A DNA stretch of 61,728 nucleotides, the filler included, from Rhabdomonas costata (taxonomy: Eukaryota), in assembly GCA_019059605.1 (NCBI GenBank). It is 25 parts of 25 records of this genome, joined end to end, with 100 filler letters (N's around TTAATTAATTAA, not from the genome) between each part and the next. Parts side by side here need not be neighbours in the genome. Positions count along the whole stretch, not along the records: positions 14,835 to 17,205 come from JAHMHO010003741.1; 24 more parts are not named here. One strand, given 5' to 3'. The notes under the pieces were generated by a model. It ran no database searches and was not told the origin of the DNA. It saw only the letters and a list, made by a program, of their open reading frames with translations. The position numbers and the translations under genes are program-made. Positions 1-61,728 of the stretch are shown in pieces. The stretch's first letter is position 1. Each line of letters starts with the position of its first letter.

Positions 1-735
1 CGGCAGAGTAAGACTGGTGGGGCTGTGGCAGGAACGTGTGTTAGGGGCTATTCTTGACTTTTATTCATGTTCCAGAAGTAAACCATTGGTATCACTTCTC
101 CTTCCTTCCTCAAATACAGCACGTATCGGCTTCGACTTTAGACCTGCAATTTCAGGCCTCCCAAGGCCCATGGGCCCTTTTTAATGCAGCTGATTGAGGT
201 CAAAAAACCTTTGAAAGGGGGACGAAATAAAATGAGTGAAAGCAAATACGCATTGGGTAGAAATAGACCTTTAAAGGATCCGAGGACCGGAAGTGGCAAA
301 CCAACCATCTGAGAGGCCACAACATTTCACCGCTGTGATTTTTAGGTCACCAAGTTGGTGCGAATTCACGATGCTTGGTGCAAGTGGAAGATGGGCCCAA
401 TTGACATTGGTAGGGGGGAAGTGGTAACGGTTTCCAGTGGTGACGCAAAACCCATCGAAATTGTTCATATTTTAGCTTGCAAAAAGTTAGGTAGTTGAGT
501 CATGCCCCTTCAAAATGACTTTCTTTCACTGGAAGGGGTTTTGGTGACCTGTACCGGTGTTCCGAGATAAGTATTCTTGGTTTGCACGTCAAAATCCGGT
601 GCTGGCTAAGGACTAACCTATAGCTGGGATATGGCGGACGGAGAAGACCATTACCGCTCCCCCACCCCAACGTCAGTTGTACCGGAAGATGGAGTGGATG
701 TGTGTGCAGCTTTCGCAGTGTTTGGCTCCGCACAG

Positions 736-856
736 ATGATGGTGTTCGTCAACACGAAGAACAAGCCCAAGACGTTCAATGAGGAGCAACAGGCCGACGC
801 GATGCTGCTGTTCCTGTACTACTTGCAGCACCAGCTCGAAACCATCGAGGGAGATG
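736..856 (+). CDS. Isolated exon of an unknown eukaryotic protein
   Basis: CACAG acceptor, GC3-rich codons (MMVFVNTKNKPKTFNEEQQADAMLLFLYYLQHQLETIEGD), GTACC donor. Family not recognised with confidence. Confidence 0.5.
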
Positions 857-1749
857 GTACCCGCTGCCTCAGTCCCCTCTCTCCCCGTACTTTCGTTTCA
901 GTGCTCTCTGCTCTCTCCCTTTGTCTCTGCGAGCTCTTGGTTTCTTTTTCGTGCGCCTTATGTATCTTCGCGCTAGTGAAGGACAGACAGAAACCAACCT
1001 GCCGTGTTATCATGCAAGTTGTGCACCTGGTGAGCCCGTCTTTTGGTGTTCTTTCCCTTGTTTTTTACTTGGAAGACTAGAGCAGTGTCCACGAGATGGG
1101 TCTGTGGGTGTCTGTTTCCGTATTTTTTTTTTTGCTTCCTCCTGTTGCGTGTTTTTATGAACCATGAAGTGTAGGCATGCTCGTTGCTTCTCCTCTCGTC
1201 CATTTTTTCAGCTCTGGGGTATACATCCATCATCACCTTCTCCTCAAGAGTGTAGGGCAATCTATCCCCCAAAAGGAAACGTCTTTATTGGAGCAACAAC
1301 CCTTGCGCATGAATTGAAACAACCACCTACACCGCTGGTTTCTGTTCCTTGGTCTTTGATGGATGCATGTTTCCTGTTTGGTGGAGCGGGGATAATGATA
1401 GTGCTTTCCGGTCTTACGAAACCAGAGAAAAACGCTCCATAAATGTAAAACTGTCCTAATCACTCAAAAGATGAGGCACACAAGCTACGTGGTTCGGGAA
1501 AGGACTTTTTAGCGTTTGCCTTGATGCCCGGTAACATGACAGGTGCCACAGCTGTTATGTTGGTGGACATGATCAATGGCCCCCCACTCACGTACAATGA
1601 GATTCGCGCCAATATTCGGATGTTCTCAGGGTATGTTCCCCCTCCCAACCCCACCCATTTTGAAATCCATCAGCCCCCAAAATTCACAGTGCTGCCGAAG
1701 TTATCGAAACTGTGCTTGTGCTTGTGGTTGTGGCTGCTTATGTGCAGTA

Positions 1750-1870
1750 TACAGTAGAGTGCAGTACCAGTACCAGCACAGTACAGCACAGTACAGTGCA
1801 GTGCAGTGCAGTATTGTGCAGTGCAGTGCAGCACAGCACAGCACAGTATAGTAGAGTATAGTATAGTGCT
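1750..1870. repeat. Degenerate pentamer microsatellite (CAGTA/CAGTG/CAGCA/TAGTA)
   Basis: Tandem 5-mers are directly visible. Confidence 0.9.
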
Positions 1871-2001
1871 GCACAGACAGCCTCTTAGTCTTTGTTATTT
1901 TTGGTGTCTCCGCTCTTCTCTCACCGGCAATGGCGAGGAAGGGCCTATTTTTTACCCAAAGTTTTTTCGCCTTGTTCGCTGGACAATGCCGCCATGGTAA
2001 C

Positions 2002-2030
2002 ACCGGACCGGACCGGACCGGACCGGACCG
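2002..2030. repeat. (ACCGG)n microsatellite
   Basis: About 6 tandem copies are visible. Confidence 0.9.
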
Positions 2031-2373
2031 CCCTGCCCGCCCCATCGCCGCACTTTTGAGAGTGTGCATCTGTGCGAAGAAAGTTTCTGATTGGCAGAGT
2101 ATCACTGAACGTCTGTACGCACTGAAAATATAATATCGGTGCTCCTATTCTTTTAGCGCCCTCTCATGGGTATTGGAAGAAGCTACACCGCAATGACGGT
2201 ATTTCCACACACGGGCACAAAGCCACTCCCCTTGCGTTTTCTGGCAGGATCATTGGGCGATCGTTTCCGAAAATCTACAAGCAAGTCATCTCATGCTCGG
2301 AACTTTGTATGTGCCTCCAATGTCCCCCGTATCGCCCTTCCCTCAAACCTTAACCTTACTTCACCCAATCCAG

Positions 2374-2473
2374 NNNNNNNNNNNNNNNNNNNNNNNNNNN
2401 NNNNNNNNNNNNNNNNNTTAATTAATTAANNNNNNNNNNNNNNNNNNNNNNNNNNNNNNNNNNNNNNNNNNNN
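2374..2473. other. Artificial contig linker (N44-TTAATTAATTAA-N44), first of 24 identical linkers spaced about 2.47 kb apart
   Basis: The same 100-nt cassette with stops in all six frames recurs at 4847, 7320, 9791, 12264, 14735, 17206 ... 59260. Flanking contigs are unrelated and near-equal in length. Confidence 0.99.
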
Positions 2474-2738
2474 TCTTCTTCTTCTTTTCTATTTTTGGTT
2501 TATCTTCTTGCTCTGTATCATGCTCAATATCTAAATTCTTGACTTCATCAATTACCTTTTTAATGATATCAACATGACGGAACCAATCCTGCTTTATAAT
2601 CCACTCAAGATAAGACAGACCAGTTGATCTCTCTTTTCCGTTTTTGTCTACTGTTGTCAATTTTGCTATATCAACAGCCTTCATCCCTTTATACTTTCCC
2701 AGCTTGAACACATAGTTTTGAGGCGTGATTTGATCCAT
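2474..2738 (-). CDS. Small viral protein with a DUF3820/ExoX-C-like motif (3' truncated)
   Basis: FKLGKYKG...YLEWI matches the (M/F)xFGKYKG...YLxW motif. It ends in a K/E-rich tail that runs into the linker. Confidence 0.55.
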
Positions 2739-3017
2739 ATAAAATACTATATATTTTTATTTTAGAATTAAAACTTACTAAAAATAATAAAAATATTAAG
2801 TTCAAATATGATCTAAACAAGACCATTTTATGAATTGAATTTTTGGGGTGTGAGTTCATATTTACGACAGCAAGATAGAAAAATTCACTCTGTGTTTCGT
2901 TACGTTTTCGCTCTGTTTCTGTACTGATACTTTATATTTAGATTTCTTGTTTCAGGTGGGTTAAATAGGTTTCTATTTAGATTTTTATAATAATATAATT
3001 ATATAAGTTTGTATTAT

Positions 3018-4022
3018 ATGAAACAAGAAAAATCAAATCAGTTTAATATAAGTGATATCGCAAGATTCAAAAAATGGGCAAAAGATCTTAAAATTGTTCA
3101 TCACAGAGGTAATTTCAAATGGGTTATAAGAAATTATGCAGATATTCATAAAATGATTCATACAAATTATAATAATAATAACTCAAGAAGATCACATTTA
3201 TCTACTTTAGCAAAGGCTTTTAGACTCTATAAAACTGATAAATCAAGACTATATAAAAAATATAGTACTGAATCAATTAAATTACAGAAGCAGATTGAAG
3301 ATGTACAATCACAACAAACTTTATCACCTTCAAGAGAACTAAATCAAGTTAGTTTTCAAGAAATATTAAAAAAGAGAGATGAATACAAACAAAAATTTAT
3401 AGAGAATAAGAGCAATCATAAAATTAATCAACAATACTTAACATTATGTTTATACACAATGCAACCACCACTTCGTCTTCAATATATTGATATGAAGATC
3501 GTTACTGATACACCAGATAAGAAATATAATTACTTATTGCACAGTAGAAACAAATATTTTACTATAATTAATAAAGATAAAGTTATTAGAACTTATGGTC
3601 AGGGAGTATTTGAATTAAGTAGTGATTTGTGCAGTGTTATTGATGATAGTTTACAAAATTATGAGCGGAAATATATATTGTCATTAAATAACAACCCTAA
3701 TAAACCTATAGGTATACAGATGTTTTACATCCTATTACATGAAATTTTTAACCCCAAAAAAGTAGGTGTTGATATATTACGGTCTGTTTTTGTAACTCAT
3801 GTATTTGATAACAAAAAAATAACAATGAAAGAAAAACAAGAAATATCAATAAAAATGAGATCTTCAACTGGTGTTATGTCAACAAATTATCATAAAATTT
3901 CACATCAATATGATGAAGAAAAGTTGATTGATGATTTCGTCAATGACATACAAGACGTTGACAAAAACAAATTTAAAGTAATGATCATTAAAGTTCTGAA
4001 GAAATTAAGAAATAGTAGTTAA
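3018..4022 (+). CDS. Tyrosine recombinase/integrase, PLV/virophage (OLV11-like) type
   Basis: Motif order LYTMQPPLRLQY (Arg), NYL, NKDKVIRTYG (Lys), GVDILRSVFVT (xxLR), KMRSS...NYHK (catalytic Tyr) matches PLV/virophage tyrosine recombinases. First ATG is at 3018. Confidence 0.85.
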   Translation: MKQEKSNQFNISDIARFKKWAKDLKIVHHRGNFKWVIRNYADIHKMIHTNYNNNNSRRSHLSTLAKAFRLYKTDKSRLYKKYSTESIKLQKQIEDVQSQQTLSPSRELNQVSFQEILKKRDEYKQKFIENKSNHKINQQYLTLCLYTMQPPLRLQYIDMKIVTDTPDKKYNYLLHSRNKYFTIINKDKVIRTYGQGVFELSSDLCSVIDDSLQNYERKYILSLNNNPNKPIGIQMFYILLHEIFNPKKVGVDILRSVFVTHVFDNKKITMKEKQEISIKMRSSTGVMSTNYHKISHQYDEEKLIDDFVNDIQDVDKNKFKVMIIKVLKKLRNSS

Positions 4023-4118
4023 TTTTTAAAATTTATATTGGCTTAAATAAATAACTGGTATATATAATTAATATTATACTTTATTGAGAATAAAAAATCT
4101 AACCTAATTTTATAAGAA

Positions 4119-4289
4119 ATGGCTGGCAAATATTACACAGAAGCACAAAAAAAGGCAACTAAAAAATATTTTGACAAATTAAAAGCTGAAGGACGAACAC
4201 GAAATCATGGTTCCAAAGAAAGAGACCGTGAAAGGCACTACATCGCAAATACTTATATTTTTATTAAGAAACTGTTTCAAGAACAATAA
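4119..4289 (+). CDS. 56-aa basic viral protein (below the ORF-track length cutoff)
   Basis: ATG 4119 to TAA 4289, MAGKYYTEAQKKATKKYFDKLK.... It fills the intergenic gap on the same strand and is followed directly by a perfect hairpin. Confidence 0.65.
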   Translation: MAGKYYTEAQKKATKKYFDKLKAEGRTRNHGSKERDRERHYIANTYIFIKKLFQEQ

Positions 4290-4319
4290 AAATATATAGT
4301 TTTTTAAACTATATATTTT
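4289..4319 (+). terminator. Perfect AT-rich hairpin, putative transcript 3'-end signal
   Basis: AAAATATATAGTTT-TTT-AAACTATATATTTT gives a 14-bp stem with a 3-nt loop, starting at the stop codon of the 56-aa ORF. Confidence 0.6.
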
Positions 4320-4389
4320 GAATTCGGTTTAAAGAAATCCGGTATATATATAAATATACCCGAAAAAAATTTCTCAACATATAGTATCA

Positions 4390-4846
4390 ATGACTGACAG
4401 CAAAGTTTTTGAATTGTATACTTTGAAAAAGTTTAGCGATACAAAAAAGGCATTACTAAAACCCAAAAAGTTATCTATAAACGATCTTATTGCTGAGCTA
4501 GAATTTGATGATGATTATTATTTTAGGATTCATAAAGAATCACAATATACATTTTTTTGTGATGTTGACGGAATAGATGATTTTAATGAATATGTTAATA
4601 CACTTATCGATTTCCTCAAGAAATACTACAGTATAAACATTGATATTGATGAAGATGATGTTAGTTTTACCAAGAACGACGGAAAACATGGCTCATATCA
4701 TATCTCAATTCCAAAATTAAACGCTTCAACTGAAAAATTAAAAGAAATTCACGAAAACTTTAAAAATACTTATTTTGACAAAACAGCTAAATTTATTGAT
4801 ACCTCAATATATTCTGAACATTGGTTCAGATATCCTAACCAAAACA
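4390..4846 (+). CDS. AEP-family primase domain, probably the N-terminus of a D5-like primase-helicase (3' truncated)
   Basis: Motif I FFCDVDG (DxD), motif II GSYH, motif III IDTSIYSxxWFRYPNQ. Confidence 0.85.
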
Positions 4847-5289
4847 NNNNNNNNNNNNNNNNNNNNNNNNNNNNNNNNNNNNNNNNNNNNTTAATTAATT
4901 AANNNNNNNNNNNNNNNNNNNNNNNNNNNNNNNNNNNNNNNNNNNNGTTGGTTGTTTACGCCGTTACACGTCTCTCAAGGTTGAATCAGGGTCCTTTTAA
5001 GGAACATTTGTGTACGCTTGGACTTGTTTCTGCGTGAATGAAAACGGTAACAATGTGATTGGTGGCCTGACTTTGTATTTTACGTGACATTGCAGCCCCT
5101 TCAGCATGTCGGTTGCTGAAATCTGCTGCGATCACCTTCGGAGTGATTTCCTCCGTTTCTTCCTTTTGTCCTTTTCCTTTCTTTCTAGGATCTTGCATTT
5201 CTTTCAGGTTCTTCTCTCTTTGTGTTCTCTTTTTCTTCCTGACTGGGCCACCCTTGCAAGGTGGGTTGCTGGTTTGCTTTGTTCCGTTC

Positions 5290-6818
5290 ATGGGGAAGGC
5301 TTGGCAGGGCACCGCACTTCTGAAGGGCTGCCTCCCCGGCTATGGCCCCGTTGCCGTCACGTTTCCAGGTCGAGCAAGGCCTGGTGGTGCGTTCTATTCG
5401 ACGAGCCCAGTGAACCCCTTCATGGTGCTTGGCATCCCCTACGACGCTACTCTGGATGAGATCAAGTTTGCGTACAAGAAGATGGCAATGCGGTAACACC
5501 CCGATCGCCCCACAGGTTTGGGGAATGCAAGGCGCGGTAAGGGCTTTTGTGGATGCTCCGCTTCTGGCTTCCCCATTGCAAGTGTTTCGGAAGAACTGCC
5601 TGCAACGTTGGTTCCTCCCGCTTGACTCCTCGTGACAATATACCTGTGGTACGGTGCGCAGTGTTGATCTCGCGCTTGCGGAAGAATTCTGCAGAAGACT
5701 ATGGGCCTTTTCTGCTCCGAAACTCCCAAACCACGCTGCCCAACTAGGTTTACCCTTGCGTCCAAACAGTGAGAGCAATGGAACAAGAAAAGGGTTGCAG
5801 GGGCAATCGGAAGCGGAGCTATGAAATAACAAAGCGAAATAATTATGAGATTGAAGAAGCCGGCGGTTAATTTCCCCAGGGGACGTGGCCAAGATGCGGC
5901 AGCTCACCGAGGCTTACGAAGAGCTCATCAACTCCGGGGGCTTCAGTGCGACCTACACCTTCTGGTCGAAGTCGGCCTACCGCGCAGCCCGTGCGAAGTA
6001 CCAGTCTCGTTGGGCAAACCCCGAGCACACGGCATGGCAGAGAAGGGCCTACGGCAGCCACAGCGAAGCGGGGACCTCCACTGGACGAGCGGCGGATGGC
6101 GGCGAGGGAAAGGCCGGCGCTACTGGGGAGAGGGACTCCGAGCAGAGCGGGTTCCACGAGTGGTACAAGCGCCAGCACTTCAAGTTCGATACGGACTTCT
6201 CCGATGAGCAGGCCGCTTATGACTACTTTGGGTGGGGAGGTGTGTGTGCGTGTGTGTATGTGAAACCGAGCTTTTGTAGTCCTGCCGCAGGGTGTCGACC
6301 TGTTGAGGTTGTGCTTCCTTTTTGTCTTTCGGTGATTCTTCCCACCTACAACCCCTGAGTATGTGTATTTTGTGGGTGAGAGAGAGAGACCTTGCTCCAA
6401 TTCGTCCGTCGCAAGTAGCCCCACTCCGTCGTACGCAGTCGCGCATCTATTGCTATTTCCTTTTACACCCTCTTTACCACTTCACGCACATCCTCAGTTC
6501 CTCTCAGTTTTTGTTCGTTGCTCTGTTGCTCTGAGTGCGTGCAAATGGCAATCCCCGTGCATAGCAATGGTGGGGGTTCATGAGACGAAAGAACGCATGG
6601 ATGGAAGCTTGCGTGGAAGAAAGCGGCCAGTGTTTCAATTTCGCACTACAGGTCGAGACCGGTCCTGGTGGAAGGAGCAGACGTCTGCGGAGAAGCAAGC
6701 CGAGCAAAGGGATAAGCAGCTCAAGGCTCGGCTCAACCTGAAGGACCCGCACGGGCTGAAGACCAACCGGATCATCCTGGGCGTGGGCGCAGCCGATGGA
6801 ACCCTGAAGAACTGGTGA
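5290..6818 (+). CDS. J-domain (DnaJ-like) protein, 3 exons (5290-5515, 5880-6239, 6652-6818), with an in-frame TAA at 5494-5496
   Basis: The spliced product reads NPFMVLGIPYDATLDEIKFAYKKMAMR*HPDRPTGDVAKMRQLTEAYEEL. Both GT-AG introns are phase-compatible. The N-terminus resembles an organellar presequence. May be a pseudogene. Confidence 0.85.
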
Positions 6819-9800
6819 TCGCCGCCTCTGCGGGATGGAGGCGCGTCCAGAACTCCTTCCTCCACCTCCCTCCAGTGCCGCCTGTGGGCTTTGTGGGTGT
6901 CATGTGTTTGAAGCGTGAATGCTTCGCCGGAGGCGGGGGGGGGCACTGTTGGTCATGCTGATTGAGTGAAGAGGTCCAGGGGGGCATATGCAGACTTTCG
7001 TCGTTTTACTGGAACGTGGCAGTCCGAAGAAGGTTGCGTTTATATGGGACTGGGGTCGGTGAGCAGTGACGGCTGTATGGGAATGATTTTTGGGCTTTTG
7101 CTTGCGTATGCCCCAACGCGCCAGGCAAGGGGCGCCTGTAGGCGCTTGTGAACGCGATGCCATATAGCGGGCTCTTTTCCAACTGTGATGTGAGCAGTGG
7201 TTGTGTGAGTTGTCCCCATGTGCCCCTCTGCCTTGGTTTTGGACTAAGAGAAGAGTGATAATGTCCTGTACTTTTTATAGATACGGTGTGCATCTCCCCA
7301 ACCAAACACACCCACCACCNNNNNNNNNNNNNNNNNNNNNNNNNNNNNNNNNNNNNNNNNNNNTTAATTAATTAANNNNNNNNNNNNNNNNNNNNNNNNN
7401 NNNNNNNNNNNNNNNNNNNTTGTTTGCAAGCAACTGCGACTTTGAACTCTCTCCGTCAAAGGCGTGAATCCTTGACTCCCTTGATCAGTTGCATTGATGG
7501 TGATGGAATTACCCTTGCCATTCTTTTCTGTTGCTGCTCTGCAGACCTCCGCACTCCCCCTCACCCGACGACCCGGGGTCGTCTCTTACTGCTTGCGCCT
7601 ACTCATCGTCTTCTTTTCCTGGACAAACACACACTCTCACTCTGTTGCAATGCGCGGGGAACTTCTTCATGAAAAGATTGAACAACAGATGAAGGGTGGG
7701 CTTTCCATTGAGGGTTGCTGTCAATGAGTGTGTCTTGCTGATTTGAATGACTCTCAGCTGTGCAATTCTGTTTGCATTGACAGGTTCAAGAGACGTGGCT
7801 GTTGCCGCCCGCGAGCCGCTGCTGCTACACCTCAGGCAAATGCTTCTGTTCCAACCCTCCAAATCCGAGCATAGAAAATTGTACACTCCCACACACATGC
7901 ACACAACCAAGGGGGGGCTGCTTTACGAGCTGCTCCGCAAGCAGGGCCTCGACGGCTCGAAGAGTGACCTTCCCATCTCGCCCGCTGCACAGCACCCTGC
8001 GCGTCCCCGAAACAGCCACACTATTACACAGGACAGACGCCAGCCTCTCCGCAGATGCACAGTTGAAGCGGAAAGAACAACCATCGCTGCAGGCAAGCAG
8101 AACAATCAGTCACGCAACAGCGAAAGGCAAGCAGAACTAGCTCCCCCATCCCCACCCCCTGCACTTCACTTACCACTGCCGGTCGTCACTTAGGCTGATG
8201 GAGCTTCCCACCTTGCCGAACTCTGGGTAGGAGCATGTCGCGGTGGTGATGACGGGGGCCTGAAGAACATGAGATGCAGCCACGGCCAATCATCGACTGA
8301 AGATAATCAATTTCGGTGTGGGTCGGGAGGGCTCTGCCAGAAGTCTAGAATTCCGAGTTCAGCATAAAAAGTCACTCACACTGAAAGAACAGAACTATTT
8401 CAGCCACATCTAAACAGCCAACACCACTCCAGAACCAGCAAAGGTCAGAACCCTTGCTAAAAAGCAAGCAGATGCCCCCCCCCCAAAAAAAAAGCGCCAT
8501 TGGATGGAGAAACAGAGAGAGGGAGGAAAATAAATAAATAAATAAAGAAAGAAAGATTAGCAGCAAGTAGCATCTTCCCGAAAAGATGAGAGAAAGGAAA
8601 GATATCTATAACACAAAATGCGCGCTGGGATAAGAGATCCTAATGGTCCTGGAGGATTACAGAATTTGACATGTGCTGTCATGTGCGTGGGTGGGCGTCT
8701 CAAGGGTGCACACAGAACCACAGACCTCATCCTTGCCATCGGCCGGAGGTGGGCGGTCCCTGGGAAGGTTGAAGACCTTCAAACACTTGTCCTCCGTAAG
8801 CGCCAGGATACGATGGAAGCCACTGAACCTGCGCACAAGGAGAGACTTGGCTGAGGAGTGCATGCTGTCCATATTACCCATCCCCAAGAGTATAAGGATG
8901 GTTGGTGTTAAGGCAGAACAACCAACTTCACCTGCCCCCTAAAAATAATATCAATTCCACGCCCAATTCTGGGTTGGCTGAATATGTGGTCTCACAAGCA
9001 TTAGAGAACGTTGCTGAAGTGGAGGGAGCTCTGACCACGAGCATCGGGTCAGAGCTCATAGAGTTCAACCAGAACCAGTGAGAGAGAAAGAAGGGAAGAT
9101 GAAGTGGACGGGGCGAGGGAGGAGTTCCACCCTCTGCCATAGCACAGGCACGTCGCGGCGTAGTCGAGCTTCCAGTACGCCTGCAGGAGGGAAAAAAGAC
9201 TGCTGCTACTATTGAAAGTACCACAAGGGATCGCGCGTGCGATGGATCGGTCGTCCATAACGTCCGCTTTCACGGGAAAGGATGGTACTTTTTATTTGGC
9301 ACGCATAAAGAAAAAATTGATAGGCTTTTTTTTCGGCCGGGCTCGCTTAGCATACGTAAAGGGTAGAGCCCAAGAGCACTTCATGAGGATGCCGAGTGGG
9401 CGGGAACGCTTCTGGACCTCTGGCTGCTTCTCTACGACAATGTATGCGCGACCTGGAAACTGCAGCCTTCCGGGGCGCTCAGTGAAAAAGTAAACCTTGG
9501 GACCCATCACCCAGAGGAAACGGATTAAGCAACCTAAACGGCCGCAGTTGGCGAGTGGTAATGACAGTTGATTACGAAACGCAAAAAAAAAACACGTGGA
9601 CACGACGCACCTCGAGGGAAGACTCGCGCTTATATTGATAGCCATCCTCTTTCTCGGCGTAGTCCATGGGCTGAGGCGCTCGGACTGCCCACACGTCACC
9701 GTTTCTCACAGTTACCAGAACTTGCTGCAAATGGAGTGTGAGCGGAGAATAAAAAAAGCAACGAACGTATGCCCTCCACAACCCACAAACNNNNNNNNNN

Positions 9801-10616
9801 NNNNNNNNNNNNNNNNNNNNNNNNNNNNNNNNNNTTAATTAATTAANNNNNNNNNNNNNNNNNNNNNNNNNNNNNNNNNNNNNNNNNNNNGATGTGAGCC
9901 ATTTTTTTTTGCGAAGGGGGATGACACACCAAATCAGATCACTCCATGGTCTCTGTGAAGTAACCAATTGCGATTGGGGAGGAAGTGGAGTGGAGATGTG
10001 CCGGTACTCATGATCCTATCATTCCGTCATCTGCTGCCCCTGTCCGCATAGGTAGGTTACCTGTAGAACGGGGCCTGTAGTTTTTTCATTCGGCGTTCAC
10101 CAGGCTTTTGGCGCAGCCAGTCTTAGAAGCATTTTGGCCCACGCCGGTAGTGGTGCTTGTGGGCTGTCTTCTTGGGCATTTTGGGCAGGTCAGCTCGAAC
10201 GCTCAGCCCCGGAGGTGGGCTGGAGAAAGCAGAAAAACTCTGAGAGCACAAAATGCGGCGGATGTCGAAAAGGGGCCGAGGGTCCAGAATAAACCCCTGC
10301 CTCCTCAAAAGGCCGTGACTGTGGTAGAGGTAAATCCGGAGGTCCAGTAACGTCCAATTGACGAAGTTGATGAGGTCCACCAAATCTGTGCCGTAACCGC
10401 CATTCTTACACGTTTTCTGAGGTGAAGGCCAGGTGTCGGGCTCCGGTTCCGGTTTGTGTGGGGATGTGGGGCCAACCGAGAGCCATGGGTTGTGACCGCT
10501 TGGGAACAGCAAGATGAGAAAGAACTGCAAAGTATTTCATGTGAGAAAGCACTCCGCTAAAACATGTTTTCGCCAACAGTGCCTATGCCTTAAATTATCT
10601 CCTTTGTCGTCCGCAG

Positions 10617-11803
10617 GCCATCCAAGCCAACGCAGGGCTGTCCAGCCCCATCCTCGGGGACAAGCTGCTGGCGTTCTGGAACGTCCGGTCACACCGCTCG
10701 GACCACTGCACGCTGTGCGTATCGGCGGCAATGGAACTGCGCCGAGCTACGAAGGGCTTGAGCTTGCCCGTGCGGCTGGCGTGCACTTCCGGGTTTGTTT
10801 TTCTGTACGGGTCGTGGGGGTCACCGCTGTGGCACTAGGAGCTCCATATGTCATATCTGCTACGCTGACAGCCGCTGGCTGATTTTCAGTGGTTGAGCTC
10901 CGAGTTGGCTTTGTTCTCATAGTTGCGTTGTATCCAGCAAAGGGATGGTCGTCAAGGTTGAGAAATTCCTGGAAATCGTTCCAAGAAAAAGGTGATACGG
11001 TCGCGTGCTCGCTGAGTCCACAGCAATGACCGCTCGCTGCCGAGATGGCTGCTTTGGTTAAGATGCCCTTTGATCATCTTATTACCCTTGATCTCTCAGC
11101 TGTCTCTTACATAGGAGTCACAACAAAATGATGCAAAACGAAGGACTCCTTATCGTCTTTGGTGCTGTGGTCGCAGACTTGCCGTGTTTGGCCCTATGGG
11201 GACCAGCACCCATCGTGCCTTCACGGTGGTTTCTACATGCATTCCCCGCGGCTCTGTGCTGCAGAAGCTGGCGAAGATCATTCCTTTTGGGGTGTGTGCT
11301 GTTATGTGAAAGATGCATGCGCGCTGCCCCCCCGCACACACGCTTTCGCAAAAAGAAAAAGCCAAGCAGCGAACAAACCCCTCAATCCCGGGAGCTGGCA
11401 GTGAGCTGGTGTGCGCTGCACCAGCTAGTAGACACGGGGCGTTGGCACAGTTCACGAGCAAAGGAAAGGGACCACCAGGTTTTGGCGTGTGGTCCGCATC
11501 AGGTTGTGCGCTGCATGCTCAACAAAATACACACATTGGTAATTGATTTGATAGCTGACGATTTCTTTGATTTTCGTGCGACCGTCCATCAGCTCGGAAC
11601 GGTTTCGGCATGTTGCTCTCATGGCTCAGGTCCTGTGCGACCGCACGACCCACTCCCACGCAAAGTACAGCTTCCAGTGCCGGCTTGCGATGGTGCTTCC
11701 GCTGGAGGAGGGGAAGACAGAGTGTGCCTACGAGGTGCTTGGCGACGAGGGTCGCCGAGGCGGCGGCGGCGAGAACGAGTGGATGTACCTTCTGCGGGAA
11801 CAG
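10617..11803 (+). CDS. Class III nucleotide-cyclase-like domain, 3 exons (10617-10792, 11177-11291, 11630-11803)
   Basis: Spliced: ILGDKLLAFWN...DHCTLCVSAAMEL...VRLACTSG|LAVFGPMGTSTHRAFTVV...LQKLAK...|VLCD...AYEVLG...EWMY. GT-AG introns keep the frame. Confidence 0.8.
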
Positions 11804-14603
11804 GTTGGGGCTTTCCTTTTTGGTAATGTGGGGTTTACCCTATCTTGTGACATGAGGACGTGCAGGAGACGAGATGAGCAAGTGCTGTGGCTTGTTGTCC
11901 CGTAGTAACCAATCGAACAATGGGGTAAAGTTGCATGAGTGGATATTTGAGAACTCCGGACAGGGCACACGCGGAGGCTTGACTTTTAGTGAGGCAGTCG
12001 GGCTCTGGTTCCGCTTTGACACACACACACAGACACGTAGAAGCAGCCACCATTCTCCTGTTAGTTGAAACTTCTGTTTGCTCCCAAGTGAAGTGGAATC
12101 ATCACACAAAAAGGGCTTTCTAGGGTTCGGCACCAGGGGGAAAGCGCCAAGTTTGCATCCATGGGGAGGGAGGGCAGAAAAAGTCCGTGGCCATGGTGGG
12201 TGGAATGATTGGGGGAGCAAACAGCAGACTTTGAAACCACCACAACCAAACTCACCTAACACANNNNNNNNNNNNNNNNNNNNNNNNNNNNNNNNNNNNN
12301 NNNNNNNTTAATTAATTAANNNNNNNNNNNNNNNNNNNNNNNNNNNNNNNNNNNNNNNNNNNNGTGGTTGTGTGTGCGCAATGGGCCGTCCCACGTGAGC
12401 CCTTTGCAATGGGTTTTTTATGGGGCCTGCTCAAAATGCGTTGATTGCAACTCATTCTCATGAGCATCAGTCGTTAGCATCTGTGTGTATCCGCGGGTGC
12501 CATCACACCAACAATGCTCGAATCCGCATGACATTCCATAGAGCCAAAGTGGGGAAGTACCTCTGCTCTTCACCTAACGGCGAACCGTTAAGCACTCTGT
12601 CAGACTTATAGCACATCCAAACCAAACAAATCTCGTGACGAAACCCAATAAGAGAACAATGACTAACCATGAACTCAAAATACACCATCCAACATCCACA
12701 GAGAACATCAGCAATGTGCAAAAGGATACGGATGGAAAAGTGGAGAATAGTTTAGAGAGAACAAAATAGAGGAGTATGAAACAGCACAGGAAAAACGCAC
12801 AGAAAACAGTAGTTGGAGTGCAAGAATCAACGCAGCAATCGAAACACTACGAACTTTACAAAATCAGAACGGCCTCACAACAACATATAAGAGTGTGCAA
12901 ATAACAACAATCACCAATTCAAAGCGCATCCCACTTGCACAGCGGTTCAGACCGCTGCGGATTTGGCTGTGGCTGCTGTTCGTGGGAGGCCTGAGTCTCT
13001 GTGGTGGTGATGGGCATGTGTGTCACAGGAGCCGCTGTGGTCTCAGGGAATGGGTTGTGGTCGGGTGTTTGTATTGCAGTGGGGATGTGACATGGGTGCT
13101 GTGATGTGGCGCCTACCTAGCAAATTTTGACATCCAAAGTGTGAGCAAAACAAGTGCGCAAATACCCCAAATGCCTCGCACTCACCGCATGTAGCTTTGG
13201 CGTGGCTTTACATTTTTGAACAACAATACGAGCTTGACTGAATGGGACGTTTGTCCGCGGTCCAAGCGTGTCGATACCCGGTTTGGAATTGTTGATGGCC
13301 CCTCATTTTACAAACAGGTTAGTCGGGCTCGTCGTCTTCATCCACTTCGTCTTAGTCGTCGAAGGAGTCGGTCGGATAGGAATAGATAGTGAGTGGCAAA
13401 GGCGAGAGGTTGCTCCGGCTGGATATGCGCAATCTGACTCCTTTTATTTTCCTTTGAGAGAGCCCAAGCAATGGTGACACTTGTAGTCTTCAATGCCTTG
13501 ATGGCCATTCTTGCGTTGACTGAGGGGGCCCATGGCGGTCGTTTGATCGTGGTGTGCCTATGGTTGGTGTCTGCAATTGTGTTAGGCATCGTTGGAGTCT
13601 GCATGTTTGCTGTGGTATTGCTAGACCCGTCAGAATGTAGAGTAGTGGCGGTGATGGTCATCATTCAACTCCATGGCGGTATTGTTCCCCAGGTTTGTCC
13701 CTCAGATGCGGAGGTTCTGGGTGCAGATTAATCCACTACATCCAAACATTCGAAGTCGTATGTGTCGTGGTAGTACTACTCCTCAGGAAGAGGGAACATT
13801 TGCTGTGGAAGGGGCTCGGTGGTAGGGTATTACTTCACCTACACTAGTTCGAAAGTTTCGGACTCATGTGGTTGTGGTTGGTGCACTGGCGGTTGTCTTC
13901 ATGATGTTCTTCTTGCGTTCTGCAACTGTTTGAGAGACTCAAGATCGTGAGGTAGAGGCTCCAGTGAAGATGGTGGGACATCTTCTAAAACTGGGGATCT
14001 TTGGTGTGATGCAGTGGGTAGAATTTCCTGCTGTTGATGTGTGTTAGGCTTCGCAAAGGAGCGGAGTGTGGACTGTGGCTCAGCCATCTGCGCCACCTAC
14101 CAGCGTGACTGGTTACTACTTGTAATGTTTCGGTGATTTAGGCGGAATTTCCAGCTGTAAATTGATGCCTGCTGGATTATTCAAAACTGTGCTTCGACTT
14201 GTTGGCGTAGTGTCCCAATAGTCGGTGTCTTCATCCACTGGTTATCCAACAAAATTCGATTGTCGGTTCCTGGAAATCGAGCGTACAGCGCATGTGGGTT
14301 GAAGTGATTCCACCACTTTTGCACTCTTAGGGTCTTATCAGCTGTTTTATAGTGTCTACAACGGCTCTGGCCGTCGCGGAAGCTGACACGTTGTTCTCCA
14401 TGTAGCTGGATTGAGCGAGGCTTCTCTTTCTTCAAGAAAGACATGAGAGTTGAATGTGGGGCGATACGGTGATGGATAGTTGCTCTCTTTTCCCTGCTTG
14501 TTGTGTCTTCCACAACTGGCGGAGTAGTAGGAAGTGCTAGTTAAGAAGCCTGTAATTCCGGATTATTTAAATCTGCAGAACGCTGTGGAGGTGATAATGG
14601 TAA

Positions 14604-14709
14604 TGTAACTGATCGCTACGCTTGCTCCCACACGCGCACAGGCTGCCGTGATGGTGACTGAGATTGCTGCTTATTGAGCGTGTGGGAGCAAGCGTAGCGA
14701 TCAGTTACA
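14604..14709. repeat. Perfect 32-bp inverted repeat with a 42-nt spacer (MITE-like or fold-back)
   Basis: TGTAACTGATCGCTACGCTTGCTCCCACACGC at 14604-14635 and its exact reverse complement at 14678-14709. Confidence 0.9.
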
Positions 14710-15522
14710 ACACCAATCAAACACTCTCAACACANNNNNNNNNNNNNNNNNNNNNNNNNNNNNNNNNNNNNNNNNNNNTTAATTAATTAANNNNNNNNNN
14801 NNNNNNNNNNNNNNNNNNNNNNNNNNNNNNNNNNTTGTTTTGGGGTGGACAGAACGCACGTTCTCTGGTCTTCACCGCCGCCCCGCGGCGCACAGCGAAG
14901 CGGAAAAGGGCAGCACATCTCAAGGATAACGTTCAGAGAAGCCCTGAAAGTTCCAGTGACTTTATTGGTGTTGGTGTTGTCCGAAGGTCGTTGCCGCAAC
15001 GTGGGTAGCTGTCTCCCTGTCGTGTCCACCGTGTGTGATAGGTATTTTCGAGTTGGTGGTTGGTGTTTCATACACCCACTGTTGCCGAGGCGTGCGAGCG
15101 CCCTACACGGCTGCGAGCGTTGAGCTTTGTGCCGGCTGCTGCTTGGTAATCGGTTGTCTGTTTCCCGGAACGGCGCTTTTGATTTGATAGTAGACCCTGT
15201 CAAAATTGTCAGGATGAATAACAGGTTGAAAAGTTACTCTCTGACTCTGACTCTGAAACAGACCACCTTGTACCCCAGCTTTTGCCGCTTCCGGTGAAAT
15301 CGCCTGTGCTGCTAAACCAAAGCGACCATCTTGACTTATCAGAACTGGTATCCTCGTCGTTTGCTGTGAGTCTTTTTGTGTTTCCGCTTCATTCTTCATT
15401 CTTCATTTGCTGGTGTCGCTTTACTTTGCGCTCTTGTGGGTTACCTTCTGCCATCTTGCCGGCAGCGCTCTTATCTTTTACCAAAAGCAAAGCCAAGGAA
15501 AGCACCGCGCAGCCTGCAAAGA

Positions 15523-16950
15523 ATGTGCGACTGTTCAAAACCCTCGGCGGAGCAGCTGAAGAAGGCGGAGGGGCTGCCGTCGAATGGCCACAAGCTGGTG
15601 GTGAAGTACGGGCCCTACATGAACTGAGGAACAATGGCACATCGGTATGGCCCGGACTTCTGGGTGGACCTTGGATTGGGGTTTTACACTTCACTGATCT
15701 TTCCTTTCCCTTCTGTGACCTTTCTCTTCTTGGAAACCGCTGACGGTTCCGAGCTGCTTCCTCCAATCTTGTCGTGGTGGTTGGCCAGCGACTAAGTTTA
15801 AGTTAAGTCCGTCTCACCTCAAAAAGTGACACCTTACAAAGGTGTGCACTTAATCAGGCGTTTTCGAACTTAGAAGCTAAAAGGGGTGGCGAAAAAACTG
15901 GGTTCCAGTGCTTATCCGTCGCGGTTGTTATTCAAAGTGATTGTCAACCGCCCAATGTCACCTCTTTTTTTGTGGGGGCTTGATTTTTTTCTTTTGAAAG
16001 CTGCGAAAGATGCGAACACGTGGAACAAATAAACAAGCAAACAAGCGAACAAGCAAATAAACTAAAACCCCATCAACCAACCTGCGAACTCACTAACAGG
16101 CAGTTGTTTACAATGAGAGAGATGGCAGGAGGTCGGGGCTTTACGGGTCCATCTCCACCGGTGAAGAGTCCGGCTCATCGCCGGGAAATGGTGACACCCA
16201 CAGGTCTGTGAATAAGGTGCCGCTAGCTGCCGAGCCACCGCTTTGCGGAGTGCGACTGCGATGTCACCTCTTACTTTTGAAGTGACGTGGGCTATGCGCC
16301 ACAGACTATCAGCTGATCGGCTGATACCTACCGTTTGCAGGGATGCCCTCAGTAGAAACGGCGGTGGGAAAGTAAGCGAACGAGCGAATTCCGCCTTTGC
16401 CGAAGCAAGTGGGACAAACGATTGTGTGCAGTAACCCGGAGCTACTCCACTTGATTGGTCAGATGTCTGCTATTGTGTCTGCATATGCTTTGCCCGTGTC
16501 GAATCGCATACGCACCAATAGCATAATGTCCAAATGTCGATGTGCCGCCTCCCTGGCTCGTGGTTTATTGGCTTGCGCAGGCCCCAGAATCTTCTTCCAT
16601 TGAAGAAGCAGCTGGAGGCTGAGGGGTTCGATGTGCTGCTGGAGGAGATTGAGGAGGAGGATCTCATTGAGATCTTTATGGATGGCAAGTCCGTGCTGAA
16701 GGGGGGCGTGCGGTCGTACAACTCTTGGTCCCCCGGGGTGACCAAGAAGACCGTGGAAAAGCTGAAGGGCCTGGCCGAGCCCAAGAAGCCCGAGGGCGAG
16801 GACGGTGAGAAGCCCAAGAAGGAGGAGGAGAAGAAGCCTGAAAAGCCTGAGGAGAAGAAGCCTGAAGAGAAGAAGGCGGTCAAGGCTGAGGAGAAGAAGC
16901 CTGAGAAGGAGGCCGAGAAGCCCGCGGCGAAGGCGGAAGAGAAGGAGTAA
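15523..16950 (+). CDS. UPF0728 (C10orf53-like) protein with an in-frame TGA (candidate selenocysteine) and a K/E/P-rich tail; exons 15523-15644 and 16581-16950
   Basis: Spliced: KLVVKYGPYMN*GTMAHR|PQNLLPLKKQLEAEGFDVLLEEIEEEDLIEIFMDGKSV aligns without gaps to the UPF0728 pattern VRYGPYxSCGxVEHRTxRLxGLQAVLxxxGHxVxLExIxDxNxVELxVNGExV as I recall it. The phase-2 GTATGG...GCAG intron keeps the frame. Confidence 0.85.
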
Positions 16951-17309
16951 GCAAGCTTTTTTCGGCCCTCGCTTCGAGTGGAGGTTCGCATTCTCTGGCG
17001 ACCTTTTGGGTGCCAGGGAGGACTTTGAACCTCACCATGCCCTCGTAACGCACCCCTCCCTCCCCAATCTCTCCGTTCTGCTCTCTCCCCAATACCACGC
17101 ACCCCAATGGCCCGTTTTTATAAACCGTGGAAAATTAGGACTCATACTCCTACAGTCTGAGACTGTTGCGGCAAAGAACCAGAACCGAAAGCCATAGACC
17201 CAACANNNNNNNNNNNNNNNNNNNNNNNNNNNNNNNNNNNNNNNNNNNNTTAATTAATTAANNNNNNNNNNNNNNNNNNNNNNNNNNNNNNNNNNNNNNN
17301 NNNNNTGTT

Positions 17310-19002
17310 GTGGGTCCACCTTTTCGCACAATCAGTGTGTGCGAAGGTCCGTGACGCTTGTCCTGCGGGGGAGAGAAGTAGGCCTCCCCCAGGGTGCCGT
17401 TCCAGAAGTTCCACTCCCGGACAATTGTGACGTCCAGATGCACCCTCATCCTCCGCTGGAGCTCCAGGGTGCAGTTGCGGAGGTAAGCCTCGGGGGGATT
17501 GTGCAGGGGAAGTGACTCAGATTCCGCAGGAAGGAGGTGGGGTCAGCGGACAAAGTGGCCTCGTACCGCTGTGATGTGGTTATATTCCTAACCCTCAAAT
17601 TGAACCTCAACCTTACAATTAATAACCTATAATGAGCTAGTACTAATACGGTACACAGACCCAACAAGAATATATACGATACCCTTTAATCGCTTCAAAG
17701 CACCGCGAACAACACAAGGATGTATCATACCGCTTCTTTACACAAACGAATGAACTAGGGCGGGGTACCGTACTGGCTATCTTCTCTTGGCTTGCGAGTA
17801 CAAATGGACATTGCGTTTGAATTGAATCGAGAGAACAAAAAGTGTGGGAGGAATGTCACCACGCTTGGCGGACCCCCTCCTCAACCTGGCAAACCCAAGC
17901 CGCGCAGGTTACACCCGACAAAGACGGTGCCCCCGGGGCGGGTCACCCGCACCAGCTCCGCAAGGCCGTTGCAATATCTTTCCAAGGGAGCTGCGAAGTA
18001 ATAGAGGTGGTACAAAGACCCAAACGAGACCACATGATCCACGGCACCGTCCGGGATCCACGGCAGCGCACTGCCATCCCCTGAGCAAACCTTGCTGTGG
18101 TTCAGGTGAGCCTGCGCAAACGCTGCCGCCACGTGGCTCAGATCAATGCCAATCCCGCAGCCACCCAAGCGCTCCTCCAGATATCTGATGCAGGCGGGCA
18201 AGGGCAAAGCCGTGCAAATTAGGCTCAAAGGAAGCAAAACAAATACGGCAAGATTCACTGCAGGTTTGGTTCCCTGAAGAAGCTTTGCTGTTGTTCCACT
18301 TTTCTTGGGTGGTGGGAAAGCCGTCAAATAAAGAAAACCTGTCTCTCAATCCTACTGCCAATCCTTCCTTTGGTTAATCCCTACTCTCTGGTTGGTATCC
18401 AGCGACCCAATTCAACCTATACCAAGTAATCAGGAAGTTGAGCAACTCTTTTTCCCACACTGCGGAGAACAACTCCACAAGAACCACAAACCCAAAAGAA
18501 GTTTTCGAAGGCGCATTTGCACGAAATGCCACTCATCTGGAACAAAAAGGATCCCAACTCTGGCATGAAAATTGAGATAAATGCGCCGGGGTTCACCCCA
18601 TTGTCAGTCCATCTGGTTTCTCCCGTCTCGCTTGTCAGGTGATATTGGGCATGACCTCAGAGTAAGCCCGGCCTTTTCAACTCCAAATGGGCAGACCCAA
18701 CCCTTCAGGCATCAAAAGCGAAATCGACCACGACCACGACCAGGACCACCACCGCCCAGTTGTAACCTGAGCTTCGTGCCACAGCCGCAGCCCCAGTCCA
18801 GCACGAGCTGTCCCCGGCCCACGCCAGCAGCACGGAATATGGTTTCCGCAACCCTAGCGTGCTCTTCGCTGGTCAGCGCCGCGAAGAGGTCCTTGCCCTT
18901 CGCGCAGCTCTTCCTGGCATAGCCATCATACTTCACCATGACCCCGGCGACATCCTGGGCAAGGTCTCGGCGGGGTCATGGGGGCACTTCAGAGCAGCTA
19001 GC
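17310..19002 (-). pseudogene. Class I SAM-dependent methyltransferase, multi-exon (18767-19002, 17915-18184, about 17310-17568), with lesions
   Basis: VLDWGCGCG motif I, GIGIDLS, DGSALPWIPDGAVDHVVS, ELVRVTRPGG. There is a TGA or frameshift near 18935-18978 and an apparent frameshift in a G/C run near 17492-17497. Confidence 0.75.
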
Positions 19003-19792
19003 CTGGACTCGCACGGGACCTAAGCCATGCCAGCACAGGAAGAGGAGAGCGGATGCAGGAGAATCGGCTTCATTTTTCACCACCCCCTGAAGGTTGCCGG
19101 CGGGAGGCAGAAGGTCAGGTAATGAAAGCAGGGAGAGGGAGGATCGACCCAATTGTAGACACCCAATATGAGTGCACAGAGTGCACAGGACGCTGTGCGA
19201 GTGCAGTTTTACCCGATTTCGAGGTAAAAATTGAAACGCTTCACATTCTGACAGAGAGTGGCAAATACAACCATTATTCACCACTTTCGCATCCAGAAGC
19301 AATCCGCAGCGCAAAGTGCGCTCATTGCATTGTATTGCATTGAGAAGGCTCAATACTCCACTACCCACGTGTCAGGGGAGGCAGAAGAAATGACAAATAG
19401 CTGACTGAAGGTGGGGATGCATAAAGCCGACATCCCCCCACGAGGAGCGGGGGTGGGGGAGACCACAGAGGGCGAGGAGGGCTGTCCGGCTGACCCCCGG
19501 GGCACGGCGCAGAGAAGGGCAACCCATAGAAGGGCCAGCAGAGACATCAAAAAGAAGGGAAGGGCAAAGTCGGCCCCACGCAAGCGAAAGCACAAAAGCA
19601 CAGCCCTCAAGAAGTACACAGACAGTACAAACTAGATACAGCGGAAATGAAAGGGAAAGGAATCTGTCAATCAAACNNNNNNNNNNNNNNNNNNNNNNNN
19701 NNNNNNNNNNNNNNNNNNNNTTAATTAATTAANNNNNNNNNNNNNNNNNNNNNNNNNNNNNNNNNNNNNNNNNNNNTGTGGGTGGGGAAGAC

Positions 19793-21680
19793 CTGGCCGT
19801 CGATGGAGACGTCCAGATAGGAGGGCTGCGTGGTGGGACTGGACACCGCGGGCTGGATCGCGGTGAGGCTAAAGGAGTTCACGAAGGTGACGTTGGCGGA
19901 GAAAATAATGGAGCAGGGCAAGGATTGGTTGTCGACGGCGTTAACGCAGCGGATGCGGACCTTGAGGTAAGGCACGTCGTAGAATCCGCTGCCCACGATG
20001 GTGATCAGCTGCCCACCGGTGATGTATCCTGCGAGGGATTGCAGCCGGAGACATCCACCCCGCAGTCGGAACAGCACTCTTCTTAAAGAGCGATACAGAG
20101 AGAGGACAGAAAGAAATTTTCACCAAAGCGACTATTTTTCGAGAAAAAACTAACCCCAAGGCCGAGGCTCATTGCAAGGGTCCATGAGAAACTGGCCGCC
20201 TGACAGACAGCAGTACACGCGTTTTTCTTCAAAAACAGAAATAATAATCGTCCAATTGGTGGAAACACTGCGTACTTTGTTGTGAAAAATAGTGCGGGAG
20301 AATGGCGGAGAAAGGAATGCCATCTGGTTTGTCAAAATGACAGTGAAAAGGCAAGGCAGAGGTCTGAACATGGGGGGTGGGGTTGTCACACCACGGGAAG
20401 GGACAACGCTGGTGACCACGGCGCTGGGAAGCCGCTTCAGGTAAATCTGGTTCGCCGTAAACTGGCTGTTCAGCAGGGAAACCTGACCATCACATCCAAA
20501 ATCGATTCAGAGGTTCGCTGCACTGACACAAACCAGAGGAATAATATCAACTTGACCACTATTTGTCTTGACATCGGGACACCCTTCCAACGTCAGCTGC
20601 ACGCGACCAATGAGGTCTGCATATACATTGCTACATTGCCACATTGCCAACCCTTCCGCAAATTGTAGCACGATAAATTTATCACAAACGCCCCCCCCCT
20701 CAAACGTCAACATCAAACTGTGCACTGATATCCCCAAGACCCTCCAGCGATGGAGCCGCATTGGCAGCGCCAGCATAAAAGAGGAAAGTGAAAAGGTGGT
20801 GCCAAAAACTTACCTTATGGACATTCTACCTTAAACCCTTTCGGGAATACCAAGTGAACCCAATTATAAAAAACACCAAATACATCTATTTTACAAAGAT
20901 GGACCACACAACGTAACACCAGCTCTTTTGTGCAAGCACAATTGTTGCTGCTGATTGGTGCGCAAAAAGTGCTAGGATGCATTACTCCCAGGTGAGGGTG
21001 AGGGTGTGTGTTAGAAGTGGGAGGGACCTCCAGGGCCTGCCCTGTGCAGGACGCCTCGGGGTCGTTCGCCGCCACGGGAGCCTGGCACTGCACACGGCCC
21101 CCGGAGAGGGGAATCCCGGTTACCACCGTGGAGCCGAACATGCACAGCGTGTTGTTCAGGCTGACCAGCCCTTCGCCTGCGGTGAGGTACGGGAGGTGCT
21201 GGAGGCGATAGTGGGGAAGTGGGACCGCGGCACAGGTTCCCATTTATGGGAACGACGTGCTTTTGTGTATGTGCGTGTGTGCTCTTCACGTGCCTCGGGT
21301 TTCCCGACACAGACATGCATCGTGCATGATTATGCTCGCCTCGCCTCTGTACCTTTTTCGCCACACCCCAGACATCAGTCTCGTATGTGTGCGTGTGTGC
21401 CAGGCGCTTAGCACACAGGCAGAAGCGGAACAACAGTGTCTACACCATCTGAGAATCACTTATGCACTGGAGAGATGCGCAGTGACCGGGTGTCTGCTGG
21501 CCAGAGTCGTGCACTCGCCCGTTGATGGTGCTCACTTCCCGAACCATTCCGGCTCACCGACAATGCGAGTTCGTCAGGACTCTAGAGTCTGTCTTGGTGG
21601 GTCCGTGGCTGTCGGTTGCCCTTGAAACGAGCTGGCGTACTGCTGGCATGGACCATATCGGATCGAAGACTTTAGCAACG

Positions 21681-21725
<45 letters not shown>

Positions 21726-22200
21726 GTGTGTGTGTCTGTGCCTGGTGCATTATCTGGAGAGGCCAACAGCTCCACGGACGGACTAGATTAACCCCAATGG
21801 GACAAATGGGGCTCTACAAGCAAACCTCGCTCGCGTGCGCATCGGCGAAACCCCAATTGTACGAGATAACGAAATCCACCCCTCCCTTTGTGCCATTATG
21901 CTCGACTATTCACGTCGTGCGGACACCAGATAGAATTCTCCAGCTTTTCTGCCGAGGACTAAACCTGTGAACAGAGGGGCGCAAAAGCCTGCTCCGAGCT
22001 CGGCAATTTGCTCGCCGGAACAAATCCATCGTCGGCACATGCACCGCAATGTAATGAAGAAGAAGAAGCACACCGGTGATGGTAATGTTGGTGCCACCCA
22101 AGCTGTCCGCCACGTGAGGATCCAGAGTGGCCACAGCGTAGAGAAGAATGCCAACCACACTTATGTAGGACAAGCTCGGGAGGATGAGCAGCGTCCTGGA
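19793..22200 (-). CDS. IPT/TIG-repeat extracellular protein fragment (exons about 22073-22200, 21028-21198, 20392-20482, 19793-20028)
   Basis: LGGTNITITG, CMFGSTVV...VQCQAP, LEVSL...FT, VTSVVPSRGYITGGQLITIVGSGF, LDVSIDGQ. The last three exons join in frame via GT-AG introns. Confidence 0.8.
21684..21735. repeat. (TG)n microsatellite in an intron
   Basis: Directly visible. Confidence 0.95.
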
Positions 22201-23172
22201 AGGCGGAACCCCAACAAACNNNNNNNNNNNNNNNNNNNNNNNNNNNNNNNNNNNNNNNNNNNNTTAATTAATTAANNNNNNNNNNNNNNNNNNNNNNNNN
22301 NNNNNNNNNNNNNNNNNNNTGTTTTGGGGACAAGGGTTGTGTGTCGGCGATGGAGGCGTAGAGAATGAGGCGTCAAAGGTCTCTCTGAATAAGTCTCCCC
22401 TGCTCGGACCGTCTGCGTTTCTCGTCTTTTCGGATAGGCTTCTAGGTGATTTAGCTAGTCGTGACTTCAATTGTGCTGTAGCCTTTGTGCACTGCTTCAC
22501 CAGGGTTGCGCTGAACTTTTTTTTCGGTTTCAACTTTGAAATGCCTCCCATTGGACTTTTGGCAGACATGTAATTTAACCTTGAGGATTTTTGACCTTTT
22601 CACCCGAAGAGAAGTGCATGGAACTTTGAAACGAGAACATTGAATTGAATTTAACTTTATGGACCCAGATCGAACTTTGAGGTTTGTGCAACCCTGCTCT
22701 CCCGAAACCTTGTTTCACACTGGTGCACACATTCGACATATTTTCTCTCACGCCCAGCGAGGACCAACTCTGCCTGATCTACAACCGCACCACTGGAAAG
22801 AAGCTTGCCACTCTGCGAGGTGTCCCGTGTCCTTCTTTGCGCACTGTTCCGTGATAGAAAACTGCCCAGCCAACCTTCTTGAACAAAAATGGGCACTGTT
22901 TGGCTATTTTTTTTCATTCTCACTGGAACCATAGTTGAGGGTGGGGAGTCTTCCCCAAGAGTCGAAATCTGAGATACGACCCGAAAAACACCCTTCCAAT
23001 TAATGCGGATTGGATGTGTGCATTCAGATGGTTTCTTGCCTGGGGGAGGGGGTGAAGTCGAAATATATTTTTTTGCTCGTTTTCGTGAACCGTTTTGTGC
23101 GTTTTCCTCTTTCCTTCCTCTCCTCTCCTCTCCTCTCCTTCCTCTCCTGTCCTCCCCCAAAACAAAAACAAG

Positions 23173-23312
23173 GCCACAGCGGGGTGGTGAACAGCGTGGC
23201 ATGGAACCCCGTGCTGCACGAGCTGGTGGCCAGTGCCAGCGACGACGGCACCGTGCGAGTGTGGTGCCCATTCCCCACCGCAGGGCAGCCCGCGGTGGAA
23301 GGCGCCGAGTGA
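23173..23312 (+). CDS. Terminal exon with a WD40 repeat, WDR26/GID7-like
   Basis: [31 protein letters not shown] resembles the last WDR26 repeat. AAG acceptor. Ends at TGA followed by a pyrimidine-rich UTR. Confidence 0.75.
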
Positions 23313-25168
23313 CCCTTTCCCTGCTTCTTATTTTGCCGCCCAAGGCCGGCACTTGATGTACTTTTAGCCCTTCTTTCTCCTGACTACCCGCGATCCTCCC
23401 TGCCCCTCCACCGCTGCCCACTGCCGCCTTTGCCTTGTACGAAGTGACCGCCTCCCGGTCATAACCACACTCTTTCACTCACTCACTTGCTCCCTTGCGC
23501 AATGGCAGCTATTCTCTGCCATCGCCAGCCTTGCTGTTTGAGGGTCTGCTTACCAGCTTCCTGTGCCCGTGTTGTGACTCTGACCGACCCCGACCGAACT
23601 TCAAATGCGGCGACCTTTTCTCCCGACCGCAGTTCTTGCCTGAGTGTGTCAGACTAGTTGTCCCCTCGTTGAGTGAGTTTTTTCCACATAACACCGTTAG
23701 CGCCCCGTTAGCTGGGAAGAATGTGAAAACTGTGAGTTTTGTGTGCAAACAACAAGCAGCTTAGGAGGGCGCTTGACCCTGCGGTGCAATTACCTCATGC
23801 GCCCCAGAGTGGAAGAGCGAAAAAAACGGAAAACAGTGTTCGACAGCTGCCACAAACGTAATGGCTGTACAACTGGTGATTCATCCGAGCGCTGAAGATG
23901 CAAGAGATTTAAACGAATTCGCGAGAGTTGAGGATTTTGAGACGCGAAGGAGCTTGGCGGTCAAATTAATGAAAAAAGCCTGCAAAAGGACCAGGGTGAG
24001 TTTTGGGTGCGGTCCCCCGCAAGATGTTGACTTGCCGAGAGGGCAGCTACGGGTGCTTGAAATCCCACCTGGGTTGGTTCACTGGCGCCATGATTGGCAC
24101 ACATTGCACGCCATGGCTTCTGTGCAGCACAAAGTGCAATTGCTTTTTTTTGTGTCATTTCTGTCTTTTTTTTTCTCTTTTTCTTCCTGCCCACATCTGC
24201 TCCTGCCACGCGGCCCCAAAATGACCGCCGGGCTATCCTTCCAGCTTGCTATATTAGTGGTTCTTTCTGCCACAGCGTCTGCCCTGGGTGTGCCCCCCCC
24301 GGGCCACCACTGCAAAGAGTTGTCTAGTGACCTCCACCATCTTTTTTCTAATGTCCATCTTTCCCTTTAAGTAGCTGTTCCTGCAGCAAGCGGTCGTGAA
24401 TGCCTACGAATTGGAGAGAGCTTCGGCTCCGCTCCTTTGTTGTGAGGAAGGTCTTCTCATTCGGCAGAGCGCCATCGAACACGACCGCTGCAAAAACCAT
24501 AGGCGCGAGGGGAGCTCCGGTGGCGAAGCACATCATTGTTTTTGCTGTAATGGTTGTGTTTTCAACGAGATCGGGAACCTTTCAATGCCTGTGAGGGGAA
24601 ACGCAGGGACCGGAGATGAATTCTTTGAAGGAGACGTCCAATGTAACGGCGAACTCGGCTTTGTTGGGTAACGTCACGTCCCCAACAACNNNNNNNNNNN
24701 NNNNNNNNNNNNNNNNNNNNNNNNNNNNNNNNNTTAATTAATTAANNNNNNNNNNNNNNNNNNNNNNNNNNNNNNNNNNNNNNNNNNNNGGGGGGTGGGG
24801 GAGTGGAGGGTGAAGCAGCAAGTAATAGAGCAGTGAATGCCGCATGAATTTCACGCCAACTCCTCGGGCTGGACTTGAATCAGGTCCTTCTTGTCGGCTG
24901 ATGCGACGCCACGAGGTTTTCGCCAGAAGCTGCGGACTGGTGGTCGTCATTGACGGTGACCTACAGCATGCTCCTCCTACGCTTCGGAACCCGTCTGGGA
25001 CTCTGGGCAGATTCTCATTTCCGTCGCGTCTAGAATGAGCTTCTCGCTCGCTTCACTTGCACAAAAGCGGCTTTATGGGCCTTCGCCGGTCCCGACAGTC
25101 TGCTTGAGCTCCGCCGTGATATTGAAAAACAGCACAGCGTTCGTGTGTGTGTGTGCCATTATGTGGAC

Positions 25169-27145
25169 CATTCTTTGATGAAAGGGCGAAGGTCCAGCAT
25201 TGGCTCTACCCACGCCGCGAAGGTGGCGATCGCCCACAGGTTGCGCAGGTCCTCCTCCCACAGCATGCGGGCGTTGCGGTGCCGAACCTAACGTCCGGGA
25301 GAGAAAAGGACCGCTGAAAGAAAGATAGAGAAGAAGACGATAGCACTCATTGAAGGCGAAAAACGATGCCTCCAAACATATCGAAAATAACAAGAGAGGG
25401 AAAGTATCCAGCGCTGCAGCAGACAGAGAGCAGAGCACACCAGTTCAGATGCAGAGGGGAGAGGGCATAGAGAAAACCGTGCAGGCAACGAAATAAAGTA
25501 GCAGACAGGCAGGACGCAGCCTCACACCTTCACAGCGACAACAGTGCCGTCCTTCAGTACGGCCCGGTGGACTTGAGCTACACTGGCGCTAGCCAGGGCG
25601 ACGGCCTCAAAGCTGGCGAAGTGGTTGGTCAAGGGCACTCCACCCAAGGCCTGCTCTACGGTTTGTCTCACCTCTTCAAACGCGGTCGGGGGCACAGAGT
25701 CCTAATCACATCCACCACCTCCCCACTATCAAACATGCCGCCCCTACAATCACACACACCAAGTCACGAAATTGGCCATCACTTGGCAATCACACAGTAT
25801 GAGGGCCAAGACAGCAGTCCCACAGCAGCAGCCAACGAACCGGTTTGGAGCGCATCCCATCAGGTGCAGGGAATTGTAGTCCAGACACACTTGTAGTCCA
25901 GGCACAGTAGGCTGCGGCGAATCTGAACTGAAATGAACTGAAATGCATTCTGGAGCTCACCAGGCATTGGGACAGCACACTGTCAAGAGCTCATTAAAAC
26001 GAGGGAAGGAGAGCACCTGAGTTACAGCAGGAAACCACCGGGTGCCTTTTGCTGAGCAGTGCTTCATCCAAATCTTGAGTACAGTGCAATTTTATGCTAA
26101 CGACAGTGACGATGACATCCTGAATCATACAAAAAGACCAACAGTTTGCTCTTGTCTTCGGTCCTCACAAGCAGATGCCCAGCCCCCTATTCTCACCGCT
26201 CCTGCGTGTTCGCACCTGGCACTTCGCCAGCTCTTCAGTAAAGGGCGGCGGCAGAGCGTCGGCGCGGGTGCTGAGGTACTGCCCCGTCTTCACAAAAAAA
26301 CCCCGCACCCGCACAATGCTCCGGAAAACAAACACCGCGAGGACCCGCCATGCGAGCTCCCAGCTCGCCTCGGAGTCCGGGCCACTCAGCCCGCGGGTGT
26401 GCAGCTGCACAGCCTTCAGGATCCCGGTGGTCTGCGAAATGTGGGCAGAAGCGAGCAAGAGGCACGGTGGACGTCAGGAGACGTCAACAGCATCAAAAGG
26501 CGACGGAGCACAGGGTTGTTGGAAGAGAAAGGTGATCGTGCCGCTGGAGTGGCTAATCGTGCCCCTACGAAAGGGGATCGGACCAACTTGCGGATCCACG
26601 GGGGAGAGCGGAGAGTTCTTGACTCCCATGGAGAAAGAAAACTGCTTTTGCCACACGAAAGCCATTGTGGACACGAAACAGGGCATTCCGCCGCAACACG
26701 CGCTCTCTAAAGTCAAAGTCAAACATGAGGACTCATTCAAGTCGCAAACCGAATAAAAGAAAACGCCAGGCAGCATGAGCAAGGGTCCTTTACCGTGCAA
26801 CAGTCATAACTCTCGTTTTTGAGGTGACGAGAATAAAAGAAAGAGATCGGTAGAGAAAAGGCTGACCTGACTGGAGGGGGAACGAGATTTGAGAAAAGGC
26901 GTGTTTGAAGCGCGCCAAACGGATCAGCATACCCATGTATTGTGGAGACAATGTAACGCGAACCATTCTTTCGCTCTGTGCGTGTGCACGCAAATTCTGA
27001 TATGCGGTCAAACACCACACCACACCACACCACACCATCAAAACAGTGATGACGATCAGCACCCGGCGGGCCAGGAATCCCCCTCGCAGCCACAGCGCCG
27101 CCCCAACCACCGCCGAGGTCCCAGCCGCCGAGGCGGCCCACCTTC
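25169..27145 (-). CDS. ABC1/UbiB (ADCK) atypical kinase, 4 exons (about 27036-27145, 26216-26431, 25528-25701, 25169-25287)
   Basis: GFFVKTGQYLSTRADALPPPFTEELAKCQ|DSVPP...LASASVAQVHRAVLKDGTVVAVK|VRH...EDL. All GT-AG and in phase. Confidence 0.92.
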
Positions 27146-27459
27146 CTGCAGAGGCCCACANNNNNNNNNNNNNNNNNNNNNNNNNNNNNNNNNNNNNNNN
27201 NNNNTTAATTAATTAANNNNNNNNNNNNNNNNNNNNNNNNNNNNNNNNNNNNNNNNNNNNGGCCAGCGCATGGTTTCCCGTGCAGCAGTTGCACATCCCC
27301 ACCTGCAAAAGTATTATGATCCTTTTCTCGTTCGTCACGCGATGTTTGTGTGGCATACCTGCACTAGCCCGGCACACAGAGGAATACAAAGGATCACGGT
27401 AGTCCACTCTCCTTGATACACTGTAACAGTGCCAAAAAAGGGTCAGTGTGAGGAGGAAG

Positions 27460-28480
27460 GTTCCTACGCCATTGGAACTCCTTTACGGGGGCTTCCAAGT
27501 GCCCATCTGGGGTCCCACCCCGGGCCCGGATAAAAAGTTTTCAGGTTGCCCCAAGCTCCATCAATCCTTTGTGTAGACACCACGCGGACCTTGCCCTTAA
27601 TAGTCTCGAGCCTTGTGAACTCCCCCTTGCTGTGGGCAACTTGCACGTTGACTCTGAATTCCTTGCAGATCGAGGTGTAAGCAGAGGCTCCGTCAGTGAA
27701 CAATAGAGAGCCCTTGTCGATCCTGGCCACAAGCAGCCACAAACATCCACAGCAGAAGGAGGGCCGAACCTTCGGTCATCCTCTGCCTTCTTGAACTTCT
27801 CGTAGCACTCCACCAAAAGCGACCGGAAGACCTTGCGAAGATTCCTCGAAAATGGCCATGCAACCCTTCCTCTTTCTCCCGATCTCGCACTCATCCGCCT
27901 CCACCTCCTGGTCCATCCCTCCGAGATTCGCTCAGAGTGCGAGATTCCCAATCCATGACAAAAACGTGGAAGCGCTTAGCTCAGTCACTAACAGTGTGAG
28001 AGCTCAGTCCATGCATGTGCAAGCATATGTGTGAGCCCTCTCACCAGCACTGTTGTGGGCCCAGTAGTAGGCCCAGTAGTAGGTAGTAGTAGGTGACCAT
28101 TGTTTGAGGGAGAGCCTTCAACCTTCTAATGCACCTCCCGTCTTTCCATTAACTTTCCGATTGCAAGACCGATCGGAGCACTGCCGGTAGGAAGAGCCAC
28201 AATCACAGTACCACTTCGGTCGCAAGGGCTCACCGCAGGAACAAAAAGCCTCCAGCAGTCCATATTTTCGTTTAAAAAAAGCTCTCAACTTATCTTCATC
28301 GGAACAGAAAGCTTCCAAACCAAAAACAGTAAACTGGCTGTAAAGTGGTGGTGGGCTTCGCTCCATAACTCTATGAAACAGGTTCGGGGGTGGCTGCGTG
28401 GCTTCATAACCCCTTGCAAGGTAAATATCTTCTTCCAAAGTATGCCGGGCTAGTGCAGGAGCGCCGTTCGTCACCTCGTT
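27460..28480 (-). mobile_element. Degenerate Merlin (IS1595-family) transposase
   Basis: Across frames: Cys-rich Zn ribbon (CSCG...QCSDRSC), GGMDQEVEADECEIGRKRK, GSLLFTDGASAY, VAHSKGEF, STQRIDGAWGNLK. Several frameshifts and stops. Confidence 0.85.
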
Positions 28481-29764
28481 TTTGTCAAAGCCTCTCTGCG
28501 GTTCTCCATTGAGCCGTCCTCCGCCTCTTTTCCCGCCTTTTCCTCAGATGTCAGCGTCCACGGGCTTCCCTCCAACGCCAACACAATGAACTGCGCCTCC
28601 GGCACGATGTACCGTCAGAGCTGCACATTCTGGTACTTCCCATGGTACACGGGCAGTCTGAGCTGCAAATCCAGCTGGGTCTGGGCTTAGAGCGGCAGCT
28701 ATGTGGTAAGTATGACATGCGGAAGTGTTCCGGTACCGCGACCACGTTTGTTTTTGAATCTCTGTTGGATGTCACGGACACCGCTGGCAACCAGGAGTCA
28801 GACATGGCCTGTCTTATGTCTGAGTGGTCTGGGGTCTGGTCGGGCTCGTGGCTGCAAGTTCGCGGGTACGATTCCCAAACCGCTCCGGGCTGCCACGCCA
28901 ATACAAGCACCTTGCATTCGCCAAGAAGAGTAGCACGTCTTGGCTCCTGGTTCACGTTTGCCGCCGGTGTGAAGCACATGCGGTGTGGGCCGGGGGGCCG
29001 TGCGGCGCTGGATCCTTAACATTCTACATCATAGCGTTGGGGTTGGGCCGCTCAGAACACAGAACTCAGTCTCAAGCTCTTATCCCAATGATGCCTATGT
29101 TCATTTTTTTGTGCCCTCCCATTTTGCATCCTTCTTTCGCAATGGCTTCTGCCACGAAAAACCCATTTTGGATCAGATCCGTTCCTTTCACCAGTTCCTC
29201 CTGAAATTTCTATCGATTTTCTCTACATCTTTCCCATCCACAATTTCCCACCACAAAATCCTCTTTCCTGTTGTGCCCGTTGAAAAGTTTCATTCATCCA
29301 TCCATTCATTCATTCATTCCCGTCGAATTTTATGGGCGATTCTCTCGGTCATTCTTTCCTCATCAATCTTGTGGGCCAAGTTATGACCGGACAACCCACT
29401 ACCTTTGTCTCAACACAGTTCATTTGACAGGCGGTTTCTTTTCTTCAAACTCGGGCTGCTCCGTGGCCTCAACCCGCAACATTGGTTCGATTTGTCTCGC
29501 GTTACATTGCGCCTTTCTTCCCCTCATCCCATCGTCGCCCCTCTTTTGTACAGTGTTGCCTGTTTCCACTGACAGGCTTTAGGTTTATTAAAATGCAAGT
29601 CTACGGCTGAAATTTTAATAAACCCAAACCNNNNNNNNNNNNNNNNNNNNNNNNNNNNNNNNNNNNNNNNNNNNTTAATTAATTAANNNNNNNNNNNNNN
29701 NNNNNNNNNNNNNNNNNNNNNNNNNNNNNNGGGGGGGGTGGGGGAAATTTGGTTTTGGTTGCAG

Positions 29765-30867
29765 AAGCTGGTGGCGCAGCACAGGTTCTTGCACACCACT
29801 CTGGCTGACTTGTACGTTAAGGTGTGTGTGGGTGTGTGTGGTTACGCGAAGGAGACATCTAAAGGTATGTGCTTCCAACTGGTATGGGACACAGGAGCCC
29901 AGTGCTTCTCGGAGGATAAGCTCTGGTGGAGCAGCGCCAGCGGGAAGGGCTACCAATGCCAACTCCGGACTCTCAGGGAGACAGAGAGAGACAGAGAGAG
30001 ACAGAGAGTGGCCGCCAATGGCGAAATCCGCACTCACACGTAATAACATGGGTAATATTCAAAAACACCGGAAAGACCAGCGGCTAGCCGGATGGATTGG
30101 TTGGTGAGGGGGGAACCAAAATCCAGAATCTCCCTCTCTGAAACACTTCGTCGTGGTTGAGTATTTCCAACAGTAAGCTGTAAGGAATGTTGGCCGGACA
30201 TTTTTGGTTGGGCGAAGGAATTACTTCTGCGATTTTTCCGCAGAGGCGCGAGTTCGCCGAGGCTTCCTTTCACTACAACGCTGCCATTCGGTACGAGTCC
30301 AGTGAGTGGGTGGTTTCCGATGATGTCAAGAATTCATTTGCCACATGCTTCGGCGCTTTTGTTGATGACATCAGAAGGAGGGTAATGTGGCGTGAGAGTG
30401 GGACAGAAGCCGTTAGAAAAGAGCAGCTACGCGACAAAGGCCCGGGACCCGTGGGGCTGAAGGGAGGTTACCATATTAGGAACGTTCGGCGGTGAGCCGG
30501 TACCCCACAGCGTCATTAGCTCCAACGGTACCTCACGCGAGCACCCGTAACCAACAGCATGTGCGCGTGTCAGTCCAAAGTGGTCACCAGCAGTCAAACA
30601 GGCAACAGCTAGCGTACTGTGTGCCCCCAACACACACACACACACATCACATCGTGCATGATCCAATCCGTGTTCTTCCAAAGCGGGGGTCCTTCGTGGC
30701 ATGCACTGATTTGGGGAGGGGAGGGGGTGTTCAGGGATAACCCCAACAACGCACTGGCGATCAGTGGGCTGAAGCGGGTGTCCAAGATGATGGTGGGGCT
30801 GGACCCCGCAGACGAGGACGCTGCTGGTGATGACGGTGAGGCAGACGACCTTGTGCTGGACGAATAG
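29765..30867 (+). CDS. ANAPC7: Anaphase-promoting complex subunit 7-like C-terminus, 3 exons (29765-29821, 30244-30290, 30735-30867)
   Basis: Spliced FLHTTLADLYVK|RREFAEASFHYNAAIR|DNPNNALAISGLKRVSKMMVGLDPADED plus an acidic tail. Matches the last TPR and tail of plant/animal APC7 (HFQAALRINPQNEAAKKGLDRLEKQMKGIDPD as recalled). Confidence 0.75.
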
Positions 30868-31509
30868 CATTGTTGCGGTGAGATCGACTGCGGTCACGCT
30901 GTGCCTGCACCTTACAGGAGGAGGAGGGTCGCAGTCACTGCACCTGCGGTGGACTTGTTCCACCTCAGGCACTGTGAGTATTCGCGACTTTGTGCACTAA
31001 TCGCCTGCTGCATGTAAATTTTCTGGGGACCTTTGCCTTTTTGGACCGCGATGACGGTAAGCCAGCTGTCACTGAATCCTCTCCGCTATCACAGAGGAAA
31101 TGGGTGCGTCGAAGGGGGCCTTCGAGCGGCCCGCGAGCTTGCACAGCCCAATACTCGCACCATTGAACAGCCCGCCCCACCTTGCCATTTGGCCTCGAGG
31201 GGTTTCCGGCAGACCCCATCTAGCTCTGGATTCAGGACGGGGAATGGGATAACCACCATAGAAAACTGACACACTGCATCCCCACTTGTGAGCGGGATCC
31301 CCCACAATTCCGGCTAAGGGATGAAGACATACACTGTGAAAGTACTGCACACGATTGCTTGCTACCTCGGAACTGGCAAGGAGAGGTTGGCAGCAGGGGA
31401 GGGAGTGTGCGAAGTTTTTCTGCTATTTTTCAGTCTTTCTTCTGACTCATCTTTCCAGTGTATCACCCCGAGAAACAAGAGAGCTTTCAAGGCAATTGCT
31501 GTGAGAATA

Positions 31510-31901
31510 ATGCCGAAGGCCCCAGCCGCAAAGCCAAAAGCCCCAAGGCGCAAGCCCATTTCGACGAAGCCGAAGACTGACAAGGCGAAGCCCTCTAAGC
31601 CAAAGCCTGCGAAGCCCAAGGCGAAACCCTCCAAGCCAAAGGCACCTCAACCCTCCAAGCCAAAGACTGCTGCCAAGCCAAAGCCTGCGAAGCCCAAGGG
31701 GAAACCCTCCAAGCCAAAGTCACCTAAACCCTCCAAGCCAAAGGCACCTAAGTCAAAGGCAGCTAAACCAAAACCAAAGGCAGCCAAGCCGAAAGCGGCA
31801 AAGTCAAGCAGTGAGAAAGCGGGTTTGTCCGCCTCTGATCTGGACCTTCTCGCGCCAACGAAGGGCGGTGGTACTTTAGTTGACCAATGGGTTCACGACT
31901 G
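31510..31901 (+). CDS. First exon of a protein with a histone-H1-like Lys/Pro/Ala repeat N-terminus
   Basis: ATG 31510, repeated KPSKPK/KPAKPK units, then unique sequence to a GTATGC donor at 31902. Confidence 0.65.
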
Positions 31902-34900
31902 GTATGCTTTGGCACACCGGGTTCCGCGGCTTTGGTGCCCTGTTGCTTGCTTTCACCTTTGTCTTACCTTTTTTTTTACTTCGGGACAGTCAGCATGTTC
32001 CACCTGAATGCACTGCGACCGGTTTCCTTTTGCTTTTGGCAGTGCAGCAATTCTTTTGGGTTTGAAATGATATAAGGGCGCTTAGCAAAGTCCACCAACA
32101 NNNNNNNNNNNNNNNNNNNNNNNNNNNNNNNNNNNNNNNNNNNNTTAATTAATTAANNNNNNNNNNNNNNNNNNNNNNNNNNNNNNNNNNNNNNNNNNNN
32201 TTTGTTCGTGCTTGTTTTTGATGTGCGTTGTAAGGTTAGGGGTTTTGAGATTAGATTAGGGGATGGGAAAAGGCTGAGAAGAGCTTTTGGTTTGAGTCTT
32301 GCTTCTTTGTGCTTGTTTTGCTGTGTGTGGTTAATAGGTTCCAATGGAGAAGCCGAAAGGGCAAAACCCAGAAGGGGGTAGAATAATTGGATTGTAGCTG
32401 TCGCTGTGTGGTTCATGCTGATAACTGTTGCATCGATACTACGTTGACAATTCTGTTCCTGTGTGCAAACGAGAAATCGTAGAAATCAATGAAGAGACCA
32501 TGAACAACCCATGTCGAAGAAGTTTTCGCAGGAACTTCAAACGCCCTATTCGAAAATGCAAGGGGGCCGGACGGTGAGTGAGATCGGAGCGTGCTGCACA
32601 AGTGCACAAGGTGTATTGAACTGAAGCAAAGACTTGTGCAGTTGAACAAGTAGTAGGATGAGGATGAGACGCCGGCTTTGGGCCACGGAGCTGAAACTAC
32701 GCTATTTCCGGAGAGGGAGCACTTACGGCGTAATGGGGGTGTGTTGTGAATGTGACGCGTCCGTGGTATGAGAGTTCCCATTTTGCCATTAATGCTCGCA
32801 GCCGTGCGGTTCGCGCTTAAGGGTCCAACGCATGTGCCCTGCCATCTGAGATCTGCGACTGAAATCGAAATGATGTCAGAACGCGCATCGGTTGTTGGGT
32901 GACGCCGCAAACGCAGGCCCCCATCCTGGATGCGAAGTAAATGCAGAGCTCCTGAATAATATTGGTAATGCTATGCCGCCCCGCAAGGGCACAATATGAG
33001 GTATGAGCAGCACACTTGGCAAACCCTTGCCCAATACCCTGGCAACCATATATGTGCCCGCCATGACAACCATACAACTCAGCACAAAAACCGCCAAGCC
33101 TCCCAGCCCCATCGATCAGAAGGTTTTCGGAACAGGACCTCCTTCACCAGGCGAACTGCTTTTTGTCGTTTCCGAGAAGACGCTGCTGTACAGCTTGGCT
33201 GCCTTTGCAGAGACTGCGCTCACTGAAGTTCATTAACGCATATCTCTCTCTGCGAGCGTTCTTCTTTCTTCTCGACGATGAAAACTGCAAAGAAATCCTT
33301 CCTCAAATCCCTCCTCAAAAGTCCTCAAAAGTGCGCTATAGAAAGAGAATCTTAGCACAGCACAGGTCTTGGAGTCAGAGAGTGGAGAGTGTACGCTTGT
33401 ACCGAGTTTTCAGCGAGCAAGCTAGTCCTGTACAGAGAGAAAGTTTGAGAAAGCTGCAAGCTTCTGATACCCAGGGAGGCATGGATGGAGGCTTCTGATC
33501 AAGGCATAGGTCCTCGGACGCTGCTGTGAAGCGAGTTGCCCGTGACTCGTGCGAGTAAATGGAAAGAACCAAGGCCAACCCCGTTTTCCTCTGTCTATAT
33601 CGACCCAATAGATGGAACAGAGAACGAGTTTGTCGTTCGTTGTGGCCGTGACAGTTGTTCCGAGTATGTGATATGCACTTTTTCTGGTGACAAAGTGACA
33701 GTTAGATTCTTCATGACAAGACACATGTACCTGTTGTAACTGCGGGACTGGCACAATACAGTTAGACGTTACGTTGAGTTTGCAATGCTTTGCACTGACT
33801 ATATAGCAACTCCGTGTGCTACTGTTTATATGTTCTAATTAGCATATAAACAGTTAATGTATTATAATTAATTAGAATATATAAACGTTAAAATTTATAC
33901 AATACAGTTCTGTTTTAATGTTATTGTAAAGGTAAAAAAATGATAAAATATATTATTGTAATGTCCATTGTATACATGTAAGCACTGACTGCGCATAAAG
34001 CCTTTTCGTTCAATACTTGCAACTTGCCAGATCTTTGACAGAATGCCCTTCGAAAGGTTCTCCGTCTATGCAACTCTCACATCCACACCCACACTTCGAC
34101 CTTTTCTTAACAAAGGCAAATTGGATGAGATTCCTCGCCGACCTTCATCTGCAAAGACGGGAAAACCGCCGTTGCTCCTTTGAGCAATCCATGATCTTCC
34201 GCCACTGAAATGTGCGCGCAAAATACTGCTCCAGCTGAAGCTAAATAGTACTAGAATGACAAATCGAGGTGCTGTGTACTACTTGTTATGATATCCAAAA
34301 AGCAATACAAAACGCATTACATCAGAAACAATATGATAGTTCACCTATAATATTTGATAATCCATTTAATAATTTTTCAGTAAATGAACCATATGATAGT
34401 CCATATAGTGAAGATATGGAAAATTATGATGAGATATTTAATGACAGTAATACATATTCAAATACTATTCTACTTAATGAAGATTTAGATGTTTTACCAA
34501 CAAAACAAAGATGTCCATGCAGTGAAAAACGTATGTTTCAAGATGTAGTAATTCCTAATAAACAACACCNNNNNNNNNNNNNNNNNNNNNNNNNNNNNNN
34601 NNNNNNNNNNNNNTTAATTAATTAANNNNNNNNNNNNNNNNNNNNNNNNNNNNNNNNNNNNNNNNNNNNGCGGACGGTGTGCCAACCTACAGCTCCTCTT
34701 ATCAAAACTCCAGCCCGAGGTCATGCAAGAACGGAAAATAAAATATGCTGCATGAGTGCAATGGCAAAAAGGCCTTAAAACACCCAAGAATGGCCCTTAT
34801 ATGGCCTCTAGGGCGGCTGTAAATACAAGCATTCGGGTGCCCAGTGCCTGCACAAAATACTCCCCGGCTCTACCCTTAGGTATGCACTGCAGGCCCGAAA

Positions 34901-37143
34901 GCTTAAGCTCAGTGTGCAGGTTCAGAGAACAACAGTGACCATCGTTCACAGACCCAGAAGTGTATGTATCAATCTTGTGTGTGGACTGGGGACAGAAACC
35001 ATCTTCGCTAAACTGTTTGTCACGTGCAGATTTATTTCGACATGGAGACGTACCCATGGAAGTGGGGAGACTTAAAGCACAACGTAGGGGTTGCAACCGA
35101 AAAAAGTATCAGGCACTTTCGTGCCCATCGCTCAACCGTGGAGACCACCATAGCGCTGTTTTCTGTGAAGTCTCGGCGATTGAGCCGCGGGGTGGACGAC
35201 CTGGACCTGGACCTGGACCCCTCCGCCACGAGCTTCGTAGGAATGCTTAATGTTCAAGTTAAAGTCTTCACACACACACAGCATTGTTATCAGTTCTTAG
35301 TTCGCAGTTTTTCCGATTCCCCTTTTCGGTCCTCGTCCTGGGTTCTCGCCCGCGTACATCCTCCTATTAACGTTATGCACATCATCACACCACCCATTCT
35401 TTGCCCCCTTCCTTCGCACCCTCCCGCTCCCCTTTCCTGTTTCTGTCACAGCGGATCTGCTCATAAAAATTGTCGTCTCGTCTGGTGCTGAAGCCCTGGC
35501 CGCTTCAAGAACTTGTGTGGTGCAGTGTCCTGACAAAGTGGTCTACAAAACAGCAACAAATCTAAAACAAGAGACCTGGAACAGCACCGTGACGTCGTAG
35601 ATCAGAAGATTGTCCTTGCAGAGGGAGGGCCGCTGAGGTGGGCTAGCAATCGACGTCCTGCTACGCAGGTCCGCATCCAATAGCCGGGGACCCGGAGCTG
35701 CAGTCCCGCCACCTGGACAAGCGTTTGTTCGGAAGCACTGCGGTCCCCAAGCTCCCGACCTTAGGTCTAAATTGCGGTTTCCTACTGTCCGTTCGGTTGC
35801 AGTCATCGTTTGGCAGCAATAGGGCTCCCGGTAGAGCGGAGCTTTTTCTTCACGCAAAACCACATGGGTGCGCATTCGAACCCGCTCACTCACACACCGT
35901 TGGATTCAACAGATGAGATGCTTCCGTCGGATGTCATGACGATAAAGTTGCTGGAAGTCTTTTGGTCTGCCATTTCCCTGCGGCAAAAACTAAAGAAGCA
36001 CAATGTCACAGGAGGAGCAATAAACAAGAAAAAGGCCTATGTCACACCAAAAAAGGGAGGGAAGTGAGCACGCCCACGGGAGAGTTAGAGCTGGCCGGTA
36101 CAGTACAATTCGGGGAGCCGAAAGCCTCTGCTGCACAAAGCCGAAGCCAAAGAACCGGTTTGGGGCATATTTTGCAAGAAAGACAGTGATGTGCAAAAAA
36201 ATGGTGCTGTGCTTTTCTGTTATTCTAACTGAACTTGCATCGGCCGAAACCATTTGTGCACTTGGTGGACCTGCTGATGCTGCATGTGATCTTCTTTCTT
36301 CCCTTCGCACTTTCGCGCTATGCAAGCACGTGTATCTGCACGACATATTGTTGGTGGAACACCAGCACAGCTTTTGTTGTGCGACGAACCAAGGCAAAAG
36401 CGATTTGGGAGGCCCTGGGGTGGTTGAGCTCCATGAATCCCCGACCATTGCATTGACTTTGCTACACGGGGTAACATCGATAAAACGTAAGCGCCCTCCT
36501 CCCGGCATTCGCCTGGTTGGTTTGACCAGATCCTGCATCACATTGTCACAACCCATGTCAGGCAAAAAAAACTCGAGCTGGTAAATGCCCACACCTCTGC
36601 AACCCTCCATTGGCAGAAGCTGATTCAAGTACAAAGACAAGTTACAATACAGAGGCAAATGTTGCACCGACGGAAGTGAAGACGTGATTGGTAATTGTCG
36701 CGTTCGAATACGCGTAAGAATCCAGTCCCCTCTTCTGCCAGCAACGGAATCCCAGGGGAAAAAAGTGGTAAGAATGGAAAGAAAAAAACACAGGCACAGC
36801 AGCAGCCGGATCGCGGGGAGAAGGGCGCAGAAAGCTGGCGGCAGTCAACAAAGGCAAAATAAAAAACGGAATCATGTGTCACCCTTATGACAGGTATCGC
36901 AACTATGAAGTGCAAATGCGTGTCTCTGCGCACGCACGCACGCATAAAAGTCAATCAATGCAAATGCCTTCCCAGTGATGACGACGCAGAAGAGATGGAG
37001 CGAAAACCTCTTCCACTGGGATACTGACCACAAAAAACNNNNNNNNNNNNNNNNNNNNNNNNNNNNNNNNNNNNNNNNNNNNTTAATTAATTAANNNNNN
37101 NNNNNNNNNNNNNNNNNNNNNNNNNNNNNNNNNNNNNNTGTGG

Positions 37144-37310
37144 TTTGTCCCTGTTAAACCGCCAAGCCGCACAGGAAGGGAAACCAAAGTCCAAATAGCA
37201 ACTGGGTTCGGTCCGGAGAATTTGTGCAGCCGCATGCAGAATACGCACCTACTGGGTGAAACCGCCTGTGTTATTGAAGGTCTGGCATTTTAAGGTTTAA
37301 CAGGGACAAA
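37144..37310. repeat. 167-bp segment bounded by perfect 17-bp inverted repeats (MITE-like)
   Basis: TTTGTCCCTGTTAAACC at 37144-37160 and GGTTTAACAGGGACAAA at 37294-37310. Confidence 0.8.
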
Positions 37311-37475
37311 AGACACACCTTCTAACGTCAAATGTACGTACTCTGAAACCGTGCATTGCCTGCAAGGACAAAATCCAAGGCTCTTCTCACCCTTACGGCA
37401 CTTATTTCGTCCTTCCTCCTTCCACTCATGCACTCGAAAAAAGTAAAACGATTCTAATTTGCTTTTCTTTCCCAG

Positions 37476-38336
37476 CTTTGCAAACTGCCAAAATAAAGGC
37501 CGGCTTTGTTGAGCACCGCACGGAGGGAATGCAGAGCGCGATCGCTGAGGCGGCCTCGTTGTGCACGCGACGGCGCAACCCCGAGCTTTGTCCGGCCCAC
37601 CTCGCGGCGGAGATGCTGGCGGACGGCCAGGCGCTTCCCTCTAGGGTGCTGGCCCGAGTCCACGCGGACCTCGCGGCGGTGAAGGCCGGGCTGGAGACGA
37701 CGATGGACAGGTTCCCCTCGCAGGACCCGCCGGCAAAGCCCACGCCCAGCGGCACTCTGCTGAAGGTTGGAAAGCTGACTTGGGTTAGAGAGGAGGGAAG
37801 TGAAACAAACTTTGGGATCACTTGACTGAAGGTACAAAACAGGAGCACTGGCTCACATTTTCAAGTTTTGCAGACATCAATATCGGACCAAGCTTTTGTT
37901 GTGAGTATGTTTGTTGCACCTTCGTGTACTGGAAAGATAGAATAGCTTTGCTACAATGTCATGTGCAGGTTTTGTTTCTACTGAAGACGTTCCCTTTTGC
38001 TCTTTGTTTCGGGTGAGACGAAATAGCAACACCACAGAAAAAAATAGAGCTGGACTCGGGACAGGGATACCAGCGAAGGTGAAAGGACGGGTATTGCAGC
38101 GTTTCGAGAACAATGACCCCAGGCCTGCTTCCGCACTCCCTTCATGGGCACAAACCACGGTGATTGTTTTTTCCGAACAGGTCTTCAACAAGGTGACAAA
38201 GCTTCAGAAGAAGTTTGGGGACAGCTTTGTGGCGCTGGACACGTGCCTGCTTGCGCTGTTGGAGGAGCGGGAACGGGAACCGGCTGACGCGGTAGAAGTG
38301 CGAGGAGGCCATCACGGATCCGGGGGAAACCACAAG
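37476..38336 (+). pseudogene. ClpB/Hsp100 N-terminal (Clp repeat) domain, 2 exons (37476-37765, 38181-38336), degenerate
   Basis: TEGMQSAIAEA...PAHLA...RFPSQDP...|VFNK...QKKFGDSFVALDTCLLALLE. The expected LTRxKCEEAI segment lies in another frame and contains TAG (38293-38295). Confidence 0.75.
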
Positions 38337-41300
38337 GTTGTTCATGATATCTCTTCTTTTCCCAAACAGGAATTTAAAACTTGGAGCGGTGGGCAGAGTG
38401 CAGCTTCAGAATTTCAGGCCTGCATTACCTTCTCTCCACCATTTCTCAATCATGAATGGAGCATTCCCAATGTTCATTCGGATTCTGAAGTTAGCGCCAG
38501 TCTCTTGCTGCTTTTCCAGGCCCTTTCAGCCCTCATTTGAATTTTCCGTTGTGCACCTCACCTCCCACCCACCCAACGCACTTGTGAAAGAACAGCGGAG
38601 ACTGCCGTGCAGCCCCCACAACGCAGTGAGTGTGGGTTCTGAGCAATCATTTGCATTTTTTTGCACTCCCTGCGCTAACTGAAGTTTCAATTGAAAGTGA
38701 ATTAAGGGGAAACGCTGTAATATAAGGAAGTGCATCCAGACGAGTGTTAACTAGTTTTGGGGGAACTTGACTAACGATGAAGGCCATCCAGTTGCGATGG
38801 TTTTACAAAAAAATCAGTAAACAATGCCGTACAAATTCTTTTTCTTGATTAGCTCGGCGTCGGTGTCAAAGGCCGACCTAGTCATGTTCGTCTTGTCACA
38901 GGCGGGCGACTGTTCCGACCGGGTCGGGAAAAAATTTCGGGAAAAATTGGAAATTTTTCACAGGTGGTGTTGTATCACTGCTGACTGCTAAGTGACTTGC
39001 TTCGAATGAGAATCAGGAGAGAACGCGTGCGAAAAACATGTGGAAGCCCAATTGGTGCATTTCCTCTGGTCGTCCTCACAGAGTCCACCAAAACCGACCT
39101 GTGGTGCTCGGAGCTGACCCTGTTCAAGGGCGCTTTGTTTTAGTCCGCCCCCTTCGAACGGGCATTCAAACAGCCTGCCCCTTACTGACCCTATTTTTTG
39201 AGCACAGGAACGAGTTCCAGCTATGGTGGGCCTGATCCTGGCCCATCGAGTATAGCTGGTTCTTGACGATTGCAAGCTGGACGGAAATGTGTGCTGCGCC
39301 TACCACTGTGAGAGGTCGGAAGATTTTAATTGGCTGCAAAGATCTCCAGCAGCTGCCCATAGCTGTTCTGTGGCAGGGGCTGTTTCACCCTCGGGAGAGA
39401 AGGCTCCGGCGTGCTCGGCCAGAGTGGAGGAGAAGTTCGCCGAATGAGCTTTGCCGTCGTGCATCATGCGCCATCGTGTGGGATTTCGCACCAACGACCC
39501 CCACAACNNNNNNNNNNNNNNNNNNNNNNNNNNNNNNNNNNNNNNNNNNNNTTAATTAATTAANNNNNNNNNNNNNNNNNNNNNNNNNNNNNNNNNNNNN
39601 NNNNNNNGGGGGGGGTGGAAGTGCTTGGTCGCATATTGTTTTCGAGGAAGCATTTATGCAGACCTTTTACTGCGAGAGAGAGAGAGAGAGAGTCAAAGGC
39701 TCACCGCAAACACCGCAGAAAATCGGTAAGACTCGAAAATGAGACGCCATGTTGGACGCTGATGTCCCAATCCACTTGGTTATCGGACAATTCATCGGTT
39801 TTACTAACGTCGGATCATCGGGATCCACCATCGATTGCCTGCCCTCAGTCATCAGTGCGACTTTCACCGTCCGGGATGTGGCGAGCGCAAATTTGAAAAC
39901 AATCTATTGTTCAGTGTCTCGATAACTGAGAAGACTGTTGTCTTGTTGTGGAGCTTAAGTGCGCAACAAACAAAAATGAAAATTGTAAATAACAACGGTG
40001 GTGTCACCCTCTTTGTGTTTGCTGCTCACTCAGCTTTTCGCGTTGTGCTTTCGGACGGTGCCTCTCTTCCTCAGGTTCGTATGGGTGATGGCGACACGGC
40101 CTGAGAGACCAACCCGAGCACGACCCCTCTGCCCCTCGCCCAATACTTTTTGCGTGTTCGAGGGGTTTGCCTCGCGGCGGAGGGTAAGAGCCCTCTACTT
40201 CTACTGCATTTCCATGTTTTGTTTTCGCCCCATGAGTGATGTCTTCTCCCATCTTCCCTTCTCTTCACAATGTTGCAGCACCTGTACAGCGGAAGACCGA
40301 CATTACAACCCTCACCCTCTGCGTTCGTATGACGTGCTGACGCAACTGTTGTGCTCACCCGTACTTGTGGCGTTGATTTGGGCCCTTTCACCTATCACTA
40401 CGTTGAACTTGGGCTGCGGGGAGGCGTAGGAGGATCCCTCACCTGAATTCTTCGCATTTGGTTCTTGTGTGCAATGGACTGATGAGTATTCTAGACTGTC
40501 ACCCGAACTCATTCGGAAACTTCTGTTTGGAATGGAATTCACGTCTTGCAATGTGAGGGTTGGAAATCTTGTATTTTGTAAGCTCTTGATCGGTTTGAGC
40601 TGAAACAAACGTGTCAACGTGTGACTTGATGCAGAAGGATCTGCAAACTGAATGTCATCTTGTTTTTACACAAAAATTAACAGGAGGCGTACATACAGAC
40701 GATCACTAACCGGTGTTCACGTGTGCAATCCAAACAGGTGCTGGTTTCTGAAAGGGCAAAGTCTTTAACCCTCCCGTCGTCCTGCATATTCCAACCTCCG
40801 GTTATAAATGTATGAGAAAGACAGAGAGGGAGGGGGGGCCTCCCAAATAAATACCTCCGATAGCGCGCGCGTCTTCCTGGCGCCCTTCCATTGAGATTGC
40901 GGCGGAGGTGGATGCAGAACTTAAGCTCTCTGTGCTCAAACAACGAGTGGGCCGAGCAGCTGCGCGCTTCCCCAGCTCCCCAGGAGGACCACCCGTGCTG
41001 CCCATCACACTGATTTTGTGGTCCTCAGCCTTTATCTCGCAATGACGGTCTCCTTTCTCGTAGCATTTCATAGAGGAGTTGCATCTCCGTTTCGGTATCA
41101 CCGCAATCTCACCTTTCCACGTGACAGGATTTTCTTCTGGATTTTTCTTCTGCACTTCCAGTTTTCCAGTCTTGATTGAAAACCGAGTTTGTAGTCCGAG
41201 TCAAGGGGAGAGTGGTGGGTTGAAGGCTCGCAATCGTAGTTGAAGTCCCAAGCGGATGGAGAAGGCCCTGTCTTGGATCCGAGGCACCACCGACCAGGAG

Positions 41301-42074
41301 TACGAGAACGCGGTTCAGGTTCTTCGTGAAAATAGTGGGGTGCACATCAACAGTATGCTTCTCTCCCAGCTCTCGGGGGGGGGGTATGGCCCCCCTTCAT
41401 TTCCACCTGGACCATTTTCGAACACAAAACTGTTGACAGCTGCTCACTTCGCGTGCTCTGCTTGACCTCTGCCGTGTTTGAACCCTCGAGTTCTTCCAGG
41501 CCACCCCACCAATATCAACACCGCAGAAGCCCATATGGTGCCCTGGCTGTTTTTTTTTTTGGCTGAATGTCAGGACCACTGCAAAATGTACTGCATGCGC
41601 AGTTTGGTATTCGGTCCCACCGTGATGGTATGCCGAGAGACCAAATCTCCTATGTTTCTTTTCTTGCAGTTCTGAAGAAGCTTCACCCATGGCACCCGTA
41701 CGACCCAAAGATGGAAAAGAGTCACCCATGCTTTCAGGTACCCTGCCTTCCGCTCGCCACCCGCATCCATCGCTCTTGATGTCACTGAACTCTCTATTGC
41801 CTTCGCGCTTCTCTTTCTCTCTCAAGTTTCCTGGTCGATTTCCTGGTCCTCCCTTGTCCTCCTGTTCGTCTGTAAATTAGCTGATTAGTTAATTAATCTC
41901 CCGCTTTTCCAACCTTTCTACCTCTTCTTTTTTCCCGATGCCACTGTACTCTCGCGCCCGCCGAGACTTTGCATNNNNNNNNNNNNNNNNNNNNNNNNNN
42001 NNNNNNNNNNNNNNNNNNTTAATTAATTAANNNNNNNNNNNNNNNNNNNNNNNNNNNNNNNNNNNNNNNNNNNN

Positions 42075-42901
42075 CGGTGCGGGAAGCAGTGGGGCCGGGG
42101 CTGGCGGTGAGTGTGAAGCTGAACTGTGGGGACTTCCGGAAGGGGGGCTACGGCCTGGGCGACGCCACCGTGGTGGCGCAGTGGCTGGAGGAGGCCGGAG
42201 TGGACCTGGTGGAGCTCTCCGGGGGAAGCTATGAGTCTCCTGTGATGATGGGGTATGTGCGCAATGGTTTTTTCTCATTGCCTGTCCTTCGTGTTTAGGG
42301 CATACTAGGGCTTGGCCCGTGTCATTTTGGGTGTGTACCCGTGTTTTACTGCTGATTTCAGCTTCCATGAAGCATGCAGGTTGCGCAAGTGTTTTTTTTT
42401 AGCTTTCTCTTCTCCCGTCCATGTCTGTTTTCATTCCTCTTCATTTCTCTCGCCCATACCTCTTTCCTTTTTCAGTCATCCCCGCTTGGTGGTCTTCACC
42501 GGTTCTGGCGGTGTTTTTTTCGCGTTTTTTTTTAAGGCCTTCTTGGACAAAACCCAGCAAGGTGGAGGCCTACTTCCTGTCCCAGGCGATTGAGATCCGC
42601 AAGGTGCTCTCCAAGACGGCTCTAATGCTCACCGGGGGCTTCCGCTCCCGCTGCGCCATGGAAGAGGCCCTTGCCCACCACATCGACCTCATCGGCATTG
42701 CAAGGCCCTTGTGCGGAGCCCCGGAATGCGCGGCAGAGCTTCTGAGTGGCCAGCTGTCCGTGCTGCCTGCGTTTGAGAACACCCTCCGGGTTGGGTTACC
42801 CCCGCTGCACTCTCTGTTAAGGCTCTTTCGGATGGGGCGTTTCGTGATCATTGCGGGCCACCAGGGATGGTACTACATGAACGAGCTCCGTATGGGGCAG
42901 G
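42075..42901 (+). CDS. NADH:flavin oxidoreductase (Old Yellow Enzyme family) fragment, exons 42075-42252 and 42537 to about 42901
   Basis: VREAVGP...VSVKLNCGDF...GVDLVELSGGSYESP, EAYFL, LMLTGGFRS, DLIGIARP. Phase-2 GT-AG intron. Confidence 0.9.
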
Positions 42902-44552
42902 GCATTCCCAGGTCCGGGTCCTTCGAGGGGTGGAATGCGTGGGAAGGTTTCACAACAGCCCACCCTTGCGGCTCGTCCCGATCTGTTTAGGTCTGTTGCT
43001 TATGGGAGTGCTGACCGCAGGGGTCGTGTTCGCCTGTGCCTCGTGATGGCTGTGGAGATGGCGCTTCGCAGGGGACTGCCATCGCTGTGTATTTTGGGGT
43101 GCCTCATGTGCTGCTTAAAGTTGACTGTTTTTGTGTTTAAGGGCAGCGTGTGGGTTCTCGTTGTGGTTGTCGCACTGTTGGATTGCCTGTGATCTGTCAT
43201 CGCTGTACCATGGGTTCAGGTTTGGGCTCTACTGTGCTACTGTGCGGAAGGTACAGGCCTTGGTTTCTGATGTCTGTGCTGAAAGCATGAGGACTTTTAT
43301 GTCAAAAGGGATTGCTGTGGTTCGGGGGATTTGCGATAATATCGATGTTCTTGCAACTCCATGATCAAAGGTGACACGGCGCAGCAATAACGACGACAAT
43401 CTTATGTGGGTTATTTTTTTATTTAATTTCGATTTTTAGCCCCGCTATTCCTCCTGCACTCTGCTTCTGCAATGCTGTGCACTAGAAGCCAAGAGCAAAA
43501 GAAATTGCAAATGAATTACTGATCCTGACTGGGCCAAGACGATGCAGCAATCAACATGTTGCGATGAATTTTATTGATTGGGCCATGCTGCATCCCCCTC
43601 CTTTTTTGTTTACATCTTTACAAATCCATCAAAAAAAGCGTAATAACTTCCCGTTTTTCATTTCTTATATGGGTTGCATTTTTCACAATTGATTGAAAGT
43701 TAAACGCATGACAGCTCCCTTGGAACCTGATTTTCAACTCATTTGTAGGCTTGTCGGTGTTATCTTCGATGGGATGTGGGTGTGCACCTGGGGAGGTATT
43801 CATGTGGTGATGGTGCGCTGGATATGCCTGCTGGTACTTTTTGGTCTCTGCGCGGGGGTCCCTGGGGGAAGGATCCCGTGTCCTAAGGTGGAAATTCGGC
43901 ATAAGGCGCAGCCGCGGGGTGTGTCACTGCGAGAATTTGGGTGTCCCCGACCCCTGCCGCCCTGCCCGAACTTCGGGAAGTGCACTGCGTCCGTCTCGGG
44001 ATGCCTACTGCCCTTCCCCTCCGAGCTGGGGATCTCCCTGGGCGCGATGAAGGTTTACCGGCTGAGTAATGCCGTGCACTCGTACGAGAGCTGGAGCATG
44101 GCTCGACGCCCGCCAACCCACCCTCCCCGGCTCTCCTTTCGTGCCACCCAACCCAAGTGAATGGTTCTCAGTTGGGTGATTCTCAGACTATTCTGTTCAC
44201 ACTGGGTCAGGTTACGTACACAATGACCTTGCCTATAGCAGCCTGTGATCTCTCCCAGAGTAGAGCTGCTCCCGTGTTGATATTCTCATGACCGAATCTC
44301 GTTTAATCAGTGTTCTAGGTTCTACACAAACCCAGGGTTTGTTGGGATCGATGAATGTTGATCATTTTGACACTCTCCCACCAGTCAGGAACAAGTATCC
44401 CAACCAATCGGCGCCTTTTCGTTCCTCGACCCCCACCACAACCNNNNNNNNNNNNNNNNNNNNNNNNNNNNNNNNNNNNNNNNNNNNTTAATTAATTAAN
44501 NNNNNNNNNNNNNNNNNNNNNNNNNNNNNNNNNNNNNNNNNNNTTTTGAGAG

Positions 44553-44783
44553 ATGGGGGGCGGGTATTATGACCGGCCGACCCTGTCGGCGGAAGCCTCC
44601 AGTGGCCCTGCGAAGGCCACTTACTCCGCGCTCGCGGATGCGGTGTTCTCGCAAGCGCAGAGCATGCACCCGTCGTGCTCGCCTTTTCAACGAGTACTGG
44701 AGTGCCCCACTGAGGACGCCGTCGTGGTCGTGATCGACGTTACCGGCAGCATGGGTGATTTTCCACGAATAATATTTGACAAG
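44553..44783 (+). CDS. First exon of a VWA-domain protein
   Basis: MGGGYYD start, VVVVIDVTGSMG (MIDAS DxTxS), IIFDK, then a GTGTG donor. Confidence 0.75.
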
Positions 44784-45879
44784 GTGTGTTCACGAGGGCT
44801 AGGCCGAAGCAGGCCTGGGGTGTGTTTTCTGGCAAGGTGTGTTGTTGGAAATCTTAAATGATGGTAATTCAGGTGAACTGACGTTAAAACGAGAGCTCTC
44901 CCTCCGGTACAAGATGACTTTGCGTTGCAATAATACTTGAATCCAACTGAATTACCCCAAGAACTCCCTGATTCGTATCTGAAGAGTCGAGGACTGTGAC
45001 TTTCCGTTCCCGTTGACTTTACACTCCCCCTTTTTATTGTTTTCTTCTTCGGCAGGCGAGCATTTCTTTTTAGGGAAACAGGCAGAAGGGTCAGCCGATG
45101 TCCATTACGAGGCCGGCAGAAAGCACTGAGCTATCAGTGTCACGTGTCCAAAGGCCTATTTCGAGGGCAAAGCCGATGCAGCCCCGGGGTCTTTTCTATG
45201 TACAGTGGGTTTCCCGAAACGTCTAGGGCCCAATCACAACATGATGCAGAGTAACGCATGGAGACAGAAGTACCATTGAGACACTAGTTGAGACACAGCA
45301 GCCCGAAGGAAGGCCCTGAGACGTGAGACACACACCAAGACGTTGGAACCATGCAGAGAGTGGAGACAGAGACCTTGAGACAGAGTGACACCTTGAGGCT
45401 GTGTGAGGCATTGACAAAATTGACAGAATTCGTTGAAACAGAACACAACATGAGGCAGAGGAACGCAAAGAGTGGGATACTGACACAGAGGAACAATTAA
45501 CACCATGAACCCTGAGTGCGACGCGAGAGAGTGAGACACGTGAGGCAGAGTTATAAATTGAAACAGAGGCAGTTTGGCAACACACACAGAGGCAATATAA
45601 CATTTTGGGGTATTTTTGGGCCCTTTTTGCCTTCACACAGGCTTTCAAGGGCCCTTTTTGGCCCTTTGCAGGCCTGCGTACTGAGCCTAAGCTTTCGGCC
45701 CGGCCTGCTTAACATCATTAAGGGTAGAGCCCAGGAGTACATCATGCTGGCACCGGAGTGGGCCGCCGTAGAGAAGGACTCCGAGGCCGGGAAGCGGCCA
45801 ACCAACTCATCTCAGGAGTACTACCATACCACCAAATATGAGCCCCAACCCGTCACTCTAGCTCGAGTTCCATGAACCC

Positions 45880-46810
45880 ACCCACCAGGAACCAGGAACC
45901 ACAAACAGGAACGCAAGGCACGAACTCCACCCTATGACTCCATGACCAACACCAACACCAACACCAACAACAGCAGCTCCAACGTCAACGACCCAACTCC
46001 ACACCACCAGGACACACACTCCAAGCACAACACCAACAACACACCAAGCCCAAGAAGCACCCACACAGCACAACAATGACACCAGCGACCATGAGACCCC
46101 ATCACCACCATTGCCCACACTGCTACCATGAATCCTAAACCCATTGCACACAACACAAACCCCCAACACACACAACACCACTCCAACCCACACCCCACGA
46201 TACAGCACAATACAATACCAACACACGAGAGAACCAAGGCCACATACCCAACCCATGCAGAAGATCGCCATCCCAATCCCAACCCCAGCACCCACGCACA
46301 CCGTAACGTACAGTTCTTTCTCTCGCTGCTCTGGGGGTTCTACCAGGTTGACCTATCTAGCCACTTCAGCCGGCCTCGGGAACCTCACCAATCGTCGGGG
46401 GCCTCGGAAATGGGGAGGTAAGACCACTTGCTTCGGCCCAAAACCTCCTCTTATTCGCAAAGACAACAACCCACCCCCAGCAACCTACAGCAACAGAAGC
46501 ACCTGACATCAAAGCAAACTACCCAGCACCACAGACGCATGCACCAAAGGCCATCAAGCAAAGGACACCCATACCAGCCCTACTCGTACCCACCCCGCAA
46601 GAAATACCCTCAGAACCTGCAACACCAGACCCACGCATAGCCATCCCACAGTAAGCACACCCAGCAGCAGTACACCCATGCACACACCCATACCCATAGC
46701 AACCCAAGCACACACCTCACCTATACTCCCAACACCGTCGAACACACCGTAGGGCACACCCCACCGTAGCGCACATCCCAGCGAACAATAGCAACCCATA
46801 TGCACCAGAG
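45880..46810 (+). mobile_element. Possible highly decayed non-LTR retrotransposon reverse-transcriptase remnant
   Basis: C/A-skewed strand. WGFYQVDLSS resembles GxxQGDPLS and is followed at a plausible spacing by LLLFA(frameshift)D, which resembles LLFADD. Confidence 0.35.
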
Positions 46811-46815
46811 ACCCT

Positions 46816-46917
46816 GCACAAAGCAAAGCACAAAGCAAAGCACAAAGCAAAGCACAAAGCAAAGCACAAAGCAAAGCACAAAGCAAAGCACAAAGCAAAC
46901 CACAAACCAAAGCACAA
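46816..46917. repeat. 12-bp tandem repeat (GCACAAAGCAAA)n
   Basis: About 8 copies running to the contig end. Confidence 0.95.
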
Positions 46918-47026
46918 NNNNNNNNNNNNNNNNNNNNNNNNNNNNNNNNNNNNNNNNNNNNTTAATTAATTAANNNNNNNNNNNNNNNNNNNNNNNNNNN
47001 NNNNNNNNNNNNNNNNNGGGTGTGTG

Positions 47027-49082
47027 GGCAGTCGACCCATTCCGGAGCCACAACGGAAGAATGGCAGCCGAACTGTGCACACAGAATCGCGCATTGAGAA
47101 TTTCAGCTTCGAATTTGAACGGTGTCCATATTTTCATTGCGATAAGAGGACCACTTCGAAGATGTTCACGAATGGGAGAGAATTTCAAAACGTCAAGAAA
47201 AGCATGACCACTCAACGCAAGAGGAAAGAGGGAAGTGTTCGACACCATTTTTGCGAGCTTAGCTAAGAAAATGAGTACCTGAAGGCGCCTTTGGATATGA
47301 ACCTGCACATACACACATTAAATTAAGCAGAAGCGTTGCTTCGACGCTGCCGTTACCGTAATGCCAGGAGTACATCAGAAAGAGAGCTCTCCTGGCCGGT
47401 AGCGAAAAGCCGTACAAGGCAGACACAAAGTGCCGGGCGGGAACATACACACTCACCTTGCAATGAATCATGAGTTTCGCTCTTTGAGTGAACTTGTCAG
47501 CCTGCATTCCATTCAGCACCACACCGAGAGCCTCAACACTTTGCACTCGCTCTGCAGCCGCGGCCAAGGAAAGATGTTTGAAAGAAATCCTGCAAACAGC
47601 ACCCTTGGTGAAGGCTTTGCGATCACCTTCTGTTGAGTTCACATTGCCTCCACATGTGCGGAAGAAGACACGCCTGTCTCCACGCAATACCTAAGTGCCG
47701 ATCGAGCCCGTCCACTGACGTTTTCGCACCAAAGGTCAACGAACGATATGGTGTAAGGTGTGGACAGGACCGTGGATTCTTTAAATGGACACAAGCCCAG
47801 CCCAGCACCTGCACCAGCTCAATTTGTCTGTCAGATATTCAAAGGTGAAATTCGCGGTTGGGACGATGTTCGATGTTTGAATGCACGGGGAAGGGGGCGT
47901 GACCGCCAAAAAAGTTTCCGTGGACACGCAACTCAAAGAAGCTCACCTGAGGAGAGGGCGATCAGTCTCATCCCGGAATGAAGCGCGAATTGCAGGGCTG
48001 CCTGATGAGCGCCGTTGTCCAGTTTCATGGAAGATGCGTTGAAGCCGATTCTCGCATCTGCACTGTTGTACCCCCCCCCCAAAAAAAAGAAACGTGCAGA
48101 CGAACAGATTTCAGTTTTTGAAAAAGGTTCACCTCTCACGACAAGGGCAAAAAGGTTTTGTTTCGTAACTGAAGACCACGGCAGTACGTTGTCAAACCTG
48201 CTCTCGCTCAAAATAACTTGATCAAATTGGTCAAATTATTTCCCAAAAAAAAACTTCAAATCGTCGAAACGTTTTCAACGACAAGAAAAGTAAGCACCAT
48301 GTGAAAGAAGAACCGCAATTGGTTCGGATTCACGTGATTAACCGTGCAGCCTCCCTCCATTAACTGCGTTTAGAATCCAAAACCACCACATCACTACTAA
48401 GAAAAGCATTCCAGTGACGTTTATGTATTGACAGACCGCCTTTTAGCCTCGGGCACACCCCAGGCCTGGCTTGAAACTCAAAACAGGACAGTACGTTTAA
48501 GAACTTCGAGCAAAATAAGTATAAAACTTGATTGAAGCGAGAAGCACAAAGGTACTTGGAGGTTTTGGCTGAGAAACCTCTCGCCTTCTGAAGGCGACCC
48601 AAATGACGCAACCCATTAAACATTTTCAAAAGAAAAATATTCTCCTGATGCAAGCAATAAAGAAGAAAAGAAAACAAACAACTGTTTGACGCTTGCAGAA
48701 TCTCTCTCCAAATTTCCACGCGTTCCATGGGAGTTGAAGAAAAGGCCTTTCAGTGCCCACTTTCCCCCCAAATCCATGCTTGTTACCAGTCACTGACCAG
48801 GTGCGGGTTCATTCCCAAAGGCGCCTTCAGGTACTCATTTTCTTAGCTAAGCTCGCAAAAATGGTGTCGAACGCTTCCCTCTTTCCTCTTGCGTTGAGTG
48901 GTCATGCTTTTCTTGACGTTTTGAAATTCTCTCCCATTCGTGAACATCTTCGAAGTGGTCCTCTTATCGCAATGAAAAAGGGGACACCGTTCAAATTCGA
49001 AGCTGAAATCCTCAATGCGCGATTCTGCTTGCTCAGTTCGGCTGCCATTCTTCCGTTGTGGCTCCGGAATGGGTCGACTGCC
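47027..49082. repeat. Long inverted repeat of about 280 bp (47027-47308 / 48801-49082) around a 1.5-kb core
   Basis: The arms are reverse complements with a few substitutions. The ORF track shows near-identical ORFs on opposite strands. Confidence 0.92.
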
Positions 49083-50925
49083 GCCACTTGCGTGGGACCT
49101 ACTATCACTGTCTGCACCCAACCTACTTGGAATCCGACCTTGCAAAAGTCCTCAGCGCTCTGGGGACAGCCTATCTAGACGCCGCAGTGCTTTCCTTGGA
49201 TTTCACATGGGGCAAGCATTGCTTGGTATTTTGAATCCATTTTTTTTACTGTCACGTGTTTTCTTCCTCCTGAACAAAAGTTACTGAAATAATAAGTTCG
49301 AAAGTGGATTTGGTTGGCTTTCGGAATGCCTCTTGTCACGCACAGCACGTTTGTCTTTGCGCGTCTTCCAGCTTCATTCATTCNNNNNNNNNNNNNNNNN
49401 NNNNNNNNNNNNNNNNNNNNNNNNNNNTTAATTAATTAANNNNNNNNNNNNNNNNNNNNNNNNNNNNNNNNNNNNNNNNNNNNGGGGTTGGTTAGAAGCG
49501 GGAACGGGAGAAGATAAGACACCGTCTCCACCTTCGCCGAGGAAAGCCGCTCACAACGGTGGTGAGCACACTCCCGAGTCAACCTTCGGGAGCAATGCAT
49601 ACAACAAGAGCACGCAGGATCAGCTGCGAGTTTCCGTGCTCAAACACGCAACCTTTCAATGAATAGTTTGTGTTCGTTTTGAGCAAGGAATTACTTTCCG
49701 AAGTTCGGTACGATGCATTTGAATAGAAGATGACAATTGAAGGATGCACTTAGGCGCGGGTAGAATTTATTACTCGGGACATGCAAGACAACAGTGCCAA
49801 TATGCTTCACAGTTGCTGCTTTTTTCTTGCATTTCTTTACAAATGCGGTGGAGCTTCAAAGGACACTGGCCGTTCAGGCCTTCTTTGATGAGGATTTCTG
49901 GTCTTGCCGAGGGAGTGGAGTCCATGGGCGGCTCCAGAGAAGCACTGAAAAGGTGGTCCGGACAATTCCCGTTCCCCCTAGCGCCCTGGATGAACTAATA
50001 GTGATTGCGACGGTCCACCCACCTTAACTAAGCGAAACACTTGCGAAGTTCCCGCCACGCACCCGAAGCTGACCTTTTTCAGGCCATTGCTGTGTTCGCC
50101 AGCGTGGTGGGCACGAGGACGGAGTCCTGCGACTACCCGTCTATTAATGCATCAACCCCTCCATGAAAAAATTCTATTATGACGCAAATCAGCGAACCCC
50201 ACGTTCGATCCCAGGAATACTCCCCCACGACGAACTGCCGCACTACCCCAATATTCCTACAAAATAGGGTATTCTGCGTGCGTGCTTTTGAGGTTCTTGC
50301 AGGAGCTAACAGGCAGCTGAGCCTGAGGTAAACGAACATCAGACTCAATTCATCCAACTCCTCTCGATCGCACATACTCAACACATATCAAAATGCACAA
50401 AAAAACGGACCTCCAGGACACTATACAGCCTCTGCTCTCGATCCTTCCCCCACACCTTCCTCCAGTTACCATCCCGTGACCACCCATTACCAATTCTTTC
50501 TTGGCGAAACAGGCACGGCAACACAAGAGATACCAGAGAGAGAGAGAGAGAGAGAGGCGATACAAGACGACGAAGAAGGGGCTAAAAGGGCAAACACAGC
50601 ACCTGACAACGGTGCATAAGGGGAGGGAAAACAAAAGCGTGAGAAGGGAATACGCACGGCAAAACAAGAGTATCAGTAAGCGGAAGGAATCACAGAGCTG
50701 AAAAAAAAAAAGGAACAAACGAAGACGAACATGACTGTACACGCCGGAGTTGTGGGCAGCTCTCAGACGCTCTTCCACTGCAGCAACTTCTGTGGCACTG
50801 ATTGGCCAAAAGGACAGACAATGATGAAGAGAAAAATGGTAAACGAGCGCTTTATTCTGGCATATTGTCGAGCAATGGTGAATCTGCCGCTCGTGGGGCC
50901 ACCGTCCAACCAACACAGTTCGGCA

Positions 50926-51850
50926 TTAGAACTTCTCGTGAAGGATCTCAATTCCGTCCCACTCCACCGAGGGGGGGTCCAGCAGGTAGTGCTGGCAGGC
51001 CGCGCGAAGCTCTTGCGCAGCCAGACCTCCACGGTTGTACCTAACCCAACGACAGATAGCGTGACATGCAGTATGAACCACGACCAGCCACAGAGTATGA
51101 GAGGTTCAGTGGAAAGACAGAACGTGAACGTTAGTATTCGCAGGGAAATTAAAGCACATTACACCGTAAGGTAAGAACTTGCGATTTGGTGGTAAAAACA
51201 GAATATCCAACGCCGAAAAAGGCGAACATGTGAAAGTCACCAAGAAAAAACTTCATATCGGAATTCGGTGCGCACTGTTGGGGTGTTACTTGCTTTTATT
51301 TCCGAATTGGTCCAACAAAAGCAACCATGCATCGCATCTTTTCCTCGCGCCACTATGCCACCCAAATATATATAATACAATTGATGGAAAAATGAATAAT
51401 CATCTACATGTGAGCCACATTCAAAGTAAAATGACAACACAAATTGACAAATCGCCAACGACTTGCGCAGATGGCTTGCATGAAGTGCACGAGCACGAAA
51501 AAGGAGAGTTTAACGCTGGTTCCGACCACAGAGAAAAATTCCACCGTCCAACTTCTGCAGCACTTCTATTTCCACCAACAAGACATCAGGCCCCTTCTTT
51601 CCGGTACATTCTAACCAGGGACTACCAGCCGGGGATTGCGTGCATGAAAGAAGACATTACAACGAAAACGCAAAAGGAGACTTTAAACAAATGCACAGGT
51701 AGAAAAGCCTCCGAAGCTCCAATTTTAACCACATTTTCATCTTATGAAATTTGACCCCTCTTCCCAAAGCATACTCCGCAAGGGAGGACAGCGCCAGCCC
51801 GAAGTCCCGGTTCAGGAAGGACCACACCGCGCTCGTGTACACCACCACAA
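50926..51850 (-). CDS. C-terminal two exons (51775-51850, 50926-51040) of an adenylate/guanylate-cyclase-type protein
   Basis: YTSAVWSFLNRDF...E|YNR...ACQHYLLDPPSVEWDGIEILHEKF* matches the helical PPxxWDGV...EK tail of bacterial-type class III cyclases. Phase-2 GT-AG intron. Confidence 0.7.
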
Positions 51851-52222
51851 NNNNNNNNNNNNNNNNNNNNNNNNNNNNNNNNNNNNNNNNNNNNTTAATT
51901 AATTAANNNNNNNNNNNNNNNNNNNNNNNNNNNNNNNNNNNNNNNNNNNNGGTGTTTTTGTTTGCGTAACCATGTGCGGCCAACGCGCGCGCACGATCCG
52001 CCCTTCCAGACCAGCCCAAAATTCCGCAATCCGGATCCAAGTGGAAGTAACGCCCGCGGCAAAGGAAATTCCACGACTGGCTCCGGCCCACCCGTACCAA
52101 ACCGTTGACCAGCGGTGGGCGGTGGTCGGGGACCAGCTGAACACCTTCTTTCTTCCCGTTTGAAGCCTCCTCGCACCGCGCTTCTCTTGCGCTGCCTCCT
52201 CGACCGATGGCGTGTTCTATGA

Positions 52223-52281
52223 ATGGCCGCCATCCGGGACCGGACGGATGTCACCGGCGAAACCTCGAAAGCGCACATACG
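52223..52281 (+). CDS. Possible first coding exon of an unknown gene
   Basis: ATG GCC GCC... (MAAIRDRTDVTGETSKAHIR) ends at a consensus GTAAG donor. Confidence 0.35.
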
Positions 52282-54419
52282 GTAAGAAGCAAGGCAAGGA
52301 TCGTGGCGCAACATGTGTGGAAAATACCCACGCCCTCCATCGCCAGCGCATGCCGTATCCCACGCTCCTGGCATTTAGACTTGTAGACTTCGATCGGGCT
52401 CATCGGGCTCACCGATTTGGCGCGGTTCATAGTCACGCGTTGTTGGCGCAAAAACGCCACAATCCGAGAGCCACGCGGCCATCGGAGAGAACGCCAAGAT
52501 TTGCAGCGCCCATTGGTTGGCTATGGCACACGGTATCTCTGCCCTTTGCCTGATAATATTGGTAATGTTACGGGCCGATTTTTGGCCAAAATCATACAAT
52601 GAGTACGAGGTAAAACTTTGGACCTCATAGCCGCCATTTGATAACAAATCTCACTACAGAGGCTTCAAGACACACATACTTCCACTAATCCATGGCGGGG
52701 CCTACTCTGCCGAAGTGATTTCCACCAAATGGCTGGCATGTCTCCTAAAGTTCTGGGACCGCGTTTTGCAGACTGTAAAAAAAACCCGAGTAATTAAGCT
52801 AGGTCAATACAGACGCGTATTGAGTTTGAAATATGACATTTAACACGAGGTAATAGAGTGCAATATTTAGTACAAAATTTGTGATCAAAGTTTGTTACCT
52901 TGAATAAAATATGCCCAGAACTCTTTTATAGGGCTTTATGTGAGCCTTTTTATACTACACTGTCATTACCAGCCGAAGATGTTTAACACAGGCGCGTTTT
53001 TTCAGTTTCTTCAAGCATCTAAGTGACAATCCTATACCCAAAAACAAAACATTTGATGATGATAATGTGAGTTCCGCTTGTAATGAGTGCAATTGGTGTG
53101 GTTAATTACTATTACTATTGCTATATTGCACCATCTGGCCACAAACGTTGCCCAACTCAACTAGCAGACAAAAAGCTACGTTTAAAGTAATACAGAGCAA
53201 AAAATTATTAACACTGTTGCGTGTAAAAAACTATTTAACCTGCCACAAAGTGCCATAATGAATTTTAAACGCCAAATAACAAAAAACGAGAGTTCTGTGA
53301 AAAACAACTTACACAGCAGAGGCGCAAGACAACAAGTGAGACAAATATGAGAGGAAGATCAAGAAGTATTTGATTTCATAATGGTTCCATGAGGATATTG
53401 AACTCAGACACGCAAGACAAAACCCCATCAATAAAAAGAATGTAAATGGCCGGAAATTAAATAAGATCAAGTAAAACATGAAGAAGAAGAGATAGAGCGC
53501 ACGTAATTAAACACTGACAGAAAAAATGAAATGAATCACCAGAAATGTGCCTTCTATTTATATATTGAAAACGTGGTTTGATTTGGTTTCGTTTGTTGGT
53601 GTGGCATATAATTTATATACTTTGAAGCTGTTTGAAGTGACTTGTAGTTTGAATTAGAATGCTTTGTAGTGATAATTTTGAAGAATAAAGGAGGACATTA
53701 TTCATATATGTGTTGTTATGACAAGTCCCAATCTCTGTTCCTGTTGCTGAAAACAATTACCTGTGGCTAATTTGTGGAAGAGATATAATATTAAAAGAAG
53801 CAACATCCAGGTGCATGGAAATGACACATCCTCTGTTGTACAGTTGTAAAGTTGAGTTAAAAGCTCTGTGAGGTAGAGAAGTATTGGAATTGCTACAGGA
53901 TCTAAGTATGCAACGTTTCACGTATACAATTATGTTCTTATCAAATATGTTAAAAATATGTACAGATGTACATTGGAATCTTTTTAACTGGAATATCCAG
54001 ACGAGATCCAAAGAGTCATGATAGCTGACCATTTTTGTACATAAGGACTTACATAACGACATAACTATACGCGACCATAACATTCGCCCATTGAACCACT
54101 CATGATCTTCCTTTCTTGTGGAAGAATACTTCCATCTATTTATACGTCTGGCTGGCGAACGCTTTGGCACGGAATATTCTGATTTCTCTCTGTTTTTTAT
54201 TCTGTGAAATTATAGTAATTGAGCCCATTCTTCTTTCTGGAGCCATACCATTTTTGTGGCTCTTGTTGTGTACATTGACGTTTCAGTTTATGTGTGCTCT
54301 ATCCAGTTGACCCAACCCCNNNNNNNNNNNNNNNNNNNNNNNNNNNNNNNNNNNNNNNNNNNNTTAATTAATTAANNNNNNNNNNNNNNNNNNNNNNNNN
54401 NNNNNNNNNNNNNNNNNNN

Positions 54420-56794
54420 AGAGCAGGCGCGCAGAGCCCCAATGGTGAGATTCAACGCCATCTAGCGAGGAGATAAAGCCAGAGGCGTCGCAACAGAGGT
54501 CGCGTGGTAGCAGAGCAAGCGCGATATAGCAGGGGAGGGATACAGGCTAAAGTAATCCACCTCAGCAGGTGGTACAAGGCCTTCAGAAGAGCGTGTAGCG
54601 CCCCACCCAGCTAAATCTCTGTGTGAGTGTGTGTGCTTCCCCTGAACCGGGTGATTTTCCACCAGTTCAGCGCAAAACGTCTCTTTGGTTGATCGAGATA
54701 TATTGGAATTGTGTTTCCTTTTCGGTTAAAGGATGTCAGGCTAAACACTACACCCCCGCCAGCTAAACCAGCATCTGCCCAGCCATTGGAGGCCACGTTT
54801 TTGGCACAGATGGTGTCCTTCTTCCAGCAGATGGAGCAACAGCAGCGTGCAAACCATCAGCTGACACAAGAGTTACTGCAGAGGGTTACTGGAGGATTTC
54901 CGATCAGTTCCTCTTCACCAGCACCGGCGGCAGCAGCCGGACAGACAGACTCAATTGGAGGCGTGTTGCAGAAGCTTCAAGAAAAAGACCCGGAGTTCCA
55001 GAAATACGACGGGAACGCAGCCAATTTCTTGGATTGGTTGATTTGTGTCAAAGAGCTAAAAGATGTCCAGAGGTTTCCAGATCAAGTTGCTATAGTTTAC
55101 GCCACTGGAGAACTTGGCTCCTTCGCAAGAGGTATAGTGGCGCCAGGTCAGACCTTTGTGTACTGGAAAGATTTTGTGGAAAAGTTAAAGAAAATGTTGT
55201 GTCATCAGACTTGGGAACAGCTAAAGAGGACGGACGGGAATTTCCAGTTCTACCACAAGTTTGTGACGTAAATCAACCTGCTAAAGGGCACGATGTTTGA
55301 CAACGAGCCGCTGAAGAAGTATTTGCTAGTTCGAGGCTTGGAAGGAGATATACAAGCTAAAGTGATGTCCAAGCACCCACGGAAGCTGCACGAGGCCATG
55401 GAATTAGCGTGGGAGTATTTTCGGAAACCAAGACACCCGTCCCAAGTTATATTGGCAGTTCCTGAAGATCAGCTACACAGGAATGTCGCAGCGGGTGGAT
55501 CTTCTATGGATTTAGATGCTATACGTTACGGGAGATAAAAGCTTACGAGGATAAAGGAAATCCTCGATGCGCATGTGCACGCGTATATTGAGTTTTTGTT
55601 CAGCGAGGATCGGCGAGGTCACGATCCTGCAGAATGGAGGAATTTGAAGACAAGTGGATGGAGGATTAAAAGAGAAACAAGTCGGTGCTCTTCAACACCA
55701 ATTTAAAGAGATTAGATCCCAATAAAAGTTGCAGCTAAAAGGTCTGGAAAACGACGTCTGACGTCGGATGTTTTTTGGTTGAGTTAAAATTGTGTTTACT
55801 TTGGTTCTCGTGGTGTTTTTAGGTTGTAAATAGAACGCTGTTTACCTATCTTACAGGTAGCAGCTAAAAAGCTCAGCGGAGCGAGTCTAAAGCAAGGTAG
55901 AGGCGAGTCATGGCTAAAAGGTTGAGAGCTGAACCTTCTCACTTCCCCTGTGCTGTGCTCTGGTGCCGTTCCCTTCTTGCTTGCCTTGTTTTTGGGTGGG
56001 AAAGGCGTAAGCGGACGGATGGGTAGAGGCAAGACCTCCAGGATCCCACCTCCAAGCGGAACCATCAAAAGCAAAGGCCTTTGAAACGAGCAGCCAGCAG
56101 AAGCAACAGCAAGAGAAGTCCAGCTAAACCACCCGCTTTGCCAAAGACACCGGCCCCACCTCAGCTAAAGAGCCCCCGCACCCAGCTAGAGCAAGCAAGC
56201 GCGGAGCCGAAGAGCCCGACGCCACACACACCCAAGCCAGAAGACAAGGATATATTCACGCCGCGGCGACAGACCTCAGCGCACAAAGTGAGGAATCCAG
56301 ACCTGGATCTGGATAAACTCAGCCTGGTTCTGTCTGTTTCCACACAGGTAAACCGCGGCAGCGCCCACTTAGTGCAAGCTAAGTCGGGATACAGGCCCCC
56401 TGAGCCACGAACACCCGCAAGAGGTAGGAGGCACGTAAGAGGCTCGGCTGATAGACGGCGTGTGACAGGTGGTAGCAGAAGATTGTTAAATATACACAGA
56501 AAGTGTTCAAGAGAATTACCACCTTGACATGTGGTAGCAGATGATTGCTGAAGATCCAGAGCGCAGTGTTTGAGAAAAGTACCACCTTGACAGGTGGTAG
56601 CGGAGAATTATTTTTACAGAGGAGGAAGATCCTACAGCATCCAAGGAGCCCGTCTAAATCCCCGCCAAGAGCAGGCGCGCAGAGCCCCAATGGTGAGATT
56701 CAACGCCATCTAGCGAGGAGATAAAGCCAGAGGCGTCGCAACCGAGGTCGCGTGGTAGCAGAGCAAGCGCGATATAGCAGGGGAGGGATACAGG
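54420..56794 (+). mobile_element. Gag-only Ty3/Gypsy-like retroelement unit on a terminally redundant contig
   Basis: 127-nt direct repeat at both ends (54420-54546 / 56668-56794, one mismatch). Contains gag but no recognisable protease, RT or integrase. Confidence 0.75.
54810..55538 (+). pseudogene. Retrotransposon gag (Ty3/Gypsy capsid-like), interrupted
   Basis: PEFQKYDG...DWL...WKDFVEKLKK, a stop at 55269-55271, then LVRGLEGDIQAKV...PRKLHEAMELA...MDLDAI. Confidence 0.8.
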
Positions 56795-57187
56795 NNNNNN
56801 NNNNNNNNNNNNNNNNNNNNNNNNNNNNNNNNNNNNNNTTAATTAATTAANNNNNNNNNNNNNNNNNNNNNNNNNNNNNNNNNNNNNNNNNNNNTGTGGT
56901 TGTGCAGACAGGCTGCAGATCCGATTCACATACGCCCCAGTGTAGGAGCAGCAGGGGGCCAGGGGCGTGAATTAACGATGAACAGAAAATGTCCCTCACA
57001 TACACAAACACGCGCGCTGCCTGGTTGCTCAAAGGACAAGAAGGACCACACAGCACTGTTGGAAGCCGTGAATATTGATCACAGAAGATCACTGTCCCCC
57101 ACTTCCCCACGGGTCCCCAGGCGTAAATATTTGGCGAAAGTACACTTGCTCGCGCACGCTCACTCATGTGCCGCAAACAGAACAAAC

Positions 57188-58904
57188 CAATCTGGCAGTT
57201 GATGAAGACCCAGATGTGATTCTTTATCACCGCCTTGCTCGTCTCGATTTTCTGGGCAAAGGGCGCAGGGACAAAGGTTCACCCAAATCACCACAATCAC
57301 GCAGCACTACAAACTTGAAAAACAAAAATATGGGGTTGGTCTTAGGCGCGCCCATGCCTTCTTCTTCAGCTTCTCTACCAGGCGGTCGACGATTTGCCCC
57401 ACAATCGCCTCTACATGCTTGCCCCCCTTGAAGGTCCATATGGAGTTCACAAAGCTGACGTGCTGAAACTGCAAACAAGAACGTACCACGGTCGAAGGTC
57501 CAAAAGAGGAACACAAATAGAAATAATCGACAAAGCCAAAGTGTTCCAAAACAGCCGTGCACTTTCCTCTTACCTCTTACGTCGCGCGCGCGCGCTTGAG
57601 TGAGACGGGACAACCAGAAAGAAAAATAAGTCCCCTGAAACATGAATTGAGAGCACGAGATTAACTCCCCTGGACATCGTTGCAGGATTTCACCATCACA
57701 TTGCAGAAAGATTCAAAGCAAAATTCCCAAAACCAGCGCAGAAGATTTTTGCCAGATCCGAAGTGGGTGATCAACTAGCCCTCCAAACAACCACGGAAGG
57801 GTCGGAAGCTTCCGCTGCTTTATGGATGTATCAGGCGGGGTTGTCAATTAGACAACTGGACTCCGATGATCAATTGATCATCAGCGGGCGTCCACCGATG
57901 TGAAGGAGTGAATCAACAACTGGCAGCAAGTGCAGCGGCCACCACCATCCACGTTTGTTCAGGTGAAATTTCTGAGCATTGCATGATTTCGGACGGTCGT
58001 GGGTGACTTGGAGCAGGATTTGCTGTTCAAGCGAAGCAGTAGATGCGTCCCAGGATACCCCAATGCTGCTGCTCGTCGCACAAATCATCCAGCGGTCGTT
58101 GATCTTCTCGATCAGCTTCTTCTGGCTTGTGTCCCCAATGGGGTACAGCTCGCAGTACTGCTTAAACCCAGACACGGGAAGCATCTCCCCGTTGAGTTGC
58201 ACCTGCACCACCCACCCACCCACGTTGTACACCTGTATGCCACATGGACCAAATACAAGTTTCGTTCCTGGGATGAATTCAAAAAAGGATTGAAGGTGTT
58301 AGCCAAACTCCCCAACACGCAACATGAAAACAAAAGCAAAAAGAGCAATGCCAGCCGATTCCGACCGCCTCGTCGTCAGAGGGCAACGTGTGAAACCCGT
58401 TTCAACGGATTTCCAGTGCGCTCCGAAAAAAAGGCCAATGGAGAGCAGCGGAGGTGGGGGGAATGCCTTCAGCTTTTCTGTTGTCCCGGCCAAGTCCCAA
58501 GCCCTTTTCTTCATGAGGGCCACGATGTCATCCTCCAGCGTGGTCATTCTGAACTTCCGCAGATCAGGCTGTGAGCAGCGCGGACCATGCGAAAAACAGC
58601 GAACGGAACTGCAAACAGAAGCCTTGTTGTAGATAAGACTGTGGGTCGGCGAATGCTTTGCCGTCCGGTGACCTTCTCGTACGTGACATTTCGAGAATCG
58701 CAGAACAAGGCAAATGGAGATACCCCATGCTCAACACTGCAGAACATGGGACAGGAAAGGGGGTTGTTGTCTTGAATGTGACCCGAGTGTAGTCCTTTTC
58801 GGAAGATTTCTTGATCGTGTGAGGAAGGGAGACGGTCATGTTATCCCTCCAGGTCTTGCTGAATACCATCCCAGCCTTCCCGTCGCATGTCTCCACCGTA
58901 AACT
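57188..58904 (-). CDS. TOP2: DNA topoisomerase II ATPase/transducer region, 5 exons (58771-58904, 58467-58568, 58059-58202, 57358-57468, 57188-57251)
   Basis: EFTVET...TWRDNM...DYTRVTFK|PDLRKF...DDIVALMKKRAWDLAG...K|VQLNGE...RW...|FQHVSFVNSIWTFKGGKHV...|IKNHIWVFINCQI. Confidence 0.95.
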
Positions 58905-59846
58905 CTGCGTGAATGAAAAGGAGTAATGTCCGTGAGATCTCCTTGAGATGATGTCGAGTCGAGTAGAAAAATCACACAAGCAAAAGCAACAAATCCAAGT
59001 AGCACTTTTGCTAACTCTATCACCGCTATCGCTTCATCGCATGAAGGAGCTCGCCGGGCGGAGAAGGAGGAGTGATTTTCCACTGCGAGTGGCGTGCTTC
59101 TCAACGATATATTTGGGGGAGGAGAGACGTTTTCGAGTTTGCATTCGATCCCCCTCAGCCTGGTGGAAGGTGTGACTTAACGCCTTCTCCTCTGTTTGTC
59201 CTATCCTTTTTCTTCCCCTCGTACGGCCCAAGAGCGTTTTAACAACCACCCCACCAACANNNNNNNNNNNNNNNNNNNNNNNNNNNNNNNNNNNNNNNNN
59301 NNNTTAATTAATTAANNNNNNNNNNNNNNNNNNNNNNNNNNNNNNNNNNNNNNNNNNNNGTTGGTGTTTCACTAATGACGACCCTCTTTTCTCCTTTTGC
59401 TTTCGCGTGCGCGCTTGAGTGAGACGATAGCGCAACATCACTGAAAAAGTGGGCAAAAACACAGCAACGAGATGAAAGGATGCGAGGAGGAAAAAGGTAC
59501 GGGGATCGACGCGATTCAGTGACTAAGGTTAAGGGACGAATCAAAAACAGGACAGTGGAAGCCGCTCCAGTGAAAAGGGAAAGTGCAAGCTCACCGGGGA
59601 GACTGGCCGTTGACTTCCAGGACGGTGAGCAAGAGGTTCAGTGACAGGGAAGCCGAGCGGGACATGCCGCCGCCAGGGATGTTCCCTTGTAAGCGAAGGA
59701 AGTGAACTCGAATCCGATAGCAAAACGAGACTTAGAAGCGAGGACCAAAACCAACCAACCCTGCGGCTGAAGAAAGACGCAGCGCCATTTGGCTGCGGTA
59801 AGACCGAGATTCCTGCATGCACCACCTCAATACAAAATACGCACAC

Positions 59847-60960
59847 GCCAACTGAACATTACCGTAAATCACCGCGTCGAAGCCTCGGGAGAGGTGAAAC
59901 CCCGCCTTGCGCAGGACGTACACCACGCCGTAGGGAAAGCGAGCCCATGTGCCGGCTATCGCCGGGTCACGGGGCTCCGGGATCTTGGAGTACGGGAAGC
60001 ACACCAACCCGTCTTCAGGATAATTGAAGCTCACCTGCGCATCAGAGAGGGAAGTCCCTCACTGTATATTTATCGGTCGTTGTCTCACTTTAGTTTTATC
60101 ATTGGTGCCTTGTGGATTAGAACCGAATGGATGCGAACGGATACGGGCAGCACCGCAAATGAGGATTCCAGAATGCAGATAACACTCTGATGCGATGCTA
60201 TTCTCTGGGACAACGGTCAAGTTAGAATCTAGTCAAAAGGCTCAAAGGCTTTGCAGTGGAAAACGATAAAAAACAGCTGAAAGTTCAATGTTGTTCTTAA
60301 AGTTGTAACGTCAGCTTCATACAGAAGGCGAACGCAAAACTCACTTGCACAACCCATGCCCCCCACCAACAGAAAGGAAGTGGCACGGAACAGCGCTCGT
60401 GTGGGCAACCCACGTTAAAGTGAGGTGGGACACACCGTAAAAGTGCGAAAGTCTATTATCGGGTGACATGGCACACCATCCGGAGAAGGCCCAATTCATT
60501 CGGCTTGTATCCCACCCAGATGAAACGGTCCGTCGCCACCCCCAGCAGCTCTGTACCATTGTAATCCCTAAAAAGAGAAGAAAAATCACCCCATGCACTC
60601 CGATTCGATTTGCTCCAAGTGGATCCTGCTCAGCGCACCGCATGTCTCCTATCCGCAGGGGCAGAGCAACAGCTTATTAAACGACCAACTCTTGCAACTG
60701 AAATACCAACGCAACATCACGATAGGACTGCGATGCAACTAGCGATGCAACTAGCGATGCAACTAGCGATGCAACTAATGCTTTCATCTTTGTGGAGCAG
60801 GCGTCAGAAAGGTCCGAGAACTTAACACCCACGGTCACAAACGCGACGAGTGAATTCCTGCGCGTTGCGACATGAAAGAAAAGGAAAAGCGAGGACCCAT
60901 GTTCCACTCCCAGACACATCCGGGACGATGTCCGCATAAGGGGTTGAAAAATCTTCCAGC
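59847..60960 (-). CDS. Galactokinase-like GHMP kinase N-terminal part, exons about 60897-60960, 60477-60567, about 59847-60034
   Basis: RTSSRMCLGVEHG|DYNGTELLGVATDR...LRM|VSFNY...WARFPYGVV...GFDAVIYGNV corresponds to GRVNLIGEHxDYN...WxxYxxGV...GFD...GNVP. Introns are in phase. Confidence 0.85.
60730..60777. repeat. 12-bp tandem repeat (GCGATGCAACTA) x4 in an intron
   Basis: Directly visible. Confidence 0.95.
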
Positions 60961-61067
60961 CAAACCACCATACCGTCATGCGCAAATCCAGGGTGTGAAG
61001 TTGCAAGTGGTGGACGCCACATATGAAACAGGAAGCAATAGCTCACCAGCTTGGAAAGTGTCCATAC

Positions 61068-61294
61068 TTCACGAAAGCGTTTGCAGATATCCCAACAGAG
61101 AACGTGGTCCAGTTCAGAAATCTCCTGAATCCCAGCTGCTGGGCCACGTCGTCGCTGATCAGAACAGGTACGCACTGGCAGCTCACGGCGAAGTAGATAC
61201 GGCTGGTGGTGGGCGTGTCCCCGGCTGGGCACAGGCAGAACTGTGAGCGGGCGCATTGCTCCGCGCTCCATTTCCACAGGTTCCGGAAGCCCGG
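61068..61294 (-). CDS. Exostosin/GT47 glycosyltransferase exon (probable 1-nt frameshift near 61250)
   Basis: SQFCLCPAGDTPTTSRIYFAVSCQCVPVLISD...LNWTTFSV is the GT47 signature. AACAG acceptor and GTATGG donor. Confidence 0.85.
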
Positions 61295-61728
61295 CTGTTT
61301 GCCGGCGCACGGAACGGGCGTGAGTACGGGGAGGGGGACGAGGAAAGATTGATGACTCAAGACAGCAAAATTGTCGGTTTTTCATTCAAGGGTGGAGCAG
61401 TTGCTTGGGTTGTTGAAAAAAACGGACGCCCCAGCATCCCATTGCTAGTATGTCACAGTTATGGGCGAGCAGAGGCATATGCCAGCCAGTTCAGCTCGTT
61501 TGCATGGGGAGACAGCCCTGTTCACTCTCCAGCCTCGTCCAAATGTGTGCAAAACGAATGACAAGACCCCCTCCCTCACACACACACACAAAGAAATGCA
61601 GGCAAAAAACAGCAAGGTACCGGAGGAGCAGGTGCTCCAATTGTCAAGTTCAGGCTAGAAAAGTGCAGCACAGCCCCGGTAAGATTTGTCAGCCTGAGCA
61701 ATGTCGATGTCGATGGCAACACACCACC

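Follow-up and report, generated by a model that had tools for sequence, protein, structure and literature searches.

A candidate selenocysteine codon in the UPF0728/C10orf53 gene of a euglenid

On balance, we favour the reading in which the in-frame UGA at codon 35 of a UPF0728/C10orf53 gene from Rhabdomonas costata encodes selenocysteine (Sec), making its product a candidate for an unreported selenoprotein. This reading draws on the homology that runs across the TGA, on codon bias of the coding type, on the expression and splicing of the gene, and on the occurrence of TGA at this place in another lineage. Several observations count against it: the 255 nt of available 3' UTR contain no SECIS, the column prefers Cys only weakly and is occupied by Val in mouse, a protein initiated at Met38 is exactly what a nonsense allele would yield, and TGA is one base away from TGC or TGT. 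The initial annotation knew of no Sec form of this family, and our literature search combining the family with selenoprotein terms agrees with it, having returned only irrelevant matches.

If this reading is correct, the contig carries a euglenid (R. costata-like) orthologue of UPF0728/C10orf53 with an N-terminal extension and a K/E/P-rich tail, and Sec would lie in the loop (YGPYMN-U-G) that leads from the first strand into the first helix. Insertion would follow the usual eukaryotic route, in which a SECIS in the 3' UTR directs tRNA-Sec, eEFSec and SBP2, and this element would have to lie past the 255 nt of UTR present on the contig. The Sec residue might then have more than a structural role, as a redox-sensitive or metal-binding site on the stalk of the spoke.

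The gene and the column of the TGA

The window (the whole stretch of DNA analysed, 61,728 nucleotides) consists of 25 contigs of about 2.37 kb separated by 24 N...TTAATTAATTAA...N spacers and is not a single locus. Since the contig of the UPF0728 gene spans 14835-17205, only 255 nt of its 3' UTR are available, and the genes alongside it in the window are uninformative. The gene model (Table 1) was read from the DNA, its translations and an exon-reading script: the frame opens at ATG 15523-15525, meets TGA 15625-15627 as codon 35 and closes at TAA 16948-16950. Once spliced, it has 163 sense positions, counting the TGA, and no further stop. The intron begins at CG/GTATGG (5' site at 15645) and finishes with TTGCGCAG/G (3' site ending at 16580), the slashes marking the exon boundaries. 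The gene had been described as intact except for the TGA, with a single GT-AG intron and a frame otherwise open from ATG to TAA, and this description holds.

Table 1. Features of the UPF0728 contig, in positions of the window
Feature	Position	Strand	Description
Exon 1	15523..15644	+	Start codon, 23-residue N-terminal extension, first strand and YGPY motif of the UPF0728 domain
In-frame TGA	15625..15627	+	Codon 35 (context YGPYMN-TGA-GTMAH), at position 17 of the Pfam UPF0728 profile; may encode selenocysteine
Intron	15645..16580	+	Conventional GT-AG, 936 nt, phase 2, within the Arg41 codon
Exon 2	16581..16950	+	Remaining UPF0728 domain, K/E/P-rich tail (about 60 low-complexity residues), TAA 16948-16950
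GTC (Val) codon	16879..16881	+	Ala in the transcript-derived protein P0003 (..KKAVKAEE.. in the contig, ..KKAAKAEE.. in P0003)
3' UTR on the contig	16951..17205	+	255 nt; no SECIS match
Stable 3' UTR hairpin	16978..17036	+	Two helices, the second of 9 bp, separated by an asymmetric internal loop and closed by a small apical loop

The codon usage on the two sides of the TGA is similar. In the frame of the gene, GC3 reaches 0.88 over the 34 codons that precede it, compared with 0.53 and 0.41 when the other two frames are read; exon 2 has 0.82, and the in-frame stretch upstream of the ATG has 0.39. The segment before the TGA is translated, or was until very recently.

Both exons match the Pfam UPF0728 profile (PF15092) in register: residues 24-40 of exon 1 align with profile positions 6-22 (11.9 bits, with the TGA read as Cys) and residues 3-42 of exon 2 with positions 26-65 (21.4 bits). 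The N-terminal strand and the YGPY motif are present (KLVVKYGPYMN-TGA-G), the same YGPY block is found in the mouse protein (chain 9d2f_V), and similarity extends 48 profile positions beyond the TGA. The assignment to UPF0728 made in the initial annotation is thus upheld, all the more as the transcript-derived protein described below exceeds the Pfam cut-off, and so is the placement of the TGA inside a conserved N-terminal motif with similarity on both sides. That annotation also spoke of a conserved Cys at this position. The profile does favour Cys, and the exon 1 peptide is matched only when Cys is placed at the TGA (no match was reported with W, R, G or X), but the term overstates the preference, which is only about 3 bits over Trp or X. 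The alignment places Val at this column in mouse 9d2f_V, so the residue is dispensable for the spoke-building role.

Relatives of the gene are few. The search of the exon 2 core against proteins gave four candidates, of which only two (P0003 and P0004) are real matches, and the same two are the real ones among the five phmmer matches in 1.84 billion representatives. P0004 is 77% identical to the exon 2 core and begins MPDPTCR, which looks like read-through from an intron end (a ...tgcag/G type of acceptor); its N-terminus is therefore probably uninformative on the TGA column. We treated P0005-P0007 as repeat artefacts rather than homologues: they are long, each was hit in several separate stretches (2 to 7), and P0006, the one that was inspected, consists of tandem repeats and does not match Pfam UPF0728. 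The protein and representative searches returned P0003, P0004, P0008 (a frame discussed below) and these artefacts, with no Cys-form UPF0728 and no other euglenid orthologue among them. A metagenome search for related loci with alignment A1 gave 587 pattern matches, none of which was confirmed.

A transcript-derived protein and a second TGA at the same column

One of the two real matches, P0003, comes from R. costata itself (RCo036851 in EukProt); RCo identifiers designate proteins of this species derived from its transcriptome (PMC8219788). It reads MAHR/PQNLLPL, exactly the predicted junction of exons 1 and 2, and because it spans this junction it confirms the splice independently. It scores 27.4 bits against the Pfam UPF0728 profile (cut-off 27), over profile positions 21-65. 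Its N-terminus is Met38, the first ATG downstream of the TGA. The gene is thus expressed, and the simplest reading of this start is that the TGA is probably present in the mRNA as well. Exon 2 of the contig and P0003 are identical except for one residue of the tail (Val and Ala, respectively; Table 1), their sole difference, so that two non-identical sequences appear to have the stop in common.

The initial annotation had proposed looking for TGA at the same column in other sequences. We searched with degenerate DNA encoding YGPY-xx-TGA-G-xxx-H-R, the TGA being fixed at the column, and obtained 8 matches in metagenome contigs and 10 in prokaryote genomes. One of these (contig VFQP010094152.1, hereafter L002) matches the Pfam UPF0728 profile at 28.4 bits over positions 6-31, reading through the TGA, and the PDB entry that matches it best is 9d2f_V, the mouse UPF0728 chain. 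As controls, 13 of the 17 other pattern matches were tested: eight had no UPF0728 match and the rest scored 15.6, 15.1, 15.0, 12.8 and 11.2 bits, always limited to profile positions 9-25, i.e., the motif forced by the pattern. In L002, residues that the pattern does not force contribute to the score: the nine that follow the pattern add 8.0 bits and those before YGPY add 3.9 bits. Changing the residue at the TGA also matters, with 28.4 bits for Cys and 25.4 for Trp in one comparison, and 24.5 for Cys and 21.6 for X in another. Of 48 bases around the TGA, 26 are identical between L002 and the window, which indicates different lineages. Judged by these alignments, TGA is found at the same UPF0728 column in a second, unrelated lineage, and this one case strengthens the reading of codon 35 as Sec.

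L002 ends 47 nt past the TGA, without any UTR. Searches with its frame and with the 40-residue peptide returned only P0008, a frame called on the same contig. We considered whether its upstream opening of 188 codons is a long N-terminal extension and rejected this, given that its GC3 (0.45) does not exceed that of the other frames and that nothing in it was recognised in the Atlas. The ATG at 877, with ttttcag in front of it, may lie closer to where the gene really starts.

Search for a SECIS and alternative readings of codon 35

We searched for the element that would direct Sec insertion. Rfam gave no SECIS at the gathering score, nor at E up to 10 in the contig or up to 5 in the whole window, and no tRNA gene was found in the window. 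Our own scans of the 255-nt UTR identified only TTGA (17026) and CTGA (17158), with no ATGA or GTGA and no SECIS-like helix. The region 16975-17040 folds at -29.5 kcal/mol (z = -3.32; 2 of 200 shuffles were equally stable). The hairpin within it (Table 1) was considered as an unusual SECIS and rejected, as it has no AUGA/GA quartet, no AUGA 5' of the internal loop and no unpaired AA.

The lack of a SECIS in the available UTR is among the observations that agree with the main rival explanation, which we regard as unlikely: a nonsense change from TGY to TGA, fixed or recent, that stops translation after 34 codons, leaving either a protein restarted at Met38, which would lack both the YGPY motif and the first strand, or a recent pseudogene whose transcription continues. 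A single substitution turns a Cys codon into TGA, P0003 (the sole protein recorded) begins at Met38, and the Val of mouse shows that the column tolerates another residue. Yet the gene has no second lesion: its intron is spliced and both exons are open and strongly codon biased, including the 34 codons before the TGA. Without its first strand, the 90-residue domain would have a broken sheet. The stop also seems common to the contig and the transcript, which differ elsewhere, and L002 shows TGA at the identical column of an unrelated UPF0728 gene, where two independent nonsense events on one codon would be unlikely.

These last two points also bear on the possibility of a sequencing or assembly error, or of a minor allele, in which the true codon would be TGC or TGT and the gene an ordinary Cys form of UPF0728. 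The assembly has a low coverage (10-20x) and is highly fragmented (PMC8219788), and the contig and P0003 already differ at one residue. We nevertheless find this explanation very improbable: with TGY in the transcript the frame would open at Met1 and P0003 would not begin at Met38, the DNA and the RNA come from separate libraries, and L002 carries the same TGA in another organism. Less probable still is a UGA decoded as something other than Sec, be it by near-cognate read-through (Trp, Cys, Arg) or because UGA is a sense codon in the lineage. A GC content of 51% and 188 codons with no in-frame TAA or TAG set the L002 contig apart from ciliates with variant genetic codes, and Trp fits the profile 3 bits less well than Cys. 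On another contig of the window, a GT47 exostosin fragment (61046-61381, minus strand) ends at a TGA 7 residues past profile position 285 of 293, the expected C-terminus, which bears out the earlier claim that TGA is an ordinary stop elsewhere. UGA does encode Trp in some euglenozoans (Blastocrithidia; PMC12153298), whereas for R. costata 39,456 proteins were predicted with the standard code and UGA reassignment was reported for mitochondria only (PMC8219788).

Comparison with radial spoke 3 and with known selenoproteins

Mouse UPF0728/C10orf53 (chain V of PDB 9D2F) is a 10-kDa protein that has been described as part of the distal stalk of ciliary radial spoke 3, in contact with MDH1B, CFAP91, AKAP14 and the docking domains of PRKAR2A and CATIP (bioRxiv 10.1101/2025.05.19.654877). 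By analogy with mouse, the euglenid protein would be located in radial spoke 3 too. The two proteins are alike in the N-terminal YGPY motif and in their Pfam family, but the mouse has Val where the euglenid has TGA, and the euglenid protein adds a 23-residue N-terminal extension starting with MCDC and a K/E/P-rich tail and is one residue shorter between the Gly of the motif and His-Arg. Structural searches were made with a model of P0003, which lacks the first strand and has a pLDDT of 65.8. With Foldseek, nothing in the PDB was found at E 0.001 or better; 9d2f_V came at rank 26 (E 0.78), yet no other chain listed had a higher probability (0.69) or TMt (0.51). With VIA-align, 9d2f_V is one of six chains with Z >= 5 among 48,161, at rank 4 (Z 5.1, rmsd 2.5 Å, 66 aligned) and tied with unrelated chains. 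In sequence searches of the PDB, the A1 profile retrieved 9d2f_V at E 0.82, amid unrelated chains, and the exon 1 peptide had no match.

Kinetoplastids, the sister group in Euglenozoa, have Sec machinery and three selenoproteins (PMC12153298, PMC4561486), and the word stem "seleno" is absent from the euglenid genome papers searched (PMC8219788 among them). The euglenid gene resembles eukaryotic selenoproteins recognised by Sec/Cys homology, such as kinetoplastid SelK, SelT and SelTryp, in that it has an in-frame UGA, is expressed and otherwise intact, is conserved on both flanks of the UGA, and shows a mild preference for Cys and a recurrence of UGA in a second lineage at this column. It differs from known eukaryotic selenoproteins in lacking a SECIS in the 255-nt UTR and a CxxU or UxxC pair; three places before the TGA, where the first Cys of a CxxU would stand, there is a Tyr (Y-M-N-TGA). 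A further contrast with eukaryotic selenoproteins is that UPF0728 is known as a structural spoke subunit and not as an oxidoreductase.

We also compared the domain with the Rdx family (thioredoxin-fold proteins of the SelW/SelT/SelH type, PF10262), which is characterised by the layout of its elements and, following the first strand, by a CxxC or CxxU motif. In UPF0728 the elements are predicted to come in the order strand (from exon 1), helix, three strands, helix; with the putative Sec placed after the first strand and ahead of the first helix, this would resemble the layout of Rdx. The motif after the first strand is absent, and no match to PF10262 was found at E up to 10 for exon 1, exon 2 or L002. 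An ESM Atlas feature search placed an Rdx cluster at rank 5 (score 0.82), and the SelW-related chain 2fa8_A was at rank 15 of 48,161 (Z 4.2, rmsd 2.9 Å, 61 aligned, residues 15-86 of 86), both scores being in a range that the tools themselves regard as noise. We thus keep an Rdx/SelW-like fold as a lead and do not claim it.

A wider scheme can be drawn from these comparisons, and we offer it as a doubtful but possible one. UPF0728/C10orf53 could be an overlooked selenoprotein family, with Sec in at least two lineages, Cys in others and loss in mammals, and its domain might be a degenerate thioredoxin fold of the SelW type. On the stalk of radial spoke 3, next to the pair of malate dehydrogenases, the Sec or Cys residue could then sense the redox state and link it to the beating of the cilium.

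If the TGA is merely a nonsense change, the finding is an ordinary one. If codon 35 does encode Sec, UPF0728 would be a new family of selenoproteins, with its place in radial spoke 3, and an addition in euglenids, for which our literature searches found no description of the selenoproteome. UPF0728/C10orf53 has only recently been placed in a structure, as a small subunit without assigned chemistry, and Sec would mark one of its loop residues as chemically important. Radial spoke 3 also contains malate dehydrogenases and adenylate kinases and is called a "metabolic and regulatory hub" by the authors of its description (bioRxiv 10.1101/2025.05.19.654877). Redox control of ciliary motility has long been discussed, and in such a setting a Sec residue on the spoke would be a concrete candidate for it.

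Gene model and codon usage

The gene model of the initial annotation, with its ATG, in-frame TGA at codon 35, single intron and terminal TAA, is borne out in full by the sequence and its translations, as is the continuation of UPF0728 similarity beyond the TGA: the Pfam profile of the family (PF15092) matches residues 24-40 of exon 1 at profile positions 6-22 (11.9 bits) and residues 3-42 of exon 2 at positions 26-65 (21.4 bits), and the two matches stay in register over the splice junction. When proteins were searched with translated exon 2, P0003 (eukprot:RCo036851) was returned, with 100% identity over the 62 residues searched. RCo identifiers denote proteins predicted from the transcriptome of Rhabdomonas costata, a heterotrophic euglenid (PMC8219788). 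P0003 reads MAHR, with which exon 1 ends, followed by PQNLLPLKKQ..., with which exon 2 begins; because it spans the predicted junction, the intron is backed by RNA data. By itself, it scores 27.4 bits against a UPF0728 cut-off of 27. GC3 is 0.88 over the 34 codons that lead from the start codon up to the TGA, whereas the other two frames have 0.53 and 0.41. It is 0.39 in frame ahead of the ATG and 0.82 in exon 2, so that codon bias before the TGA equals that of the sequence whose coding status is undisputed.

Features of the candidate UPF0728 gene
Feature	Position	Strand	Evidence
Start codon ATG	15523	+	Sequence and translation
In-frame TGA, codon 35, UPF0728 profile position 17	15625-15627	+	Sequence and Pfam
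Intron, GT at 15645 to AG at 16580	15645-16580	+	Sequence; junction seen in P0003
Stop codon TAA	16948-16950	+	Sequence and translation

The window (1-61728) is split by 24 N...TTAATTAATTAA...N spacers (2418, 4891, 7364 ... 59304), in which TTAATTAATTAA is a stop in all six frames, into 25 contigs of about 2.37 kb each, ordered by size; adjoining contigs and their "genes" are not genomic neighbours. The candidate gene lies on the contig at 14835-17205. The R. costata genome draft is described as having 143,763 contigs (N50 1,194 bp, 10-20x coverage, 51.6% GC), with no gene prediction made on it (PMC8219788). Other contigs carry part of a glycosyltransferase of the GT47 exostosin type (61046-61381, minus strand; 57 bits in Pfam over profile positions 221-285 of 293), whose TGA stop falls where the domain ends, and an open frame ending in TGA with a weak Clp_N match (37301-37822, plus strand; 18.3 bits where the cut-off is 20.7).

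The TGA column and its recurrence

The initial annotation placed the TGA at a conserved Cys, which holds only in part. The exon 1 peptide matches the UPF0728 profile with the TGA read as Cys, and no match was reported with Trp, Arg, Gly or X. For L002, a metagenome contig whose TGA falls at this column, the UPF0728 score of the peptide is 28.4 bits with Cys at that position and 25.4 with Trp; a longer frame of the contig scores 24.5 with Cys and 21.6 with X. A gain of only about 3 bits indicates that the column is enriched in Cys but not dominated by it, and the mouse UPF0728 chain (9d2f_V) has Val there. Word-indexed protein searches and an exhaustive search of representative proteins gave no Cys-form members of the family: they returned only P0003, P0004 (another real match to the exon 2 core), P0008 (a frame called on the L002 contig) and repeat artefacts. 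The latter are P0005, P0006 and P0007, long proteins that each reached significance with the exon 2 core by matching it in 2 to 7 separate places; they were judged artefacts because P0006, which was looked at more closely, consists of tandem repeats and has no Pfam UPF0728 match.

The initial annotation had also proposed looking for TGA at the same column in further UPF0728 sequences, and L002 supplied such a case. It came from scanning metagenome contigs with a degenerate DNA pattern for YGPY-xx-TGA-G-xxx-H-R, which gave 8 matches; prokaryote genomes totalling 596 billion bases gave 10. The search was conditioned on TGA, and its counts cover TGA forms only, not the Cys-forms of the same metagenome collection. 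L002 (VFQP010094152.1, 1,052 nt) reads ...EFSVRISYGPYSA-TGA-GYVAHRTQPIRNLMA to the contig end, and its 40-residue peptide matches profile positions 6-31 above the Pfam cut-off. Thirteen of the 17 remaining pattern matches were tested in the same way as controls, leaving out L008 and L018 (duplicates of L001), L010 (which ran off the locus) and L016 (stops inside the motif). Eight had no UPF0728 match, and five scored 15.6, 15.1, 15.0, 12.8 and 11.2 bits, with no match extending beyond the forced motif at profile positions 9-25. Truncation traces the excess of L002 to the nine unforced residues past the pattern, which add 8.0 bits, and to those ahead of YGPY, which add 3.9; the portion ahead of the TGA alone gives no match. 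The sole match of L002 in the PDB is the mouse UPF0728 chain (E 0.15). It has 26 of 48 bases in common with the window around the TGA, so the two belong to separate lineages. L002 is thus a genuine UPF0728 N-terminus that reads through a TGA at this column, in an organism that need not use the standard genetic code.

The motif frame of L002 is open for 188 codons upstream, without codon bias or recognisable family, and need not be coding throughout; an ATG at 877 is preceded by ttttcag, which resembles a splice acceptor, and the upstream frame 2-388 has a TAG at its end. Among the controls, four prokaryotic contigs (L004 834-871, L006 4394-4431, L007 591-628, L009 4109-4146; one labelled Candidatus Sulfotelmatobacter) have a conserved stretch in common, a chance match to the YGPY..TGA..HR pattern in a non-coding frame.

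Fold and radial-spoke relatives

Radial spoke 3 of mouse respiratory cilia has C10ORF53 (UPF0728), a protein of 10 kDa, in its distal stalk, where the subunit touches MDH1B (N-terminal domain), CFAP91, AKAP14 and the docking domains of PRKAR2A and CATIP (bioRxiv 10.1101/2025.05.19.654877). In the AlphaFold model of P0003 (pLDDT 65.8), residues 8-69 form a helix, three strands, a short helix and a helix, and the tail is disordered. A Foldseek search by itself gave no significant match for this model; in a wide structural search the mouse chain 9d2f_V ranked fourth (Z 5.1, rmsd 2.5 A, 66 aligned), a place it shared with small alpha/beta domains that are unrelated. Chain 6u of the Trypanosoma brucei 96-nm axonemal repeat (PDB 9e5c) matched the model weakly (Z 3.9, 49 aligned of 153). 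It may correspond to the spoke subunit in kinetoplastids, but no sequence similarity was detected.

Exon 1 would supply the first strand, which would place the TGA in the loop between this strand and the first helix. In SelW and other selenoproteins with a thioredoxin fold, the redox motif sits at the corresponding place. Two leads at noise level point in this direction, an Rdx-family cluster in an Atlas feature search (0.82) and the SelW-related protein 2fa8_A against the P0003 model (Z 4.2, rank 15). The likeness stays a lead, because the UPF0728 candidate has neither a Pfam Rdx match nor a CxxU motif.

Candidate selenocysteine and alternative readings of the TGA

A eukaryotic selenoprotein requires a SECIS in its 3' UTR, of which the contig holds only 255 nt. 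Rfam gave no SECIS at the gathering score, and none when the limit was relaxed to E 10 for the contig or to E 5 for the whole window. These 255 nt contain no ATGA or GTGA, and their only TGA trinucleotides (TTGA at 17026, CTGA at 17158) are not in a SECIS-like helix. A stable hairpin at 16978-17036 (plus strand; 28 nt past the stop codon, -29.5 kcal/mol, z -3.3) has a helix, an asymmetric internal loop and a helix; lacking the AUGA/GA quartet and the unpaired AA, it was rejected as a SECIS. No word beginning with "seleno" occurs in the R. costata genome paper or in a comparative euglenozoan paper that includes the species; kinetoplastids possess the Sec machinery (PMC12153298, PMC4561486).

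P0003 begins at Met38, the first ATG past the TGA, whereas the open frame of a transcript with TGC or TGT would begin at Met1. A nonsense change, whether or not translation resumes at Met38, is a possible though rather unlikely explanation, and a nonsense allele would yield the identical annotation. Contig and P0003 differ at one of 126 residues, in the tail (16879-16881, GTC for Val in the contig, Ala in P0003), which could reflect an allele, a paralogue or an error. Since they are not identical, two sequence versions seem to share the stop, which would then be present in the transcript as well as in the contig; a sequence error or minor allele at the TGA appears improbable. Another decoding of UGA seems more improbable still.

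We lean, with modest confidence, towards decoding of codon 35 as selenocysteine. Counted in its favour are the position of the TGA, the homology on both sides, the intact and codon-biased exons, the expression and splicing, the apparent stop in two sequence versions and the second occurrence of a TGA at this column, from an unrelated lineage. Counted against it are the short available UTR without a SECIS, the unverified machinery, the weakly conserved column and the single base that separates TGA from a Cys codon. The literature searched, from which most subscription journals and supplements were absent, contained no Sec form of UPF0728, in agreement with the initial annotation, and also no axonemal selenoprotein and no description of a euglenid selenoproteome. 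If real, this would be a new selenoprotein family using a known recoding mechanism, with added interest in its place in a ciliary regulatory complex.
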